This document shows positions 1-64,000 of a stretch of DNA of 64,000 bases, piece after piece. Positions within the stretch are counted from its first letter, which is position 1. Every line of letters starts with the position of its first letter. The DNA lies in assembly GCA_040397825.1 (NCBI GenBank), contig JBBAVH010000025.1, positions 6,633 to 70,632 on the forward strand, given 5' to 3'. Source of the DNA: Opitutaceae bacterium. GTDB lineage: Bacteria > Verrucomicrobiota > Verrucomicrobiia > Opitutales > Opitutaceae. The translations under genes were made by a program, and so were the position numbers. The notes under the pieces were generated by a model. That model searched no databases, was not told the DNA's origin, and saw only the letters and a list, made by a program, of their open reading frames with translations.

Positions 1-201
1 GGTCGTGAAGATTATCGTGTCCTCGGCGCTTTTGAACCGCGTTTCCACCCGGGTGAAGGCGGAAACCAGCTCGCGCGGGATGACGTAACTCACGACGGCG
101 TCGCCGGCGCGGTACTCATGGGGTCCGGCAAACTCGCCCGCGGCCGATCGGACGGTGGTCAGTGAGACGAGGCCGGCGAGGAGCAGGGAGCGCCCTTTCA
201 T
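1..201 (-). CDS. Putative immunity protein of the Rhs toxin, exported; truncated by the window edge
   Basis: Not in the ORF track. ATG at 201-199 overlaps the Rhs TGA (198-200). My translation is open to base 1: MKGRSLLLAGLVSLTTVRSAAGEFAGPHEYRAGDAVVSYVIPRELVSAFTRVETRFKSAEDTIIFTT, starting with a signal-peptide-like segment. Immunity role is inferred from position. Confidence 0.7.
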   Translation of the reverse strand, partial: MKGRSLLLAGLVSLTTVRSAAGEFAGPHEYRAGDAVVSYVIPRELVSAFTRVETRFKSAEDTIIFTT

Positions 202-3200
202 CGATAGGTATGGTTGAAGACCTTCCAGATGCCGTCGTGCCACGTGTGGGGACTGAGCCGCTCCATGCCCGCGGGCGCAAGCAGCAGCGGAGAGGCGAGC
301 AGTGAGGTCAGGAAACGGTGCGGCGCAAAGATAGCGTTCAGTCCGACGATGTTCGGCACGGCGTCGAAGCCGTTGATGGTCCAGCCGGCCCAGCGTGCGC
401 CCGCGGATCCAACGATGGCCCGTGAGGTCGCGAGGTGGGTGGCGCCGCCGTAGCCGAAGATGCCAAGCCCGGAGACCTGGCCACCTGCCTCGGCCAAGGT
501 CCGCAGGGCATTCATTCCGATCTGCGCGCCCTGGCTGTGCAGGTATAAGGACGACGTCGGCGCGTCGATCTGGCTGAGGACGCCGGCGAGGTCGCGGCCG
601 AGGCTGGAGGTGCCGGTGAGTTTGCCGAGGGCGGTCTCGATCATGTCGGCGAGCGCGCCGCGGGTTGGGTTGTGGGCCAGAATGAAGGACTGGCGGTCGT
701 AATGGTTAAGCCCGTTGGCCACGCCCCGCTCGAGGTTGTTGAGAATGCCGTTTTCAAAGATCCGCACCGAGCCCTCGATTTCCTCGCGGGCAAGGCGCGT
801 CACGCTTTGTCGCATCTGGTTTCCCGAGCCCGGCTCCACCCGGTAAAATTGATGGGTATCATGCTTCCATGCGTCGATGCCATCGATGACTTGCGAGACG
901 GTGTAGGCGACGGCGGCGCCGGTGACCGCTCCGCGGAGACCGGCTTTGAGGGCGTCCGACGTGCCGGCCCCGCTGAGTCGCGCGCCGGTGAACGAGGATC
1001 CGAAGCCGAAGCCGCCGCCGGCCACGCTGGCCCAGACGGGTCCCCAGCCGCTGGCGAGGCCGACGGAACTGAGCATGCCCCCGAAGGTGGCCGCGCCGGC
1101 TCCGCCAGTCGCGAGCGCGTAGGCATACATCGCGGTGCCGGCCGTCAGTACGCCCGCGCCGATCGCGAGGAGTGGTCTCCATGCCTTCTTGAGGAAGCCC
1201 TTCAGCGAAAGTTGTCCGAGGTAGTCCCAGCGGTTGATGCCGTCGTTGCCGCAGAAGCCGTACAAGTTGAGCCCGCCCTGCTCCTCGATTGGGTCGCGGC
1301 TGATGAATCGTCCCTCGCGGGGAGAGTAATAGCGGTAGCCGTAATAAAGCAGTCCGGTCTCCTGATCCTGCCACTTCGTCGAGAAACGCAGCGGGTTGGC
1401 GGCGGCGTAGGGGCCGGCCGCGCGGAGCAGTTCGCCGAACGGCGAATACTCGTAGGACGCCTCGATCGCGCCGGTGTCGGCGTTGAGGAGCGCGGTGACG
1501 TTGCCGTTGCCGTCGAACGCCGGGAGCAGGGTCTTGCCCGCATCGGCGTCGTGGATCTGCAGCAGGCCGCCGACGCCGCCCGCCGAGCCTACGCCGCCGT
1601 TGAGGTCGAGTCCCCACGCGAACGTGCGGCGGATCGCCGCGGCACTATCCAGTTCGGCGATTACGTTCCAGCCGTCGTAGAGATAGCGGCGTTCGCTCAC
1701 GAGCGTCGCGCCGTTCCGAACCTCCTTCCGCACGCGTCGACCAACGTGGTCGTACTGGAAGCTCAGCGTGAGCGCGGGTCGGCCGGCGGACACCGCGACG
1801 GCGGTGGCCGACATGCAAACGAGGCGGTTCTCGGCGTCCCACGTGTAGTCCCAGATGCCGTCCGACGTGAGGTTGCCATCCTCGTCGTAGCTGAAGGTCT
1901 GGACGGCGGGCGGCAGGAAGAACTCGCGTGACTCGCGGCGCACGAGGTCGGCGCCGCCCGGTCCGGCGCCCGGCAGGGCGGCGAACGCAGAGACGCTGCC
2001 GAGGAACGGCGCCGAAACGTTGTTCACCACGAGAGCGGTGCCCCAGTAGGAACCGGCGCGGCCCGCTTCGACCTGACCGCCCGCCGGAATCGGCGCTGGG
2101 GCTGAGACCGCCACGCGGATGCCCGGCGTGATTCCGACCGTGCCAGACACGTACAAGGCGTTGTTTTCCCGCTGGCGGAACCGGTTCAAGGCGTCGGCCG
2201 AGGAATCGTCACGCAGCACGGCATCGCCGCTGGCGTTGGCGGAGAGGCGATTGCCGGCCGCGTCGTGCAGGTAGTCGTACAATCGTCCCGCGAGCGGCTG
2301 GGCGGTCGAGGCGGGGTCGGCGCCCGCGTAGGCGTGGGCCGAGCGCAGTTCGCCACGGGTACCGTAGGTGAACCGCTGGTGTACGGGACCGAGGTCGGCG
2401 AACGCCTCTCCGCTTTGGACTGCGGTCTCCCGCAGGGCGACTGCGCCGTACTGGTAGGCGTGGCGCGCCTGCACGATACCGCTCCAAGTGGTCTCCACCG
2501 CAGTGGGAACATCGTGGATGGGATCGTGCGCGCGGGTCGTCGCCCAAGGTGAGCCCGCGGCCGTCACCGAGCGCACGAGTGTCGACGCGACGCCTGAGGG
2601 TGTAGGTTCGTATCCGAAGACGAACTGGCGGAAAGCCGTACCGTTGTTTCGGCGCAGCAACATGCCCGCGATCCGCCCGGTGTCAGCCGTCGCGCGGATA
2701 CTCTCGAGGTCATGCGAAGCGGCGGTCGGAGTCAGCCCCAGGCGGTACCCAGCCATCCGGCCCTTCACCGTCGCGAGGGTGTGACCCGCGAGGGCGGTCG
2801 CGTTGGCGGGTGTCCCCGTGGACTCCTCGTGGACGGGAGTCAGTCGCCGGGTGCCGTAGAATGCGGGCAGCACTTCGGCGGCGAGGCGCCAAGGGGCGGA
2901 CGGATCATACTCCAGCGTACGCGTGCCGGTCGCGTCTGCGATGGCGCGGGGTTGCCCTAGCCGCGTATAGCCCGCGGCGGCAAAATTGACGGAGGGCGTG
3001 CCGTCGCTGTGCACTACTGTGGCGGGTTCGCCCGTTCCCGCCACGTAGCCGTAGTTCGTCGTGACCGCGGCACCGTTGGCGCGCCGCGCGAGCGTCCGGC
3101 GGCTCACCTGGCCGCGTTCGTCGTAGGCGTATTCGGTAAACCTCCGCTCCGCGTCATACTTCCGAATGAGCAGACCGGTTGCGGGGTCGTATTCCCATTC

Positions 3201-6200
3201 GGTGGCCTGAGGCGTGAGACCGTCTCCCGGCCAAGAAACTGCTTCCCAGCGGGAGGTGGTATCCTCCCGGAACAGCAGCTGGTGGGTGCGCTGCCCGTAG
3301 CCGTCGTAAGCGTACGCCACCGGCGTCACGCCGGAGCCCCAGCGTCGCCACACCTCGCCTCGGAGCGTGTACGCGGTCCGGGCGGTGCGATCGCCGGCGT
3401 CGCGCGTGAAAACCACGCGGCCAAGCGCGTCGTGGACCTTCTTCTCGACGAGCCGTCCCATCGGATCGCGGACCTCGTCGGCCAGCGCAGTGCCCGGATG
3501 ATAGGTCGTCGCCCAGCGGCCCGAGCGCGGATCGGTGGACGATGAGAGTCGGCCGAGTGCGTCGTACGCGTAGCGCCGCGTGAGCACGTCGTGACCAGTC
3601 TCGCTGATCGTGAGACCGGCGAGCCGCACTTCGGTCGTGGGGCGTGTGAATCCCGGTGCGGTCACAGTCACCGTCACGCGGCGCGCGGCGGCGTCGACGG
3701 TCACCGTGCGCGTGGTGAGGTTGCCCTCGCGGTCCACACCGCGGGTCTCCTCCCGGAGAGTTGCTGAGAGTCCGGTGAGTCGCCGTCGCTCCGTCGCGAG
3801 GAGCACGCGCGCGTCGCTCCGATCGTGCGGAAACGTCCACCGGCGCGTCGTCAGCCAGAGAGCGCCGTCAGCGTTCTCGTGCAGCGTCTCGGTGTCGGTG
3901 ATCCGGTCCATCGACGCGGGGGTCAGCCCGTCGCCGTCGAGGTCGAGTCCTTCGCGCACTCTTTCTCCGGGGACGTCGTGCTGGGTGCGAAGCGTAGCGT
4001 ATCCGGTGCGTGCCCTCGTCGCGGGGAGGCCGGTCGTGGCATCGTAGGAATGCTCCTCCACCCGGGAGGGATTCGCTCCGAAACCCGGCTCCGCTCGCCT
4101 TACGGGACGACCGAGCCAGTCGGTCCAGGTCTCGCGGACGCGCGGGTCGGCCGCGGTGCGCAGGCGGACGGACGCGCGTGTGCGGCCGTCGGTGTCCACT
4201 GTGGTTTGGTTGAACTCCGCGACGACGGCCGTCCCGGTCACCGAGGCGATTCCTCCATCCCGGAAGCGCGCCTCGATGCGTGTACCGCCGTCGGGCAGCA
4301 CGGTGGTACGGGAACGCGCGCCTACGTCGTGGGCGTGCGTGGTGTCGCCGCGGCCGGGTGATGATTCCCGGATAAGGCGGCCCGCCGTGTCGTACGTCCA
4401 CGCGGTCACGAGTGATTCGCTTCCCGCCGTGACCGCACTTCGCCTGAGCTCACCGGCCGCGTCGTGGGAAAACTGGTTCGTGAGGGGCGCGAGCGTGACG
4501 CCGTCGGCGCTGGCTCCCTCCCGCACCGTGGTCGCGATGCGACCGAGCCCGTCATGGGTGTGCGTCAGCGTGGTCCCGAACTCATCGATGGTCGTGACGA
4601 TGCGGCCCGCGGCCCACGTGCGGTTGAGCACGGGCCAGGTGAGGCCGTCCGAGCCGCTGCGGCGGCGGGTGGCGCGGTGCAGCAGGGAGGCGGCGTAGTC
4701 CATGAATTCCTGCGTGACCACGGTCCAGGTGCCCGCGAGCACCTGCTGCTCGGACGCGAGCGGCAGGCCTTGTTCGCCGATGAGCAGCCGGTTGATCCGC
4801 GAGCGGCCGTCGAGCACTCGGAAGTTGGCTGGCAGCGGCTGGGCGGGTGTCGCGTAGGCCGGAGCGGGCGAGCCGGCGGTGGCGTCATGGGATCCCTGCA
4901 GGGTGACGTGCGCGCGGCCGGCCCCGCTCGAACCTGGCGAGAAGGGTGCGGTCTCCCCGTTGAAGGTCGCGGGGTGGTAGAGGTGCACCGTCATCGTGCG
5001 GTCGGGATTCTCCACCGAGCGCGGCAGCCCGGGGAAAAAGCGGAACTGGGGGTCGGCGTCCTCTCGGTAGGTGCGGAGGCGGGTGGTGAGGAAGCGGCCC
5101 TCCGCGAAGTAATCACGGCGCTCGGTGACGCGCACGGGAAGCACCGCGTCCGCCGGGTTCCGGTACGATGCGGATGCGTCGGTGACGAACTCTTCCGAAT
5201 AGGCGAACTCCGTGCGCGCGGTGACGATGCCACCCACCCGTGCCTCTATGCGCGTGGGGAGCACGCGGGTTCCCCAAGAGTCGGTGTACTCGTAGGCATA
5301 GCGGGTGACCTGGCCCGCGGTGGCGCCCGGACCGGGGTCGGACATAGGCGCATCGCCGTACGGCCGCCGCACTTCCCTGATGCGTCCGCGCGAGACGAAG
5401 TCGTCGGAGTAATCGAACGCGGCCCACGAGCCGTCCGATCCGGAAACGCCACGCACGCGGCGCCAATTGCCCGGCCGATCGAGGCTGGTGTGATACGCGT
5501 AGTCGGTGCGGACCGGCGCGTTACCGCCGTGGCCCTGAACCTCGTATTCGAGTTCGCGCCAGACCTCGGTGCCGAAGTTCACGTCCGCGTAGCGGCGGAA
5601 GGTGCTGCGAATGACTTGGCCGGACTCATCGAGGATCTCGAATAGCTCGTTGCGGTCGGCGTCGGTGTAGGTCCAGCGGTGGCGGACGGGGCTGGTGACG
5701 CTGGTCGCGCCGACAGGCTTTTCCACCCAGTCATCCACGACCCACTGCGAGCTACCGGCCGGCGCGGCAACCTGACGCGTGAGCTGCGTCCAGGAAGTAA
5801 GGGTGCCGTTCTGATTCGTGCGGCGCGTGATCCGCAGTGCCGTGAACGCGGGTGCGGAGGGATTCTCGATGATGAACTCATACAATGGTTCGCCGCTCAC
5901 GGTCCAGATCTGGTCCAGGCCCCGGGTTCCGACCTGCGTGCGTGGATAGAGCCGGATCGCGAAGCTCGAGGTGCTGAGGGAAACGACGTCGGCTAAAACG
6001 GCAGTGGCCATGACCTGCCGCAGCACGCCGCCCGTTTTCACGACGAACACTTCGCCGTCCTCGCCGAGGTAGGCGCCATCCTGACCTGCAGCGTCACGGT
6101 CGAAATAGAGGGCGCCGGGGCGGAAGGTGTCGGCAGTGAGGCCCTCGGACGCGAGGCGCAGGGAGCCGGCGGGCCGGCCGTTGCGCAGGTTGCCCAAGGC

Positions 6201-6719
6201 GACCGACCAAAGGGCGCGACCGGGCCGCAGCGACGTCGCCTGTCCGACGGGCCCGCCCCCGCCGTCATCCAGCCGCAGCGAGAAAAATCCCTGGCCCGGA
6301 AGGACGCCGCCGTCGCCGAGTGCCCAGTCGAACAACTCATGCTCGACGCCGTTGATGAACGCGCGGTGACCGGCCGGCGGCGTGACCCGCACGCGCAGCC
6401 GCGTAACCGCGTGGGAGGAGATTTCGAAAAGATAGGTCTTGCCCGGGCGCAGCCGCGCGAACCCGAGCGATGTGAAATGTTCCGCCCCGCGGTAATCGTC
6501 CCCGTAAGCCTCGCCCCAGTTTCCATCGACGCCGAGCGGCGTCACGCGGGCGTAGGCGGGATCGTCGGGATCGTTGGTCGCGACGGTCGTCACAAGGGCC
6601 TGGAAGTTCACCGGCACGGAGGGCGCCGGATCGCTGCCTTGGCCATGGGCGATGGTGAGCAGGAGCAACGCAGCGCCGAGGCGGGCTGCACGTGAGGGGA
6701 AAAGGAGTGCGGTCTTCAT
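198..6719 (-). CDS. Rhs/YD-repeat polymorphic toxin with signal peptide and C-terminal alpha/beta-hydrolase (lipase-like) domain
   Basis: 2173 aa. Many YD-type repeats and the Rhs core YYGYRYYSPREGRFISRDPIEEQGGLNLYGFCGNDGINRWDYLG (DYLG at 1215-1226). A Gly/Ala-rich hydrophobic segment follows, then HSQG (528-539), FDAV and SPH motifs. Confidence 0.95.
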   Translation of the reverse strand: MKTALLFPSRAARLGAALLLLTIAHGQGSDPAPSVPVNFQALVTTVATNDPDDPAYARVTPLGVDGNWGEAYGDDYRGAEHFTSLGFARLRPGKTYLFEISSHAVTRLRVRVTPPAGHRAFINGVEHELFDWALGDGGVLPGQGFFSLRLDDGGGGPVGQATSLRPGRALWSVALGNLRNGRPAGSLRLASEGLTADTFRPGALYFDRDAAGQDGAYLGEDGEVFVVKTGGVLRQVMATAVLADVVSLSTSSFAIRLYPRTQVGTRGLDQIWTVSGEPLYEFIIENPSAPAFTALRITRRTNQNGTLTSWTQLTRQVAAPAGSSQWVVDDWVEKPVGATSVTSPVRHRWTYTDADRNELFEILDESGQVIRSTFRRYADVNFGTEVWRELEYEVQGHGGNAPVRTDYAYHTSLDRPGNWRRVRGVSGSDGSWAAFDYSDDFVSRGRIREVRRPYGDAPMSDPGPGATAGQVTRYAYEYTDSWGTRVLPTRIEARVGGIVTARTEFAYSEEFVTDASASYRNPADAVLPVRVTERRDYFAEGRFLTTRLRTYREDADPQFRFFPGLPRSVENPDRTMTVHLYHPATFNGETAPFSPGSSGAGRAHVTLQGSHDATAGSPAPAYATPAQPLPANFRVLDGRSRINRLLIGEQGLPLASEQQVLAGTWTVVTQEFMDYAASLLHRATRRRSGSDGLTWPVLNRTWAAGRIVTTIDEFGTTLTHTHDGLGRIATTVREGASADGVTLAPLTNQFSHDAAGELRRSAVTAGSESLVTAWTYDTAGRLIRESSPGRGDTTHAHDVGARSRTTVLPDGGTRIEARFRDGGIASVTGTAVVAEFNQTTVDTDGRTRASVRLRTAADPRVRETWTDWLGRPVRRAEPGFGANPSRVEEHSYDATTGLPATRARTGYATLRTQHDVPGERVREGLDLDGDGLTPASMDRITDTETLHENADGALWLTTRRWTFPHDRSDARVLLATERRRLTGLSATLREETRGVDREGNLTTRTVTVDAAARRVTVTVTAPGFTRPTTEVRLAGLTISETGHDVLTRRYAYDALGRLSSSTDPRSGRWATTYHPGTALADEVRDPMGRLVEKKVHDALGRVVFTRDAGDRTARTAYTLRGEVWRRWGSGVTPVAYAYDGYGQRTHQLLFREDTTSRWEAVSWPGDGLTPQATEWEYDPATGLLIRKYDAERRFTEYAYDERGQVSRRTLARRANGAAVTTNYGYVAGTGEPATVVHSDGTPSVNFAAAGYTRLGQPRAIADATGTRTLEYDPSAPWRLAAEVLPAFYGTRRLTPVHEESTGTPANATALAGHTLATVKGRMAGYRLGLTPTAASHDLESIRATADTGRIAGMLLRRNNGTAFRQFVFGYEPTPSGVASTLVRSVTAAGSPWATTRAHDPIHDVPTAVETTWSGIVQARHAYQYGAVALRETAVQSGEAFADLGPVHQRFTYGTRGELRSAHAYAGADPASTAQPLAGRLYDYLHDAAGNRLSANASGDAVLRDDSSADALNRFRQRENNALYVSGTVGITPGIRVAVSAPAPIPAGGQVEAGRAGSYWGTALVVNNVSAPFLGSVSAFAALPGAGPGGADLVRRESREFFLPPAVQTFSYDEDGNLTSDGIWDYTWDAENRLVCMSATAVAVSAGRPALTLSFQYDHVGRRVRKEVRNGATLVSERRYLYDGWNVIAELDSAAAIRRTFAWGLDLNGGVGSAGGVGGLLQIHDADAGKTLLPAFDGNGNVTALLNADTGAIEASYEYSPFGELLRAAGPYAAANPLRFSTKWQDQETGLLYYGYRYYSPREGRFISRDPIEEQGGLNLYGFCGNDGINRWDYLGQLSLKGFLKKAWRPLLAIGAGVLTAGTAMYAYALATGGAGAATFGGMLSSVGLASGWGPVWASVAGGGFGFGSSFTGARLSGAGTSDALKAGLRGAVTGAAVAYTVSQVIDGIDAWKHDTHQFYRVEPGSGNQMRQSVTRLAREEIEGSVRIFENGILNNLERGVANGLNHYDRQSFILAHNPTRGALADMIETALGKLTGTSSLGRDLAGVLSQIDAPTSSLYLHSQGAQIGMNALRTLAEAGGQVSGLGIFGYGGATHLATSRAIVGSAGARWAGWTINGFDAVPNIVGLNAIFAPHRFLTSLLASPLLLAPAGMERLSPHTWHDGIWKVFNHTYR

Positions 6720-6722
6720 GGC

Positions 6723-7268
6723 TCAGGAGGTACGGCGGCGGAGGGATTCGTTTCCGTCGGCGAGGGCTTCGCCCTGCGCTTGGCGCCAAGCGAGGCGGTC
6801 GAGTCCGCGGCGGGCGGCGGCGGAGGTCGCGCCGGAGGCGAGGGCGGTTTGGTAGTGGCTGCGGGCGGCCTCGTGGTCGCCGAGCGTCACCTCGTTCAAC
6901 TCGCCGAGGACGAGTTCCGTCAGGGCGGTATCGCGGGCATTCAGCCGCGGGCGGCTGCGACGGCCCTCGGCCAAGGCGAGTGTGGCGGCCGAGCGTCCCA
7001 GCCCCGGTGACGTCGCCTCCCTTTCGCGGGCAAGGGAGCAGAGCGCGGCGATCACCTGCGCATCCTCGGAAGGTGCGAGGCGGCTGCGGCTGGCGGCGGC
7101 GCGCAGGGAGGCCAGCGCCTGCGCGGGGTTGCCGCTCGCCAGCGCGGCGGCGGCTTCGGTTTTCGCGCGGACGAGGGCGGCAGGCCGGGCGGCCGGGGCG
7201 GCCGGTGAATCGGAGAGAAGCGCGGCGAGCAGGAAGCCGGCCGCGAGGGGGCGGAACAAGGTGGGCAT
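6723..7268 (-). CDS. Exported TPR-like helical protein
   Basis: 181 aa with signal peptide MPTLFRPLAAGFLLAALLSDSPA. TPR-like segment LVLGELNEVTLGDHEAARSHYQTALASG. 3-nt gaps to both neighbours. Confidence 0.75.
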   Translation of the reverse strand: MPTLFRPLAAGFLLAALLSDSPAAPAARPAALVRAKTEAAAALASGNPAQALASLRAAASRSRLAPSEDAQVIAALCSLAREREATSPGLGRSAATLALAEGRRSRPRLNARDTALTELVLGELNEVTLGDHEAARSHYQTALASGATSAAARRGLDRLAWRQAQGEALADGNESLRRRTS

Positions 7269-7271
7269 GAC

Positions 7272-10016
7272 TCAGGGTTGATGGATGCGGAGGCGGAGGG
7301 TGGCGTTGGCGCCGTCGTTCGTGGCGGGCAGGGCGGCGTTCGTGCCGAGCAGCCGCTCGATCGAATCCGACACGCCGTCAGCGTCGGCGTCGGCCGACGA
7401 GCTGCCGGTCACCTCGAGGCGGGCGGGAGTGCTGGTGGTCGATCCCGCGGCGTTGAAGGCGATCGCGTGGTACAGGCCGGCATGGTTCTCGGTGATGGGG
7501 CCGATCTTCAGGTTCGCGGCGGTTGCCCCCGTCAGACGCTGACCGTCCTTGAACCATTGATACGACGTCGCATCCCGGGCGCTGAGCGAGAAGGTGAACG
7601 AGGTTCCGGCCGTCGCTTGCTGGTACGCGGGGGTGGGATGCTGGAGGATCGTCGGCGGCAGGTTCTGACCCACCGCAAGGGCGTACGTGGCCTTGGCGTC
7701 GGTCAGGGCCGTCGAGGTCGCGCCGGAGTAAGCCAGTTCGACCCGGTAGCTTCCCGCTCCCCAGATCCAGGCTGGCAGCCAAACGTCGACATAGCCTCCC
7801 GCCGGAATGTTTCCGGCGTAGCCGGTCTGGGCTCCGGACGGGGTCAGGACCGCGTACCGGAAATCCCGGCAGTTGCCGGCCGGTGCAAGGGCCCACAGCC
7901 GAAGGACGATGTGGCTGTACTCCAATCGAAACGGTTCAAGCACGTGCCCCCGGTCGACCGCCTTCTCTGTCACGGCGGAGCCCGCCTCGGTTGCCGGCGG
8001 ACCGAAACGGCCGGTGGTGGTCTCCCAGCGTGAGCCGAACAGGCCGTCGGCGGCGATCTCCTCGCGCCATGTGAACTCGTTCCTCCAACCGGCGTCGACC
8101 CATTGGTAACCGTCGACGACCCAGGTTTCCTCGAAACCATCGGCATCCCAGTCCTCCCAGTGGCCGATCTCCTCCTCGTGGGCTTCGATCCAGACCTGCT
8201 CCTCGATGTAGGTCCCGTTCCCGGTCGGCCGGTTGGGATAGTCGCCCTGGCGCCAGTACTGGAGGGCGAGTCGGACGGGCGCGATGCTCGAGACGGAGAG
8301 CGTCGCCGCGGCGCTGGCCAAGCTGCCGGCGGCGTTCGAGATAACGACCGAATAGCCGGGAGCGGCGGCGGCATCGCCCTCCCTCACGCTGGCGAAGGTC
8401 AGCGTCGCCAGCGTTGCACCCGCGATCGGCACTCCGTTGCGGCGCCACTGATAGCCGAGCGGCTCGCTACCGGAGGCGGTGACCTCGAGCCGGATCGACT
8501 GTCCCGCGTACGCCGTCTGGCTCACCGGCTGTCGGGTGATCACCGGCGCCACCGGCAGCACGGACACGGTCGCGGTGGCGCTGGTCGCGATTCCCGCGGC
8601 GTTGGAAACACGCAGCGCGTAGCCGCCCGCCTGAGGGATCTGGACGTTCGGTAAGTGGAGGGCGGCGTTGGTGGCGCCGGGCAAGGCCGCGCCGTCGCGG
8701 AGCCATTGGTACGAGAAGGGCGGGCTTCCCCCCGCTTCCGCCTGCAAGACCACGTTTTGCCCCGCATTCACGGTCTGACCGACGGGCTGGGTCAGGATCA
8801 CCGGCGGGAGAATCCGCACCGTGAGGCCCGCGGTCGCGCTCGACGCGACGCCGCTGGGGTTGCGCACGGTGACGGAGTAGCCGCCCGCGTCGGCCGTCTG
8901 CGCGGCGGCGATCACGAGGCGCGAGTGCGTGGCCCCTGGCACCGGGGTCCCGTGGCGGGTCCATTGGTAGGAAAGCGGTGCGTCGCCCGAAGCGGTGACG
9001 CTGAAGCTGGCGGATTCACCCGCGTTGACCGTCAGGCCCGCCGGTTGTGCGACGATGATCGGTGGATTGCCGCGCACGGTCAGCTGGTAGGGTCCCGCGA
9101 TGTTGGACGGCAGGTAGGAGGCATCGCCCTGCCGGATCACCCAGAAGTAGTAGTCTCCCGCCGCATCGGGTACCCAGCTTGAGGCTGGGACGTTGGCCGG
9201 CGGCAGGAGCGTTCCCGGTTGGCTGCCGCCCCAATTGGTGCGTCCGGCCACGACCCATTGCCAAGGGCCGGTGCCGGCGCCGCCCGCGAGCGTGGGGGCG
9301 AACGGCATGCCGACCGCGCCCGTGGCGTTCTGCGAATAGACGGCCGGTTGGGCAGCGCGTACCGAGAAGCCCGCATTGGCCCCTCCGTTCCAGTCCCATC
9401 TTCCGGTTGCATCCGCGGCCCGCAGGTGGGCCTGGTACGTGCCGGTGGGGGAGTTGAGCGATACCGTCCAAGCGATTGAGGCCGTCGCGTCGGCCCGCGC
9501 ACCGACGTAGGCGCTGCCAGCGTGCACGTAGCCGCGCCAGAGCGGGTCGTTGGTGAAGAAGTGTAGCCACGCGAGGTCGCCATTGCCGTCCGAGGCCGCA
9601 CCGGTGAGGGTGGTGGCTTGGCCGGGTGAGGTCAGGGTGGCGTTGACCGAGCGCGCGTACGGCGGCTGCGCCGCGGCCTGGATGGTGATCGTGCCGCTCG
9701 TGAAGGGGCCGATCTGGCGGACCGTCGTCCAGTCGGCCGGGTCATAGAGGACCCAGTAGAGCTCCACCAGGTAGGTGCCTGGAGCGGGCACGCTCTCGAG
9801 TCGCGTCCAGTTGTTGTTGAAGAGGCTGGTGGCGTGGTGGGAGCCGCCGATCTTCACGCGCAGGCGGTACGGCGGCGGCAGGGCCTCGTCGGTCCACACG
9901 TGGGGCAGGTTGTCCGCGGCGAAGAGGTGGCTCGTCAGGTGGATCGCGGCACGGGTTTCAGCGGCGGCCAGCAGCGCGAGGAGCGCCGTGGCCATGGTCC
10001 GGAAAAGGGGATGCAT
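7272..10016 (-). CDS. Exported immunoglobulin (I-set-like) repeat protein with acidic Trp-rich insert and C-terminal DxDxDG motif
   Basis: Start reset to MHPLFRTMATALLALLAAAETRA (ATG 10016, 914 aa). Four Ig repeats of type PxIxxQP...SYQW...GxY...NxxG. Ends DADADGVSDSIERLLGTN...LRLRIHQP. Confidence 0.9.
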   Translation of the reverse strand: MHPLFRTMATALLALLAAAETRAAIHLTSHLFAADNLPHVWTDEALPPPYRLRVKIGGSHHATSLFNNNWTRLESVPAPGTYLVELYWVLYDPADWTTVRQIGPFTSGTITIQAAAQPPYARSVNATLTSPGQATTLTGAASDGNGDLAWLHFFTNDPLWRGYVHAGSAYVGARADATASIAWTVSLNSPTGTYQAHLRAADATGRWDWNGGANAGFSVRAAQPAVYSQNATGAVGMPFAPTLAGGAGTGPWQWVVAGRTNWGGSQPGTLLPPANVPASSWVPDAAGDYYFWVIRQGDASYLPSNIAGPYQLTVRGNPPIIVAQPAGLTVNAGESASFSVTASGDAPLSYQWTRHGTPVPGATHSRLVIAAAQTADAGGYSVTVRNPSGVASSATAGLTVRILPPVILTQPVGQTVNAGQNVVLQAEAGGSPPFSYQWLRDGAALPGATNAALHLPNVQIPQAGGYALRVSNAAGIATSATATVSVLPVAPVITRQPVSQTAYAGQSIRLEVTASGSEPLGYQWRRNGVPIAGATLATLTFASVREGDAAAAPGYSVVISNAAGSLASAAATLSVSSIAPVRLALQYWRQGDYPNRPTGNGTYIEEQVWIEAHEEEIGHWEDWDADGFEETWVVDGYQWVDAGWRNEFTWREEIAADGLFGSRWETTTGRFGPPATEAGSAVTEKAVDRGHVLEPFRLEYSHIVLRLWALAPAGNCRDFRYAVLTPSGAQTGYAGNIPAGGYVDVWLPAWIWGAGSYRVELAYSGATSTALTDAKATYALAVGQNLPPTILQHPTPAYQQATAGTSFTFSLSARDATSYQWFKDGQRLTGATAANLKIGPITENHAGLYHAIAFNAAGSTTSTPARLEVTGSSSADADADGVSDSIERLLGTNAALPATNDGANATLRLRIHQP

Positions 10017-10027
10017 GGCGGGGTCGG

Positions 10028-10603
10028 TCAGTCGATCCGGAGGGCCGCGCAGAGGCGGAGGGTTAGGGCGTCGTCGGCCCGCGCCGCCCGCAGCGCAGCG
10101 GCGACGTCGGGGACGCCGGCCTCGGTGCGCAGGCTGCGGCCGAAGTCGGCGCGGTTCACCGGGTGGTTGCGCACGGCGGGCGCCGCGGGCCGGGCGGGGT
10201 CGGACTCGACGACGCAGATCACCGCATCGGCGAACGCGCCCTCGGCGAGCAGGAAGCCGCACGCCTGCAGCATGGCCCGCTTGCGGTGCAGGACGCGGGC
10301 GGCCGGCTCCCGCGGCGCCGTCACGAGCATCAGCACCGGGGTTCCACGCAGGAAGGAGAGGGTGGGCTGGTACTCCGCGCCGCCCTCCCGTTCGCGCCAG
10401 GAGGCGTGAGCTGTGGCGGCCGCGGCGTGGCGCGGCAGGTCGGCAGTGGCCTCCACGGCCGCGGGCGCGGGCAGCGCGAACGCCGGCGCGGCGGCGGGCG
10501 GGTTGGCGACGAGGACCGCGGGAAACGCGAGCAGGGCGGCGAGGGTAGCCGCGAGGCGGCGCGCGGCGCGGCGGGCCGGTTGGCGGTGGGCGGGGGAGTT
10601 CAT
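10028..10603 (-). CDS. Exported hypothetical protein, first gene of the Rhs operon
   Basis: 191 aa. Arg-rich n-region then hydrophobic LAATLAALLAFPAVLVA, an Ala/Pro linker and a globular C-terminal half. 11-nt gap to the Ig gene. Confidence 0.65.
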   Translation of the reverse strand: MNSPAHRQPARRAARRLAATLAALLAFPAVLVANPPAAAPAFALPAPAAVEATADLPRHAAAATAHASWREREGGAEYQPTLSFLRGTPVLMLVTAPREPAARVLHRKRAMLQACGFLLAEGAFADAVICVVESDPARPAAPAVRNHPVNRADFGRSLRTEAGVPDVAAALRAARADDALTLRLCAALRID

Positions 10604-10707
10604 GCGACGCCCCCAGGCATCGGCGTTCCGCCGTCCCGCGTGAACGGCGCCGTCTCCCCGAAACTGGGGTGTGGCTCAGGCGACCCTGAGTATCAGACGA
10701 GAGGATA

Positions 10708-11127
10708 CTAGACGGCGGCTAGGTGCAGCGCGATCGCGGCCCGGGCGGTCCACGCGGCGGTGCGCAGCCGGTTCGTGCGCACGAGGCGGCGGTGGGCGTC
10801 GGCGTCGAAGCCCGCCTGAAGCTGCCGATGCAGTGGAACCTGTACCAGCGCGGTCGAGAGCCAGATCACCGCGAGCAGTCCCAGCCCCGTCCAGGCCGCC
10901 GCGCCGCCCCTCGCGGCGAGGGCCAGCGCGAGGAACAGCTCGGCCGACATCGCGGGGCCCACGATCCAGCCCGTGAGGCGGGCGTGCTCCCGCGCGTGTT
11001 CCGCAAATCCATCCGACCCGGCGCGTGCGAGGAGAGGATAATGCACCACCTGCACGAACCAGATCACGCCGGTCATGAACAACGTCGCGCCGGCGTGGGC
11101 CGACAACAGCAGGCGTTCGGGATCCAT
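10708..11127 (-). CDS. Small conserved integral membrane protein of unknown function
   Basis: 139 aa, about four hydrophobic helices, motif WFVQVVHYP. TTGACG lies exactly 35 nt upstream of the ATG. Confidence 0.75.
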   Translation of the reverse strand: MDPERLLLSAHAGATLFMTGVIWFVQVVHYPLLARAGSDGFAEHAREHARLTGWIVGPAMSAELFLALALAARGGAAAWTGLGLLAVIWLSTALVQVPLHRQLQAGFDADAHRRLVRTNRLRTAAWTARAAIALHLAAV

Positions 11128-11247
11128 GCGTCACCGGTCGGCGCACCCACCCGCGGCGTCAAGGCGGGTTCGGGCCGTCATGACCGGGCTTGCGCCGCGC
11201 CGCGGGACCCGCACTCGTTTACGGTTAATCTCCTCCTGACACCCACC

Positions 11248-13947
11248 ATGCGTCTCCTCCCCCGATTCCTCCTCGCCGCCGCGGTGCTGCCCGCGGCCGC
11301 CTTCGCCCAGACCCCGCCGGCCGCGGGTGCCGCCCCGACGCGGCTCGAAGCCTTCACCGTCACGGGCACCAACCTCCGCATCGGCGAGTCCGCCGGCGCC
11401 ATCAATCTCCGCGTGCTCACGCCCGCCGAGATCGAGTCGTCGGGTCAGAACAACCTGCCGGCCCTGCTCCGCAAGATCCCCGAGATCGGCGCCCAGGGCT
11501 TCGCGGAGAACCGCGTGAACACTTCCTCGCCCGGCTCGGCCGCGATCTCGCTGCGCGGGCTCGGCGTCAATTCCACCCTCGTGCTCCTCAACGGCCGCCG
11601 CGTCACCCTGGCTCCCTTCGGCCAGGGCGGCAGCGCCGCCGGCCTCGGCACCGAGCAGTTCGTCGACGTCAACATGATCCCCGTCGCCGCCATCGCGCGC
11701 ATCGAGGTGCTGAAGGACGGCGCTTCCGCCGTCTACGGCGCCGATGCCGTCGCGGGTGTGGTGAACATCATTCTCCGGAAGGACTTCACCGGCACGACGC
11801 TCTCCACGAGCTACGGCGACTTCACCGGCGGCATCAACGCCCCCACGCTCCGCGGTTCCCTCGCCACCGGCGCGAAGAGCGGCGCCACCTCGGTGTCGGT
11901 CATCGCCGATTGGTTCCGGCGCGATGAGTTCCTCTTCGGCCAGCTGCCCCAGCCCGTGAAGCGCCAGCTGCTCCTCGCGAGCAACACGCCGGGGTCGTTC
12001 GTCGTCCCCGCGGGCGCGACGGATCCGATCACCGGCCAGGTCATCCCCGCCACCGCGACCGCCGCCCAGCGCACGTTCACCAGCGACCGCGCCGCCGCCG
12101 GGCCCAACGCCACGTTCACCCGGCAGCTCCAGACGCAGAACACCTTCGACGCCAACGCCGCCATCCGGCCGCAGACCGAGGCCGAGCGCCTCGGCGTGGT
12201 CGTCAACGGCCGACACGAGCTTTCGCCCCGCCTCGCCGCCTTCGTCGAGCTCGGCTGGCAGCGCAACGAGAACATCGAGGGCCTTTCCCCCGCGCCGATC
12301 TCCAACCTCAACACGATCACGCTGCCCGCCAACAACCCCTTCAATCCGTTCGGGGTACCGCTCGTCTCGGGTTCCACGCAGACCATGTTCTTCCGCTTCC
12401 TCGAGCTGGGCGACCGCCTCACGACCACGACCAACGAGATGAGCCGCGTCGTCGGCGGCCTCGAGGGCAAGCTCGGCCGCGGCTGGACGTGGGACGCCGC
12501 CGTGACCTGGAACAAGGAGACCTCGCACCTCGACCTGCGGAACTTCCCCGGTCAGGCCAAGGTCAACGCGGCGTTGGCCGACACCAACCGCGCGACGGCG
12601 CTCAACCTCTTCGCCAACGGCACCACCATCCGCAACAACCCGGCCACGTTGGCGGGCCTCGAGGGCGGAGTGACGCGTGATGCCGCCACGGAGCTCACCG
12701 CGGCCGATGCGCGCGCCACCGGCGGCGTCTTCAGCCTCCCGGCCGGGGCGGTCTCGGTCGCCCTCGGGCTGCAGTGGCGCGAGGAGACCTTCCGCGACGA
12801 GCGCACGCAGGTGCAGCTGCTCAACCAGGGCGCGCCGGTCGCACCCGCCCGCGGCGACCGTCGCGTGAGCGCTGCCTACGTCGAGGCCTCGGTGCCGCTC
12901 GCCGCGCCGGCGCAGCGCATCGCGGGTTTCCATGCCCTTGAGCTCAATGCCGCCGGCCGCCTCGAGTCCTTCTCCGACGACGGCGTGGGCCGCGCCTCGG
13001 TGCCGCGGCTCGGCCTCCGCTGGCAGCCCGTCGCGGAGCAGCTCACGTTCCGCGCCTCGTGGGGCCGCGGCTTCCGCGCGCCGGCCCTCGCCGAGCTCTA
13101 CCTGCCGCAGACGGTCGCGATCTCGTTCAACATCCCCGATCCCCTGCGCTTCGGTAAGCCCGGCGCCACCGCCAACGACAGCGGCACCGGACAGCGCCAG
13201 ATCCGTTCGGGCGGCAATCCGCTGCTCGCGCCCGAGAAGTCCGAGTCGACCAACTTCGGCGTGCAGCTCACCCCGTCGTTCCTCAAGGGCCTCTCGCTCA
13301 GCGTCGACTTCTACTCCGTCGAGGTGACCAACCGCATCGGCCAGCCCGCGACGCCGGCCATCATGCTGGCGAATCCGCAGCTGTTCCCCGACGCGATCGT
13401 GCGCGCGACCCCGACCGCCGCCGACACCGCCAACGGCCTTCCCGGCGAGCTCCGCGAGATTCGTTCCGTGCTGGGCAATTACGGCAGCACGAAGGCCGAG
13501 GGCGTCGACTTCGCCGCCGAGTACCGCTTCGCCCCGGGCCGCTACGGCCGCTTCACCGCCCGGGCCGCCGCCACGCTCATCAACGGTCAGATCATCCGCA
13601 CGCGCCCCGACCTGCCGCAGGTCGAGACCGTCGGCCTTTACGAGATCCCGCGCTGGCGCGGTGACGCTTCCCTGCTCTGGAGCCACGGCAAGGCCAGCGC
13701 CGCCCTGAACGTGAACTACATCGGCGGCTTCCAGGACACCGCTCCCAGCCTGCTCTTCGTGAAGCAGCAGGTCACCACCGACGTGCAGGCCGGCTACGCG
13801 CTGCCGTGGGGGCTGCGCGCCACCGTCGGCGTCAACAACGTGTTCGACCGCCTGCCGCCCGGGACGAGCTTCTCGACCGGCTACGCGGAGCGCGTGAACA
13901 ACTTCCTCCCGCGCTGGGCCTACGTCTCGCTCACGAAGACGTTCTGA
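11248..13947 (+). CDS. TonB-dependent receptor
   Basis: Start reset to MRLLPRFLLAAAVLPAAAFAQ. TonB-box-like LEAFTVTG, plug motifs SLRGLG..STLVLLNGRR and RIEVLKDGASAVYGADAVAGVVNIILRK, beta-barrel ending in F. Confidence 0.95.
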   Translation: MRLLPRFLLAAAVLPAAAFAQTPPAAGAAPTRLEAFTVTGTNLRIGESAGAINLRVLTPAEIESSGQNNLPALLRKIPEIGAQGFAENRVNTSSPGSAAISLRGLGVNSTLVLLNGRRVTLAPFGQGGSAAGLGTEQFVDVNMIPVAAIARIEVLKDGASAVYGADAVAGVVNIILRKDFTGTTLSTSYGDFTGGINAPTLRGSLATGAKSGATSVSVIADWFRRDEFLFGQLPQPVKRQLLLASNTPGSFVVPAGATDPITGQVIPATATAAQRTFTSDRAAAGPNATFTRQLQTQNTFDANAAIRPQTEAERLGVVVNGRHELSPRLAAFVELGWQRNENIEGLSPAPISNLNTITLPANNPFNPFGVPLVSGSTQTMFFRFLELGDRLTTTTNEMSRVVGGLEGKLGRGWTWDAAVTWNKETSHLDLRNFPGQAKVNAALADTNRATALNLFANGTTIRNNPATLAGLEGGVTRDAATELTAADARATGGVFSLPAGAVSVALGLQWREETFRDERTQVQLLNQGAPVAPARGDRRVSAAYVEASVPLAAPAQRIAGFHALELNAAGRLESFSDDGVGRASVPRLGLRWQPVAEQLTFRASWGRGFRAPALAELYLPQTVAISFNIPDPLRFGKPGATANDSGTGQRQIRSGGNPLLAPEKSESTNFGVQLTPSFLKGLSLSVDFYSVEVTNRIGQPATPAIMLANPQLFPDAIVRATPTAADTANGLPGELREIRSVLGNYGSTKAEGVDFAAEYRFAPGRYGRFTARAAATLINGQIIRTRPDLPQVETVGLYEIPRWRGDASLLWSHGKASAALNVNYIGGFQDTAPSLLFVKQQVTTDVQAGYALPWGLRATVGVNNVFDRLPPGTSFSTGYAERVNNFLPRWAYVSLTKTF

Positions 13948-14152
13948 GGCGGCTTTCGTCCGATCGTCGCCCGGGATCGCGGAGGCCGAGAGCGGTCTCC
14001 GCCCCGCGGCGGCCATTCGCGGTTGCTTCCCGGTACGGGTCCTTCCTCCCGATCGGGATTGAATCGGCGGCGGGTGACGCGCGAGCTTCCTGCCGCCGCA
14101 TGCCCACGCCTTCGTTCCTTCCCCGTGCCGCCGTCCGCGCGGTACCCTTCCG

Positions 14153-14740
14153 ATGAGGATCAGTGGCGGGCGGGCCCGCGGGATCGAATTGCAGGTGCCG
14201 AAGGGTGACCGCGTGCGGCCGGCGACGGACGGCATGCGGCAGGCCGCCTTCTCCAGCTTGGCGGCCGTCGTGCCCGGGGCGTGGTTCCTCGATCTCTTCG
14301 CCGGGAGCGGGGCGTACGGGTTGGAGGCGTTCAGCCGCGGCGCCGCGGGCGGATGCTTCGTCGAACGGGACGCCCGTGCGGTCGCCTGCATCCGGCAAAA
14401 CATCGCCGCCGTCGTCCGCAGCACCGGTGCTGGCGCCGCGGCGGATCTGGCCGTGCGGCCCGGCGATGCGTTGGCGGCCGTGGGGGCTTGGTCGGGTCCG
14501 GTGCCGGACCTTGTCTTCATCGATCCTCCCTACGAGATCATCCCGGAGGTCGCGCCGGCTCTGTTCGAACGGCTGGGCGTGGTGCTCGCCCCGAAGCCCG
14601 GGGCGATCGTGTTGTTCGAGCATCCCGGGGAGCTGGAGCTGAACCCCGTCGGCTGGACCCGTCTGAAGCGCCTGGGCAAGGGCGCCCGCCAGCCCACGGT
14701 GGGCTTCTACCGGCGAGCGCCGGCCGGGGCGGAGGGTTAG
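14153..14740 (+). CDS. rsmD: 16S rRNA m2G966 methyltransferase RsmD
   Basis: MRISGG..RG, RPATDGMRQAAF, LDLFAGSG, FIDPPY motifs. Confidence 0.9.
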   Translation: MRISGGRARGIELQVPKGDRVRPATDGMRQAAFSSLAAVVPGAWFLDLFAGSGAYGLEAFSRGAAGGCFVERDARAVACIRQNIAAVVRSTGAGAAADLAVRPGDALAAVGAWSGPVPDLVFIDPPYEIIPEVAPALFERLGVVLAPKPGAIVLFEHPGELELNPVGWTRLKRLGKGARQPTVGFYRRAPAGAEG

Positions 14741-15537
14741 TTCTCGCCCTCGAGAAGCCGGAAGAGGATCGGTACCCGCATCCGCGTGTTGACCGGCCGG
14801 CCGTTCTTCTGGCCCGGGCGGAACTTCCAGCGACCCACGCCGGTGACGGCCGCCTCGTCGAAGCCGGGGTGCGAGCTCTCCATCACCGTCGCTCCGAGCA
14901 CGCGGCCCTCGGTGTCGACGACGAATTCCACGATGACGCGGCCCTCGATGGATTCCCGCTTGAGGTTGAACGGGAAGGTCGGCGCCACCTGCACGACGGG
15001 TTCCGGGTGGCGGTCGAGTTCCGCGATGCTGAAGATCGCTCCGATGCGAGACCGCAGCTCGAGGCCGCGGCGGATGTTATCAGGGATGACGGAGATCCGC
15101 GCGTCGCGCAGGTCGGGTTTCTCCAGCAGTGAGGAGAAATCGAGCACCTGCACGAAGTCGTCGGGGCGCGGGATGCCCGGCACGTCGGCCTGCGTGGGCA
15201 CGGGCAGGGCGAGGTCGGGCGCCGGTTCATCGCCGCGGTCGGGCACGGTCTCGGGCTCCTCCTCCAGCTCCTTCAGCAGCGGCGGAGCGAGCATGACGGC
15301 GACGGATTCCTCCGCCCGGCTGGCCGTGGCGGCCGGGGCTTGGCGGCGCACCCCGAACACGAGGGCGAGGTGCAGGGACGCGGAGAGCGCGGCGGCGAGG
15401 GCCAGGCTCGCGCGGGTCCTGCCCCCGCGCGGGTAGCGCAGGCTGCCGGAGTCGGCGCGCGGCGTGCCGCGGACGACGGGTGGCGGGGCGGCGGCCGCGA
15501 TCATGGTTCCGGCGGGGAGTGGGAATCCTTGGGCCAT
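14737..15537 (-). CDS. tonB: Energy transducer TonB family protein
   Basis: One N-terminal TM helix (SLHLALVFG), Pro/Glu-rich linker and TonB_C domain (EGRVIVEFVVDTEGRV...RWKFRPG). Start supported by GTGCGC-N17-TAGGCT-N6-ATG. Confidence 0.9.
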   Translation of the reverse strand: MAQGFPLPAGTMIAAAAPPPVVRGTPRADSGSLRYPRGGRTRASLALAAALSASLHLALVFGVRRQAPAATASRAEESVAVMLAPPLLKELEEEPETVPDRGDEPAPDLALPVPTQADVPGIPRPDDFVQVLDFSSLLEKPDLRDARISVIPDNIRRGLELRSRIGAIFSIAELDRHPEPVVQVAPTFPFNLKRESIEGRVIVEFVVDTEGRVLGATVMESSHPGFDEAAVTGVGRWKFRPGQKNGRPVNTRMRVPILFRLLEGEN

Positions 15538-15723
15538 GCCCCCAGCCTACGCCGATCGCCGCGTTTGCGCACCGCAGGGCTTGGTCCGGTGTGCGCATGC
15601 CTTGTCGGCCTTCGCGCACGATGCGGGGTGCAAGAAATGCACAGCTCTTCACATGGCGCGCGCACCATCGGCGCTTCCGCGGCCGAAGGCCGGGACCCAG
15701 CATCGGCCCGTCACCTCACGCCC

Positions 15724-17031
15724 ATGAGCGAGCATTGGAGATCACGAGCCGTCTCGCCCGCCGACGTCGTCTCGGCGGTCGGCAACGGCGCGGTCCTTTT
15801 CCTGCACGGCGCCTGCGCCACGCCGCTGCCGCTGGTCGAAGCCTTGTGCGCGCGCCGCGACCTCGAGGGCGTGCGGCTCTACCACCTGCACACCGCGGGC
15901 CCGGCGCCGTTCGCCGAGCCGGGGCGGGAGCGCGAGTTCCGCTCCGTCTCGCTCTTCACCGGCGCCCCGCTGCGCTGCGCGGTCAATGAAGGCCGCGCCG
16001 ACTTCATCCCGATCTTCCTCTCCGACATCCCCGCGCTGTTCACCTCCGGGAGCGTGCGCCTCGACGTCGCGGTGTTGCAGGTCTCCCCGCCCGACCGCCA
16101 CGGCATGTGCTCGCTCGGGACCTCATGTGATGCCGCCAAGGCCGCCGCGGAATCCGCCCGCCTGGTGGTCGCGGAGATCAACGAGCAGATGCCGCGCACG
16201 CACGGCAACAACGTGCTCCCCTTCGAACGCATCCACGCCTTCATCGCCACCGACCGGCCGCTGGCCGAGCATCACGCCGAGCCCGAGACGAACGTCGAGG
16301 CCCGGATCGGCGAACTCGTGGCCGGCCTGGTGGAGGACGGCTCCACGCTGCAGATGGGGATCGGCGGCATTCCCGACGCCGTGCTCTCGCGCCTCCACCA
16401 CAAGCGCGACCTCGGCATCCATACGGAGATGTTCTCCGACCGTGTCGTCGACCTCGTCGAGGCGGGCGTCGTCACCAACCGCGCCAAGGCCGTGGGCCAG
16501 GGCCGGCTTGTGACGAGCTTCGTCACCGGCACACGGCGCCTCTTCGACTTCGTCCACGACAATCCGTTGGTCTCCTTCCATCCCTGCGATTGGACCAACG
16601 ACACGGCGGTCATCCGCCGGAACCCGCGGGTGGTGGCGATCAACTCCGCCCTGCAGGTCGACCTCACGGGCCAGGTCTGCGCCGACTCCCTCGGGCACCG
16701 CATCTTCTCCGGGATCGGCGGCCAGCTGGACTTCATCCGCGGCGCGGCGCTGTCCCGCGGCGGCAAACCGGTGATCGCGCTGCCCTCGACCGCGGCCGGC
16801 GGGCGGGTGTCGCGCATCGTGCTGCAGCTCGATCCCGGCGCCGGAGTGGTGACGACCCGCGGGCACGTGCACTGGGTCGTCACCGAGCACGGTGCGGTGA
16901 ACCTCCACGGCCTGACGCTGCGCGAGCGCGCGGAGGCGCTGATCTCGGTCGCGCACCCGGATTTCCGCGCCGGTCTGCGGCGCGAGGCCGCGGCCGTGCG
17001 GCATTTCCCCCCGCTTTCCACCGCCGCCTGA
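15724..17031 (+). CDS. Acetyl-CoA hydrolase/CoA-transferase family protein (4-hydroxybutyrate CoA-transferase-like)
   Basis: Start reset to MSEHWRSRAVSPADVV. Motifs GSTLQMGIGGIPDAV, GIHTEMFSD, NSALQVDLTGQV, SGIGGQLDFIRGA. Confidence 0.92.
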   Translation: MSEHWRSRAVSPADVVSAVGNGAVLFLHGACATPLPLVEALCARRDLEGVRLYHLHTAGPAPFAEPGREREFRSVSLFTGAPLRCAVNEGRADFIPIFLSDIPALFTSGSVRLDVAVLQVSPPDRHGMCSLGTSCDAAKAAAESARLVVAEINEQMPRTHGNNVLPFERIHAFIATDRPLAEHHAEPETNVEARIGELVAGLVEDGSTLQMGIGGIPDAVLSRLHHKRDLGIHTEMFSDRVVDLVEAGVVTNRAKAVGQGRLVTSFVTGTRRLFDFVHDNPLVSFHPCDWTNDTAVIRRNPRVVAINSALQVDLTGQVCADSLGHRIFSGIGGQLDFIRGAALSRGGKPVIALPSTAAGGRVSRIVLQLDPGAGVVTTRGHVHWVVTEHGAVNLHGLTLRERAEALISVAHPDFRAGLRREAAAVRHFPPLSTAA

Positions 17032-17032
17032 C

Positions 17033-17992
17033 ATGAACCTCCCCTCGACGGCCGAAGTTTCCTCCGCCCCCGCCGGGCCGGCCGGCGGCAACGGCCGGTT
17101 GTCCGCCTCCCAGAGCCGCGCGCTGGTGAACCAGCTGCGCCGCGCGCAGATCTTCCGCGACTACGAGAGTGCCTTCCGCGAGACGACGGGCCTGCCGATC
17201 TCGCTGCGGCCGGTGGAGGCGATCGACCTGCCGCACCACGGCGACCCGTGCGAGGCGCCCTTCTGCGCGCTAATGGCGCAGACCAACCACTCCTGCGCCG
17301 CGTGCCTGCAGCAGCAGCGGCGCGTCGAGGAGGAGGCGCGTCTCGAACCGAAGACCCTGCGCTGCTTCGCCGGCCTCTGTGATTCGGCGGTGCCGGTGCG
17401 CGTCGGGGAGCAGGTCGTGGCCTTCCTGCAGACGGGTCAGATCCTCCCGCAGGCTCCGACGAAGGCCGCCTTCAACCGCGCCGCGCGCGAGCTGCTCCGC
17501 TACGGGGTGAACGCGGACGTGAAGCGGCTGGAGGAGGCTTATTTCCAGACGCGGGTCGTGCCGCGGCCGCACTATGATTCGATCCTGCGGCTGCTGGCGA
17601 TCTTCGCGCAGCACCTCGCGGCGGTGAGCAACCAACTGCTGGTGCAGGGCGCGGCGGCGGAGGCGCCCGCGATCACGCGTGCCCGCCGGTTGATCGCGGA
17701 CCGCCACACGGAGGAACTCTCGCTCGGCGAGGTGGCGCGCGCCGTCAACATGAGCGCCTTCTACTTCTGCAAGAGCTTCAAGAAGGCCACCGGCATGACG
17801 TTCACCGACTACCTGGCGCGCGTGCGCGTCGAGAAGGTCCGCAATCTCCTGCTCAACCCCCACAAGCGCGTGAGCGAGGCCGCCTACGAGGCCGGCTTCC
17901 AGTCCCTGAGCCAGTTCAACCGCGTGTTCCGGCGCGTCGCCGGCGAGGCGCCGACCGCCTATCGGGCCCGCCTGCACGGCGGAGGCCGCTGA
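17033..17992 (+). CDS. AraC-family regulator with PocR ligand-binding domain
   Basis: N-terminal PocR-like FCALM...C...CFAGL..SAVPV...GQI. C-terminal double HTH MSAFYFCKSFKKATG...AYEAGFQSLSQFNRVF. Confidence 0.92.
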   Translation: MNLPSTAEVSSAPAGPAGGNGRLSASQSRALVNQLRRAQIFRDYESAFRETTGLPISLRPVEAIDLPHHGDPCEAPFCALMAQTNHSCAACLQQQRRVEEEARLEPKTLRCFAGLCDSAVPVRVGEQVVAFLQTGQILPQAPTKAAFNRAARELLRYGVNADVKRLEEAYFQTRVVPRPHYDSILRLLAIFAQHLAAVSNQLLVQGAAAEAPAITRARRLIADRHTEELSLGEVARAVNMSAFYFCKSFKKATGMTFTDYLARVRVEKVRNLLLNPHKRVSEAAYEAGFQSLSQFNRVFRRVAGEAPTAYRARLHGGGR

Positions 17993-18072
17993 GCGCGGGC
18001 GTGGACGGCGATCCAGGCGAACGCCGGGAAATCATGACGGAAATCGGGCGTCTTCAATTCAGAACCGCCCCC

Positions 18073-19425
18073 ATGACCGCCCCGCGTCCCGCCCGTTGGC
18101 CATCGATCGCCCTCAGATTTCTCCTGACGGCGGTACCGTTCCGGGCGGTGGCGCAAGGCATGCCGGATTATGAGAAGCCGCCGGTGAACTACTCCGCGAC
18201 TCCGCCAGTCGATGCGGTCGCTGCCCTCCAACGGCGCCTCGACGCCGGTTTCCCGGGGTGGAAGGGCGACGATCGCACGATACTTGCCGCGCTGCTCGAG
18301 GAACTGCGGGTGCCGGTGGCGAGCCAGGTCGTGGTCTTTTCCAAGACGAGCCTGCAGCGCGGCCGCATCCACCCGGCCCATCCGCGCGTGATTTACTTCT
18401 CCGACGACGCCTACGTGGGCTGGGTCCCGGGCGGACTCATGGAAGTGACAACGATCGATCCCGTGCTGGGGCCGGTCTTCTACGCGGTCGACCCGCGTGG
18501 CTTCGCCCGCGGCAAGCCGCGGTTCGTGCGCGACGGCGAGTGCCTGAGCTGCCACGGCGGCTCGTTCGTGCGGGATGTTCCAGGCGTGCTGGTGCGCAGC
18601 GTCTTCCCCGCGCGCAGCGGCGAGCCCCTGCTGCGCTTCGGCTCGACCGTGGTCGACGACCAGACGGCCTTCGGCGACCGCTGGGGTGGCTGGTACGTGA
18701 CCGGTTACCACGGTCAGGCCCCGCATCGCGGGAACGCGTTCGCCGCCGAGGCGGGCGACCAGCTGGACTTCACGCCTTCGGCGGCGCGCCCGGACGAGCT
18801 CTCGGCGTTCTTCGACCCCGCGGCCTACCTGGCACCGACGAGCGATGTCGTCGCGCTGCTCATCCTCGAGCATCAGGCCTCGATGCAGAACACGCTCACC
18901 CGCGCGGCCTTCGCGGCGCGGCGCATGATCGCCTACCAGCGCGGCCTGCAGCGCACCTTCAAGGAGCCCGAGACCGACGAGCCCGCCTACGACAGCGTGC
19001 GCAGTGTGTTCAACGGCGCGGCGCAGGACATCGTCGACCGGCTGCTCTTCCGCGGTGCGGCCGACCTGCCGGCGGGAGTGGAAGGCGGAAAGGCCTTCCG
19101 CGACGCCTATGCCGCGGGCGCGCGGCGCACGGCGACCGGCCTGAGTCTCCGGGATCTCGATCTCAAGGGTCGGCTCTTCGCCCGCCGCTGCAGCCCGCTC
19201 ATCTACTCGGAGACCTTCGCATCCCTGCCGGTGCCGTTGAAGAACCTCGTCTTCGACCGACTGGGGTCCGCGCTCGAAAGCGAGGACCCGAAGGCCCGCC
19301 ACGCTTATCTTCCGGCCGCCGAGCGCCGGCAGATCCTCGGTATCCTGCGGGAAACGCATCCCGAGGCCGCGCGCCGTTGGATGGAAAAATCGGCGACGGC
19401 GGGCACGCGGCCGGCGGGGGACTGA
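18073..19425 (+). CDS. Exported protein with a single CxxCH heme-binding motif, function unknown
   Basis: Signal-peptide-like N terminus from MTAPRPARW (18073; upstream starts at 18001/18034 are possible). ECLSCHGG motif. Confidence 0.75.
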   Translation: MTAPRPARWPSIALRFLLTAVPFRAVAQGMPDYEKPPVNYSATPPVDAVAALQRRLDAGFPGWKGDDRTILAALLEELRVPVASQVVVFSKTSLQRGRIHPAHPRVIYFSDDAYVGWVPGGLMEVTTIDPVLGPVFYAVDPRGFARGKPRFVRDGECLSCHGGSFVRDVPGVLVRSVFPARSGEPLLRFGSTVVDDQTAFGDRWGGWYVTGYHGQAPHRGNAFAAEAGDQLDFTPSAARPDELSAFFDPAAYLAPTSDVVALLILEHQASMQNTLTRAAFAARRMIAYQRGLQRTFKEPETDEPAYDSVRSVFNGAAQDIVDRLLFRGAADLPAGVEGGKAFRDAYAAGARRTATGLSLRDLDLKGRLFARRCSPLIYSETFASLPVPLKNLVFDRLGSALESEDPKARHAYLPAAERRQILGILRETHPEAARRWMEKSATAGTRPAGD

Positions 19426-19449
19426 GCCGACCCTCTCAGGGCGGCTCAG
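19422..19449. terminator. Hairpin between convergent genes
   Basis: CTGAGCCG(A)CCCT-CTC-AGGG-CGGCTCAG: 12-bp stem with one bulge. No U-tract. Confidence 0.55.
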
Positions 19450-19460
19450 GCTTCGACTTC

Positions 19461-21398
19461 TCAGCGCCAGCTTTCGTCGAAGAAACCAGCGTCGGCGATC
19501 CTGCCGGGCCAACGCGCACCGGGCGGCTCGCGCAGGTCGATCACCGCGTGGTCGGGTAGCTTCGGGATCTGGAGCGCGTTGGTGCCGTACGCGTGTTCGC
19601 GGAAGTCGATGCCGCTGTTGAGCACGACGTAGCGCGCGGGGTTCAGGGGGTTGGGGAAGATCAGGATCGGCGCGTGGTGGGCGGCGTCGTAGGTCTTGCC
19701 GCGGAACTCCAGCACCTTGGCGTCCCAACGCAGCGGCAGCCCGGCCAGCACGCGGGCGAGGACGCGGTTCGACGCCGGGTCGCCCCAGAGGATGAGGTTG
19801 CGGCCGGCCAAGTCGGCGTCGGTAACCGCGGCGTCGTCCTTCACCGGTGCGTCGCCGCGGAAGATGTCGCGCCACATCTTCGAGGCATGGTCCAGCTCGC
19901 CCGCCGCCCAGGAGCCGACGGCCGCGTTGAGCGGGCGGCCCGTGGGGCGGACGAACAGAAAAGGCGCCATGAACGCGTCGTTTACCGGGCCGGTCAGCCC
20001 CGGAGCCTTGCGCAGGCCAGTGGGAGCGCCCGGCACCCAGCGGCCGTCCGCGCGTCGGAGCGTGATGCCTGCGGGGCCAACGGCAGTCACGGGAATCGCC
20101 TGCCCGTCGATGGTCACGGAGCGTGCTTCCGGCAGCAGGAGCCGGATGGCGGTGGTGCCTGCGGTCGTGATGACGACGCGGCCGGCCTCGTCACGGGTGC
20201 CCGTGAGGTCGGCGCGTTCCCAATGGCGGGCGAGGCCCTCGAAACGCAGCCAGGACTCGCCGGGGTAACGCAGCGTGTAGGTGGTGAGGCGCAGTTCGCG
20301 GGGCAGTGGATCCCGGCCGCGCTCGAGCAGGGCCTCGAGTCTCGCGGTGAGTTCGCGGCGCGTCTCGGGGTGGTACTTGTGGGCGGTCTGGGGGCCGACG
20401 AGATGGGGAATCTCGAGGCCCTCCGTGGCGGCGGCCTGCACCATGAAGTCGGCTGCTGCCTTCTGCGGGTCGGTCTCTCCGCTGTAGGCGATGGTCGGGC
20501 AGTTGAACAGGTTGCGGGCGTAATCGGTCGCGCTGTACCAGTGCCAGAGCCGCTGCTCCCACCACGTGGGCGGCTCCTTGCCGGGAGCGAACGCCTTGGT
20601 GTAGCGCTCCACCTCGACGAAGCCGGCGCCGGGCGCGGCGGCCGCCCAGAGTCCGGCGTGATGGGTGGCGAGGTGCCACGCGCTGGCGCCGCCCATCGAA
20701 AAGCCGGCCACGAGGATGCGGTCGGCGTCGATCGCGTAGGTGCCACGCATCGCGGCCATCGCCTCAAAGACGTCGGTTTCCCCCGCGAACTTCGTGGCGT
20801 TGCAGAAGCGTCCGTACGGCACGAGCGTGACGACCCCCTCGGGCGTGAGCTGCGGGGGGCCGGCCTCCCGTTCCGCGATGAACGCGAGCTCGGAGCGTTT
20901 TTCCCCGCGGCCGAGCAGCCACACCATGAGACGCGCCGGCCGGTCGCGCCGCGTGCCGGCGGGAACGACGAGACCGTAGGGTTGCACCGAGCCGTCGAGC
21001 GCCGAGCGGTGGCCGCGCACGATCAGCCCGGTGGCGTCCAGCCATGGGGCCCGGCCGGCGCGGAGGGCCGCCAGCCGTTCCTGCCCGGTCGCGAGGGCGC
21101 GGCGGGCGGCGGTGACCTGTTTCGGGTCGAAGACCTCGTCGTGGCGCAGCGCCCAGTCGACGGCCTTGTGGAAGACCTCGGCGTCGGGCAACAGCGCGGC
21201 CAGTGCGGGGTGAAACGAAGGCAGTTCCTGGGCGGCGGCATCTAGCCCGGCCCGGAGCGCGGCGGCGCCGGCGGTGAGCTCGGCCCGGGCGTCGGCTGGA
21301 ATGGCGATGCCCGCCGGCGGCAGCCGCTTCGCGGGCGGCGGCGGCGTCTGGGCGGAGAGGCCGGCGGCGAGAAGGAAGGCGAGAGCGGCGGCGCGCAT
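19461..21398 (-). CDS. Exported alpha/beta-hydrolase (esterase / prolyl oligopeptidase-like)
   Basis: Start reset to MRAAALAFLLAAGLSAQ. Nucleophile elbow GFSMGG, then GETDP and AHKY. Confidence 0.88.
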   Translation of the reverse strand: MRAAALAFLLAAGLSAQTPPPPAKRLPPAGIAIPADARAELTAGAAALRAGLDAAAQELPSFHPALAALLPDAEVFHKAVDWALRHDEVFDPKQVTAARRALATGQERLAALRAGRAPWLDATGLIVRGHRSALDGSVQPYGLVVPAGTRRDRPARLMVWLLGRGEKRSELAFIAEREAGPPQLTPEGVVTLVPYGRFCNATKFAGETDVFEAMAAMRGTYAIDADRILVAGFSMGGASAWHLATHHAGLWAAAAPGAGFVEVERYTKAFAPGKEPPTWWEQRLWHWYSATDYARNLFNCPTIAYSGETDPQKAAADFMVQAAATEGLEIPHLVGPQTAHKYHPETRRELTARLEALLERGRDPLPRELRLTTYTLRYPGESWLRFEGLARHWERADLTGTRDEAGRVVITTAGTTAIRLLLPEARSVTIDGQAIPVTAVGPAGITLRRADGRWVPGAPTGLRKAPGLTGPVNDAFMAPFLFVRPTGRPLNAAVGSWAAGELDHASKMWRDIFRGDAPVKDDAAVTDADLAGRNLILWGDPASNRVLARVLAGLPLRWDAKVLEFRGKTYDAAHHAPILIFPNPLNPARYVVLNSGIDFREHAYGTNALQIPKLPDHAVIDLREPPGARWPGRIADAGFFDESWR

Positions 21399-21430
21399 GG
21401 TGGGATTCGCTCGGCGCGATCCGGCCGGAA

Positions 21431-22222
21431 TCAGATCTTCGCGAGGATCGCCTTGATGCGCTGCCATGCGTCGGTGCGGGCCTTCTTGTTCTCGGGGCTG
21501 CCGGCCGGGTCCTCACCCGCGCGCATGAAGCCGTGCCCCGCGCCCTCGTAGGTCACGGGCTCGAAGAACTTTCCGGCGGCCTTCATCCCTTCGATGGCGG
21601 CGGGAAGGCCGGCGTTGATGCGGGCGTCGTTGCTCGCGTAGAAGCCGTGGAGCGGGGCCTTGATGCGCGGCATGTCCTTGGGGTCGGCCGAGGAGCCGTA
21701 GAACACGAGGCCCGCCTGGATGGAAGGGTTGTGCACCGCATGCAGGAAGGTCTTGGCCCCACCCCAGCAGAATCCGCCCACGACGACCTTGCCGTTGCAG
21801 GCGTCGAGCTTGCGGACGTGCGCGATCGCGGCGTCGAGGTCGGCGTCGATCTGGGTTTGCGCGAGGCCCTGGATCTTGGCGCGCGCACCGTCGGGCCCGC
21901 CGAGCGATTCGGTGCCGCCTCCGTTGGGGCCGGCGCCGGAGAGGAAGTCGGGCGCGATCGCGATGTAGCCCGCCTCGGCGAACTGGTCGACCATCCCGCG
22001 CATCCAGTCGGTGAGCCCGAAGATCTCGTGGATGAGGACGACGGCGGTGGCCTTGCCCTTGACCTCGGGGAAGCCGACGAAGCACTTCACCTCGCGGCCG
22101 CCGTGGCGGACGGTGACCCACTCGAGGTGGCGCGGGGACTTGTCGAGGCGGGCCTTGGCCCAGTCCTGCGCGTGGGCAGGCAGGGCGGCGAGGAAGGCGA
22201 GGAGGAGGGCGACTTTCTTCAT
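21431..22222 (-). CDS. Dienelactone hydrolase family protein with signal peptide
   Basis: Start reset to MKKVALLLAFLAALPAHA. Motifs IHEIFGL, GFCWGG, YEGAGHGF. Confidence 0.92.
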   Translation of the reverse strand: MKKVALLLAFLAALPAHAQDWAKARLDKSPRHLEWVTVRHGGREVKCFVGFPEVKGKATAVVLIHEIFGLTDWMRGMVDQFAEAGYIAIAPDFLSGAGPNGGGTESLGGPDGARAKIQGLAQTQIDADLDAAIAHVRKLDACNGKVVVGGFCWGGAKTFLHAVHNPSIQAGLVFYGSSADPKDMPRIKAPLHGFYASNDARINAGLPAAIEGMKAAGKFFEPVTYEGAGHGFMRAGEDPAGSPENKKARTDAWQRIKAILAKI

Positions 22223-22378
22223 GGTGGCGGTGTGGCTTTGGGGATGGAGCAGGGTGGTTCGAGGCAACGGTGCTCGTCCTATCGAGGCAAGCGCGGCGGG
22301 GTCGGATCGGGGCCGGAGGTGCCCGAGAAGCGCCATCGTGGGCTCGCGCCCGCGGGTCGTGCGCGGCAGGTTTTTCCC

Positions 22379-23890
22379 ATGAGTATCGCCAATTCTCGGA
22401 ACCGTCGCGGGAGCATGGTCCTGACCTTGGCCGCCATCGTGAGTCTGGCGGCGCCGGCGTGGTCCGCCGATGAGCCGCTGTCCGACCAAGCACGGACGGC
22501 GATGCAGCGCGCGACCGCGTTCATGCGCTCGATCTCCACCGAAGGCGGCTACCTCTGGCGCTATTCGCCGGACCTGCGCGAGCGGGCCGGGGAGAACGAG
22601 GCGACATCCTCCCAGATCTGGGTGCAGCCGCCGGGCACGCCGTCGATGGGCATGGCCTTCCTGCGCGCCTGGGAGGTCACGGGTGAGGCGCATTACCTAG
22701 ACGCCGCCAAGGCGGCCGCCGACGCGCTCGCCGCCGGGCAGCTGGAATCGGGAGGCTGGGACTACCTGGTCGACTTCGATCCCGCGCAGGCCGTCCGGTG
22801 GTACCGGCGGACCGACATCGGGCGGGTTACCCCCGCCGAGGCGGAGAAGCGCCGCAACGTGTCCACCTTCGACGACGACAACACGCAGAGCGCGTTGCGC
22901 CTGTTGCTGGCCGTGGCCGACGCGCCGAAGGGGCCGGCCGGCGACGCGCGGGATGCACGCATCCGGGCTGCCCTCGACTACGGCCTGCGCCGCCTGCTCG
23001 AGGCGCAGCGTCCCAACGGCGGCTGGCCGCAGCGTTGGAGCGGCGCGCCGGTCGATCCGGCGACCCACCCCGTCCAACCGGCGCGTTTTCCGGAATCATA
23101 CCCGCGGGAGTATCCGAAGGAAAACTACATGGGGCATTACACGCTGAACGACAACACGCACCGCGATTGCGTCATGACGCTGCTCGACGCGGCGCGGCGC
23201 GCGGGCCGGGCGGAGTACCGGGCGGCGGCGCTGCGCGGCGGCGACTTCCTGTTGCAGGCGCAGTTGCCGGAGCCGCAGCCGGTCTGGGCGCAGCAGTACA
23301 ACGGCCGCATGGAGCCGGCGTGGGCGCGGGCCTTCGAGCCGCCCTGCGCGGTCTCGGGCGAGAGCGTGGGGGCGATCCGGCTGCTGTTGGACCTCCATCT
23401 GGAGACGGGGGAGGCGCGCTTTCTGGAGCCGATCCCTCGGGCGCTCGCTTGGTTCCGCCGCTCGGAGCTTTCGCCCGGCACGTGGGCGCGGATGTACGAG
23501 CTGCGTACGAACGTCCCGATCTACGGCGATCGCGACGGGAAGATAAAGTACCGGATCGAGGATCTCAGCCCCGAGCGACAGACGGGCTACTCCTGGAAGG
23601 GCCCCTACGGCTTTCCCGCAGTGGAGCGCTATTATCAGGAAATCATGGCGGCGGGCCGGGAACGCATCCTGGCCGACCGCGCGGCGGCCGCGGCGAAGGC
23701 TCGTACCGCTTCAGCCCGCGCCGCGCGCGCCAAGCTCCTCGAGCCGCGGGTCCGGGAGATCATCGCGGCGCTTGACGCTCAGGGCCGCTGGCTCGGCTCC
23801 GCCGGCCGCCGACCGGGTCCTCACATCACGACGGACCGCTTCATCGCCCACTTGGGCGTGCTCTGCGACTATCTCGAGGCGGTGAAATAG
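22379..23890 (+). CDS. Pectate lyase family 10-like protein
   Basis: Signal peptide. PL10-like motifs STFDDDNTQSA, QRPNGGWPQ, YTLNDNT and WAQQY...PAWARAFEPP. Start supported by TCGCGC-N17-CAGGTT-N6-ATG. Confidence 0.8.
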   Translation: MSIANSRNRRGSMVLTLAAIVSLAAPAWSADEPLSDQARTAMQRATAFMRSISTEGGYLWRYSPDLRERAGENEATSSQIWVQPPGTPSMGMAFLRAWEVTGEAHYLDAAKAAADALAAGQLESGGWDYLVDFDPAQAVRWYRRTDIGRVTPAEAEKRRNVSTFDDDNTQSALRLLLAVADAPKGPAGDARDARIRAALDYGLRRLLEAQRPNGGWPQRWSGAPVDPATHPVQPARFPESYPREYPKENYMGHYTLNDNTHRDCVMTLLDAARRAGRAEYRAAALRGGDFLLQAQLPEPQPVWAQQYNGRMEPAWARAFEPPCAVSGESVGAIRLLLDLHLETGEARFLEPIPRALAWFRRSELSPGTWARMYELRTNVPIYGDRDGKIKYRIEDLSPERQTGYSWKGPYGFPAVERYYQEIMAAGRERILADRAAAAAKARTASARAARAKLLEPRVREIIAALDAQGRWLGSAGRRPGPHITTDRFIAHLGVLCDYLEAVK

Positions 23891-23940
23891 GTCCGGGCCG
23901 GGCGCTTGCCTCGGTTCGGCGACGGAACGATCGTTTCCCC

Positions 23941-25083
23941 ATGAGCAAGCCTTCCCTGCAGATGGTGCACGGCCAGCCCTCGTGGGTCGTGCGTTCCAGC
24001 CACGTCCACGCGTGCCTCACGCGCCTCGGCGGCCACCTCGGGCCGGTGACGTTCCGGCTCGGGGGGCGCACCGTGAGTCCGTTCTCGGTGGCGCCTTGGG
24101 CGGAGGAGCCCGAGGCGCGGAAGACGATCCCGCTCCTGCGCGCGCTGCGGGGCGACTTCTTCTGCGCGCCCTTCGGGGGCAACGGCACTCCTTGGCGTGG
24201 CGAGCGTCACCCGCCCCATGGCGAGCCCGCCGGGGCCAATTGGCGCCTCGCCGGTGTGGAGCACGCCGACGACGCCGTCACCCTCCGCGCCCGGCTCGAC
24301 CTGCGGGTGCGGCGCGGCCGGGTCGAGAAGATCGTCCACCTGCCCGAGGGCGAGGCGGTGGTGTACCAGCGGCACGTCATTTCGGGGGCCAGCGGCGCGA
24401 TGACTTTGGGCCATCATGCCATGATCAAGTTTCCGGATCAGCCTGGTTCCGGCGTGGTGAGCACGAGCGCGTTCACCCGGGCTCAGGTCTTCCCCGGCGA
24501 GTTCGAGGCGCCCGAGAACCGGGGCTACAGCGCGCTCAAGCGCGGCGCGATGTTCCGCTCGCTGGGCAAGGTTCCGCTGGCGAACGGCGGCACGACCGAC
24601 CTCTCGGTGTATCCGGCTCGCCGCGGGTTCGAGGACCTCGTGATGCTCACGGCCGATGCCGCGCAACCGTTCGCCTGGAACGCGGTGACCTTTCCCTTGC
24701 AGCGCTACGCTTGGTTCGCGCTGCGCGATCCGCGGATGCTGCGGCACACCGTGCTCTGGATCTCCAACGGCGGGCGGCATTACGCGCCGTGGAACGGCCG
24801 GCACACCGGGGTGATGGGCATCGAGGACATCACCGGCTATTTCCACCACGGACTCGCCGAGTCGGCGCGGTCCAATCCAATCAGCCGGCGGGGCATCCCG
24901 ACGACGGTGAAGCTCAACCCGCGGCGGCCCACGGTGGTGAACTACATCATGGGCGCCGCGGCGCTACCCACGGGTTTCGACCGCGTGGCCGACATCCGCC
25001 CGGTCAAGGGCGGCGTCGAGCTCATCGCTGCGAATGGCAAGCGGGCGCGGGCCGCGGTCGACCTCGGCTGGCTCGGCGGCTGA
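23941..25083 (+). CDS. Conserved hypothetical protein, possibly galactose-mutarotase/aldose-epimerase-like fold
   Basis: 380 aa with clean coding pattern. RGDFFCAPFG...HPPHG resembles mutarotase N-terminal motifs; the fold call is inference. Confidence 0.65.
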   Translation: MSKPSLQMVHGQPSWVVRSSHVHACLTRLGGHLGPVTFRLGGRTVSPFSVAPWAEEPEARKTIPLLRALRGDFFCAPFGGNGTPWRGERHPPHGEPAGANWRLAGVEHADDAVTLRARLDLRVRRGRVEKIVHLPEGEAVVYQRHVISGASGAMTLGHHAMIKFPDQPGSGVVSTSAFTRAQVFPGEFEAPENRGYSALKRGAMFRSLGKVPLANGGTTDLSVYPARRGFEDLVMLTADAAQPFAWNAVTFPLQRYAWFALRDPRMLRHTVLWISNGGRHYAPWNGRHTGVMGIEDITGYFHHGLAESARSNPISRRGIPTTVKLNPRRPTVVNYIMGAAALPTGFDRVADIRPVKGGVELIAANGKRARAAVDLGWLGG

Positions 25084-25099
25084 AGGCCGACCCCCTTGG

Positions 25100-27499
25100 T
25101 CAGCGGTAAAGCAGCGCGGATTTCCGCCGCTGCTCGAAGTCGGCCAGGCCGGCGGTCCAACGCGCCTTGATGCGGTCGAGCGGCTCGCCGGCCTTGATCG
25201 CGGCGAGCGTGGCGTCGTCGCCGAGGAGCCGGCCCATGTCCTCGACGCGGAACTTGTCCGGGTAAAGCCAGTGGATGATCAGCGCCAGCTCGATGCCGAT
25301 GTCGACCACGGGGCACGCGTCGCGGTCGGTGAGGACGGCGCGCACGCCGCCGCATTCGCGGTCCTTGTGTTTCAGCGATGACTCCGGGCCGGGATAGAAA
25401 GGCATGGAGGGCGTGAACTTCACCGCCTCGAAGCGCACGCCGGGCAGGCGGCGGGCGTTGAGCTCCGCGGCGAGGCGCACGCCGTCGATGTACGGTGCAC
25501 CGACCTGCTCGAAGGGCTTGGCGGTGCCCCGGCCCATCGAGACCGACGTGCTCTCGAGCAGGCACAGTCCGGGATAGAGCGTCGCGGCTGTCAGGCTCCG
25601 CATGGAGGGTGAGGGGTTGATCCAGCCGAGGCCGGTCTCGTCGAGCCAGCGGTCGCGCGTCCAGTTCTCGCAGCGCACGACCTCGAGCTTCGCGCCGAAC
25701 TTCCGCTCCTGATTGAAGAAGACCGCCAGCTCACCGAGGGTCATCCCGTGGCGCACCGGCATCGCGTGGAAACCGATGAAGCTGGGCGCGCGCGTCATCA
25801 CCGGGCCCTCGAAACGCGCGGCGGTGATCGGGTTGACGCGGTCGAGCACGATCATCCGCTTGCCCGCCGCGGCCGCCGCCTCAAGCGCCGCGCCGAGGGT
25901 CGCTGAGTAGGTGTAGAAGCGGGCGCCGATGTCCTGGATGTCGAACACGAGGGCATCGAGATCGCGCAATTGCTGCGCCTTGGGCGCCCTGGCGCGGATG
26001 ACCGCGAGATCGTAGTCGGCGGAAGACATCCCGGGGGTACGCTTCGGGGAATCGCCGTAGAGGCTGTAGATCGGCAGCTTGGTCTTCTCGTCGATCGTGT
26101 CGCCCACGTGCGCGTCGGCGTTGCCGCGGATGCCGTGCTCCGGGCTGAAGAGCGCGACAAGCTTCACGTCCTTCGCGCCGTGCAGGAGGTCGATCGTGGC
26201 GCGGCCCTGGCGGTCGCGGCCGCTGTGATTCGTGATGAGGCCGACGCGCAGCCCGCGGAGGCGGGCGAAGTCCTCCCGCACCAGCACGTCGATGCCGTTG
26301 AGCACGGCGTCGCGGTCGCGGTCCATGGCCTCGGCGGCGAGCGTGGCGATCTCGCGGCGGATCGGCGTGGCGTCGCCCTTGCCGTCGGGGTGGACGCGGT
26401 TGCTCAGGAAGATCACGAAGGTCCGCGCGGCGGGATCGATCCACACGCTCGTGCCGGTCCAGCCGGTGTGGCCGAAGGTTCGTCCGGCGGGAAACCAGCG
26501 GCCGCGCGGACCGGAGTAGCTGGTGTCGATGTCCCAGCCGAGGCCGCGGCGGCTCGAACCGTCGTTCTGCACGCGCGTCATCTCGGCGACGCTGGCTGCG
26601 GACAGGATGCGGGTGCCGTCGAGTTCCCCGCCGTTGATTAGCATGCGGCAGAAGCGGGCGAGGTCGGCGGCGGTGAGGAATAGACCGGCGTGTCCCGCCA
26701 CGCCTCCCATCCGGCGGGAGGTCGGATCGTGCACGACGCCGTGGATCATGCGACCGTCGACGCGTTCCGTCGGGGCGATGCGCCCGAGCTTGGCCGCGGG
26801 CGGCAGGAAGCCGGTGTCGGCCAGGCGCAACGGGCTGAAGATCTCCTCGCGGGCGTAGACGTCGAGCGGGCGGCCGGAGGCGATCCGCACGAGCTCCCCG
26901 AGGAGGATGAAGTTGATGTCGCTGTAGACGAAGGCGGCGTCGGGCGCGTTCTGCGGCTTCTCGGCACAGGCGCGCTCGATCGCGGCGGCGGTGCCCGACC
27001 ACGGCGGGTTCGCGGGGATGCCGGGCCGGAGGCCCGACATGTGCGTCATCAGGTGGCGGACCGTGATGCGTTCCTTGCCGTGCTGGGCAAACGCGGGCAG
27101 GTAGCGCGCGACTGGGGCGTCGAGTGCAAGTTGGCCGCGCTCAACCAGCCGCATGACCGCGCTGGTGGTGGCGACGACCTTGGTCAGGGACGCGGCATCG
27201 TAGATCGTGTCCTCGGTCGCTGCCTCGGGCGCGGGTTCGAGGGTGCGGTTCCCATAGACGCGCCGGTGGGTCTCGCCCGCGCGCTCGATCCAGAGCACGC
27301 CGCCCGGAATCTTGCGGTCGGCGATGGCTTGGGCGACCGCCGTGTCGATCGCGGCCAGCTTCGCCGTGTCGAAGGCGCCGGCGCGGGCCGGTGTGGGCGG
27401 TGGATTCGCCGCGGACGCGCCGTAGGAGAGGGTGAAAAAGACGAGCGCGGCGAGGGCGTTGCGGAGGAGGCGGGCCGGCGGAGTGGGGGACGGGCGCAT
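25100..27499 (-). CDS. Fusion of a beta-lactamase-like serine hydrolase and exo-beta-N-acetylmuramidase NamZ (DUF1343)
   Basis: Start reset to MRPSPTPP. N-half has SxxK (ASLTK), YSDINF, HLMTHMSG and GHTGWTG. C-half has GLITNHSG, LFSPEHG, FDIQDIGARFYTY, VLDRVNP and HGMTLGELA. Confidence 0.92.
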   Translation of the reverse strand: MRPSPTPPARLLRNALAALVFFTLSYGASAANPPPTPARAGAFDTAKLAAIDTAVAQAIADRKIPGGVLWIERAGETHRRVYGNRTLEPAPEAATEDTIYDAASLTKVVATTSAVMRLVERGQLALDAPVARYLPAFAQHGKERITVRHLMTHMSGLRPGIPANPPWSGTAAAIERACAEKPQNAPDAAFVYSDINFILLGELVRIASGRPLDVYAREEIFSPLRLADTGFLPPAAKLGRIAPTERVDGRMIHGVVHDPTSRRMGGVAGHAGLFLTAADLARFCRMLINGGELDGTRILSAASVAEMTRVQNDGSSRRGLGWDIDTSYSGPRGRWFPAGRTFGHTGWTGTSVWIDPAARTFVIFLSNRVHPDGKGDATPIRREIATLAAEAMDRDRDAVLNGIDVLVREDFARLRGLRVGLITNHSGRDRQGRATIDLLHGAKDVKLVALFSPEHGIRGNADAHVGDTIDEKTKLPIYSLYGDSPKRTPGMSSADYDLAVIRARAPKAQQLRDLDALVFDIQDIGARFYTYSATLGAALEAAAAAGKRMIVLDRVNPITAARFEGPVMTRAPSFIGFHAMPVRHGMTLGELAVFFNQERKFGAKLEVVRCENWTRDRWLDETGLGWINPSPSMRSLTAATLYPGLCLLESTSVSMGRGTAKPFEQVGAPYIDGVRLAAELNARRLPGVRFEAVKFTPSMPFYPGPESSLKHKDRECGGVRAVLTDRDACPVVDIGIELALIIHWLYPDKFRVEDMGRLLGDDATLAAIKAGEPLDRIKARWTAGLADFEQRRKSALLYR

Positions 27500-27567
27500 G
27501 TCCGGAAGAAACGAAACGTGGCCGGGAGAGTCGAGGCCGGCGACGGCCGGGGAGGTGGGGACTGGAG

Positions 27568-28968
27568 TCAGGGCGTGCCGGAAGCGGAAGGCCGCGTTTC
27601 GCCGTCGGCGGAGCATGCGGCCAGCAGCTGGCCATGTACCTCGGTCGCCGGCAGGTCTCCGCCCGCGCCGGTGCCGATCAGCACGGGCCAGTCGGCGGGA
27701 TCGCGGGGACACGCGCCGTGCGAGCCCTTCACCAGGGATGCATCGAGCGGAATGACGTCCATGAGCGCACGGAAACCGAGCCGGCGGCGCAGGAGTGTCG
27801 AGACGATGCGCAGGCGTGGAAAGGCGATCGCGGGATCGAGGAACAGCTCGACGGGATCGTAGCCGTACTTGCGGTGGATATCGACGCAGCGCGCGAAGTC
27901 CGGCGCCCGGCCGTCGTCATCCCAATAGTAGTAGTTGAACCACGCGTCCTCGGCCGAGAACGCCACGAGGTCGCCCGAGCGCGGGTGGTCGAGCCCGGCG
28001 GCGCGTTTGCCCGCGGCCTCCAGCACCAGCTCGACACCGTCCGTCGCCTCGACGGCGGCGCGCACTTCGCCGAGCAGGGCGGGATCATGGACGTAGATGT
28101 GGGCCACCTGGTGGTCGGCGATCGCGAAGGCCCGGCTGGCGCCGCAGTCGAGCAGCTCGCGGCCGAGTTCCTCCTTCAAGGTGAGCCAGCCGCGCGCGCG
28201 GAACACCCGGTTGAGCGCGATGGAACGCCGCACCGGCGTGATGCCATACTCGGAAAGGACCACCACGCGCACACCGCGGCGCGCGTAGAAATCCATCAGG
28301 CCACCGGTCACGCGGTCGATCGCGCGGAGGTCCTCTGCCACCCGCGGGTCGTCCGGACCGAGGCGCTGCAGGTTGTAGTCGAGGTGCGGCAGGTAGACCA
28401 GCGAGAGGTCGGGCCGGTGCCTTTCCTCGAGCCATTCCGCGGAGCGCGCGATCCACTCCGACGACGCGATGCCCGCCGCCGGACCCCAGAAGGCGGGAAA
28501 CGGGAAGTCACCGAGGTCGCGCTTGAGATCGTCCCGGAGCGCGAGCGGGTGGGCCGTGATGTCGAAGACCTTGCGCCCGTCGGCCGGGTACATCGGCCGC
28601 GGGGTGACCGACCAGTCGGCGGTCGAGTACATGTTGTACCACCAGAAGAGCTTCGCGCAGGTGAAGCCGGGCCGCGCCGCGCGCAGCGTCTCCCAGAGGC
28701 GCGGTCCACCGATCAGGCGGTTGGACTGCTTCCAGAAATGATGTTCGGCGAGGTCGCGATCGTACCAGCCGTTGGCGACCGCGCCGTGCCCGGCGGGCGG
28801 GAGGCCCGTGAGGTAGGTGCACTGCGCGGTGCACGTCACCGCCGGGAGAACCGGGCGGATGCGCCTCAGGCCGCCGGCCGCGGCCGCGGCGGACAAGCGC
28901 GGCGTATCCGCGCCCAGGTGACGGGACGAGAGGCCGACGACGTTGAGGATCGCCGTGCGCTCAGCCAT
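27568..28968 (-). CDS. eboF: EboF-like alkaline phosphatase / nucleotide pyrophosphatase family protein
   Basis: LNVVGLS, PAVTCTAQ..YLTG, HGAVANGWY, FWKQSN, YLPHLDY.LQR.GP and HRKYGYDPVELF motifs. Overlaps eboD by 8 nt. Confidence 0.88.
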   Translation of the reverse strand: MAERTAILNVVGLSSRHLGADTPRLSAAAAAGGLRRIRPVLPAVTCTAQCTYLTGLPPAGHGAVANGWYDRDLAEHHFWKQSNRLIGGPRLWETLRAARPGFTCAKLFWWYNMYSTADWSVTPRPMYPADGRKVFDITAHPLALRDDLKRDLGDFPFPAFWGPAAGIASSEWIARSAEWLEERHRPDLSLVYLPHLDYNLQRLGPDDPRVAEDLRAIDRVTGGLMDFYARRGVRVVVLSEYGITPVRRSIALNRVFRARGWLTLKEELGRELLDCGASRAFAIADHQVAHIYVHDPALLGEVRAAVEATDGVELVLEAAGKRAAGLDHPRSGDLVAFSAEDAWFNYYYWDDDGRAPDFARCVDIHRKYGYDPVELFLDPAIAFPRLRIVSTLLRRRLGFRALMDVIPLDASLVKGSHGACPRDPADWPVLIGTGAGGDLPATEVHGQLLAACSADGETRPSASGTP

Positions 28969-30133
28969 AACGCTCGCGCAATTCCTCGAAAGACGCCTTC
29001 ACCACGGCTCCGTCCATTTCGTGCACCTCGAGCCGGTCGCCGGGCGCGCGGATCATCGGGATGGTGAGGCGGCCGCCGAGGTGCTCGCGGAACTCCTCCA
29101 GCCCGTCGAGCATGTCCTGCCGCCCGCTCGAGGAGCGGATCTCGCGCACGGGCGCGAACAGCTCGAAGCCGAGGGTACGGATGACGCCGAGGATGCGTTC
29201 GGCGACGGGCTCCGCGAGCAGGCCCGTGCGGCGCGCGTAGATCAGGTCGATCGCCATGCCGACGGCGACGGCCTCGCCGTGACTCACGCGGAACTCCGAA
29301 AGCTGCTCGAGCTTGTGCGCGGCCCAATGCCCGAAATCGAGGGGTCGCGCCGAGCCCCGCTCGAACGGATCGCCGCCTTCGGCGATGTGCCTCATGTGCT
29401 GACTCGCGCTCTCGCGGATGACGGTCTCGTAGGGCGCGGGCTCGAAGCGGGCGAGCGCCGCGGCGTGCGTGGCGATGAACTCGAAGAAGGCCGCGTCCCG
29501 CACCAGCGCGACCTTGAGCGCCTCGATGAGCCCGGCCCGACGTTCGCGCGGCGGCAGGCCGTCGAGGAAGGCGAGGTCGTTCACGACCGCGTGCGGCACC
29601 ACGAAGGAACCGAGCCAGTTCTTCTTGCCGAAGTGGTTGACGCCGTTCTTCACGCCAAGCCCGCCGTCGGCCTGGCTGAGGCTGGTCGTCGGCAGGCGCA
29701 CGAGCGGGATCCCGCGGTGCGCCGTAGCGGCGCCGAAGCCGACGAGGTCGAGGACGGCGCCGCCTCCGATCGCGATCACGAACGAGTGCCGGCAGAGCTT
29801 CGCCGCGTTGATCTCGGCCCAGACGCGCTGCAGCTGGCTGAAGTCGTTCTTCACCGGCTCGCCGCCCGGCAGCGAGACCGGCGCCCCCTCGAGCGCCATG
29901 CGGTCCGCCCTCGCCGCGAACCACGCCCGCATGCCTTCCGCGAAGCCCGGGAAGGAGCGTTCCAGGCCGGCATCCCAGAACACCAGCGCCCGCGCCCGGC
30001 CGCCGGGTTCCCGTGGCGCGAGAAGCCGCGCAAGGGTCTCGTTGGCCGGGGCGAACACGTTCCGCGTGAACACCACCTGGTGCTCATGGCGAAGCGTGAT
30101 CGGATAGGAAAGCGTGTCGGGGTCGGCGGCCAT
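28961..30133 (-). CDS. eboD: EboD-like 3-dehydroquinate synthase family sugar-phosphate cyclase
   Basis: GGGAVLD, PTTSLSQADGGLGVKNGVN, GDPFERGSARPLDFGHWAAHKLE and HGEAVA motifs. Start reset to MAADPD (30133). Confidence 0.9.
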   Translation of the reverse strand: MAADPDTLSYPITLRHEHQVVFTRNVFAPANETLARLLAPREPGGRARALVFWDAGLERSFPGFAEGMRAWFAARADRMALEGAPVSLPGGEPVKNDFSQLQRVWAEINAAKLCRHSFVIAIGGGAVLDLVGFGAATAHRGIPLVRLPTTSLSQADGGLGVKNGVNHFGKKNWLGSFVVPHAVVNDLAFLDGLPPRERRAGLIEALKVALVRDAAFFEFIATHAAALARFEPAPYETVIRESASQHMRHIAEGGDPFERGSARPLDFGHWAAHKLEQLSEFRVSHGEAVAVGMAIDLIYARRTGLLAEPVAERILGVIRTLGFELFAPVREIRSSSGRQDMLDGLEEFREHLGGRLTIPMIRAPGDRLEVHEMDGAVVKASFEELRERYG

Positions 30134-30164
30134 CGCGGCCTGCCACACAAGCGCGCGGCCGGTC

Positions 30165-31037
30165 TTAATCAACCCGAAGCCGCCGCAACGCCTCGGCGGC
30201 GGCGCTCAGCGTGGGATCCAGGCCCACCGCCGCGGTGAACGCCTCGCGCGCCGCGGCGGTCTCCTTTCGGCGCTCATGCAATTGTCCGATCCGCCAGTGC
30301 GCGTAGGCGTGGCCGGGCACGTCCTTGCCCGGGGGCGGAGTGAGCCCGAGGCAGCGCCGCAGGCAGGCGAGGCCGCGCTCCATGGACTCGCCCGTCGTCG
30401 CGGCGAGCCGGCCCACGTGGTAAAGCGAGAGGTAGTCGTCGGGCGCGGTGCGCAGCACCTCCTCGAACTCGCCGAACGCCTCCGCGAACCTACCTTCGGC
30501 GACATGGAGCTTGGCGAACACGACCCGACCGCGCACCGGGTCTAGACGCCGGATCGCTTCGGCTTGCGCGAGGGCTTTGTCCCGCCCGCCACCGACCACG
30601 GCCGGCGCCTGCCGGTAGAACTCGAAGAGGCTTTCGCGGAACTCGGACTCGTCGGGTGCCAGCGCCACTGCCCGCTCGTAGGCCGCGAGGCATTTCCGCG
30701 CGTGCCCGAACTTCGACAGCACCCCGGCCGTCTGCGCGCTGCGCCCCTGGGCATGGCCGTAATAGTAATGATAGCGGGCTTCGCCGGGCGCGGCGACCAG
30801 CGCCGTCTCGAGGTGACGCAGTGCGGCCGCCGTATCGTCCCGAAGGTACGCAAGCATCCCGAGGTAGAAGTTGATTTCCGGATGCTTCGGGTCGGAAGCC
30901 GCCAGCCGCTCGAACGCCGCCTGCGCCTCCGCTGGCCGGCGCGCCTCATGCAGCGCGCGCGCGGCGGAGATCTCGTCGGGCGTCACCGCGCCTACGACGG
31001 CCGTGAGTGCGGCGATGAGGAGAAACACGCGAACCAT
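30165..31037 (-). CDS. Exported tetratricopeptide repeat protein
   Basis: Signal peptide plus several TPR units (YERAVALAPD, AYAHWRIGQLHE...AAVGLDP). TTGCAA 35 nt upstream. Confidence 0.88.
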   Translation of the reverse strand: MVRVFLLIAALTAVVGAVTPDEISAARALHEARRPAEAQAAFERLAASDPKHPEINFYLGMLAYLRDDTAAALRHLETALVAAPGEARYHYYYGHAQGRSAQTAGVLSKFGHARKCLAAYERAVALAPDESEFRESLFEFYRQAPAVVGGGRDKALAQAEAIRRLDPVRGRVVFAKLHVAEGRFAEAFGEFEEVLRTAPDDYLSLYHVGRLAATTGESMERGLACLRRCLGLTPPPGKDVPGHAYAHWRIGQLHERRKETAAAREAFTAAVGLDPTLSAAAEALRRLRVD

Positions 31038-31129
31038 GCCTGGCAGAAAGGCGCGATGGACTACTTTTGCAACGTGCCGCGCGGCGCGCTCGACGTTGCC
31101 GGCGGCGCTGCCACAGTCGACTCCGCCCC

Positions 31130-32422
31130 ATGAAGATCCGCCCCGGCACCCGCCGCTCGTTCCTCCGCTCCGGCCTCTCCGGCATCCTCGCCGCCGGCGT
31201 CGCGCCGCGCTTCATCGCCGCCCGCCTGCTCGGGTCCGACGCCCCGTCGGGTAAGGTCACGCTCGGCTGTATCGGCGTCGGCGCGCATGGGTTCGCCGTC
31301 AACCTGAAGCAGTTCCTGCAGGAGGACGATTGCCGGATCGTCGCGGTCTGCGACGTTCACGCCGGCCGTCGGCAGCGTGCGCGCGAAGCGGTCGATGAGA
31401 AATACGGCGGCAAGGGCTGCGCGGAGATACCGGATTTCCGGCAGGTGCTCGCGCGACCCGACATCGACGCCGTCGTGATCTCCACGCCGGACCACTGGCA
31501 CGTGACGATGGCGCTGATGGCGCTCGAGGCGGGCAAGCGCGTCTTCTGCGAGAAGCCCACCCTCACGATCGCGGAGGGCCGCGAACTCGCCCGGGCCGTC
31601 GCTGAAAAGCGGCTCCTGTTTGCCACCGGTCTCGAGGACCGCTCGGTCATCCAGTATTACAAGATGGCCGAGGTCGTGCGGAACGGAGGCATCGGCCGGC
31701 TGCGGCGCATCCAGGTCGGCCTGCCGGTGAAGCCCGTCTTCCCCCGCGAGGCGCCGGCGCCCGTGCCGGTCGGACTCGACTGGGACCTGTGGGTCGGCCC
31801 GGCGCCCTTCCGCCCGTACACGCCGTCGCTCACGGAGCCGCAGGTCTGGCGCCAGATCCGCGATTTCTCCGGCGGCTCGCTCACCGATTGGGGCGCGCAC
31901 CTCGTCGACACCGCGCAGGTTGCGAACTTCGCCGAGGACACCAGTCCCGTGGCCGTGCGCGGGTCCGGCGTGATCCCGCCCGACAGCGTCAACACCGTGC
32001 CGCAGACCTACGAGATCACCTACACCTACGCCAACGGCGTCGTGCTCGAGGTGAAGTCCGACCAGCCGTCCATCCGCCTCGAGGGCGAGGCCGGCTGGGT
32101 GGGCAACAAGGGCTGGCTCGGCCGCCTCGAGGCTCACGACCTCGACGTGTTCCGCCGGACCTACGATCCCGCCACCAGCAAGATCTGGCGGAAGCGCCCG
32201 CACGAGCACCGCGACTTCCTCGACTGCTTCCGCAACGGGCAGCAACCGATGTACACCGCGGAGGCGCTCCACCGGCTGAGCACGACCCTGCACCTTGGCG
32301 CCATCGCGATGGAACTCGGCCGGCCGCTGCGCTGGGACCCGGCGAAGGAGGAGTTCGACGACGCCGCGGCCAACGCGCTCCGCAGCCGGCTGCGCCGCGA
32401 TGACTGGCGACGCCGCGGCTGA
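31130..32422 (+). CDS. Gfo/Idh/MocA oxidoreductase with Tat signal
   Basis: TRRSFL Tat motif, CIGVGAHG, STPDHWH, FCEKP, DWGAHLVD. Confidence 0.93.
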   Translation: MKIRPGTRRSFLRSGLSGILAAGVAPRFIAARLLGSDAPSGKVTLGCIGVGAHGFAVNLKQFLQEDDCRIVAVCDVHAGRRQRAREAVDEKYGGKGCAEIPDFRQVLARPDIDAVVISTPDHWHVTMALMALEAGKRVFCEKPTLTIAEGRELARAVAEKRLLFATGLEDRSVIQYYKMAEVVRNGGIGRLRRIQVGLPVKPVFPREAPAPVPVGLDWDLWVGPAPFRPYTPSLTEPQVWRQIRDFSGGSLTDWGAHLVDTAQVANFAEDTSPVAVRGSGVIPPDSVNTVPQTYEITYTYANGVVLEVKSDQPSIRLEGEAGWVGNKGWLGRLEAHDLDVFRRTYDPATSKIWRKRPHEHRDFLDCFRNGQQPMYTAEALHRLSTTLHLGAIAMELGRPLRWDPAKEEFDDAAANALRSRLRRDDWRRRG

Positions 32423-32435
32423 TCGGAAAACGGGA

Positions 32436-32464
32436 TTGCCTCACCTTCGCGGGAGGGTCACGGT
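32436..32464 (+). promoter_or_regulatory. Sigma70-type promoter of tRNA-Val
   Basis: TTGCCT-N17-CACGGT ending 14 nt before the tRNA; CGGAAAA lies 5 nt upstream of the -35. Confidence 0.55.
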
Positions 32465-32478
32465 CCGCTCCCTTTTCC

Positions 32479-32555
32479 GGACGCTTAGCTCAGTTGGTTA
32501 GAGCACCTGCTTCACACGCAGGGGGTCCGCGGTTCGAGTCCGCGAGCGTCCACCA
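32479..32555 (+). tRNA. trnV: tRNA-Val(CAC)
   Basis: Acceptor stem GGACGCT/AGCGTCC, anticodon stem CCTGC/GCAGG with loop TT-CAC-AC, T-loop GGTTCGAGTCC and encoded CCA. 77 nt. Confidence 0.98.
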
Positions 32556-32556
32556 T

Positions 32557-32572
32557 CCCTCTGACGAGAGGG
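32557..32572 (+). terminator. Hairpin directly after the tRNA
   Basis: CCCTCT-GACG-AGAGGG perfect 6-bp stem; no clear U-tract. Confidence 0.45.
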
Positions 32573-32597
32573 TCCGGAACCGGCGAAAACGGGCAAG

Positions 32598-32617
32598 GTA
32601 CACACAAAAGTACACAC
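32598..32617. repeat. Direct repeat GTACACAC x2 with 12-bp period, integrase arm-site-like
   Basis: GTACACAC-AAAA-GTACACAC, an AT-rich patch about 43 nt past the tRNA CCA. Confidence 0.6.
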
Positions 32618-32649
32618 CGCCCGCGGGTTGGTTGCCCCGCTGAGGACCT

Positions 32650-33435
32650 CTACGTGACGCCGAGGATCCAACCTTCGATCCCGGCCACGGTCCGTTCGGC
32701 CGGGGTGAGCGGTGGATTGAGAAAGCGCGCCAGCGAGTCGTTGTCGTCCGCGCGGCGCAGCCACTCCGCCACCGCGAAGGCGGCCTGCTGGTCGCCGTTG
32801 CGATCGCCGGCGGGAAAGCGTTTCATCCAGAGAGACGGGTAGACTTCCGCCACAGCCGATTTCCCGGCCGGAATGTCCCAGCCGTCGAACGGCCAGAAGT
32901 GCAGTCGTTCGCCGCACGCCCGGCGCAGGTACCGCAGCCAGGGCAGGCCGGCGTGGGTGGAGGTCGCCACCTGGCCCTGCACGTCGAACTGGAAGACCGA
33001 CTTGGCGGAGGCGGTCCATTCCTCGGTCAACCGCAGCCATTTCGGGTCCCCGAGCCGCGCGTGACCGGCCCCCCGTAGCCCGTCGCGTACAAAGCACACG
33101 TAGGTATCGTCTTCGTCCGTGGGCCAATGGGCGTGGAAGTCTTCGAGGAACACGGGCCAGTCGGGCGGAAGGTGGTGCCGCTCGAAATAGCGCAGCGGAA
33201 AGGAAAAGCCGTGGTCGATGCCGATGAGCGTCGGCGGCCCGGAGTTGACCTCGTCGGCGAGCCAGTGGGCGAGCCCGCGTCGCGTCCAATGCCGGCGCGC
33301 GCTGGGTGGAGGCTTCACCTCGGCCGATCCGGCGCGGGATCCGTGGGAGGAGAAGACCCGCAGCCCGGGCAGGCTGGCGGTGGCAACCTGCGCGCCGGAG
33401 TAGTCGACGCCGATATGGCGGGCGAATCGGGGCAT
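32650..33435 (-). CDS. DUF429-like RNase H-fold protein (predicted nuclease)
   Basis: HIGVDYSGA, IGIDHGFSFP and AEVYPS motifs. Confidence 0.75.
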   Translation of the reverse strand: MPRFARHIGVDYSGAQVATASLPGLRVFSSHGSRAGSAEVKPPPSARRHWTRRGLAHWLADEVNSGPPTLIGIDHGFSFPLRYFERHHLPPDWPVFLEDFHAHWPTDEDDTYVCFVRDGLRGAGHARLGDPKWLRLTEEWTASAKSVFQFDVQGQVATSTHAGLPWLRYLRRACGERLHFWPFDGWDIPAGKSAVAEVYPSLWMKRFPAGDRNGDQQAAFAVAEWLRRADDNDSLARFLNPPLTPAERTVAGIEGWILGVT

Positions 33436-33515
33436 GGTTGATTAAGCGGCGTGAGCCGGGAGGACGGGGAGCGGGCGAGGAAGGAGCGGGAGGCGGTGCG
33501 GGCCTTGCGGGCGCG

Positions 33516-36500
33516 TCAGGCGAGGATGCGGCGGAGGCTCTCGAGGTCTAGGACCTTGGCGAGGGACTCCTCCTGCACGACGGCGGCGGCGAGGGAGGCC
33601 TTCTCCTGCTGGAGCGCGCGAATCTTCCGCTCGATGCTGTCGGCGGCGAGGAGGCGGTAGGCGATGACGGGCTTCGTCTGGCCGATGCGATGGGTGCGGT
33701 CGATGGCCTGGGCCTCGACCGCGGGGTTCCACCACGGGTCGTAGAGGATGGCGTAGCTGGCGGCGGTGAGGTTGAGGCCGAAGCCAGCGGCCTTGAGCGA
33801 GAGCAGGAAGACCGTGCGTGAGGGGTCGGTCTGGAATCGTTCCACGAGCTCCTGCCGGTTCTCGGATGCGCCGGTCAGCATCAGGTGGCCGATGCCCGCC
33901 TTATCCAGGCGGTCGCGGATGAGGCCGAGCATCTCGACGAACTGGCTGAACACGAGGACCTGGTGGCCCTCCTCGCGCAGTTCCTCCAGTCGCTCGATGA
34001 GCGCCTCGAGCTTGGCGCTCGGGAGATCCGCGTGCGCCGGGTCCACCAGGGCGGGGTGGCAGCAGATCTGGCGGAGACGCAGGAGGCTCGCGAGGATGTT
34101 GAAGCGTACCCGGTCGAGGGCGCGGGCGGTCTCGATCCCGAGGAGCTGGGCGCGCGCCCGCTTGAGCTCGGCGTCGTAGAGCCGGCGTTGCCCGGGCTCG
34201 AGGTCGACCACGATCTCGTCCTCGGTGCGCGGCGGCAGGTCGGGGGCGGCCTGCGCCTTGGTGCGCCGCAGCAGGAAGTGGCGCACGCGCCGGTGGAGCC
34301 GCCCGAGGGCGGCGGGATCGCGCTCGTTGAACTGGCGGCGGAAGGAGGCCTGGGAGCCGAGGAGCCCCGGTTGGGCGAAGGCGAAGAGGCTCCAGAGGTC
34401 GCTGAGGCGGTTCTCCACCGGCGTGCCCGTGAGGACGAGCCGGTGGCGGGCCGGGAGGGCGCGCGCGGCCGCCGCCACCTTGCTCGTGGGGTTCTTGATG
34501 AACTGGCCCTCGTCGAGCACGACGACGTCCCACGCCTTCGCCTTGAACCGATCGGCGTGGAGGCGCAGCTGGGCGTAGTTCGCGACCAGCAGGGCGGGTT
34601 CAGGAGCAGTTCCCTCCGGCGCCGGCGCAACCGGATCGAACGCCGCCACCCGCAGGCCCGGGGCGAAGCGCGCGGTCTCGGCCAGCCAGCCGTGAGTCAC
34701 GCTCTTCGGGCACACCACCAGCGCGCGGAAGCCGTCGGTGGCGCCGCCTCCGGACAGGTGCAGGAGCCAGGCGAGGGTCTGCACCGTCTTGCCGAGGCCC
34801 ATGTCGTCGGCGAGCACGCCGCCGAATCCCTGCGCGGCGAGGTGGGCGAGGAACTGGTACCCTTCGACCTGATACGGCCGCAGCGTCGCGGCGAGTCCCG
34901 CCGGCGGCGGTGGCGGCGGCCGGGCGGAGAGCTCGGCCAGCCGGCCCTTGAGTTCGGCGGCGAGCCGGGTGTCGCGGCCCTCGAGCGCCGCCGACTCCGC
35001 GGCGAGTTGCAGCGCGTGCACGCGGTGGGTCGCCTGGTTGCCCGACTCGAGCACGTCGTCCGCGGTGAGGCCCAGGCGGTCCAGGGTGGTGGCCGCGGCG
35101 TCGCCCGCCTCGGGGGCGGCGACCTCGAGGCGTTTCCAGCCGGACTTCGGGAGCCGCACCCACTTGCCGCGGGCCTTGAGGAGCAGCGCGATCTCCGCCG
35201 GCGTGAGCGTCGCGTCCTCTACGCGGTAGGCGATCGTGAGGTCGAACCAGTCGCGTCCGCCCTCGACCGGCTGCGCGGAGAAATCGATGGTGGCGCGCAC
35301 GGGGCCGTCGAAGAAGCCGGAGAGTTCCGGCGAGGCTGCCACGTCCACCTCGGGCGGAAGCGCCGCGACCCAGGCGGCGAATTCCTCGGGGAAGTTCCGG
35401 CCGGCGGGCCGGCTCCAGTCGGCCGTCCAGTCGCTCCAGAAGAGCCGGAAGCCGCCGAAGGTGGCGCCGACACGGTTGGCGGCTGAGAGATCGAACTCGA
35501 GGACGGGGTCCCCCGCGCGACGCGCGGGCGGGTTGTGCTCGGCGTCCCATTGCCAGCCGGAGTGCCCCCGCCACTCCTGCCGGCAGGGGGGATCCTCCGC
35601 GACGGCCAGCAGGCGCACGTGCAGGTCGGACTGGTCCTCGTAGATGAGCCCGCCTGCCTCGAGGCGGCACTCCAGCCTGGGCCGCATGGTGACGCGCCGC
35701 AGGTTGGATTGAACCTTATCCGGCAGGGTGACCTCAAGGCTGCGCAGGAGCCGGAGGATCAAGGGATCCTCGAGCGCCTGCACCGGCAGCACTCCTTCCG
35801 GCAAGGGAGGCGGCCCCCGCCTCACGCGCCCGTCGTGCAGGTAGAATGCCGGCTCGCTGCCCGTGAGGTAGTGCGCGCCCTCGGCGATCCGGCCGTCGGG
35901 AAGGACGAGCTCGATGCCGAACTGGGCGACTCCGCCATTTCGCGGCAGGAGCGCGGCCCGGAGTGCGCCGTCCTCGACCGCGAACGGCCGCTCGCCGGGC
36001 AGGATCAGCGCGGCATGGGTTTCCGGCGTCGCGATCATTTCCTCGAGGAGCTCCGGGGGCAGCGAATCCTTGGCGCCGAACGCCCCGGTGCGGACGACCG
36101 CGAGGGCCAGGGCGCGCGCGAGCGCGGCTTCGGCGGGGCTGAATTCCCGCAGCTGCACCGCCCGCAGGTACGGGAGCGAGCGGATGAAGGTGGCCGTCGC
36201 CGGCTTCCACGCGGCTTCCGCGCCCCGCCGGGTCTGGAGCCGCGCAGTACCGTCGTCCTGCAGGCTGACACGGAGGCCGGTGATGCCTTCCAGCGCGCCT
36301 CCCGGCGGTTGGCCGTAGGCGTGGCGCTCCGGCTCGGCCAGCCGCCGCAGTTGGAACTGCCAGCGGTTGACGGTCTCCTGGATCAGCTTCGACTCCAGCT
36401 TTGCCCTTACGGCGCCCGTGTTGGTCAGCGGCTGGAAAAGCTCGGGAATCGCCTCGCCGCGACGCTCGAGGTCGTAGGCCAGGTATTGCCAGAGCTCGAG

Positions 36501-37106
36501 CGGCGTCGCCGGCGGTTGCGCGTGGTTCCACCAGCCGTCGAGCACCGGTTCCCAGTCGGGGGCATTTTTCCGCAGGAACCAGCGAAAGCCCAAATCCTTC
36601 ACGGCTGATGCCAGGAGGCGGCCTTGGTGGCGGATGACGTCCCGGTGGAGCATCTCGAGCGCGGCGAGGGTGCGGAGCTCATCGTGGCGCAGCGACCGGC
36701 CCAGCTTGCCTTCGATGATTGGAGCGTGGACTTCGGCGAAGGCGCGCGGTTTCCCCGCCGGCGCGGAGTCTGCCCCGTCCTGAGCACCGGTGTTACGGTC
36801 GAGCCAGACGAGTGCCAGCGCGGCGGAGTGCCCGCAGATGGGGCCTTGATCGCATCCGCAGGCGGCGGACCATTGCCCGCGCGTGCAGAAGAGGGTGACG
36901 TCGAAGTCGTCCCCCGGGACGCCGACCCTCGCGTTCACGAGGTGCTCGATCGTACCGTTCGGATCACCCACCTGCCCCATCCGTTTGAACTCGGCGCCTG
37001 CCTTGGTGGCGTAGCGCGGCAGGCCGCGAAACCATGCCGTGAGGTTCTTGAACGCGTCGGGGGTCCGGTTTCCGGGAATGGCCGGAACCTTGGATTTTCT
37101 GGCCAC
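33516..37106 (-). CDS. SNF2-family helicase with N-terminal SWIM zinc finger
   Basis: Start reset to GTG 37106 just after the glyQS stop. CGC...CGH SWIM motif, LADDMGLGKT, DEGQ, TGTPVEN, QAIDRTHRIGQ. Confidence 0.93.
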   Translation of the reverse strand: MARKSKVPAIPGNRTPDAFKNLTAWFRGLPRYATKAGAEFKRMGQVGDPNGTIEHLVNARVGVPGDDFDVTLFCTRGQWSAACGCDQGPICGHSAALALVWLDRNTGAQDGADSAPAGKPRAFAEVHAPIIEGKLGRSLRHDELRTLAALEMLHRDVIRHQGRLLASAVKDLGFRWFLRKNAPDWEPVLDGWWNHAQPPATPLELWQYLAYDLERRGEAIPELFQPLTNTGAVRAKLESKLIQETVNRWQFQLRRLAEPERHAYGQPPGGALEGITGLRVSLQDDGTARLQTRRGAEAAWKPATATFIRSLPYLRAVQLREFSPAEAALARALALAVVRTGAFGAKDSLPPELLEEMIATPETHAALILPGERPFAVEDGALRAALLPRNGGVAQFGIELVLPDGRIAEGAHYLTGSEPAFYLHDGRVRRGPPPLPEGVLPVQALEDPLILRLLRSLEVTLPDKVQSNLRRVTMRPRLECRLEAGGLIYEDQSDLHVRLLAVAEDPPCRQEWRGHSGWQWDAEHNPPARRAGDPVLEFDLSAANRVGATFGGFRLFWSDWTADWSRPAGRNFPEEFAAWVAALPPEVDVAASPELSGFFDGPVRATIDFSAQPVEGGRDWFDLTIAYRVEDATLTPAEIALLLKARGKWVRLPKSGWKRLEVAAPEAGDAAATTLDRLGLTADDVLESGNQATHRVHALQLAAESAALEGRDTRLAAELKGRLAELSARPPPPPPAGLAATLRPYQVEGYQFLAHLAAQGFGGVLADDMGLGKTVQTLAWLLHLSGGGATDGFRALVVCPKSVTHGWLAETARFAPGLRVAAFDPVAPAPEGTAPEPALLVANYAQLRLHADRFKAKAWDVVVLDEGQFIKNPTSKVAAAARALPARHRLVLTGTPVENRLSDLWSLFAFAQPGLLGSQASFRRQFNERDPAALGRLHRRVRHFLLRRTKAQAAPDLPPRTEDEIVVDLEPGQRRLYDAELKRARAQLLGIETARALDRVRFNILASLLRLRQICCHPALVDPAHADLPSAKLEALIERLEELREEGHQVLVFSQFVEMLGLIRDRLDKAGIGHLMLTGASENRQELVERFQTDPSRTVFLLSLKAAGFGLNLTAASYAILYDPWWNPAVEAQAIDRTHRIGQTKPVIAYRLLAADSIERKIRALQQEKASLAAAVVQEESLAKVLDLESLRRILA

Positions 37107-37135
37107 GGTTCGGGCCGGCGGCTCGCGCCGGCTGT

Positions 37136-38662
37136 TCAATACACCTTCTCGTCCAGGAGCGCGATGAGCTCGGCCTCGGTGATGCGGCGCTGCTGCATCG
37201 AGTCGCGGTCGCGCAGCGTGAAGGTGCCGTCCTTCTCGATGGTGTCGAAGTCGATGGTGACGCACCACGGCGTGCCGATCTCGTCCTGACGGCGGTAGCG
37301 GCGGCCGATGGCGCCGGCCTCGTCGTAGAAGACCGCGTACCGGCGCTTGAGCCGGGCGTGGAGCTCGCGGGCGCGGGCGACGAGGGCCTCCTTGTTCTTC
37401 AACAGCGGGAGGACGGCGACCTTGATCGGCGCGACGCGGGGCGAGAGCCGCAGCACGGTGCGCTTCTCCACGTTGCCCTTCTCGTCCTTCACGTCCTCCT
37501 CCGCGTAGCCCGCGCAGAGCACGGCGAGGAGGATGCGGTCGACGCCCACGGCGGGCTCGATGACGTGCGGGACGACCTTCTGCTTGGTCGCCTCGTCGAA
37601 GTAGACCTGCGGCACGCCGGAGAACTTCTGGTGCTGCTGGAGGTCGTAGTCGCTGCGCGCGGCGATGCCCCAGAGCTCCTGCACCCCGAACGGGTACCGG
37701 AACATGATGTCGACCGTGCGGCGCGAGTAGAAGGCGAGCTTGGCCTTGGGGTGCTCGTGCAGCGAAAGGTGCGAATCGGGCAGGCCGATGCTCATCAGCC
37801 ATTCGCGGCACCACTTCAGCCATTCCTCATGGCAGGCGAGCCAGTCGGCGTCGGGGTGGATGAAGTACTCCATCTCCATCTGCTCGAACTCGCGCGAGCG
37901 GAAGATGAAGTTGCGCGGCGTGATCTCGTTGCGAAACGACTTCCCGATCTGGGCGATGCCGAAGGGCAGCTTCACCCGGCCGGTGTCGACGACGTTGCGG
38001 AAGTCGGCGAACATTCCTTGGGCCGTCTCGGGCCGCAGGTAGGCGACCGAGGCCGAGTCGCGCATCGGGCCGACGTGCGTCTCGAACATCATGTTGAACG
38101 CTCGCGGCTCCGTGAGGCTGCCGGGTTCGCCGGTGGCGGGCGACGGGATCAGCGCGATCTCCTCCGGCCGCGCCTCCGTCATGTCGCGCGGCTGCACCGG
38201 TGCGAGCGTGCCCTGGATCGCTTTCTTGCGTTTGAACGACTCGGCGGCCGCCTGCAGGTCCTCGGTCGTCTTCTCACTCTCGAGGGCGCTGACGTGGCCG
38301 ACCGTCTTACCGTCGACGACCACCGGGGCGAAGAACAGCTGGTCCGCCCGGTAGCGCTGCTTGCTGACCTTGCAGTCGACCAGCGGGTCGGTGAAGCCGG
38401 CGACGTGCCCGGAGGCCTCCCAGACCTTCGGGTGCATGATGATGGAGCTCTCGAGCCCCACGATGTCCTCGCGGCGGCGCACCATGTCGTTCCACCAGCA
38501 GTCGCGGATGTTTTTCTTCAGCTCCACGCCGAGCGGGCCGTAGTCGAAGAAGCCCGTGAGGCCGCCGTAGATCTCGGACGACTGGAAGATGAAGCCGCGA
38601 CGCTTCGCGAGCGCGACGATGGCATCCATGGACACGGCGGGGCTGGCGGATTCGGCTGACAT
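37136..38662 (-). CDS. glyQS: Glycine--tRNA ligase, homodimeric type
   Basis: [50 protein letters not shown] and [14 protein letters not shown] motifs. Confidence 0.97.
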
Positions 38663-38905
38663 AAGGAGGTTCAGTCAGCCCCCGCGGCGGGGCGCGGTCA
38701 AGGGCGCGGGCGGCGATAGCGCCGGAACCACGCCTTCAGACCATCTAATTCGAAAGGGGACGGGGTTATCGCGTGGCCCGCGGCATCGCCCCCCGTCTCT
38801 GGGATTCCGCAGCAGGCTGCATCCTCCAAGAGAAAAGGAATGCGGGGGGCGGATCTCTCGCGGAAAGAGACGAGGCATCCCGTCCCGGCGCGACCGGAGT
38901 CCGGC

Positions 38906-39520
38906 TCAGGGTGGCAGCAATCCGGCGAGAACGGCGATCGCTTCCTGGCGCAGGGACAGAACGGCGCGCAGGTCGGATTGTGCCTGGAGAAGGCGGGACT
39001 CGGCCTGCTCGTGCACGTACCGGGCGCGGGCGAGGCGCGCCTTGACCTCGGCGTCGGGCAGGTTGTCCCGGATCGCGTAGCGCAGCGCGTCCTGCTCGGG
39101 GTTGGCGGAGCGCGATGCCTTCTTGCCCTTCTCGGCGATGATCGGGCCCGGTTTCCCGCCGGTGCTGCCCTTCCAAAGCGTGGCCCGGGCCTCGTTCACC
39201 CGGGTGATGCGCTCAAGGATCACCGCCCATTCGGCGTCGTCCTCGACGGAAAGTTGGCCGCGGAGTCGCTCAAGGCCGCGGGCGGCGGCCTCATCGGCCC
39301 GCGACTTCACTCCGCCCGTCGGGTCCTTGTCCGACCGCGCCGGTTTGCGCCCGGAGTCCTCGCCGGCCGGCAGCTCGCGGCGCAGGTCGCGCTTCTCCGC
39401 CTTGGCTTCGCCTTTCGCGGCGTAAGCCGCGGAGATTCCGGCCGCGAGCAGGATGGCCGCGGCCGCGATGCCGGCTAAGCCGGAGGGCGAACGGAAGGTG
39501 CCGTGGGTCGGGCGGCGCAT
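38906..39520 (-). CDS. Exported helical hypothetical protein
   Basis: Start reset to MRRPTHGTF. Hydrophobic LAGIAAAAILLAAGISA; helical C-terminus NPEQDALRYAIRDNLPDAEVKARL...LRAVLSLRQEAIAVLAGLL. Confidence 0.7.
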   Translation of the reverse strand: MRRPTHGTFRSPSGLAGIAAAAILLAAGISAAYAAKGEAKAEKRDLRRELPAGEDSGRKPARSDKDPTGGVKSRADEAAARGLERLRGQLSVEDDAEWAVILERITRVNEARATLWKGSTGGKPGPIIAEKGKKASRSANPEQDALRYAIRDNLPDAEVKARLARARYVHEQAESRLLQAQSDLRAVLSLRQEAIAVLAGLLPP

Positions 39521-39637
39521 GGCGATACGGGAACGCGAGGAAGACGTGCCGGCGGCCAATCCGTTACGGTCCGCGTCCGGGCACGCACCGGGAACAGCGG
39601 GATTGCGCCGTCCTAGTCCCGCGTGTGCCATGGCGCG

Positions 39638-40954
39638 ATGAAAGCCCGCAACCTCCTGGGAACCTTGCTGCTGCTTGCCGGTTCGGCCGTGGCTGCCGCG
39701 CCCGCCAAGCCCAACATCATCTTCATCCTCGCCGACGACTACGGTGTCGCCGAGGTGGGCTGCTATGGCGCCGACCACTACCGCACGCCGGGCATCGACC
39801 GGCTCGCCAAGGAAGGGGCTCGTTTCACGCGGGCCTTCACGGTGCCGCTGTGCGGGCCCTCGCGGGCCCAGATCATGACCGGGCGCTACGGGTTCCGCAC
39901 TGGAGCGTCCAATCAGGACGCGACCGGCCGGATGAAGCCGTCCGTCGAGATCATGATGCCGCGGGTGTTGAAGTCCGCCGGCTACATCACGTCCTGCATC
40001 GGCAAGTGGGGCCAGCTGCCGCTCGGCCCGGCCGACTTCGGCTTCGACCACCATGTGCGGATCCAGGGCAGCGGCGTGTATTGGAACACGCAGGACAAGG
40101 GGAAGGCCTACGTGGTCGACGGCACCTCGCGGCCGCTGCTCGACAAGGAATACATGCCCGACGTGCTGCAGCGTCACGCGCTGGACTTCATCGCGCGCCA
40201 TCGGGAACGGCCGTTCTACCTGTATTATTCCCTCTCGCACGTGCACTCGGAGATCCTGCCCACGCCCGACAGCGCGCCCGATTCCAAGGATCTCTACGCG
40301 GACAACGTGCGGTACATGGACAAGCTGGTGGGCGCCCTGATCGATGAGGTAGACCGGCTGGGCCTTAGGGAACGCACGCTGATCGTCTTCCTCGGCGATA
40401 ACGGCACCGGGGCGGCGCGCTACGAGCGGGCCACCATCGGGGGACGGACCCTCGCGGGCTCCAAGGGTTCGATGCAGGAAGGCGGCGGCATGGTCCCGAT
40501 GCTGGTGCGCTGGCCGGGCACGACCCCGGCGGGGCTGGTGGTCGACGACCTTGTCGACTCAAGCGACTTCTTCCCGACCTTCGCGGAATTGGCGGGGGCA
40601 TCCCTACCGGTGGGCAACGTGATCGACGGCCGTAGCCTGGCCGCCCGTTTCCGCGGGGGCAAGGGGCAGCCGCGCGAGTGGGTCTTCAATCAGCTCGCCC
40701 GCATGTGGTGGGTGCGTTCCGACCGCTGGAAGCTCAATCAGGCTGGCGAGTTCTTCGATCTAAGCGACGCGCCTTTCACGGAGAAGCTGGTCGCGCCGGC
40801 GGCGATGGGCCCGGAGGCCGCAGCCGCGCGCCGGCGGCTGCAGGCGGCTCTCGACCAGCTTAACCCGGCGGGTGGCATCCCCGACACCGGCGACCCCTCG
40901 GGCCGTCATGCGCGCAACGTCGAGCGCTCCAAGAAGGAGCGGCCGGAGCGCTGA
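39638..40954 (+). CDS. Sulfatase (Cys-type, arylsulfatase-like)
   Basis: PNIIFILADD, CGPSRA (CxPxR), GDNG motifs and a signal peptide. TTGCGC 35 nt upstream of ATG 39638. Confidence 0.93.
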   Translation: MKARNLLGTLLLLAGSAVAAAPAKPNIIFILADDYGVAEVGCYGADHYRTPGIDRLAKEGARFTRAFTVPLCGPSRAQIMTGRYGFRTGASNQDATGRMKPSVEIMMPRVLKSAGYITSCIGKWGQLPLGPADFGFDHHVRIQGSGVYWNTQDKGKAYVVDGTSRPLLDKEYMPDVLQRHALDFIARHRERPFYLYYSLSHVHSEILPTPDSAPDSKDLYADNVRYMDKLVGALIDEVDRLGLRERTLIVFLGDNGTGAARYERATIGGRTLAGSKGSMQEGGGMVPMLVRWPGTTPAGLVVDDLVDSSDFFPTFAELAGASLPVGNVIDGRSLAARFRGGKGQPREWVFNQLARMWWVRSDRWKLNQAGEFFDLSDAPFTEKLVAPAAMGPEAAAARRRLQAALDQLNPAGGIPDTGDPSGRHARNVERSKKERPER

Positions 40955-41277
40955 TCAGAGCGGACGTTCGTCCGTCACCTCATGCTGCGAACCGCGGGTC
41001 GTTTCGCGCGCATGGGCGACTGCCTCTGCGCGAGAATCCGCCCGCCGCGGTTGGGCGCAGGTTTGAGGTCGCGACTTCAACGGTGAACGGCCCGTTTCGA
41101 ACGGTATCGGCAGGGTCGGCCCGCCCCGATCGCTCGAGAGGCGTTCAGGGATCACTCAGGTCCGTCCGGCCGGGCGCCTGGTGACATCGAGCGGAACGCC
41201 GCTTACTCCAAGGAATGGGGCTCGTTCCGAGGGACGCTTGGAGGACCGATTTGCCCGTGGTCGGCCGGATGAATTTC

Positions 41278-41314
41278 GGAAAAGCAAGACGCCGGGCCTT
41301 GGGGGCCCGGCGTC
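41278..41314 (-). terminator. Rho-independent terminator of the Gfo/Idh/MocA gene
   Basis: 11-bp stem GACGCCGGGCC/GGCCCGGCGTC (41288-41314) followed on the minus strand by TTGCTTTTCC. Confidence 0.75.
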
Positions 41315-41337
41315 GTCATTCAGAAATGTCCTTCCGC

Positions 41338-42738
41338 TCAGACGCCGACCGCGTCGGGCTCCCAGCCGCGGCGGTAGGTCGGGTAGATGAGCTTGTTCAC
41401 GTCCTCACGGTCGGTGGTCATCTTCGCGGGATCGAACGTGAACTTGCCGCCGGCGAGGATGGCCATCGTGCCAAGGCATACCACCTCGGTGAAGGGCACC
41501 GAGTACTCGAAGTTGGATCCGGCGTGCGAGGGGTCGTTCTTGCGGATGGCCGCGATCCACTCCTTGTGCGGATTGTTTTCCGGCACGCGCGTCACCGTCT
41601 TCGGCGGCATCTTCCCGCCCTCGACGAGCTCCTTGTGCTTCGCCTCCGGGATGAAGCGGGGGCTGTTGCAGTAGTCGTTGCCGTCGTAGACCGTTCCCTT
41701 GCTGCCGATGATGAGTTGGCCGCCCTTGGCGAGCTGGCGGTTGTCCTGTTTTAGGCCGGCGGGCGTCTCCGGCTTCTCGCCGCCCTCCGACCACGTGAGC
41801 TTCACCGGCGGCAGCTTGCCGCGGGCGGGGAAGTTGAACTCGACCACCGCCGACTTCGGGAAGGCGACCGAGCTCTTCTGGTCGATCTTCTTCAGCTCCA
41901 CGGTCACGGAGGAGGACTGGGCCAACTCAAGGTTCCAGAACGCGGCGTCCATGATGTGGCACGCCATGTCGCCGAGGGCGCCGCAGCCGTAATCGATGAT
42001 GCCACGCCACTTGAACGGATGGATCTCGCCGCTGTAGGGACGCTCGGGCGCGCGGCCGAGGAAGAGGTTCTGGTCGAACCCTGGAGGCGGGGTGTCGGCC
42101 TTCGGCCACGTCTGCATGCCTTGCGGCCAGACGGGGCGGTTGGTCCAGATCTGGGCTTCGCGCACCTCACCGAGCAGGCCGGCCTGGAACCACTCGCGGA
42201 CCAGACGGATGCCCTCGCCGGCGTGGCCCTGGTTGCCCATCTGGCTGCAAACGCCGTTGAGCCGCGCGAGGCGGAGGAGTTCACGGGCCTCGCCCACGGT
42301 CTGGGTGAGGGGCTTCTGGATGTAGACGTGCTTGCCGAGCATCACCGCCATGTAAGCGGGCAGGAAGTGCATGTGGTCCGGGGTGGCCACGCCGACCGCG
42401 TCGATCTGGTCGTCCATCTCCAGCAGCATCTTCCGGAAATCGGTGTAGAATTTCGCCTTCGGGAAGGCGTCGCGGAGCTTCTTCACGTTGGGCCGCGTCG
42501 CGTCGATGTCGCACAGCGCCACGACCTCCTCGTCCTTCTGCGCCATGGCGTCGCTGAAGCCCTTGCCGCCGCAGCCGACCTGGGCGAAGCGCACCTTGGC
42601 GCCGGCGGCGATCGGGCGCGGTTTGCGGGGCTGCTTGGCCAGCGTGGTGCAGCCGGAGAAGCCGAGCGCGGCCGCGGCCAGCGCCGAGAAGCTGATGAAG
42701 TCGCGACGATTGAGGTAGGACGTGTCGATGGGGATCAT
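41338..42738 (-). CDS. Gfo/Idh/MocA oxidoreductase with Tat/lipoprotein-type signal
   Basis: NRRDFI Tat motif, FSGC lipobox-like motif, VGCGGKG, TPDHMH, YIQKP, GDMACH. Confidence 0.93.
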   Translation of the reverse strand: MIPIDTSYLNRRDFISFSALAAAALGFSGCTTLAKQPRKPRPIAAGAKVRFAQVGCGGKGFSDAMAQKDEEVVALCDIDATRPNVKKLRDAFPKAKFYTDFRKMLLEMDDQIDAVGVATPDHMHFLPAYMAVMLGKHVYIQKPLTQTVGEARELLRLARLNGVCSQMGNQGHAGEGIRLVREWFQAGLLGEVREAQIWTNRPVWPQGMQTWPKADTPPPGFDQNLFLGRAPERPYSGEIHPFKWRGIIDYGCGALGDMACHIMDAAFWNLELAQSSSVTVELKKIDQKSSVAFPKSAVVEFNFPARGKLPPVKLTWSEGGEKPETPAGLKQDNRQLAKGGQLIIGSKGTVYDGNDYCNSPRFIPEAKHKELVEGGKMPPKTVTRVPENNPHKEWIAAIRKNDPSHAGSNFEYSVPFTEVVCLGTMAILAGGKFTFDPAKMTTDREDVNKLIYPTYRRGWEPDAVGV

Positions 42739-43001
42739 GAGGTTGAATTAAGTCGTGGGGCAGACGCCGGGGATCGGCGCGGGGATACGGAGTTTCTTGC
42801 ACGGATTGCCCGGCGCAAGCCCGCACGCTGGGTCCGGGGCGAGCGGTTGGCGGGAGGGAAGACCGCGGAGGAACCCGACGGTGCACGGTTCGGACACCAT
42901 GCCCGGCGGGAGCCGTTTTCCGGCGGCGGGTCACGCGATCAGCAGGAATGCCTCGTCGAGGAAAGGGGTTTCGTGACACGATCCCTCCCTCTTCACCGAC
43001 C

Positions 43002-44426
43002 ATGATCCGATTTCTCGCCGCGGAGATCCGCCGCCTTGAACTGCGGGCGCGCATGCCGTTCCGCTACGGCATCGCGACGATGACCGACGTGCCGCAGGTG
43101 ATCGTACGCGTGACGTTCGAACTGGGTGGCGCCGTCCAGACCGGCCTGGCCGCCGACCTGCTGCCGCCGAAGTGGTTCACCAAGGACCCAGCGCGCGGGC
43201 TGGCCGACGAGATCGACGAGATGCTCCTCGTCCTCCGCGCCGCCCTGCGGCACGCGGCGGCCGTGCGGGCGCCGACGACCTTCGCCTTCTGGCGGGAGCT
43301 CGACGCCGCGCAATCCGCGTGGGGCCGCGCGCAGGGATTGCCGCCGCTGCTGACCGGTTTTGGCACGAGCTTCGTTGAGCGCGCGCTCATCCATGCGCTC
43401 TGTCGCGCTCACGGTGCCACGCTCTCCCAGGCGCTGTGGGGCAATCTGGTCGGCGCCGATCTCGGGGCCGTCGCGCCCGAACTCCGCGGCGTCGCGGCGG
43501 CCGACTTCCTGCCGGCGGTGCCGCCGGCGCACGTATTCGCGCGGCACACGGTGGGTTTGTCGGACCCCGTGACGGCAGCCGACCTGGCCGCCGGCGAGCG
43601 CGTGGAGGACGGCCTGCCGCAGACCCTCGAGGAGGTCATCCGCGGCTACGGCCAGCGGCACTTCAAGATCAAGGTGAACGGCGACTTCGCGCGCGATCGC
43701 GACCGTCTGTCCCGGATGGCCCGCGTGCTGGTGGCCGGGTGCGGCGGCGACTTCGCGTTTTCGCTCGATGGCAACGAGAGCTTCCGCGACGTCGCCTCTT
43801 TTCGCGATTACTACCGCGCGCTGCGCGCTGAACCCGCGCTGGTCGACCTATGGCCGCGCCTGCTCTACGTCGAGCAGCCGTGGCACCGCGACGTGGCGCT
43901 GAGCCCGGCGATTGGTGAATTGGCGCGGACCTGGCCGGACCGCCCGCCGGTGATCATCGATGAGAGCGACGCCGAACCGGCCAGCCTGCCGGCGGCGCTC
44001 GCGCTGGGCTACGCGGGGACGAGCCACAAGAACTGCAAGGGCGTCTTCAAGAGCGTCGTGAACGCCGGCCTGCTGGCGCGCCGTCGGGCGGCCGGTCTGC
44101 CCGCCGTGCTGAGCGGTGAGGATCTCGCGAACGTCGGCCCCATCTCGACCCTGCAGGATCTTGCTGCGCAGGCCGCGCTGGGTGTCACGAGCGTGGAACG
44201 AAACGGACACCATTACTTCGCCGGTCTGGCGCAGTTTCCCGAAGCCCTGCGGGAGCATGCGCTGCGGTCGCATCCCGACCTGTATGCGGCCGACGCCGCC
44301 CGCGGCTGGCCGCGACTCACTCTACGCGAGGGCAAACTAGCCCTCGGCTCGGTGAACGCCGCGCCTTTCGGCGTGCCCGGCGAGCCCGACCTTTCGGCGC
44401 TGCCGTGCGAGCGCGTGGCAGGTTGA
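43002..44426 (+). CDS. Enolase-superfamily (mandelate racemase/MLE-like) protein
   Basis: Start reset to MIRFLAAE. KIKV (KxK) and metal-ligand-like DGNE, EQP, DESD, then KNCKG and GEDL. Confidence 0.75.
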   Translation: MIRFLAAEIRRLELRARMPFRYGIATMTDVPQVIVRVTFELGGAVQTGLAADLLPPKWFTKDPARGLADEIDEMLLVLRAALRHAAAVRAPTTFAFWRELDAAQSAWGRAQGLPPLLTGFGTSFVERALIHALCRAHGATLSQALWGNLVGADLGAVAPELRGVAAADFLPAVPPAHVFARHTVGLSDPVTAADLAAGERVEDGLPQTLEEVIRGYGQRHFKIKVNGDFARDRDRLSRMARVLVAGCGGDFAFSLDGNESFRDVASFRDYYRALRAEPALVDLWPRLLYVEQPWHRDVALSPAIGELARTWPDRPPVIIDESDAEPASLPAALALGYAGTSHKNCKGVFKSVVNAGLLARRRAAGLPAVLSGEDLANVGPISTLQDLAAQAALGVTSVERNGHHYFAGLAQFPEALREHALRSHPDLYAADAARGWPRLTLREGKLALGSVNAAPFGVPGEPDLSALPCERVAG

Positions 44427-44461
44427 GGGCGGCGCCTTCGGGACGCGGGTCGCGCGCGCCC
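44427..44461. terminator. GC hairpin with cUUCGg tetraloop between convergent genes
   Basis: GCGCC-TTCG-GG(A)CGC at 44432-44446, with outer arms GGGCG/CGCCC. Confidence 0.4.
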
Positions 44462-44466
44462 CGGCG

Positions 44467-45747
44467 TCAGTTTTCCAGCCGGTACAGGTGGGTCTTGCTG
44501 CGGACGAAGAGGGCGCGGCCGGCGACGGCCGGAGAGGCCATGAAGCCGCCGTCGAGCTTGTTCGCCGCCACGACCTTGAAGGCCCGCCCGGCCTCGATGA
44601 CGGTCCCGTGGCCGTTCTCGTTGAAGAAGTACAGTCGCCCGTCGGCCAGCACCGGCGAGGACGAGTAGCTGCCCGCGCCGGGCAGGCGCTCCTTCCAGAT
44701 TTCCTTGCCCGTGAGCGCCTCGAGGCACGTGACGACGCCGCCGTCCTGATCGACCATGAACAACAGTTCGCCGGCGAGCACGGGGGAGGGGCGGTTGGGG
44801 ACGTTGCGCGTGACCTTCCACGCGACGTGCGTGCCGGTGACCACGCCGCTGCCGCCCAGCCGCACGGCCCAAAGTTCACCCTTCGCGAGGCCGGTGGCGG
44901 TGTAGACGAAGCCGTGGCCGACGACGGGGCGCACGGTACCCGAGTGATGCTTGCGTTCCTCCACGCGCCAGAGCTCGCGGCCGTCCTTGGGATCATAGGC
45001 GTAGGTGGCCTTGGAGGCGGCGCTGATGAGCAGCGGCTTGCCCTCGTGCGTGACGACGAGCGGGGAGGAGAAGGCCTTGCGGAAATCGCCGTCGCGGATC
45101 GGCTTCCCCTCCGGCGTGAGGTCCTGAAAGTCGATCGTCCGGTTCGTGCGCCACACGTCGCGGCCGGTGCGCTTGTCGAGCGCGACCACGTACTGGTGGT
45201 CGGCCCCGTCGAAATGCATGATGAGCAGGTCGCCCCAGACCGTGGGCGATGATCCGGCTCCGCGCCAATGGTTGCAGGGCAGGTCGCGCCGGTCCCATAG
45301 GACCTTGCCGGTGGCGGTGTCGAGGCAGGCCGTGCCGGCGGAGCCGAACGTCACGTAGACGCGTCCCTCCTCGATCACCGGCGTCGGCGAGCCGTAGCTG
45401 TTGAACTTGTCGGCGTACTGCGGCTCCGCGACCGAGAACAACGCCAAGTCATGCACGATCCGGCCCGACTCCCGGTCGACCGCGATCGCGCCGAGCTGGC
45501 GGCCGTCCTCCGTGGCGGTGGTGACCCAGACCTGCCGGCCCCACACGACGGGTGACGACCACGCCTTGCCCTTGAGCGGCGTCTTCCACTTCACGTGCTC
45601 GGTCTCGCTCCATGTGAGCGGGAGCCCGGTGGAGTCGGCGATGCCCTGTCCCGTGGGACCGCGGAACTGGGGCCAGTTTTCGCCCGCTCGGAGCAGGGCG
45701 GCGAGGGCGAGCAGCAATGCGGTCAGGCGGACGAAACGGGGCATCAT
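44467..45747 (-). CDS. PQQ-like beta-propeller repeat protein (BamB-like fold), exported
   Basis: ENWPQFRGP, KWKT, WSSPV, TGKVLW, TGKEIWK and ASPAV repeats. Start reset to MMPRFVRL. Confidence 0.9.
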   Translation of the reverse strand: MMPRFVRLTALLLALAALLRAGENWPQFRGPTGQGIADSTGLPLTWSETEHVKWKTPLKGKAWSSPVVWGRQVWVTTATEDGRQLGAIAVDRESGRIVHDLALFSVAEPQYADKFNSYGSPTPVIEEGRVYVTFGSAGTACLDTATGKVLWDRRDLPCNHWRGAGSSPTVWGDLLIMHFDGADHQYVVALDKRTGRDVWRTNRTIDFQDLTPEGKPIRDGDFRKAFSSPLVVTHEGKPLLISAASKATYAYDPKDGRELWRVEERKHHSGTVRPVVGHGFVYTATGLAKGELWAVRLGGSGVVTGTHVAWKVTRNVPNRPSPVLAGELLFMVDQDGGVVTCLEALTGKEIWKERLPGAGSYSSSPVLADGRLYFFNENGHGTVIEAGRAFKVVAANKLDGGFMASPAVAGRALFVRSKTHLYRLEN

Positions 45748-46176
45748 GGGGTGGGGTGGAGTACGGGCGCGAAGGTGTGCGGCCGGCTCCGCGCGAGGCA
45801 AACAAAACCCCGGCCGCGGCTCGCTCTTCGCCATGCTACCTGCCACGCTGGTCATCGCCGAGCATCAGGGCGATGGCGACGCCGGTTCCCATGGTAAGAC
45901 GGACGTCGAGACGCCGAATTCGGACGCGATCGTCCTCGAGGGCGTCCGTTTCACCCCATCCCCCGTAATCCCGCCGTGCGCGCCTACGCCGCGCGGCCGG
46001 CCTAGGCTGGGGCGTTCGAGCTCTAGCACCGCGACGCCGATGTCGGCGAAACGCGCGATCTCGCTGAGGAACAGCCGGCGGTCTAAGCGGACCTGAAGCG
46101 CCGCCACCTCGAGTGGCTGCGGCAGTTCGCACGGTCGTGCTGCGACCGAGGGCCGCGTTTCAAACCGGCCTGAACG

Positions 46177-47169
46177 TCAGAACAAACCGTTGGCGAGGAC
46201 GCCGACGGCGGTGAGGGGGCCACTGTCCCCCATGCCGTCGAGGGCCCGGTCGGCCTTGCGCATGAGGGAGCGCATGTCGCGCAGGAGGGTCTCGTCGCCG
46301 AGCAGCTTGCCGAGGGTGCCCTCGCCGCGGGAGAGACGCTCCGAGACCGAGCGCAGGCCGGAGAGGGAGGCCTTCAGGTCCTCGCCCGCCTTCTGGTCAA
46401 ACACGAGGGTGCCGAGGGTGCCGCGGCCCGCCTTGACCTCGTCGAGCAGGCCCTGGGCGCTGGCGAGGAAGTTCTTCGCCTGAGTCGCGCCGCCTCGCAG
46501 GTCGGCCACGCCGGCGACGAGTTCGTCGTGCAGGCGGGGGTCGTTGATGAGTTTCCCGAGGGTGCCTTCGCCGCGGTTCACCTTGTCGGTGATCAACTGC
46601 AGGTTGGCCGTCGCGCGGCTGAGGTTCTCGCGGTTGTCGGTGACGAGCTGGTCAAGCTTCTGGACGAGGCCGGGGGAACGCCCGTCGCCTGAGAAGGCGC
46701 CGCTGATGCCCTGCAGCGCGCCCTCGAGTTTCTGCCCGAGGTCGCCGATCTGGGCCATGACCTCGTTGAGGTCGGGCGTCTTCCGCGTGCGGATCTCGGC
46801 GCCGGGCTTGAGTGCGGCGGCCTTCTCCGAACCGAGGTCGATGCTGACGTAGGCCGTGCCGATCAGGCCGTTGGTGATGATCACGGCAGCGGCGTCCTCC
46901 TTGATCAGCTGGTGGCTGTCGATGCGGAGCAAGGCCTCGGCGCGGCGGCCGGCGAGGCGGGTGGAGGCGACCTCGCCGATCTTCACGCCGGCCATGCGCA
47001 CGTCGTCGCCCTCCTTGAGCTCCTTCAGCGTGTCGAAGCCGGCGACGACCTGATAGCCCTTGTCGCGGAGGATCTTGCCTCCGCTGAGGGTCTCGAACGT
47101 CACCCAGATGAGGGCCATCCCGAGGAGGAAGAAGAGGCCGACGCGGGCGGTTTGCTGGGCGTTTTGCAT
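46177..47169 (-). CDS. mlaD: MlaD/MCE-family protein with long helical tail
   Basis: N-terminal TM helix, MCE motifs LKEGDDVRMAGVKIGEV and GLIGTAYV, three GxGTLGxL repeats. Confidence 0.9.
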   Translation of the reverse strand: MQNAQQTARVGLFFLLGMALIWVTFETLSGGKILRDKGYQVVAGFDTLKELKEGDDVRMAGVKIGEVASTRLAGRRAEALLRIDSHQLIKEDAAAVIITNGLIGTAYVSIDLGSEKAAALKPGAEIRTRKTPDLNEVMAQIGDLGQKLEGALQGISGAFSGDGRSPGLVQKLDQLVTDNRENLSRATANLQLITDKVNRGEGTLGKLINDPRLHDELVAGVADLRGGATQAKNFLASAQGLLDEVKAGRGTLGTLVFDQKAGEDLKASLSGLRSVSERLSRGEGTLGKLLGDETLLRDMRSLMRKADRALDGMGDSGPLTAVGVLANGLF

Positions 47170-47212
47170 GGGAGTGCTCTTGGATCGAAAGTGTCTTGGC
47201 TGATCGGCGCGC

Positions 47213-48016
47213 TCACGGCTCCAGTTGCCGGAAGCGCGGGTTGCGCAGGTCGATGCGCGGGTTGAGGAAGTCGGCGACGCGGGGATCGGCGGGCGCGCGC
47301 AGGTCCGCGGGCGGGCCGAGCGAGACCAGGCGGCCGCCCATGAGGATGCCGACGCGGTCGGCGATGCCGAGCGCGAGATCGCGGTCGTGGGAGACCACGA
47401 TCGAGGTGACGTGGTACTGCTCGCGAAGGGTGGCGATGACCTCCGAGATCGTGGCCGACATCACGGGGTCGAGCTCGCTGGTGGGCTCGTCGTAGAGCAT
47501 GAGCTGCGGCTCCATGACGAGGGCGCGGGCGATGGCGACGCGCTTGCGCATGCCCCCCGAGAGCTCGGCGGGGAGCTTCCGGGCGGCGTTCTCGAGCGAA
47601 AGGATCTGCAGGGAGCGCATCACCTTGTCGCGGATGACGGCCTCGGTACCGAACCGGTGCTCGCGCGGGTAGAGCGCGAGGTTGTCGTACACCGTCATTG
47701 AGTTGAACAGCGCCCCGGCCTGGAAAACCAGGGCCATGCGGACGAGTCCGCGGGTGGCGGGTTCGGCCGCGTCGTGACCGTCGACCGTCACCCGGCCGGC
47801 GCTGGGTCGCTCCAACCCCACCACGTGCTTGAGCAGCACGCTCTTGCCCGAGCCACTGGGGCCCATGAGCACGAAAATCTCCCCCGGGCTGACGGTCAGC
47901 GAGATGTCCCGCAGGACCTGGAAACCGCCGAAGTCCTTCGAAAGTCCCTCCACCGAAACGCCGACGGCGGCGGGTCCGGAGCGGGCGGGCATGGAAGTTG
48001 GGACAGCGGCCGGCAT
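47213..48016 (-). CDS. mlaF: ABC ATP-binding protein, MlaF-like
   Basis: GPSGSGKS, LSGGMRKR, LYDEPT and SHD motifs. Start reset to 48016. Confidence 0.92.
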   Translation of the reverse strand: MPAAVPTSMPARSGPAAVGVSVEGLSKDFGGFQVLRDISLTVSPGEIFVLMGPSGSGKSVLLKHVVGLERPSAGRVTVDGHDAAEPATRGLVRMALVFQAGALFNSMTVYDNLALYPREHRFGTEAVIRDKVMRSLQILSLENAARKLPAELSGGMRKRVAIARALVMEPQLMLYDEPTSELDPVMSATISEVIATLREQYHVTSIVVSHDRDLALGIADRVGILMGGRLVSLGPPADLRAPADPRVADFLNPRIDLRNPRFRQLEP

Positions 48017-48024
48017 GGGAGGTA

Positions 48025-48843
48025 TCACATCAGCGCCTTCGTGACGAAGTAATCGAGCACGAGGATGAGGATGAGGGAGGTGACGACGGCGCGGGTGACG
48101 GACGCGCCGATCTCTCGCGGGCCGCCGCGGGTGTTGAGACCGATGTTGCAGCAGACGAGGACGACCGCGAAGCCGAAGATCTCCGCCTTCACCAGGCCGT
48201 TCAGCACGTCGCCGAAGTCCATGTACTGGCGCATGGTGGCGAAGTAGGAGGCGGGCTCGATCGAGATGAAGTGGGTGTACTTGGCGACGATGGCCCCGCC
48301 GAACCAGCCGACGAGGTCCGACATGATCGTGAGCACGGGCATCATCGCGAGCACGGCGGCGAGGCGCGGCAGCACGAGCATCCGCGCCGGCGGGATGTTC
48401 ATGGTCTCGAGCGCATCTATCTCCTGATAGACCTTCATCGAGGCGAGCTCGGCGGCGATGGCCGAGCCCACGCGGCCGGCGAGGAGCACGGCGGCCATGA
48501 CGGGCCCGAGTTCCCGCGCCATGGAGAGTCCGACCAGCAGCCCGATGAACTGCTTTGGGCCGATGTTCGCCGCGGCGTAGCCCGACTGCAGCGCGAGCAC
48601 GCTGCCGATGAAGAAGCTCAGGATGGCGACGATCGGGAGCGTCGTGTAGCCGATCAGGTAGCACTGCTCGATGAAGCGGCCGAACTGCCGCGGCAGGGAA
48701 GGCGCGTGCCGGGCGGCCTCGGCGAGGAGCTGCAACGCGCTGCCGATGCCCTCCAGCACGCGCACGAACGGCCGCACCACCTGCTTGGGCGCGGCGGTGA
48801 GGATCGATTCGTTCGCTTCGGCGTCCTGTTGTTCAGAGGCCAT
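48025..48843 (-). CDS. mlaE: ABC permease, MlaE-like
   Basis: RELGPVMAAVLLAGRVGSAIAAELASMKVYQEIDAL and GGPREIGASVTRAVV motifs. Start reset to MASEQQD. Confidence 0.93.
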   Translation of the reverse strand: MASEQQDAEANESILTAAPKQVVRPFVRVLEGIGSALQLLAEAARHAPSLPRQFGRFIEQCYLIGYTTLPIVAILSFFIGSVLALQSGYAAANIGPKQFIGLLVGLSMARELGPVMAAVLLAGRVGSAIAAELASMKVYQEIDALETMNIPPARMLVLPRLAAVLAMMPVLTIMSDLVGWFGGAIVAKYTHFISIEPASYFATMRQYMDFGDVLNGLVKAEIFGFAVVLVCCNIGLNTRGGPREIGASVTRAVVTSLILILVLDYFVTKALM

Positions 48844-50347
48844 CGGAGGGTCGGGATGAAAACCGGAAGACGGTGAATTTCCAGCCGCCGCCCGCGTCGC
48901 GCTCGAAGCCAAGGAGGCCATTGCCCAACGTGAGGCGCCGGGCACCGCCGGCGCGCACGCTCGAGAAGAGTGGGCCGAGGTGGAACTCCGCGCGGTCCTC
49001 TTCCGGGTTGCTTTCCCAGGTGATCGCGTCCCACAGCAGCGACGTGCGGCCGCCGCCGCCCGCGCGTTCCTCGCCGCGGGCGAGGGTGACTAACGGCGAC
49101 CATGCCTGCCGCACCCGGGCGTCGGCGGGCAGGAAGACCTCGAGCGGACTCGGAAACTGCCATTGGCGGCGCCCGCGGCCGTCCTCCCAGTGGCTAAGGA
49201 GCGGCCACACGTGCGTGAGTGAGGCCGCCGGACCGTCGCTGCGGCCGGCGATCCGCTGCGACTCGTGCCAGTAGAGGAAGTAAAGGAACTGGCTGCGGGC
49301 GCGGTCGACGCCCTCCTCGGTCCACTCCGCATGGCGGGCCAGCGGCCAGAAGTACCACCACTGCTCCCGTCCCTTGAGGACGGAATGGCTGTAGATCGGG
49401 GCCCAGCGGTTGACGTGGGCCTCTTCGCCGCGGCCCTGCACGAGGAACGGCCAGAGGTACCGGCGTTCGGAGTAACGGACCGGCGAGGTGCGTTCGGTGA
49501 AGCCGAACAACGGCCAGAGATAGGTTTCGTTGGCGTAACCGGGCCCGAGGCTCCGGCTGTAGAAGGGCAGGAACGCGGTGTCCCGCCGCGGGGCGGTGCC
49601 GGGCGGATCGTCGGGATCCGGCTGCCGCACGACGTCGTGGCCGAGCGGCCAGAGGACGTGGGTCGCGCTCATCTCCCCCGGCCGCTCGACGGTGCTGTAC
49701 AGCGGCCAGATGCCCCACCCGCTGGCCGCGCCCTGCGTCGTGCGCAAGAACGGCCAGGGCGCGTAGGTCGTCGTCGCCCCGCGGTTTTCCACTTCGGCGA
49801 AGAACGGGAAGAAGGTCCACGACGCGCGTTCGAGGCCGAATTTCTGCCGCACCGTGCCGTGGAGGGGAAACAGAGCGCGGTAGTTCAGGGCCGGGTCGTC
49901 GAAATCGCGCTCGAACCAGAACGGAGCAATCTCGAGACGGTGCCTCTCGTCGAAGACCTCGGGGGCCGCGGCCCCTTCGAGGCGCCCTTGCCGCCGTACG
50001 AGCTCCAGCAGGCTCCAGCGGTAATGGCCGCCCTCCTCCACGTAGCTGAACAGCGGGTAGAGAGCGTGCGCTGAGTGAAAGGCTCCGGCTGGATCGCGGA
50101 ATTCCACCCAGAACGGACGAAAGCCTCGGGCCGTACCCCGGCCGCCCCCGCCCGCCGGGCCGGAGAACAGGAAGGGTCCCAGCCCGCTCCACGGGCTGCT
50201 TTCGGTGGCGGGAATCCGCGCAACCGCCATCGGCCACCCGTTCGCCACGCGCGGAACCGCGGCGGCCGGCCTCGACGGGGCGCGCGTCGCCTCTCCGGCG
50301 CGGAGGGCGCCGGCGGCGAGGACGATGATGGCAAGTCTGCGAATCAC
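48833..50347 (-). CDS. Exported aromatic-rich protein with repeated (F/L/Y)-(W/F/Y)-P-(L/F) motifs, unknown function, leads the Mla operon
   Basis: Start reset to GTG 50347 (VIRRLAIIVLAAGALRA, signal peptide). 504 aa. Overlaps the mlaE start by 11 nt. Confidence 0.8.
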   Translation of the reverse strand: MIRRLAIIVLAAGALRAGEATRAPSRPAAAVPRVANGWPMAVARIPATESSPWSGLGPFLFSGPAGGGGRGTARGFRPFWVEFRDPAGAFHSAHALYPLFSYVEEGGHYRWSLLELVRRQGRLEGAAAPEVFDERHRLEIAPFWFERDFDDPALNYRALFPLHGTVRQKFGLERASWTFFPFFAEVENRGATTTYAPWPFLRTTQGAASGWGIWPLYSTVERPGEMSATHVLWPLGHDVVRQPDPDDPPGTAPRRDTAFLPFYSRSLGPGYANETYLWPLFGFTERTSPVRYSERRYLWPFLVQGRGEEAHVNRWAPIYSHSVLKGREQWWYFWPLARHAEWTEEGVDRARSQFLYFLYWHESQRIAGRSDGPAASLTHVWPLLSHWEDGRGRRQWQFPSPLEVFLPADARVRQAWSPLVTLARGEERAGGGGRTSLLWDAITWESNPEEDRAEFHLGPLFSSVRAGGARRLTLGNGLLGFERDAGGGWKFTVFRFSSRPSDGL

Positions 50348-50665
50348 GGGTTGCTGGAAGGCCAAGGCTGGCTGGCGCGTGCCCGGCAGCCTCCGCGGGG
50401 AGGCCCCGCCGAAGCGCCCAAACGATTGAAAGTTGGGAATCGGAGACCCGCGTGCAAACGCGATGTTTCCTCGGTAGAAACTTCGCTTCTTCAAATGGGG
50501 GTTCGGAGCGCGCGGAAAGCGCGAAAAGACCTGCGGCGAAGGCGAGTGAGACTGCTCTGGGCGGCGGATCCGCGGGAAAGCCCTCCTGCCGCTCCGGGGC
50601 TGCAAGCCCCTTCCGTACCCCGCAAACGAGTTGAACCCGGCGTTGGCCAGCGCAGGTTGGGCCTC

Positions 50666-53509
50666 ATGCCGGCTCTTTTCCGCCTTCTGCTGGCGTTCAG
50701 CGCTGGCGCCGCTTGCCTCCCAGCGGCGCCGACCGGCGCCCGCTCGGGCCGCTGGGCGCACGAGGTGCCGCGGGCCATGGCGCCCGATCCGGCGGTCGCC
50801 TGGGGGCGGCTCGACAACGGCTTCCGCTATGCGCTGCTGCCCCACGGGGGCGTGCCCGGACGGGTCACGATGCAGCTGCTCGTGCTCTCCGGATCGATGG
50901 ATGAACGGGATGAAGAGCGCGGCATCGCGCATTTCACCGAGCACCTCGCCTTCGGCGGAACGGCCAATTTCCCCGCGGACCGCATGGTCGACCTCTTCCA
51001 GCGCCTCGGCGTCGAGTACGGCAGCGACGTCAACGCGATCACCACGTTCGACCACACGGCCTACCGGCTCGACTTCCGGGAGAATGATCCGGCGCTCCTG
51101 CGCGAGGGCCTGCGGCTCTTTCGCGACTTCGGGGACGCCGTCGCCTTTGAACCGGTCGCGATCGAGCGGGAGCGTCGCGTCGTGCTCGCCGAGCTGCGCA
51201 ACCGCGATACGCTGGCCGGCCGCCAGCAGCAGGCGTCGATGCCGGTCGTCTTCCGCGGGTTGCGCTTCACCGACCGGCCGCCGGGTGGGCGGGAGAATCT
51301 TATCCGCGGTTTCACCCGCGAGCAGTTCCTGGACTTCCATCGGCGTTCCTACCGGCCCGACCTCATGGTGCTTGTCGCGGCGGGTGATTTCCCGGCCGAC
51401 GCGCTCGAGGCGCAAGTGCGGGAGGTCTTTGGTCCGATGGCGCGGCCGGCCGCACCGGTTCCCCTGCGCTATGACGGGCGGCTAGACGCCCGCGGGCTGC
51501 GGGCGGGGGTATTCCGGATCAATGGTTTCGGCGGGGCCGCGGTCGAGGCCGCCACCGTGTTCGCCCTGACCGACCGTCCCGACTCCCGCGAAGCGCAGGT
51601 GCAGCGCCAGCAGCGGGAGTTCGTCATGGCGGTTTTCGCCCGCCGTTTGCGCCGCGACGGGCGAGGCGGGGGCGCGTTCGCCTCCTACGAGGAATTCCTC
51701 GGCCATGGGGTCGCCACCGCCGGGCTCGAGGTTCCGGCGTCCGCCTGGTCCGAGGGGGTGCGTTCCATCGACGGGCTGGTCCGTCTTACGCTTGAACGCG
51801 GACTCGACTCCGCCGACCTCGAGGAGGAACGGGCCCGCCAGTTGCGGATGACGGCGCACCTCGCCGGCCAACTGGCGGTGGCCGATCCCGGGGAGCTTTG
51901 CGAGGAGCTCAAGGAGTCGATCGTGGCGAACTCGGTCTACCCGGGCGGCACGCGTGTGCTGGCGTGGCGCCGCGAATGGCTGGAGCGGTTCACGGCGGGC
52001 GACGCGCAGAAGGTGTTCCGCGGCTTGTGGCCGGTTGAAACGATGGCGTTTCACGTCTCGGGCGGGATCGACGTGAACCTCGGGCCCGAGGCGGTGGTCG
52101 CGGAGGTGCGGAAGGGGCGGCGGGCGGGCCTGGCGGCGGTGATGCCTCGCGCCCGCACCGAGACGCCTTTCGTGGTGCCGCGGTTCCCGGCCCCTACGCC
52201 GGTCGTCGAGCGGCGCGAGCTGCCCGCCTTGGGTGCGGTGCTGGCGCGTTTCGGCAACGAGGTGCGTTTGAACCTCGTGCCGGCGCGCGGGGAACCTGGC
52301 CTGGCGCGGGCGGTGGTGCGCGTCGGCACGGGCCTGCTGGAGATGCCGGGCAACCGGCCAGCGCTGAAGGAGTGGGGAATCACGAGCCTGCTGGCCAGCG
52401 GCGGCACGCATTTCCGGCCGGAGCGGTTCTCGGCGCTGGTGGAGGAGCGGTTGCTCGAGTTTGGCCTCGATGTGGCCGACCGCGACGCATTCACGTTCCG
52501 CGGCGCGATGGCGGCGGAGCAGCTGGAGGTGTTCCTCGCCCTCGTCGCCGACCTGCTCCACGCTCCGGTGATCAACGCCCTCGCGCATCAGGACCAGCGC
52601 GTGCAGGCGGTGCTGGGGCGCGCGGCCGCGGGCGGCGGAATGGGCGAGGGGATGCGCGAGCTCACCAACCACCTCTTCAAGGGGGATGCCCGCTTCACGT
52701 GGGGCTCGCCGCTGGATTACCTTTCGCTTGGCGTGACCGACGTCCGCCGCTGGCTGGAGCCCTCGTTCTCCCGCGGCTACGTCGAGGTGACCGTCGCGGG
52801 CGACGTGACGGAAGCCGCCGTCGTGGATGCGGTCTCACGGACCCTGGGCGCGCTACGGCCGCGGGCGGCGCGCAAGGAGACGTCGGCGCCGCCGCGGCTG
52901 GTCGCGTTGTCGGCCCCGCCGGGGTTCACGCGGATCGAGTTCGTCGGGGAGCAGAACGTCGGCCTGGTCACGGGAACCTGGCCGGTCCAAGGCGTGTCGT
53001 CCGCGCGCGACCAGGCGGCGCTGGAGATCCTGGCCAAGGTGCTGGAGCTCCGGGTGCGCGCCGAGGTGCGCGAGCGGCTCGGGTTCGCCTACTCACCCTC
53101 CGCCCGGCTGGAGATGTTTGAAGGGTTCCCCGGCTTCGCGTTGCTGCAGGCGCGGATCGACTGCGCCCCCCATGACGCGGGACGGATCGCACCCGTCCTC
53201 GCCGACCTCGGCGCGCGCTTGGCCGCGGGAGGCGTCTCCCCGGGTGAATTCATCGGAGCGCGGGGCATCCTGCGCGGCCAGTTGCGGCAGGCGTTCCGCG
53301 ACCCCGCGTTCCTTGTGGCCCTGCTGATGCGAGCCCAGGAGCGCCCCGGTGAGACGGACGACGCCCTCGCGCTGCACGGCGGGCTGGTCGGCCACGTTCC
53401 GCTCGAGGAGGTGAACCGCTGGGCCGGGCGCGTGCTGCCGGCGGCGAACGGGCGCACGGCGGCCGTGGTTCCCAAGGCCTTCGTCGGGATCCTGCAGGTG
53501 CCGCGCTGA
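50666..53509 (+). CDS. M16-family (insulinase/PqqL-like) zinc peptidase, exported
   Basis: Signal peptide, LDNGFRY, HxxEH (HFTEH), NAITTFDHT, ERERRVVLAE. Start reset to 50666. Confidence 0.92.
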   Translation: MPALFRLLLAFSAGAACLPAAPTGARSGRWAHEVPRAMAPDPAVAWGRLDNGFRYALLPHGGVPGRVTMQLLVLSGSMDERDEERGIAHFTEHLAFGGTANFPADRMVDLFQRLGVEYGSDVNAITTFDHTAYRLDFRENDPALLREGLRLFRDFGDAVAFEPVAIERERRVVLAELRNRDTLAGRQQQASMPVVFRGLRFTDRPPGGRENLIRGFTREQFLDFHRRSYRPDLMVLVAAGDFPADALEAQVREVFGPMARPAAPVPLRYDGRLDARGLRAGVFRINGFGGAAVEAATVFALTDRPDSREAQVQRQQREFVMAVFARRLRRDGRGGGAFASYEEFLGHGVATAGLEVPASAWSEGVRSIDGLVRLTLERGLDSADLEEERARQLRMTAHLAGQLAVADPGELCEELKESIVANSVYPGGTRVLAWRREWLERFTAGDAQKVFRGLWPVETMAFHVSGGIDVNLGPEAVVAEVRKGRRAGLAAVMPRARTETPFVVPRFPAPTPVVERRELPALGAVLARFGNEVRLNLVPARGEPGLARAVVRVGTGLLEMPGNRPALKEWGITSLLASGGTHFRPERFSALVEERLLEFGLDVADRDAFTFRGAMAAEQLEVFLALVADLLHAPVINALAHQDQRVQAVLGRAAAGGGMGEGMRELTNHLFKGDARFTWGSPLDYLSLGVTDVRRWLEPSFSRGYVEVTVAGDVTEAAVVDAVSRTLGALRPRAARKETSAPPRLVALSAPPGFTRIEFVGEQNVGLVTGTWPVQGVSSARDQAALEILAKVLELRVRAEVRERLGFAYSPSARLEMFEGFPGFALLQARIDCAPHDAGRIAPVLADLGARLAAGGVSPGEFIGARGILRGQLRQAFRDPAFLVALLMRAQERPGETDDALALHGGLVGHVPLEEVNRWAGRVLPAANGRTAAVVPKAFVGILQVPR

Positions 53510-53529
53510 GCAGCGATCCCGCCTCGGCC

Positions 53530-54765
53530 TCAGCCGCGGAAGAAGGCGAGGATGCGGCGGAGGCTGGCGACGAGCGCGTCGATCTCCGCTTCGCCGTTGT
53601 AGAGGTAGAAGCTCGCTCGCGTGGTGCTTGCGAGGCCCAGCTTCCGCATCAGCGGCTGGTTGCAGTGATGGCCGCCGCGCAGCGCGACCCCGTCCTCGTC
53701 GGCAAAGGTCACGACGTCGTGCGCGTGCACGTCCGCGAATGCGAAGCTCACCAGGCCGCTGCGGGGGCCGCGGGGGCCGAGGAGGCGGATGCCCGGTAGT
53801 TCCGCCAGCCGCTGGTAGGCCGCGGCCGCAAGCTCGGCATCGTGAAGCGCGATCTTCTCCCGGCCCGCGTCGTCGAGGTAGTCGCAAGCCGCCGCCAGAC
53901 CGACCGCGCCGGCGATGTTGGGCGTGCCGGCTTCGAATCGTTCTGGCGCTGGCTTCCAAGTCGCGCCTTCGTACGTCACGGTGACGACCATGCCGCCGCC
54001 GGTCTCGTCGGGCGGCATCGCGTCGAGCAGCTCCCGCCGTCCGTACAGCACGCCGATCCCCGTCGGACCGCACATCTTGTGTCCGGAAAACGCGACGAAG
54101 TCCGCCCCCAGCGCCCGCACGTCGAGCGGCAGGTGCCCGACGGACTGCGCCGCGTCGACGACTGAAAGCGCGCCCGCCGCCCGGGCGCGGGCGCAAAGGT
54201 CCGCCGCGGGGTTGACGATCCCGAGGGTGTTGGAGGCGTGCGTGAAGGCGAAGACCTTCACCGCCGGGGTCAGCAGCCGGTCCAGCGCGGCGAGGTCCAA
54301 TCCGCCTTCGGCGTCGGCACCGGTCACCGGCACGAGGCGCAGCTCGGCGCCGGTCGCCCGCGCGAGCTGCTGCCACGGCACGAGGTTGGAATGGTGCTCC
54401 ATCTCGGTGGCGAGGATCGCGTCGCCGGGGCGTAGCCGGCCCGCGAGGCCGCGGGCGATGACGTTGATGCTCTCGGTCGTGCCGCGCGTGAAGACGACCT
54501 CCGCCGGGTCGGCCGTGTTGAGGAAGCGCGCCACCCGGGCCCGCGCCGTCTCGTAGGCGTCGGTCGAGCGCATCGACAGCGCGTGCAGTCCGCGGTGAAC
54601 GTTGCTGTTGTCGCGCTCGTAGTAGCGGGCGATGGCCTCGATCACGGCGCGCGGCTTGTGGGTCGTGGCCGCGTTGTCGAGGTACACGAGCGGCTTGCCG
54701 TGCACCTGTTGGTGCAGCGCCGGGAAATCTTGGCGGAGATCGCGTCCTGAGGACATGAGGGTCAT
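53530..54765 (-). CDS. sufS: Cysteine desulfurase, SufS type
   Basis: YLDNAATT, SNVHRG, EHHSN, SGHKMCGPTG (PLP Lys) and RGGHHC motifs. Confidence 0.95.
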   Translation of the reverse strand: MTLMSSGRDLRQDFPALHQQVHGKPLVYLDNAATTHKPRAVIEAIARYYERDNSNVHRGLHALSMRSTDAYETARARVARFLNTADPAEVVFTRGTTESINVIARGLAGRLRPGDAILATEMEHHSNLVPWQQLARATGAELRLVPVTGADAEGGLDLAALDRLLTPAVKVFAFTHASNTLGIVNPAADLCARARAAGALSVVDAAQSVGHLPLDVRALGADFVAFSGHKMCGPTGIGVLYGRRELLDAMPPDETGGGMVVTVTYEGATWKPAPERFEAGTPNIAGAVGLAAACDYLDDAGREKIALHDAELAAAAYQRLAELPGIRLLGPRGPRSGLVSFAFADVHAHDVVTFADEDGVALRGGHHCNQPLMRKLGLASTTRASFYLYNGEAEIDALVASLRRILAFFRG

Positions 54766-55124
54766 CTGGCGTGGGCGCCGCGGCTGGCCGCGGCGCGAAA
54801 GGCCGTAAAGAGCGAATCCCTCCGGCGGTACTCAGCAACCCCGTTTGTTTCCCGGTTTGAGCCGTTTCCCGGGCCCCTTGGCTCGCGAGCCCGCGGATTC
54901 CGCGCCGCCGATCCGCCGGAGGCGGTTCGTAGCTGCATGACCGCTGGTAGCCGACCGGGCGGTTTGAAACGCGGAGTACCCGCGAGGACCGACGGCCATC
55001 GACGCGGGCGGACGTGGCGCTGCCTCCCGCTTCGTTCTCTAGGCCTGGTGCAACCGCTGACGCGCGGCCGAGGCCTTTGCGCGGCCGCGTTGACTCCCGC
55101 GGAGTCCGCGTTCGCCTTCCGTCC

Positions 55125-57899
55125 ATGCCCCGTCCGCGACTCTTCCCCTCGCTCGCACTCTGTGCCGCCTTCCTCTTTTCCTCCGGCCTTTCGGCCGCGG
55201 CCCTCACCTCGCCGAAGCAGCACTTCGGCTTCGCGATCGGCGACGACTACCACCTCGCGACGTACACGCAGACGGAGGCTTACTTCAAATTGCTCGCCTC
55301 CCAGTCGCCGCGCCTGCGGTTGGTCGACATCGGCCGCACCGAGGAAGGCCGCACGCAGTGGATGGTGGTCTGCTCGTCGCCCGCCAACCTCGCGCGGCTC
55401 GACCGTCTGAAGGAGATCTCGCGGACGCTCGCGCGGGCCGAGGATGCCGATGAAGCCCGCGCCCGCGCGCTCGCCGCCGAGGGGCGCGCGGTGGTCTGGA
55501 TCGACGGCGGCCTGCACGCCACCGAGACCGTCGGCACCCATCAGCTGATCGAGACCCTTTGGCAGCTCGCCAGCCGGGAGGACGCCGAGACGGTCCGCAT
55601 CCTCGACGAAGTGGTCGTGCTTCTGGTGCATGCCAATCCCGACGGACAGGAGCTGATGAGCTCCTGGTACATGCGCCGGCCCGAGCCGGCCAAGCGGGTG
55701 ATCGACCAGCTGCCGAGGCTTTACCAGAAGTATGCCGGCCACGACAACAACCGCGACTTCTTCATGTCGGCGCTGCGCGAGTCGGCGAACATGAACCGGC
55801 AGCTCTACGTCGATTGGATTCCGCAGGTGATGTACAACCACCACCAGTCGGGACCCGCGGGCTCGGTCGTGGCCGGCCCTCCGTACCGCGATCCGTTCAA
55901 CCATGTCTACGACCCGCTGGTGATGACGACGCTCGACGCGGTCGGCGCGGCGATGAGCAGCCGGCTCAACCGGGAGGGCAAGCCCGGCTACACCCAGCGC
56001 AACGGCTCCGTCTTCTCCACCTGGTTCAACGGCGGTCTGCGCACGACGACCTATTTCCACAACATGGTCGGCATCCTTTCCGAGATCATCGGCAGCCCCA
56101 CGCCCTCGGAGGTCCCGCTCGTGCCGGCCCGCCTCGTTCCCAACGGCGCGACGCCGTTTCCCGTCACACCGCGGCCTTGGCGCTACGCCGACTCGATCGA
56201 GTACTCGCTCTCCCTCAACTACGCGGTGCTCGATTTCGCAGCCCGTCACCGCGACTCGCTGCTGCTCGGCATCTGGCGGATGGGCCGCAACTCCATCGAG
56301 CGCGGCAGTCGCGATCACTGGACGCATTACCCGCGGCGGGTCGCGGCGATCCAGGAGGCCCACGCGCGTGACAATCCGCCGGCCAAGGGAGCGGCCGCTG
56401 CCGGCGATGACGATGACTCCGGCGGCTCGGGGAGCGCCGCGGCCCGGCGCCGCATTCCCTCGCGGTACTTCGATTCGGTGATGCGGAAGCCCGAGCTGCG
56501 CGACCCGCGCGGCTACATCCTCCCCGCTGACCAGGCCGACTTCCCGACGGCGGTGAAGTTCGTCAACGCCCTCATCAAGACCGGCATCGTCGTGCACCGC
56601 GCGACCGCCGATTTCACGGTCGCGGGCAAGGCTTACCCGGCCGGTTCCTACGTCGTGAAGACCGACCAGGCGTTCCGGCCGCACGTGATCGACATGTTCG
56701 AGCCGCAGGATCACCCGAACGACTTTCTCTACGAAGGCGGCCCTCCGATCGCGCCTTATGACTCCGCGGGCTGGACGCTCGCCTTCGAGATGGGGGTGAA
56801 GTTTGACCGGGTGCTCGACGCCTTCGAGGGACCTCTCGCGCGGCTGCCCTGGGGAGAACTGCAGGCGCCGCCTCCGGGAAGACTGGCTCCCTCGGCGGGA
56901 GGCTGGCGTGTGGGTCGCGCCGCCAACGACGGCTTCACGCTCGTCAACCGGCTCCTGCGCGCCGGAGGCGAGGTCTCCGTTTCCGCGCAGGGTGGTGATT
57001 TCCTCATCCCCGCTTCGGCCCGGGCGGTGCTCGAGCCGCTGGTCGCCGAGCTGGGGGTTACGCCGGTTCCCCTCCCGACCGCGCCGGCCGGGGCCCGTCG
57101 CCTTTCGCCGGCGCGCATCGCCCTGTGGGATCGTTACGGCGGCTCGATGCCCTCGGGCTGGACGCGGCTGCTGTTCGAGCAGTTCGGTTTCGCGTTCGAC
57201 GTGATCTACCCGCCTCAGATCGATGCCGGCGGGTTGCGCGAGAAATACGACGTCATCGTGTTTCCCTCGGGCGCCATCCCGCGCTCCGGCTCCGCCGAAG
57301 GCTCCTCGGGCGGCTACTCAACGGTGCGCGAGCCGTCGCAGGCCGAGATGCCAGTCGAGTACCGCGGCCGTTCCGGTCGTTTCACAGCCGCCAAGTCCCT
57401 CCCGCCGCTCAAGGCCTTTCTCGAGGCTGGCGGTGTCATCGTCACCGTCGGGACCAGCGCCAACCTCGCCTATCACCTCGGTCTGCCGGTCAGGAACGCG
57501 CTCGTGCAGCCGGGCGCGAAGGGCGGCGACCAGCCGCTGCCGAAGGACAAGTATTTCGTTCCCGGCAGCATCCTGCGGGTCAGCCTCGACACGAACGCGC
57601 CGGTTGCGGCGGGGATGCCGGCCGAGGCGGACGTTTACTTCGATTCCAGTCATGTCTTCCGGCTCGCCGACGATGCCACCGCGCGCGGGGTGAGGCCGCT
57701 GGCGTGGTTCCCCCACGCCGCTCCGCTGCGCAGCGGCTGGGCTTGGGGCCAGCATCACCTCAAGGACGGTGTGACGGCCTTCGAGGCGCCCGTGGGTCAG
57801 GGCAAGGTCTACGTCTTCGGACCGGAGATCACCTTCCGCGCCCAGACGCACGGCACGTTCAAGCTCCTGTTCAACGCGCTGTACCGGACGGTTCCCTGA
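55125..57899 (+). CDS. M14-family zinc carboxypeptidase, exported
   Basis: Signal peptide, DGGLHATE (HxxE), NPDG, DNNRD and NHHQ motifs. Start reset to 55125 with TTGACT at -35. Confidence 0.9.
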   Translation: MPRPRLFPSLALCAAFLFSSGLSAAALTSPKQHFGFAIGDDYHLATYTQTEAYFKLLASQSPRLRLVDIGRTEEGRTQWMVVCSSPANLARLDRLKEISRTLARAEDADEARARALAAEGRAVVWIDGGLHATETVGTHQLIETLWQLASREDAETVRILDEVVVLLVHANPDGQELMSSWYMRRPEPAKRVIDQLPRLYQKYAGHDNNRDFFMSALRESANMNRQLYVDWIPQVMYNHHQSGPAGSVVAGPPYRDPFNHVYDPLVMTTLDAVGAAMSSRLNREGKPGYTQRNGSVFSTWFNGGLRTTTYFHNMVGILSEIIGSPTPSEVPLVPARLVPNGATPFPVTPRPWRYADSIEYSLSLNYAVLDFAARHRDSLLLGIWRMGRNSIERGSRDHWTHYPRRVAAIQEAHARDNPPAKGAAAAGDDDDSGGSGSAAARRRIPSRYFDSVMRKPELRDPRGYILPADQADFPTAVKFVNALIKTGIVVHRATADFTVAGKAYPAGSYVVKTDQAFRPHVIDMFEPQDHPNDFLYEGGPPIAPYDSAGWTLAFEMGVKFDRVLDAFEGPLARLPWGELQAPPPGRLAPSAGGWRVGRAANDGFTLVNRLLRAGGEVSVSAQGGDFLIPASARAVLEPLVAELGVTPVPLPTAPAGARRLSPARIALWDRYGGSMPSGWTRLLFEQFGFAFDVIYPPQIDAGGLREKYDVIVFPSGAIPRSGSAEGSSGGYSTVREPSQAEMPVEYRGRSGRFTAAKSLPPLKAFLEAGGVIVTVGTSANLAYHLGLPVRNALVQPGAKGGDQPLPKDKYFVPGSILRVSLDTNAPVAAGMPAEADVYFDSSHVFRLADDATARGVRPLAWFPHAAPLRSGWAWGQHHLKDGVTAFEAPVGQGKVYVFGPEITFRAQTHGTFKLLFNALYRTVP

Positions 57900-57959
57900 C
57901 GCTTCGGCAAAGTTCTCGGGCGCGCTGGATTTGGCGTCGGGGCTGGATAGGATCGCGCG

Positions 57960-58436
57960 ATGAACCACTTCATTCGTTTACCCATCCTTTGCATCCTAAC
58001 TGTCCTGCTTGCCGCCTGTGGTCGTCAGGAACACGCGGCTCCCAAGGGAGGCGGCGGGGGCCACGTCCACACCGCTCCGCACGGCGGCACGTTGATCGAG
58101 GTAGGGGAACACGCCTACAACCTGGAGCTCCTGCGCGACGGTGCCGCGGGTAAGCTGACGATCTGGGTGCTCGACGGCCACGCCGAGAACTTTGTCCGCC
58201 TCAAGGCTCCGGCTTTGGAAGTCAACGTGACAACTGGCGGTGAGAAAAAGCCGCTGTCGCTCAAGGCGGTGGCCAACCCCGCGACCGGCGAGACGGTCGG
58301 AGACACGTCGCAGTTCGAAGCGCAGGCGGATTGGCTGAAAGGCTCGGCGCCGATCGAAGTCGCGGTGTCGCCGGTCGACATCAAGGGGCGTCGTTTCCAG
58401 GGTTTGTCCGGGAAGGTCGGAGCTTCGGCGAAGTAG
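57960..58436 (+). CDS. Lipoprotein with His motif, putative metal-binding
   Basis: Lipobox LLAAC, then GGGGGHVHTAPHGG. Promoter-like TAGGAT-N6-ATG. Confidence 0.8.
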   Translation: MNHFIRLPILCILTVLLAACGRQEHAAPKGGGGGHVHTAPHGGTLIEVGEHAYNLELLRDGAAGKLTIWVLDGHAENFVRLKAPALEVNVTTGGEKKPLSLKAVANPATGETVGDTSQFEAQADWLKGSAPIEVAVSPVDIKGRRFQGLSGKVGASAK

Positions 58437-58442
58437 CGCCGG

Positions 58443-59234
58443 GTGGTTAGGAAGATGCCGGCGTCGAACCCTGCTCGCGGTCTTGGTCCTGGTCCGAGGA
58501 TCCTGGCCTTGGCCACTTTGGCTGGGGTGGCTTTGGCGGCTGGCCTTGGAGCGGCGCCATTTGCGGGGCCCAAGTTTGATCACTCGCTCTGTTGTCCCCG
58601 CGGCTACAATCCCCTGCGTCACGAGGAGAAGGAATTGCTGGGAGAGGGCATGCCTGACCTGATGCCGGGCATGCTGCGCGGGGCCGATTCCGCGGTGAAG
58701 TCTGACGCGCGGCGGGCGCCGGCCTCCTTTGCTGCCGCGGGGGACCCCGCCAAGCCCCCGGTTCCGCCTTTGCCTGCCGGGCCGCCGTTATCGGCGCTCG
58801 AGGGACCGCTGGAGAACGTGGCCGGCTATGCGAAGGTGCATTTCAGCCAATTGGCGGGCTTCAAATATCGGCCGCCGCCGCAGCCGGTCGCCGTTGGCGA
58901 GGAGCCGCCCGATGCAGTAGAGCAGGTCCCCGCGGTGATCCGGAGGCTCGACGGCCGCAAGGTCGTCCTCACCGGCTTCATGCTGCCGCTCAAGCTGGAG
59001 GGCGGGCTCGCGACGGAGTTCTTCCTGCTGAGCAATCCTTCGCTGTGCTGCTACGGCATCATGCCCGAGATGAACGAGTGGATGCATGTGCGGATGCGCG
59101 GCGAAGGGCTGCCGCCGGTGCAGGACGTGCCGGTGTTCCTCGCCGGGATCCTGAAGGTCAGGGCGCGGTGGGAGGCGGGTTACCTCACGGGTATCTACGA
59201 GCTGGAAGGCCACGGGCTGCTGAAGCCGCGGTGA
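58443..59234 (+). CDS. DUF3299-domain protein
   Basis: LDGRKVVLTGFMLPL...EFFLL...CCYG..PEMNEW.HV. A second CC motif near the N-terminus. Start uncertain (GTG 58443 or ATG 58455). Confidence 0.75.
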   Translation: MVRKMPASNPARGLGPGPRILALATLAGVALAAGLGAAPFAGPKFDHSLCCPRGYNPLRHEEKELLGEGMPDLMPGMLRGADSAVKSDARRAPASFAAAGDPAKPPVPPLPAGPPLSALEGPLENVAGYAKVHFSQLAGFKYRPPPQPVAVGEEPPDAVEQVPAVIRRLDGRKVVLTGFMLPLKLEGGLATEFFLLSNPSLCCYGIMPEMNEWMHVRMRGEGLPPVQDVPVFLAGILKVRARWEAGYLTGIYELEGHGLLKPR

Positions 59235-59353
59235 GTGGTCGGCGCGGCACGACGGCTGCTGGGGCGGGCCGTGGCTTCGATTATGCTCCGCATTAGGCCG
59301 CGCCCTCGGGTCGCGGTTTCCCGCTACAAACTGAACGATTGCGGAAAAGCGAC

Positions 59354-59382
59354 TTGCGCGACCTTGGCGCGGAGCCAACCCT
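59354..59382 (+). promoter_or_regulatory. Sigma70-type promoter of the nuo operon
   Basis: TTGCGC-N17-AACCCT, preceded by CGGAAAA-N5, the same geometry as the tRNA promoter. Confidence 0.5.
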
Positions 59383-59416
59383 ACCGGGGATTTTTTACAC
59401 AAACCGGCGTCCACTG

Positions 59417-59926
59417 ATGGTTTCCGCGAACACAGATTTCGGCTACGACAGCAAAATCGAGGGGGGCGTCATCGTCTCCCGGGCCGATGCCGCCATCAAT
59501 TGGATCCGCACCAACTCGATGTGGCCCATGCCCATGGGGTTGGCCTGCTGCGCCATCGAGCTCATGGCCGTCGGTGGGGCGCGGTTCGACATCGCGCGCT
59601 TCGGCGCCGAGGTCATGCGTTTCTCGCCGCGGCAGGCCGACTGCATGATCGTGGCGGGCACGGTGACCTACAAGATGGCTCCGCAGGTGCGCCGGATCTA
59701 TGACCAAATGGCTGCGCCGAAGTGGGTGATCGCCATGGGCGCCTGCGCCAGCTCGGGCGGGATGTACCGCAGCTACGCGACCTTGCAGGGTGTGGACCGC
59801 ATCGTACCGGTGGATGTCTATGTGAGTGGTTGCCCGCCGCGGCCCGAGGCGCTCCTCGACGCGCTCATGAAGCTGCAGGACAAGGTCCGGCGCGAGCCGT
59901 CCGCGCGTCGTCTTCTTTCCGCCTGA
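59417..59926 (+). CDS. nuoB: NADH-quinone oxidoreductase subunit B
   Basis: [34 protein letters not shown]. Start reset to 59417. Confidence 0.97.
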
Positions 59927-59942
59927 GCCCGGCTGCGCCGTC

Positions 59943-60593
59943 ATGTCCGTCGACTTCCTCGCCGCTCTCAAGTCGCGTTTCCCGCAGGCCGCGGATCGCG
60001 CCTCGGCGGATCATCCTGCGGTCGACGTGCCGCTGGCGGAGGTGGTTCCCGTGCTGCGCTTCCTGCGCGACGAGCAGGCGTTCGACCTGCTGATGGACGT
60101 CACCGCGATCGACTGGGCGGCGGGAGCGAGCCCACGTTTCACCGTCGTCTATCACCTGCTTTCGACGACCCGTCCCGGCACCTACGTCCGCGTGGCGGCC
60201 GCCTGCGCGGGAACCGAGGAGGCGCCGACGGCGCCGAGCGTGACGTCGCTCTGGCCGGGCGCCAACTGGCATGAGCGCGAGTGCTTCGACATGTTCGGCC
60301 TCCGTTTCGAGGGTCACCCGGACCTGCGGCGCATCCTGATGTGGGATGGCTATCCCTATCACCCCCTGCGCAAGGAGTTCCCCCTCGCCGGCATCGAGAC
60401 CGATCTGCCGGGAGCCGACGTGGCCGAGGAAACGGGCACCAAGGTGGTGGCGGCGCCGATGGCGGGCGGTCCGTTCGTGGCCTCCGCCGGTGAGATCAAC
60501 CTTTCCGAGGCCGAACCGCGGGCGAAGGACGAGAGCTGGAGCGATCGCGTCGCCCAACCTGGGCAGACGCCGCTGCGGCAGGTGAAGGAGTAA
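59943..60593 (+). CDS. nuoC: NADH-quinone oxidoreductase subunit C
   Basis: RFTVVYHL, ANWHERECFDMFG, GHPDLRRIL, HPLRKEFP. Confidence 0.96.
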   Translation: MSVDFLAALKSRFPQAADRASADHPAVDVPLAEVVPVLRFLRDEQAFDLLMDVTAIDWAAGASPRFTVVYHLLSTTRPGTYVRVAAACAGTEEAPTAPSVTSLWPGANWHERECFDMFGLRFEGHPDLRRILMWDGYPYHPLRKEFPLAGIETDLPGADVAEETGTKVVAAPMAGGPFVASAGEINLSEAEPRAKDESWSDRVAQPGQTPLRQVKE

Positions 60594-60597
60594 GACG

Positions 60598-61842
60598 ATG
60601 GCCGCCGAACACACCTTTCCCGACAGCGCGGCGCGGCTCGCCGCGGGCGCGGCCGCGGTCCCCGAGGAATTCCAGGGCGAGAAGATGTCCCTCTCCATGG
60701 GGCCGTCGCACCCCTCGACGCACGGCGTGCTGCGGCTGCAGCTGGAGATCGACGGCGAGACGGTCACGAAGGCCGACCCGGTGATCGGCTACCTACACCG
60801 CGGCGACGAGAAAATCGCCGAGAACATGACCTACAACCAGTTCGTGCCGTACACGGACCGGTTGGACTACCTGGCGCCGCTGGCGAACAACATGGCCTAC
60901 GCGATCGCCGTGGAGCGGCTCGCGGGCGTGAAGGTCCCGCCGCGCTGCGAGGCGATCCGCGTCATCACCGCCGAGATGGCCCGCATCTCTTCGCACCTGA
61001 TGGGCCTCGGGGCCTTCGGCTTGGACGTAGGCGCCTGGACGGTGCTGCTGTACTCCCTCGAGGAGCGCGAGAAGCTCTACAAGCTGTTCGAGGAACTCAC
61101 CGGCGCTCGCTTCACGACGAGCTACACCCGCATCGGCGGTGTGACGCGCGACGTGCCGGAGGGCTGGCTCGGCCGGGTGGGGGCCTTCTGCGACCAATTC
61201 CTGCCGATCCTTGAGGAGACCCTGAAGCTGCTCACGCGGAACAAGATCTTCATGGATCGCACCGTGGGCGTTGGCGTCATCAGCAAGGCCGACGCGCTCG
61301 CCTACGGCCTCACCGGGCCGAATCTCCGCGGCAGCGGCGTGGGCCTCGACCTGCGTAAGGACAAGCCGTACTCCGGCTACGAAAACTACGAGTTCGACGT
61401 GCCGGTGGGCACCACCGGGGACTGCTACGACCGCTACCTCGTTCGTGGCGAGGAGATGCGGCAGTCGGTGCGTATCATCCGCCAGGTGATCGCGCGCTTC
61501 CCCGAGGGGCCATGGTACGCCACCGATGCGCGGCGCATCTTCGCCCCGCCGAAGGACAAAGTGCTCACCTCGATGGAGGAGCTCATCCAGAACTTCATGA
61601 TCGTGACCGCGGGGCCGCAGGTCCCGGCGGGCGAGGTCTACTTCGAGGCGGAGAACCCGAAGGGCGTCCTTGGCTTCTACGTCGTGAGCAAGGGTGGCGG
61701 CGTACCCTACCGTCTGAAGATCCGTTCTCCTTCCTTCTGTAACCTCTCGATCGTGCCCAAGGCCTGCGTGGGCTGCCTGATCTCCGACGTCGTCGCGATC
61801 CTCGGCTCCCTCGACTTCGTGATGGGCGAATGCGACCGCTGA
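60598..61842 (+). CDS. nuoD: NADH-quinone oxidoreductase subunit D
   Basis: GPSHPSTHGVLR, GYLHRG, DRLDY, ENPKG, LGSLDFVMGECDR. Confidence 0.97.
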   Translation: MAAEHTFPDSAARLAAGAAAVPEEFQGEKMSLSMGPSHPSTHGVLRLQLEIDGETVTKADPVIGYLHRGDEKIAENMTYNQFVPYTDRLDYLAPLANNMAYAIAVERLAGVKVPPRCEAIRVITAEMARISSHLMGLGAFGLDVGAWTVLLYSLEEREKLYKLFEELTGARFTTSYTRIGGVTRDVPEGWLGRVGAFCDQFLPILEETLKLLTRNKIFMDRTVGVGVISKADALAYGLTGPNLRGSGVGLDLRKDKPYSGYENYEFDVPVGTTGDCYDRYLVRGEEMRQSVRIIRQVIARFPEGPWYATDARRIFAPPKDKVLTSMEELIQNFMIVTAGPQVPAGEVYFEAENPKGVLGFYVVSKGGGVPYRLKIRSPSFCNLSIVPKACVGCLISDVVAILGSLDFVMGECDR

Positions 61843-61853
61843 ACGTCGATCCC

Positions 61854-62360
61854 ATGCCCGAGCTGCCCACGATCAACCTGAAGCCCGCGACCCTGAGCCG
61901 GATCGACGAGGTGATCACGCATTACCCGGTAAAGCGAAGCGCCGTGCTCATGGTGCTGCACGCGATCCAGGAGGACGTAGGTTACATCTCGCCCGCTGCC
62001 GTGGAGTGGATCGCGGCCCGGCTCGAGCTCCAGCCCATCAACGTGCAGGAGGTCGTCACCTTCTACCCGATGTTTCGCCAGCAGCCGATCGGCCGCCGGC
62101 ACATCAAGGTCTGCCGCACGCTGTCCTGCGCGCTCCGCGGCGCCTACCAGACCTGCGCGACCTTCGAGCGCGAGTTCAACACCCACCGCGGTGAGGTCTC
62201 GCCCGACGGCGAGGTCACGGTCGAGTTCGTCGAGTGCCTCGCCAGCTGCGGCACTGCTCCTGTCGTGATGATCGACGACGACCTGCACGAGAACGTCGAC
62301 GGCGCCGCGGCCCGGCGCTTGAGCGACCGAATCAAGGCCGAGGCTGCCGCGCGCCGCTGA
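61854..62360 (+). CDS. nuoE: NADH-quinone oxidoreductase subunit E
   Basis: EVVTFYPMF, CRTLSC...CLASC 2Fe-2S ligands. Start reset to 61854. Confidence 0.96.
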   Translation: MPELPTINLKPATLSRIDEVITHYPVKRSAVLMVLHAIQEDVGYISPAAVEWIAARLELQPINVQEVVTFYPMFRQQPIGRRHIKVCRTLSCALRGAYQTCATFEREFNTHRGEVSPDGEVTVEFVECLASCGTAPVVMIDDDLHENVDGAAARRLSDRIKAEAAARR

Positions 62361-62384
62361 CCCCGCCACCCGGAGACGCCGACC

Positions 62385-63737
62385 ATGCCCGCCCCCGCCC
62401 AGCGCCGCATCATCTTCCGCCACATCGACGAGCCGGGTTACTCGCGCGACTTGGCCTGCTACGTCCGCCACGGGGGCTATGATTCCCTGCGCAAGGCGCT
62501 CGCGATGCAGCCGGCCGCCATCATCGACGAGGTCAAGAAATCGGGCCTCCGCGGACGCGGCGGCGCCGGCTTCGGCTGCGGCCTCAAGTGGAGCCTCGTC
62601 GACCGCAAGAGCGGCAAGCCCATCTACCTCGTCGTGAATGCCGACGAGTCCGAGCCTGGTACCTTCAAGGATCGCTATATCATCCATCAGGATCCGCACC
62701 AGCTGATCGAGGGCATCATGATCACCTGCTGGGCGAACAACGTCCGGCAGGCTTACATCTACATCCGCGGCGAGTTCCCCCATGGCGCCCGCATCCTTGA
62801 AGAGGCGATCGCGGAGGCGCGGGCGGCGAAGTTCGTCGGGCCCGACGTCCTCGGATCCGGCTACGGCTGCGAGATCTTCGTCCACCGCGGGGCTGGCGCG
62901 TACATCTGCGGGGAAGAGACCGGGCTCATCGAGTCCCTTGAGGGCAAACGTCCTTACCCGCGCATCAAGCCGCCCTATTTCCCCGCAGTGCTCGGGCTCT
63001 ACCAGTGCCCGACGATCGTGAACAACGTGGAGACGCTCTGCCACGTGAAGTACATCGTCGAGGTGGGCGGCGAGGCGTTTTCCCAGATCGGCACGCCCAA
63101 CAACACCGGCACGCGCATCCTGTGCGTCAGCGGCCACGTGCAGCGCCCCGGCTACTACGAGTACGAGGTCGGCCGCATCACCCTCGGCCAGCTGCTCAAC
63201 GAGGTGTGCGGCGGCCCGCTCCCCGGCCGCAAGTTCAAGGCCGTCATTCCCGGCGGCTCATCGGCCAAGGTGCTCCGTTTCGGAGAGACCTTCACGCTCA
63301 AGAACAAGGACGGCTCCACCCGCACGCTCGCCGTCGAGGACATCCCGATGGACTTCGACACCATGGCGGCCTGCGGGACCATGGGCGGATCCGGCGGCGT
63401 CATCGTGATGGACGACTCGGTCAACATGGTCGAGGCGCTGGGCAACCTGAACGCGTTCTACGCCCACGAAAGCTGCGGCCAGTGCACGCCGTGCCGCGAG
63501 GGATCGCTCTGGATGAAGAAGATCACCGGCCGCATGGTGCACGGCGAGGCCCGCGCGGAGGACGGCGCCTTGCTCAAGGGCGTGGCTGACCAGATCGCCG
63601 GCCGCACGATCTGCGCCTTTGGCGAGGCCTGCTCCTGGCCCACCCAGAGCTTCGTCGCCAAGTTCGGCGATGAATTCCAGGGCTACGCGGGAACGAAACG
63701 GGTGCCGCGGCCCGACGGCGCCGCCGAGCTGGTCTGA
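62385..63737 (+). CDS. nuoF: NADH-quinone oxidoreductase subunit F
   Basis: [49 protein letters not shown]. Confidence 0.97.
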
Positions 63738-63757
63738 CGCTCGCTGCCGAATCCAAG

Positions 63758-64000
63758 ATGACCGCGATGTCCGCCGCTCCCAAACCCGACCTCATCACCG
63801 TCAACGTCGACGGCCGGGACGTCGCCGTGCCGAAGGGCACCAACGTCATCGAGGCGGCGCGCCTCGTCGGGGTCGACGTCCCGTACTACTGCTACCACCC
63901 GAAGCTTTCCATCTCGGGCAATTGCCGCATGTGCCTGGTCGAGATCGGCATGCCGGCCGTCGACCCCGCCACCAAGGCGGCGATTATCGATCCCGCCACC
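63758..64000 (+). CDS. nuoG: NADH-quinone oxidoreductase subunit G, N-terminal part (truncated by window)
   Basis: Not in the ORF track. My translation: [62 protein letters not shown]..., carrying the 2Fe-2S motif. Confidence 0.95.

Follow-up and report, generated by a model that had tools for sequence, protein, structure and literature searches.

A family of Trp-Pro repeat proteins as the probable outer-membrane-side component of needle-type MCE transporters in Opitutales

The window analyzed here is a stretch of 64,000 nucleotides from a freshwater Opitutaceae bacterium (assembly GCA_040397825.1, contig JBBAVH010000025.1). Four tightly packed genes on its reverse strand (46177-50347) encode an exported Trp-Pro repeat protein of 504 residues, referred to below as X, an MlaE permease, an MlaF-type ATPase and a long "needle" MCE/MlaD protein. 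Members of the X family nearly always adjoin such transporters and are therefore probably their outer-membrane-side component. The best explanation, which is held with somewhat better than even confidence, is that X is the fourth component of a trans-envelope MlaE-MlaF-MCE(needle) transporter and occupies the outer-membrane end of the needle in the manner of PqiC/MpcA, to which it is not homologous.

Operon layout and linkage of X to MCE genes

The X gene (48833..50347, reverse strand) was identified as an open reading frame with a GTG start and its translation. The mlaE gene (48025..48843, reverse strand; 272 residues from ATG 48843) matched PF02405 with an E value of 8e-75, and its TIGR00056 score of 222.7 bits, against a cut-off of 212.2, places the product in the MlaE permease family. 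It is adjoined, as in Mla/MCE-type transporters, by the gene for an ABC ATPase (47213..48016, reverse strand; 267 residues from ATG 48016; PF00005, E 2e-33). The ATPase is MlaF-like and not an MlaF equivalog, because its NF008809 score (E 2.9e-50, 171 bits) falls under the 441-bit cut-off. The last gene (46177..47169, reverse strand) encodes an MCE/MlaD protein of 330 residues (PF02470, E 6e-16), assigned to the needle type from its AlphaFold2 (AF2) secondary structure, the Pfam record of its homologues and its profile matches. The overlap of X with mlaE that had been reported in the original prediction amounts to 11 nt if mlaE starts at ATG 48843; with GTG 48780 as the start, there is no overlap and a gap of about 50 nt separates the genes.

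X, mlaE, the mlaF-type gene and mlaD are the only four genes of the operon, and, as stated in the original prediction, mlaA, mlaB and mlaC are not among them. Neither MlaA (PF04333) nor MlaC (PF05494) was matched by X or by the other operon genes, and no PqiC, MlaA or MlaC family match was found in X or in any of the listed neighbors of its homologues.

The order X-mlaE-mlaF-mlaD, on one strand, was found without exception at the Opitutales loci anchored on X that had enough downstream DNA; 73 of the 84 X-anchored loci extend into mlaD, three of the 73 as partial genes at a contig end. All six remote X homologues that were looked up (21-32% identity in the A2 alignment) also adjoin MCE genes. 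At one of these loci X is followed directly by mlaD, with mlaE and mlaF not adjacent, and at another the order is X-mlaE-mlaD. When metagenome loci were instead anchored on MlaD and had at least 3.2 kb of upstream sequence, 39 of 40 carried X. At the sole locus without it, a deletion has taken out X, mlaE and mlaF along with the 5' end of mlaD. The co-occurrence with MCE genes proposed as a check in the original prediction is thus nearly exceptionless, in both directions and in distant lineages. This linkage suggests that X is a partner of a needle-type MCE transporter; gene order speaks for partnership, not for position.

Sequence and predicted structure of X

The amino end of X, MIRRLAIIVLAAGALRAGEA, resembles a Sec signal peptide and contains no Cys. 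The signal peptide spans residues 1 to about 20 (50288..50347, reverse strand), with two Arg followed by an 11-residue hydrophobic core, and AF2 gave a helix at residues 2-17 and disorder at 18-55. The export anticipated for X is consistent with this region. Cys is absent from the whole protein, hence there is no lipobox, and a lipobox-like string was present in just 5-11% of the family members sampled. Searches of Pfam, NCBIfam and PDB sequences with X gave no match; with E cut-offs between 1 and 10, Pfam searches of X and 13 of its homologues were likewise negative, PF03886 included. The family is large, unnamed and unannotated: close homologues number about 1,000, and clustering at 50% identity gives 643 clusters.

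X is rich in aromatic residues (14.7%: W 5.0%, F 6.7%, Y 3.0%) and in Pro (8.3%), and a conserved hydrophobic-aromatic-Pro-hydrophobic-aromatic motif recurs in it about 20 times, at a spacing of about 19 residues. There are 12 matches to the strict pattern [FWYLIVA][FWYLA]P[LFIV], against 1.4 +/- 1.1 (maximum 7) in 20,000 shuffles of the sequence. Of the motif prolines, 18 are conserved among 434 family members, at intervals of about 16-21 residues. All seven repeats quoted in the original prediction were located, at residues 96, 213, 232, 277, 298, 333 and 380, so the repetition is real; given the number of arcs and conserved prolines, its count of about 15 repeats was slightly low. The most conserved block among the 434 sequences is a partly helical signature segment at residues 394-422 (49082..49168, reverse strand), QWQ..SPLE.FFP.N...R..WSPL.

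The AF2 model of X (pLDDT 81.7, pTM 0.63) is confident and all-beta, with 42 short strands by DSSP and about 20 arcs in a repeat body that covers residues 56-495 (48863..50182, reverse strand). The 41 connections between strands alternate, with zero exceptions, between polar turns and greasy Trp-Pro arcs. The strict alternation would place all of the greasy arcs on one rim of the beta-meander belt and make that rim hydrophobic. The strands themselves are polar and 4-8 residues long, and only 3 of the 42 have a family-averaged hydrophobic face (Kyte-Doolittle > 1.5). Coevolution backs the pairing of neighboring strands and confirms the meander. Long-range coevolution was seen solely between the 394-422 segment and the N-terminal repeats (59-419, 56-400, 63-403, 77-418), in a few residue pairs that may be of phylogenetic origin. 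A new repetitive beta-hairpin protein had been predicted, and the model of X alone, with about 21 hairpins, agrees. A barrel in the transmembrane sense had been offered as well, and this is contradicted by the short strands and the scarcity of hydrophobic faces. X was rejected as a classical transmembrane barrel because its strands are polar and its greasy Trp-Pro arcs lie in the loops. As a counterpoint to an outer-membrane placing, X has no lipid anchor, there being no Cys to carry it, and no membrane-spanning strands.

Foldseek comparison of the model with the PDB showed no global fold match; query-normalized TM-scores were all 0.2 or less among the listed matches, and no outer-membrane barrel was among them. 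The model also matches no known enzyme; a match of that kind, like homologues away from MCE operons, would have told against the predicted role. The best local likeness was to the single-layer beta-sheet of the CPAP G-box/TCP10 (4bxr; target-normalized TM-score 0.46), with MORN1 (6t6q) at 0.27-0.37. These proteins and OspA share with X the polar strands and the continuous antiparallel meander. However, they have no sequence relation to it, and none has a conserved aromatic-Pro arc in every second loop.

The MlaD needle and related transporters

The MlaD protein has an N-terminal transmembrane helix (residues 4-29), an MCE beta domain (39-128) and a long helical C-terminal region (134-329) that is of low pLDDT in the AF2 monomer; a helical region of this kind marks the needle-type MCE proteins, among them PA3213, MpcD, Mce1 and, in its C-terminus, PqiB. 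PF28544 (Helical_needle) is on record for its homologues. Its profile matched Mce1B (8fed_B, E 7e-19) and PA3213 (13hr_I, E 7e-18), and both alignments run into the helical part, to about residue 210. The protein ends in a conserved peptide, residues 315-330 (46180..46227, reverse strand), DSGPLTAVGVLANGLF-COOH. The tail consensus, ...GP(I/L)TAVGxxxxxLF, is strongly conserved across X-linked operons, the last 16 residues being nearly invariant. The final LF is present in nearly all of the 78 MlaD sequences from operon loci, including four of the five remote ones (the end differs at locus L088). It also closes almost all of 70 complete metagenome sequences anchored on MlaD, whose overall identity goes as low as 31%.

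The closest described systems are PA3211-PA3214 of P. aeruginosa (PDB 13hr; Giacometti et al. 2026, PMC13631591) and MpcEFDA of Brucella abortus (PMC12436622). Like the Opitutaceae operon, each has four genes for an MlaE-like permease, an MlaF-like ATPase, an exported fourth protein and a single-MCE protein of about 310-330 residues with a C-terminal helical needle, and PA3213 and MpcD, like the present MlaD, have a distinctive C-terminal peptide. In P. aeruginosa, the PA3213 rod is about 170 Å long, its C-terminal peptide binds a hydrophobic groove of the PA3214 ring around the needle tip, and specificity for the partner is dictated by the sequence of this tail (PMC13631591). MpcA co-purifies with MpcEFD (PMC12436622). 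By analogy, the MlaD tail is a candidate docking peptide for X. There are clear differences, however. The fourth protein of those operons is a PqiC-like lipoprotein of roughly 200 residues (PF03886) that forms an octameric ring and is encoded by the last gene, whereas X is encoded by the first, has 504 residues in all-beta hairpin repeats, lacks the Cys that a PqiC-like lipobox requires and bears no sequence or fold relation to PqiC. The tail of PA3213 (K306-P312) ends in Pro, while that of the present MlaD ends in ...GLF.

The "minimal" MlaEFD systems of the Veillonella parvula type (Grasekamp et al. 2023, PMC10665443) also lack MlaA, MlaB and MlaC in the operon and have a long, helical MlaD that has been inferred to bridge the envelope. 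Veillonella MlaD, however, carries its own outer-membrane beta-barrel, whereas the Opitutaceae MlaD ends in the 16-residue peptide and is accompanied by a separate X; the original prediction was therefore too strong in presuming that MCE systems require a partner in the outer membrane or the periplasm (PMC10665443). In the same survey the MlaD of the PVC group is long and without a C-terminal barrel, an X-type protein beside MlaD was not reported, and the authors raised the possibility that as yet unidentified proteins are required for barrel folding (PMC10665443). The E. coli Mla system (MlaFEDB, MlaC and MlaA-OmpC/F) shares homologous MlaE, MlaF and MCE domains. However, its MlaD is short and needle-less, and it employs a soluble shuttle, MlaC, a lipoprotein, MlaA, and a STAS subunit, MlaB, none of which is encoded in the Opitutaceae operon or resembled by X. 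The nearest published precedent for X is the PqiC-like ring that caps a needle-type MCE protein, not MlaA or MlaC (PMC13631591, PMC12436622).

Position and role of X in the envelope

In the favored explanation, an MlaD hexamer would form a helical needle across the periplasm, as homology with PA3213 and Mce1 indicates, and X would be placed at its outer-membrane end in the role of a non-homologous PqiC-like ring (PA3214, PqiC, MpcA). The inner leaflet of the outer membrane would take up the greasy aromatic rim, and X would grip the tip of the needle through the strongly conserved ...GPITAVGxxxxxLF peptide at the C-terminus of MlaD. A groove in X that hands lipids to MlaD, as originally suggested, is purely speculative. 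Instead of docking X, the tail could build a small barrel from six strands, an arrangement known in Mce1 and predicted for some of the barrel-less MlaD proteins (PMC10665443).

The possibility was considered that X works off the outer membrane as a soluble periplasmic protein, either a lipid shuttle in the job of MlaC or a sheath or bushing for the needle, for example at the peptidoglycan. The signal peptide without a lipid anchor or transmembrane strands, the polar, Arg/Glu-rich strands that resemble soluble single-layer beta-sheets (with the local likeness to the G-box, MORN and OspA proteins) and the missing mlaC are all consistent with a soluble protein. However, about 20 conserved Trp/Phe/Leu-Pro arcs on one rim would leave a free soluble protein with a large exposed hydrophobic surface, and since needle-type MCE proteins already provide a continuous conduit (PMC13631591, PMC10665443), no shuttle should be required; a soluble X is considered unlikely. 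A position at the inner-membrane end, where X would act in assembly or regulation or form a collar on MlaE and the MCE ring at their periplasmic face, is decidedly so. The X gene directly precedes mlaE and probably overlaps with it, suggesting that the two are translationally coupled, and the outer leaflet of the inner membrane would suit the greasy rim just as well. Against this, the remote locus in which X is followed by mlaD, with neither mlaE nor mlaF adjacent, links X with the MCE protein and not with the permease, and the strongly conserved feature of MlaD is its extreme C-terminus, far from the inner membrane. Moreover, with the MCE ring measuring about 75-100 Å (dimensions from PMC13631591), a belt of 34-42 strands would presumably not reach around it.

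A conserved polar block (Q395, Q397, S400, E403, N409, R413) might serve as an active site or bind a ligand, as expected if X were an enzyme or binding protein for the substrate or the cell wall, mechanically unlinked to the transporter and co-expressed for convenience. This is very unlikely in view of a gene order that is near-universal and bidirectional, down to 21-32% identity, the loss of the genes together and the lack of any enzyme-like fold or sequence. Most improbable is an integral outer-membrane beta-barrel, inserted by BAM, that serves as a pore or an anchor for the needle. X is all-beta, with 42 strands, and many remote members end exactly in an alternating hydrophobic strand resembling the OMP beta-signal (...FLWFKF, ...LLWFRI, ...LFWHQF); among 107 diverse representatives, 30 have such a strand no more than 3 residues from the C-terminus. 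However, the Opitutales proteins continue past their last strand with a tail of median length 12 residues, the strands are short with the few hydrophobic faces given above, and the listed Foldseek matches, with query-normalized TM-scores of 0.2 or less, include no OMP.

A more specific form of the outer-membrane placing is possible, though doubtful: X may represent a third, structurally unprecedented class of outer-membrane-side MCE partner, a self-closing, one-layer belt made of a single chain that clasps the MlaD tails. It would stand beside the MlaA-type lipoproteins, the PqiC-type lipoproteins and the fused barrels. About 40 short polar strands would close into an annulus roughly the size of the PqiC octamer, with the N-terminal repeats packed on the 394-422 segment. 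Such an annulus would grip the MlaD needle by its six C-terminal ...GLF peptides, and the crown of about 20 aromatic-proline arcs alone would hold it, in one membrane leaflet. If this proves true, X would be a new type of monotopic membrane protein.

The operon and its MCE protein

The operon consists of four tightly packed genes on the minus strand of the window (46177-50347), without space for more. The first of these (48833-50347, minus strand, GTG start) encodes the 504-residue exported protein, referred to here as X. It is followed on the same strand by the permease gene mlaE (48025-48843; PF02405, E 8e-75), an mlaF-like ABC ATPase gene (47213-48016; PF00005, E 2e-33) and the gene of a 330-residue MCE protein, MlaD (46177-47169; PF02470, E 6e-16). 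If mlaE starts at the ATG at 48843, it overlaps X by 11 nucleotides. The G+C content of the region is about 69%, its placement in the Opitutaceae (Verrucomicrobiota) comes from the names of close homologues, and many freshwater metagenomes contain nearly identical DNA. When RNA evidence for the region was sought, the matches were freshwater DNA metagenomes only.

Several Opitutaceae loci and one locus of a remote homologue have a divergent RsmD-like methyltransferase gene (PF03602) upstream of X, and genes of this type were located in the homologous loci at L001:7202-7762, L003:7064-7693, L087:4536-5117 and L152:5331-5915; in the window this slot is occupied by an M16 peptidase gene, also divergent. 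About 320 nucleotides downstream of mlaD, a gene on the same strand (44467-45855, minus) encodes an exported PQQ/BamB-like beta-propeller of 462 residues (PF13360, E 2e-28). Related loci do not keep this gene, its position being taken by an Ig-like protein in L001 and by argG on the opposite strand in L003, and the propeller is therefore probably not part of the transporter system. An open reading frame of 492 residues (42948-44426, plus strand) had no Pfam match at E <= 0.01.

An AlphaFold2 model of the MlaD monomer has a transmembrane helix (residues 4-29), an MCE domain (39-128) and an all-helical remainder (134-329). Confidence in the helical part was low, as would be expected of a hexameric assembly, and the model was used for secondary structure only. 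The all-helical remainder, the Helical_needle domain (PF28544) on record for MlaD homologues and matches of the family profile to Mce1B (8fed_B, E 7e-19) and PA3213 (13hr_I, E 7e-18), with alignments extending well into the helical part, indicate that MlaD is a needle-type MCE protein. The C-terminal 16 residues of the protein, D(S/T)GP(I/L)(T/S)A(V/L)G(V/I)xxxxLF-COOH, are nearly invariant. This tail is kept in the sequences from X-anchored loci, including four of the five remote ones (the end of L088 differs). Almost all of 70 metagenome sequences anchored on MlaD have it as well, at overall identities as low as 31%. The helical region (residues 134-330, window 46180-46770) also contains three internal repeats around an invariant Gly-rich motif, NRGEGTLGKL near residue 198, KAGRGTLGTL near 246 and SRGEGTLGKL near 280. 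Residues G202/T203/G205/D210, G248/G250/G253/D258 and G282/G284/L286/G287 are invariant in the family alignment, and the repeats may be turns or hinges of the needle.

Linkage of X to the MCE genes

Linkage was examined from both sides. Anchored on X, none of the Opitutales loci that extend far enough downstream lacked mlaE, mlaF or mlaD, and order and strand were kept; mlaD was reached in 73 of the 84 loci, three times as a partial gene cut at the contig end, and the remaining 11 stop earlier. All six remote X homologues examined (21-32% identity to X, from the very diverse alignment A2) were also linked to MCE genes. Four of them have the order X-mlaE-ABC-mlaD, the fourth gene of one (L090) being cut by the contig end and without a Pfam record. 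In the other two the ATPase gene is not beside X: one locus reads X-mlaE-mlaD (L085:7001-10389), and in the other mlaD alone directly follows X (L086:7001-9510). The ABC parts for these two must be encoded elsewhere or be common to another system. The X-mlaD-only locus ties X to the MCE protein in particular.

Anchored on MlaD (31-72% identity), X-mlaE-mlaF was present in 39 of the 40 metagenome loci that extend at least 3.2 kb upstream. In the exception, L152, and probably also in L153, MlaD is represented by residues 100-330 only, with its ...GFF tail intact, beside the usual RsmD-like upstream neighbour (L152:5331-6687). Its sequence points to a single deletion that took out X, mlaE, mlaF and the 5' end of mlaD together, and suggests loss of the four genes as a unit. 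The co-occurrence of X with mlaE-mlaF-mlaD, which the original prediction named as a check, was seen from both directions. Linkage from both anchors argues strongly that X belongs to the system, and we consider it very probable that X is a structural component of the transporter.

Sequence family and predicted fold of X

The N-terminus of X is a Sec-type signal peptide, MIRRLAIIVLAAGALRAGEA, and the protein lacks cysteine altogether, which points to an exported protein that is not lipidated; a lipoprotein identity was rejected for want of any cysteine. The repeats are real. All of the pentapeptides originally quoted were found in the protein, and the strict motif pattern occurs 12 times as against 1.4 +/- 1.1 expected from 20,000 shuffles. 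An alignment of 434 family members showed 18 conserved motif prolines spaced about 16-21 residues apart, with the consensus hydrophobic (-2), aromatic (-1), Pro (0), hydrophobic (+1) and aromatic (+2) and with polar or charged positions on either side. An N-x-W-P motif lies at residues 36-39 (window 50230-50242), after the signal peptide and before the first strand, in a stretch that AlphaFold2 predicts to be disordered; N36, W38 and P39 are invariant in 36 Opitutales sequences. The motif may form a further arc or strand that takes shape only within a complex.

X and 13 homologues had no match in Pfam or NCBIfam, with permissive E-values for the homologues. A profile search of the PDB gave a match to homoserine dehydrogenase (E 0.35) that was dismissed as chance. 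No Pfam or NCBIfam model or solved relative of the family was found, and a full-text literature search found no description of it. A word-indexed search returned about 1,000 homologues, of which all that bear names are called 'hypothetical', and an exhaustive search of 1.8 billion representatives gave 643 clusters at 50% identity (E <= 0.001, down to about 26% identity). A profile scan with alignment A1, taking one genome per species, found the family in 290 genomes; the best 80 of these nearly all carry Opitutales, Opitutaceae or Verrucomicrobiota labels, and one contig is labelled Rubrivivax. According to NCBI member names, one remote branch is Desulfuromonadales, including cultured Desulfuromonas versatilis (DESUT3_20330), Geoalkalibacter ferrihydriticus and Trichloromonas, and another consists of metagenome-assembled genomes labelled Thermodesulfobacteriota or Candidatus Dadabacteria. 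The range of the family is at least Verrucomicrobiota (Opitutales), Desulfuromonadales and these assemblies.

The AlphaFold2 model of X, built on a 36-sequence alignment, had a pLDDT of 81.7 (core above 90) and a pTM of 0.63. It consists of a signal helix, a disordered stretch (residues 18-55) and 42 strands of 4-8 residues (60-493), a series broken by two short helices at 410-420. Foldseek found no global match in the PDB, every query-normalised TM-score being 0.2 or less, and no outer-membrane protein barrel was among the matches listed. The best E-values were those of beta-propellers (IFT-A, BamB and YxaL); a propeller fold was rejected, as TM-scores of 0.10-0.15 and an rmsd of 15-28 Å reflect local meander likeness only. 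Local likeness was best to single-layer beta-meander sheets, namely the CPAP G-box (4bxr, target-normalised TM-score 0.46), MORN1 (0.27-0.37) and OspA, with the teneurin YD shell and the ApoB100 belt as weak further cases. On the basis of the model, the fold may be new.

The topology was tested by mean-field DCA on 402-517 sequences (effective number 265-354) in the zero-sum gauge with the gap state excluded. The strongest couplings were contacts between neighbouring strands that fit the predicted hairpins, e.g., 285-293, 305-312, 212-218, 163-178 and 337-354, and neighbouring strands averaged 1.03 where the background was 0.5. The couplings gave no sign of any other regular pairing of strands. 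The sole robust long-range cluster linked the repeats at the N-terminus with the conserved segment 399-422, the top pair being 59-419 (8-11 SD), accompanied by 56-400, 63-403, 77-418 and 94-415. Although the pairs are few, this cluster suggests that the chain folds back or closes on itself.

Proposed place of X in the transporter

The possibility was considered that X is a true outer-membrane barrel. In many remote members the chain stops precisely at an alternating hydrophobic strand (...FLWFKF, ...LLWFRI) reminiscent of a beta-signal; the feature is not shared by all, and Opitutales members have a tail of about 12 residues after the final strand. In family-averaged hydrophobicity only 3 of the 42 strands have a hydrophobic face, typical strands being YSERRY, VDRARSQF and YANETY. 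The 41 strand connections alternate without exception between polar turns (odd; Kyte-Doolittle about -0.1 to -2.2) and greasy arcs (even; +0.2 to +2.2). The even connections, most of which carry the aromatic-Pro motif, favour the membrane interface, with a Wimley-White interfacial free energy of about 0 to -0.8. Successive connections of a beta-meander fall on opposite edges of the sheet, so that one rim of the modelled sheet would carry an unbroken row of about 20 Trp/Phe/Leu-Pro arcs and the other would be polar. The rim pattern together with the polar strands argues against a classical transmembrane barrel. The original prediction of a repetitive beta-hairpin partner of the MCE system is thus partly supported: it is upheld by synteny as regards the partner and contradicted by the strands as regards the barrel, and a hand-over of lipid to MlaD would be a further hypothesis. 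X is exported and co-inherited with a needle-type MlaFED. Its predicted form, a polar beta-meander greasy along one aromatic-Pro rim, would fit a rim resting in a membrane leaflet or buried against a partner.

The nearest published systems, which follow a similar logic, are P. aeruginosa PA3211-PA3214 (PMC13631591) and Brucella MpcEFDA (PMC12436622), each comprising an MlaE-like protein, an MlaF-like protein, a single-MCE needle protein and a PqiC-like lipoprotein. The fourth gene is the PqiC-like lipoprotein in these systems, whereas it is X in the window operon; X bears no relation to PqiC, be it by sequence, size, predicted fold or anchoring. [quoted passage not shown] MpcEFD co-purifies with MpcA (PMC12436622). 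How needle systems engage the outer membrane was called still unclear by Giacometti et al. 2026 (PMC13631591). Grasekamp et al. 2023 found MlaABC mostly in Proteobacteria, 85% of MlaD proteins to be long, and MlaD proteins of the PVC group to be without an outer-membrane barrel; they raised the possibility that barrel folding might need proteins as yet unidentified (PMC10665443).

The MlaD hexamer would form a needle across the periplasm and X would sit at its distal end, its rim lodged in the inner leaflet of the outer membrane, capturing the MlaD tails and so anchoring or capping the needle in the manner of PqiC. This full outer-membrane-end model is favoured only slightly over an even chance. 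Less probable alternatives are a periplasmic shuttle or sheath, a true outer-membrane barrel, an accessory protein at the inner-membrane end and an unrelated enzyme. The system in the window is a variant of the known needle-type MCE transporters, with a previously undescribed fourth component that is perhaps of new fold.

Phospholipid traffic between the two membranes of diderms other than Proteobacteria is an open question on which X bears directly, and its family is a candidate for the missing end of the trans-envelope bridge. A family model combined with the operon rule would annotate thousands of genes that pipelines presently call 'hypothetical'.
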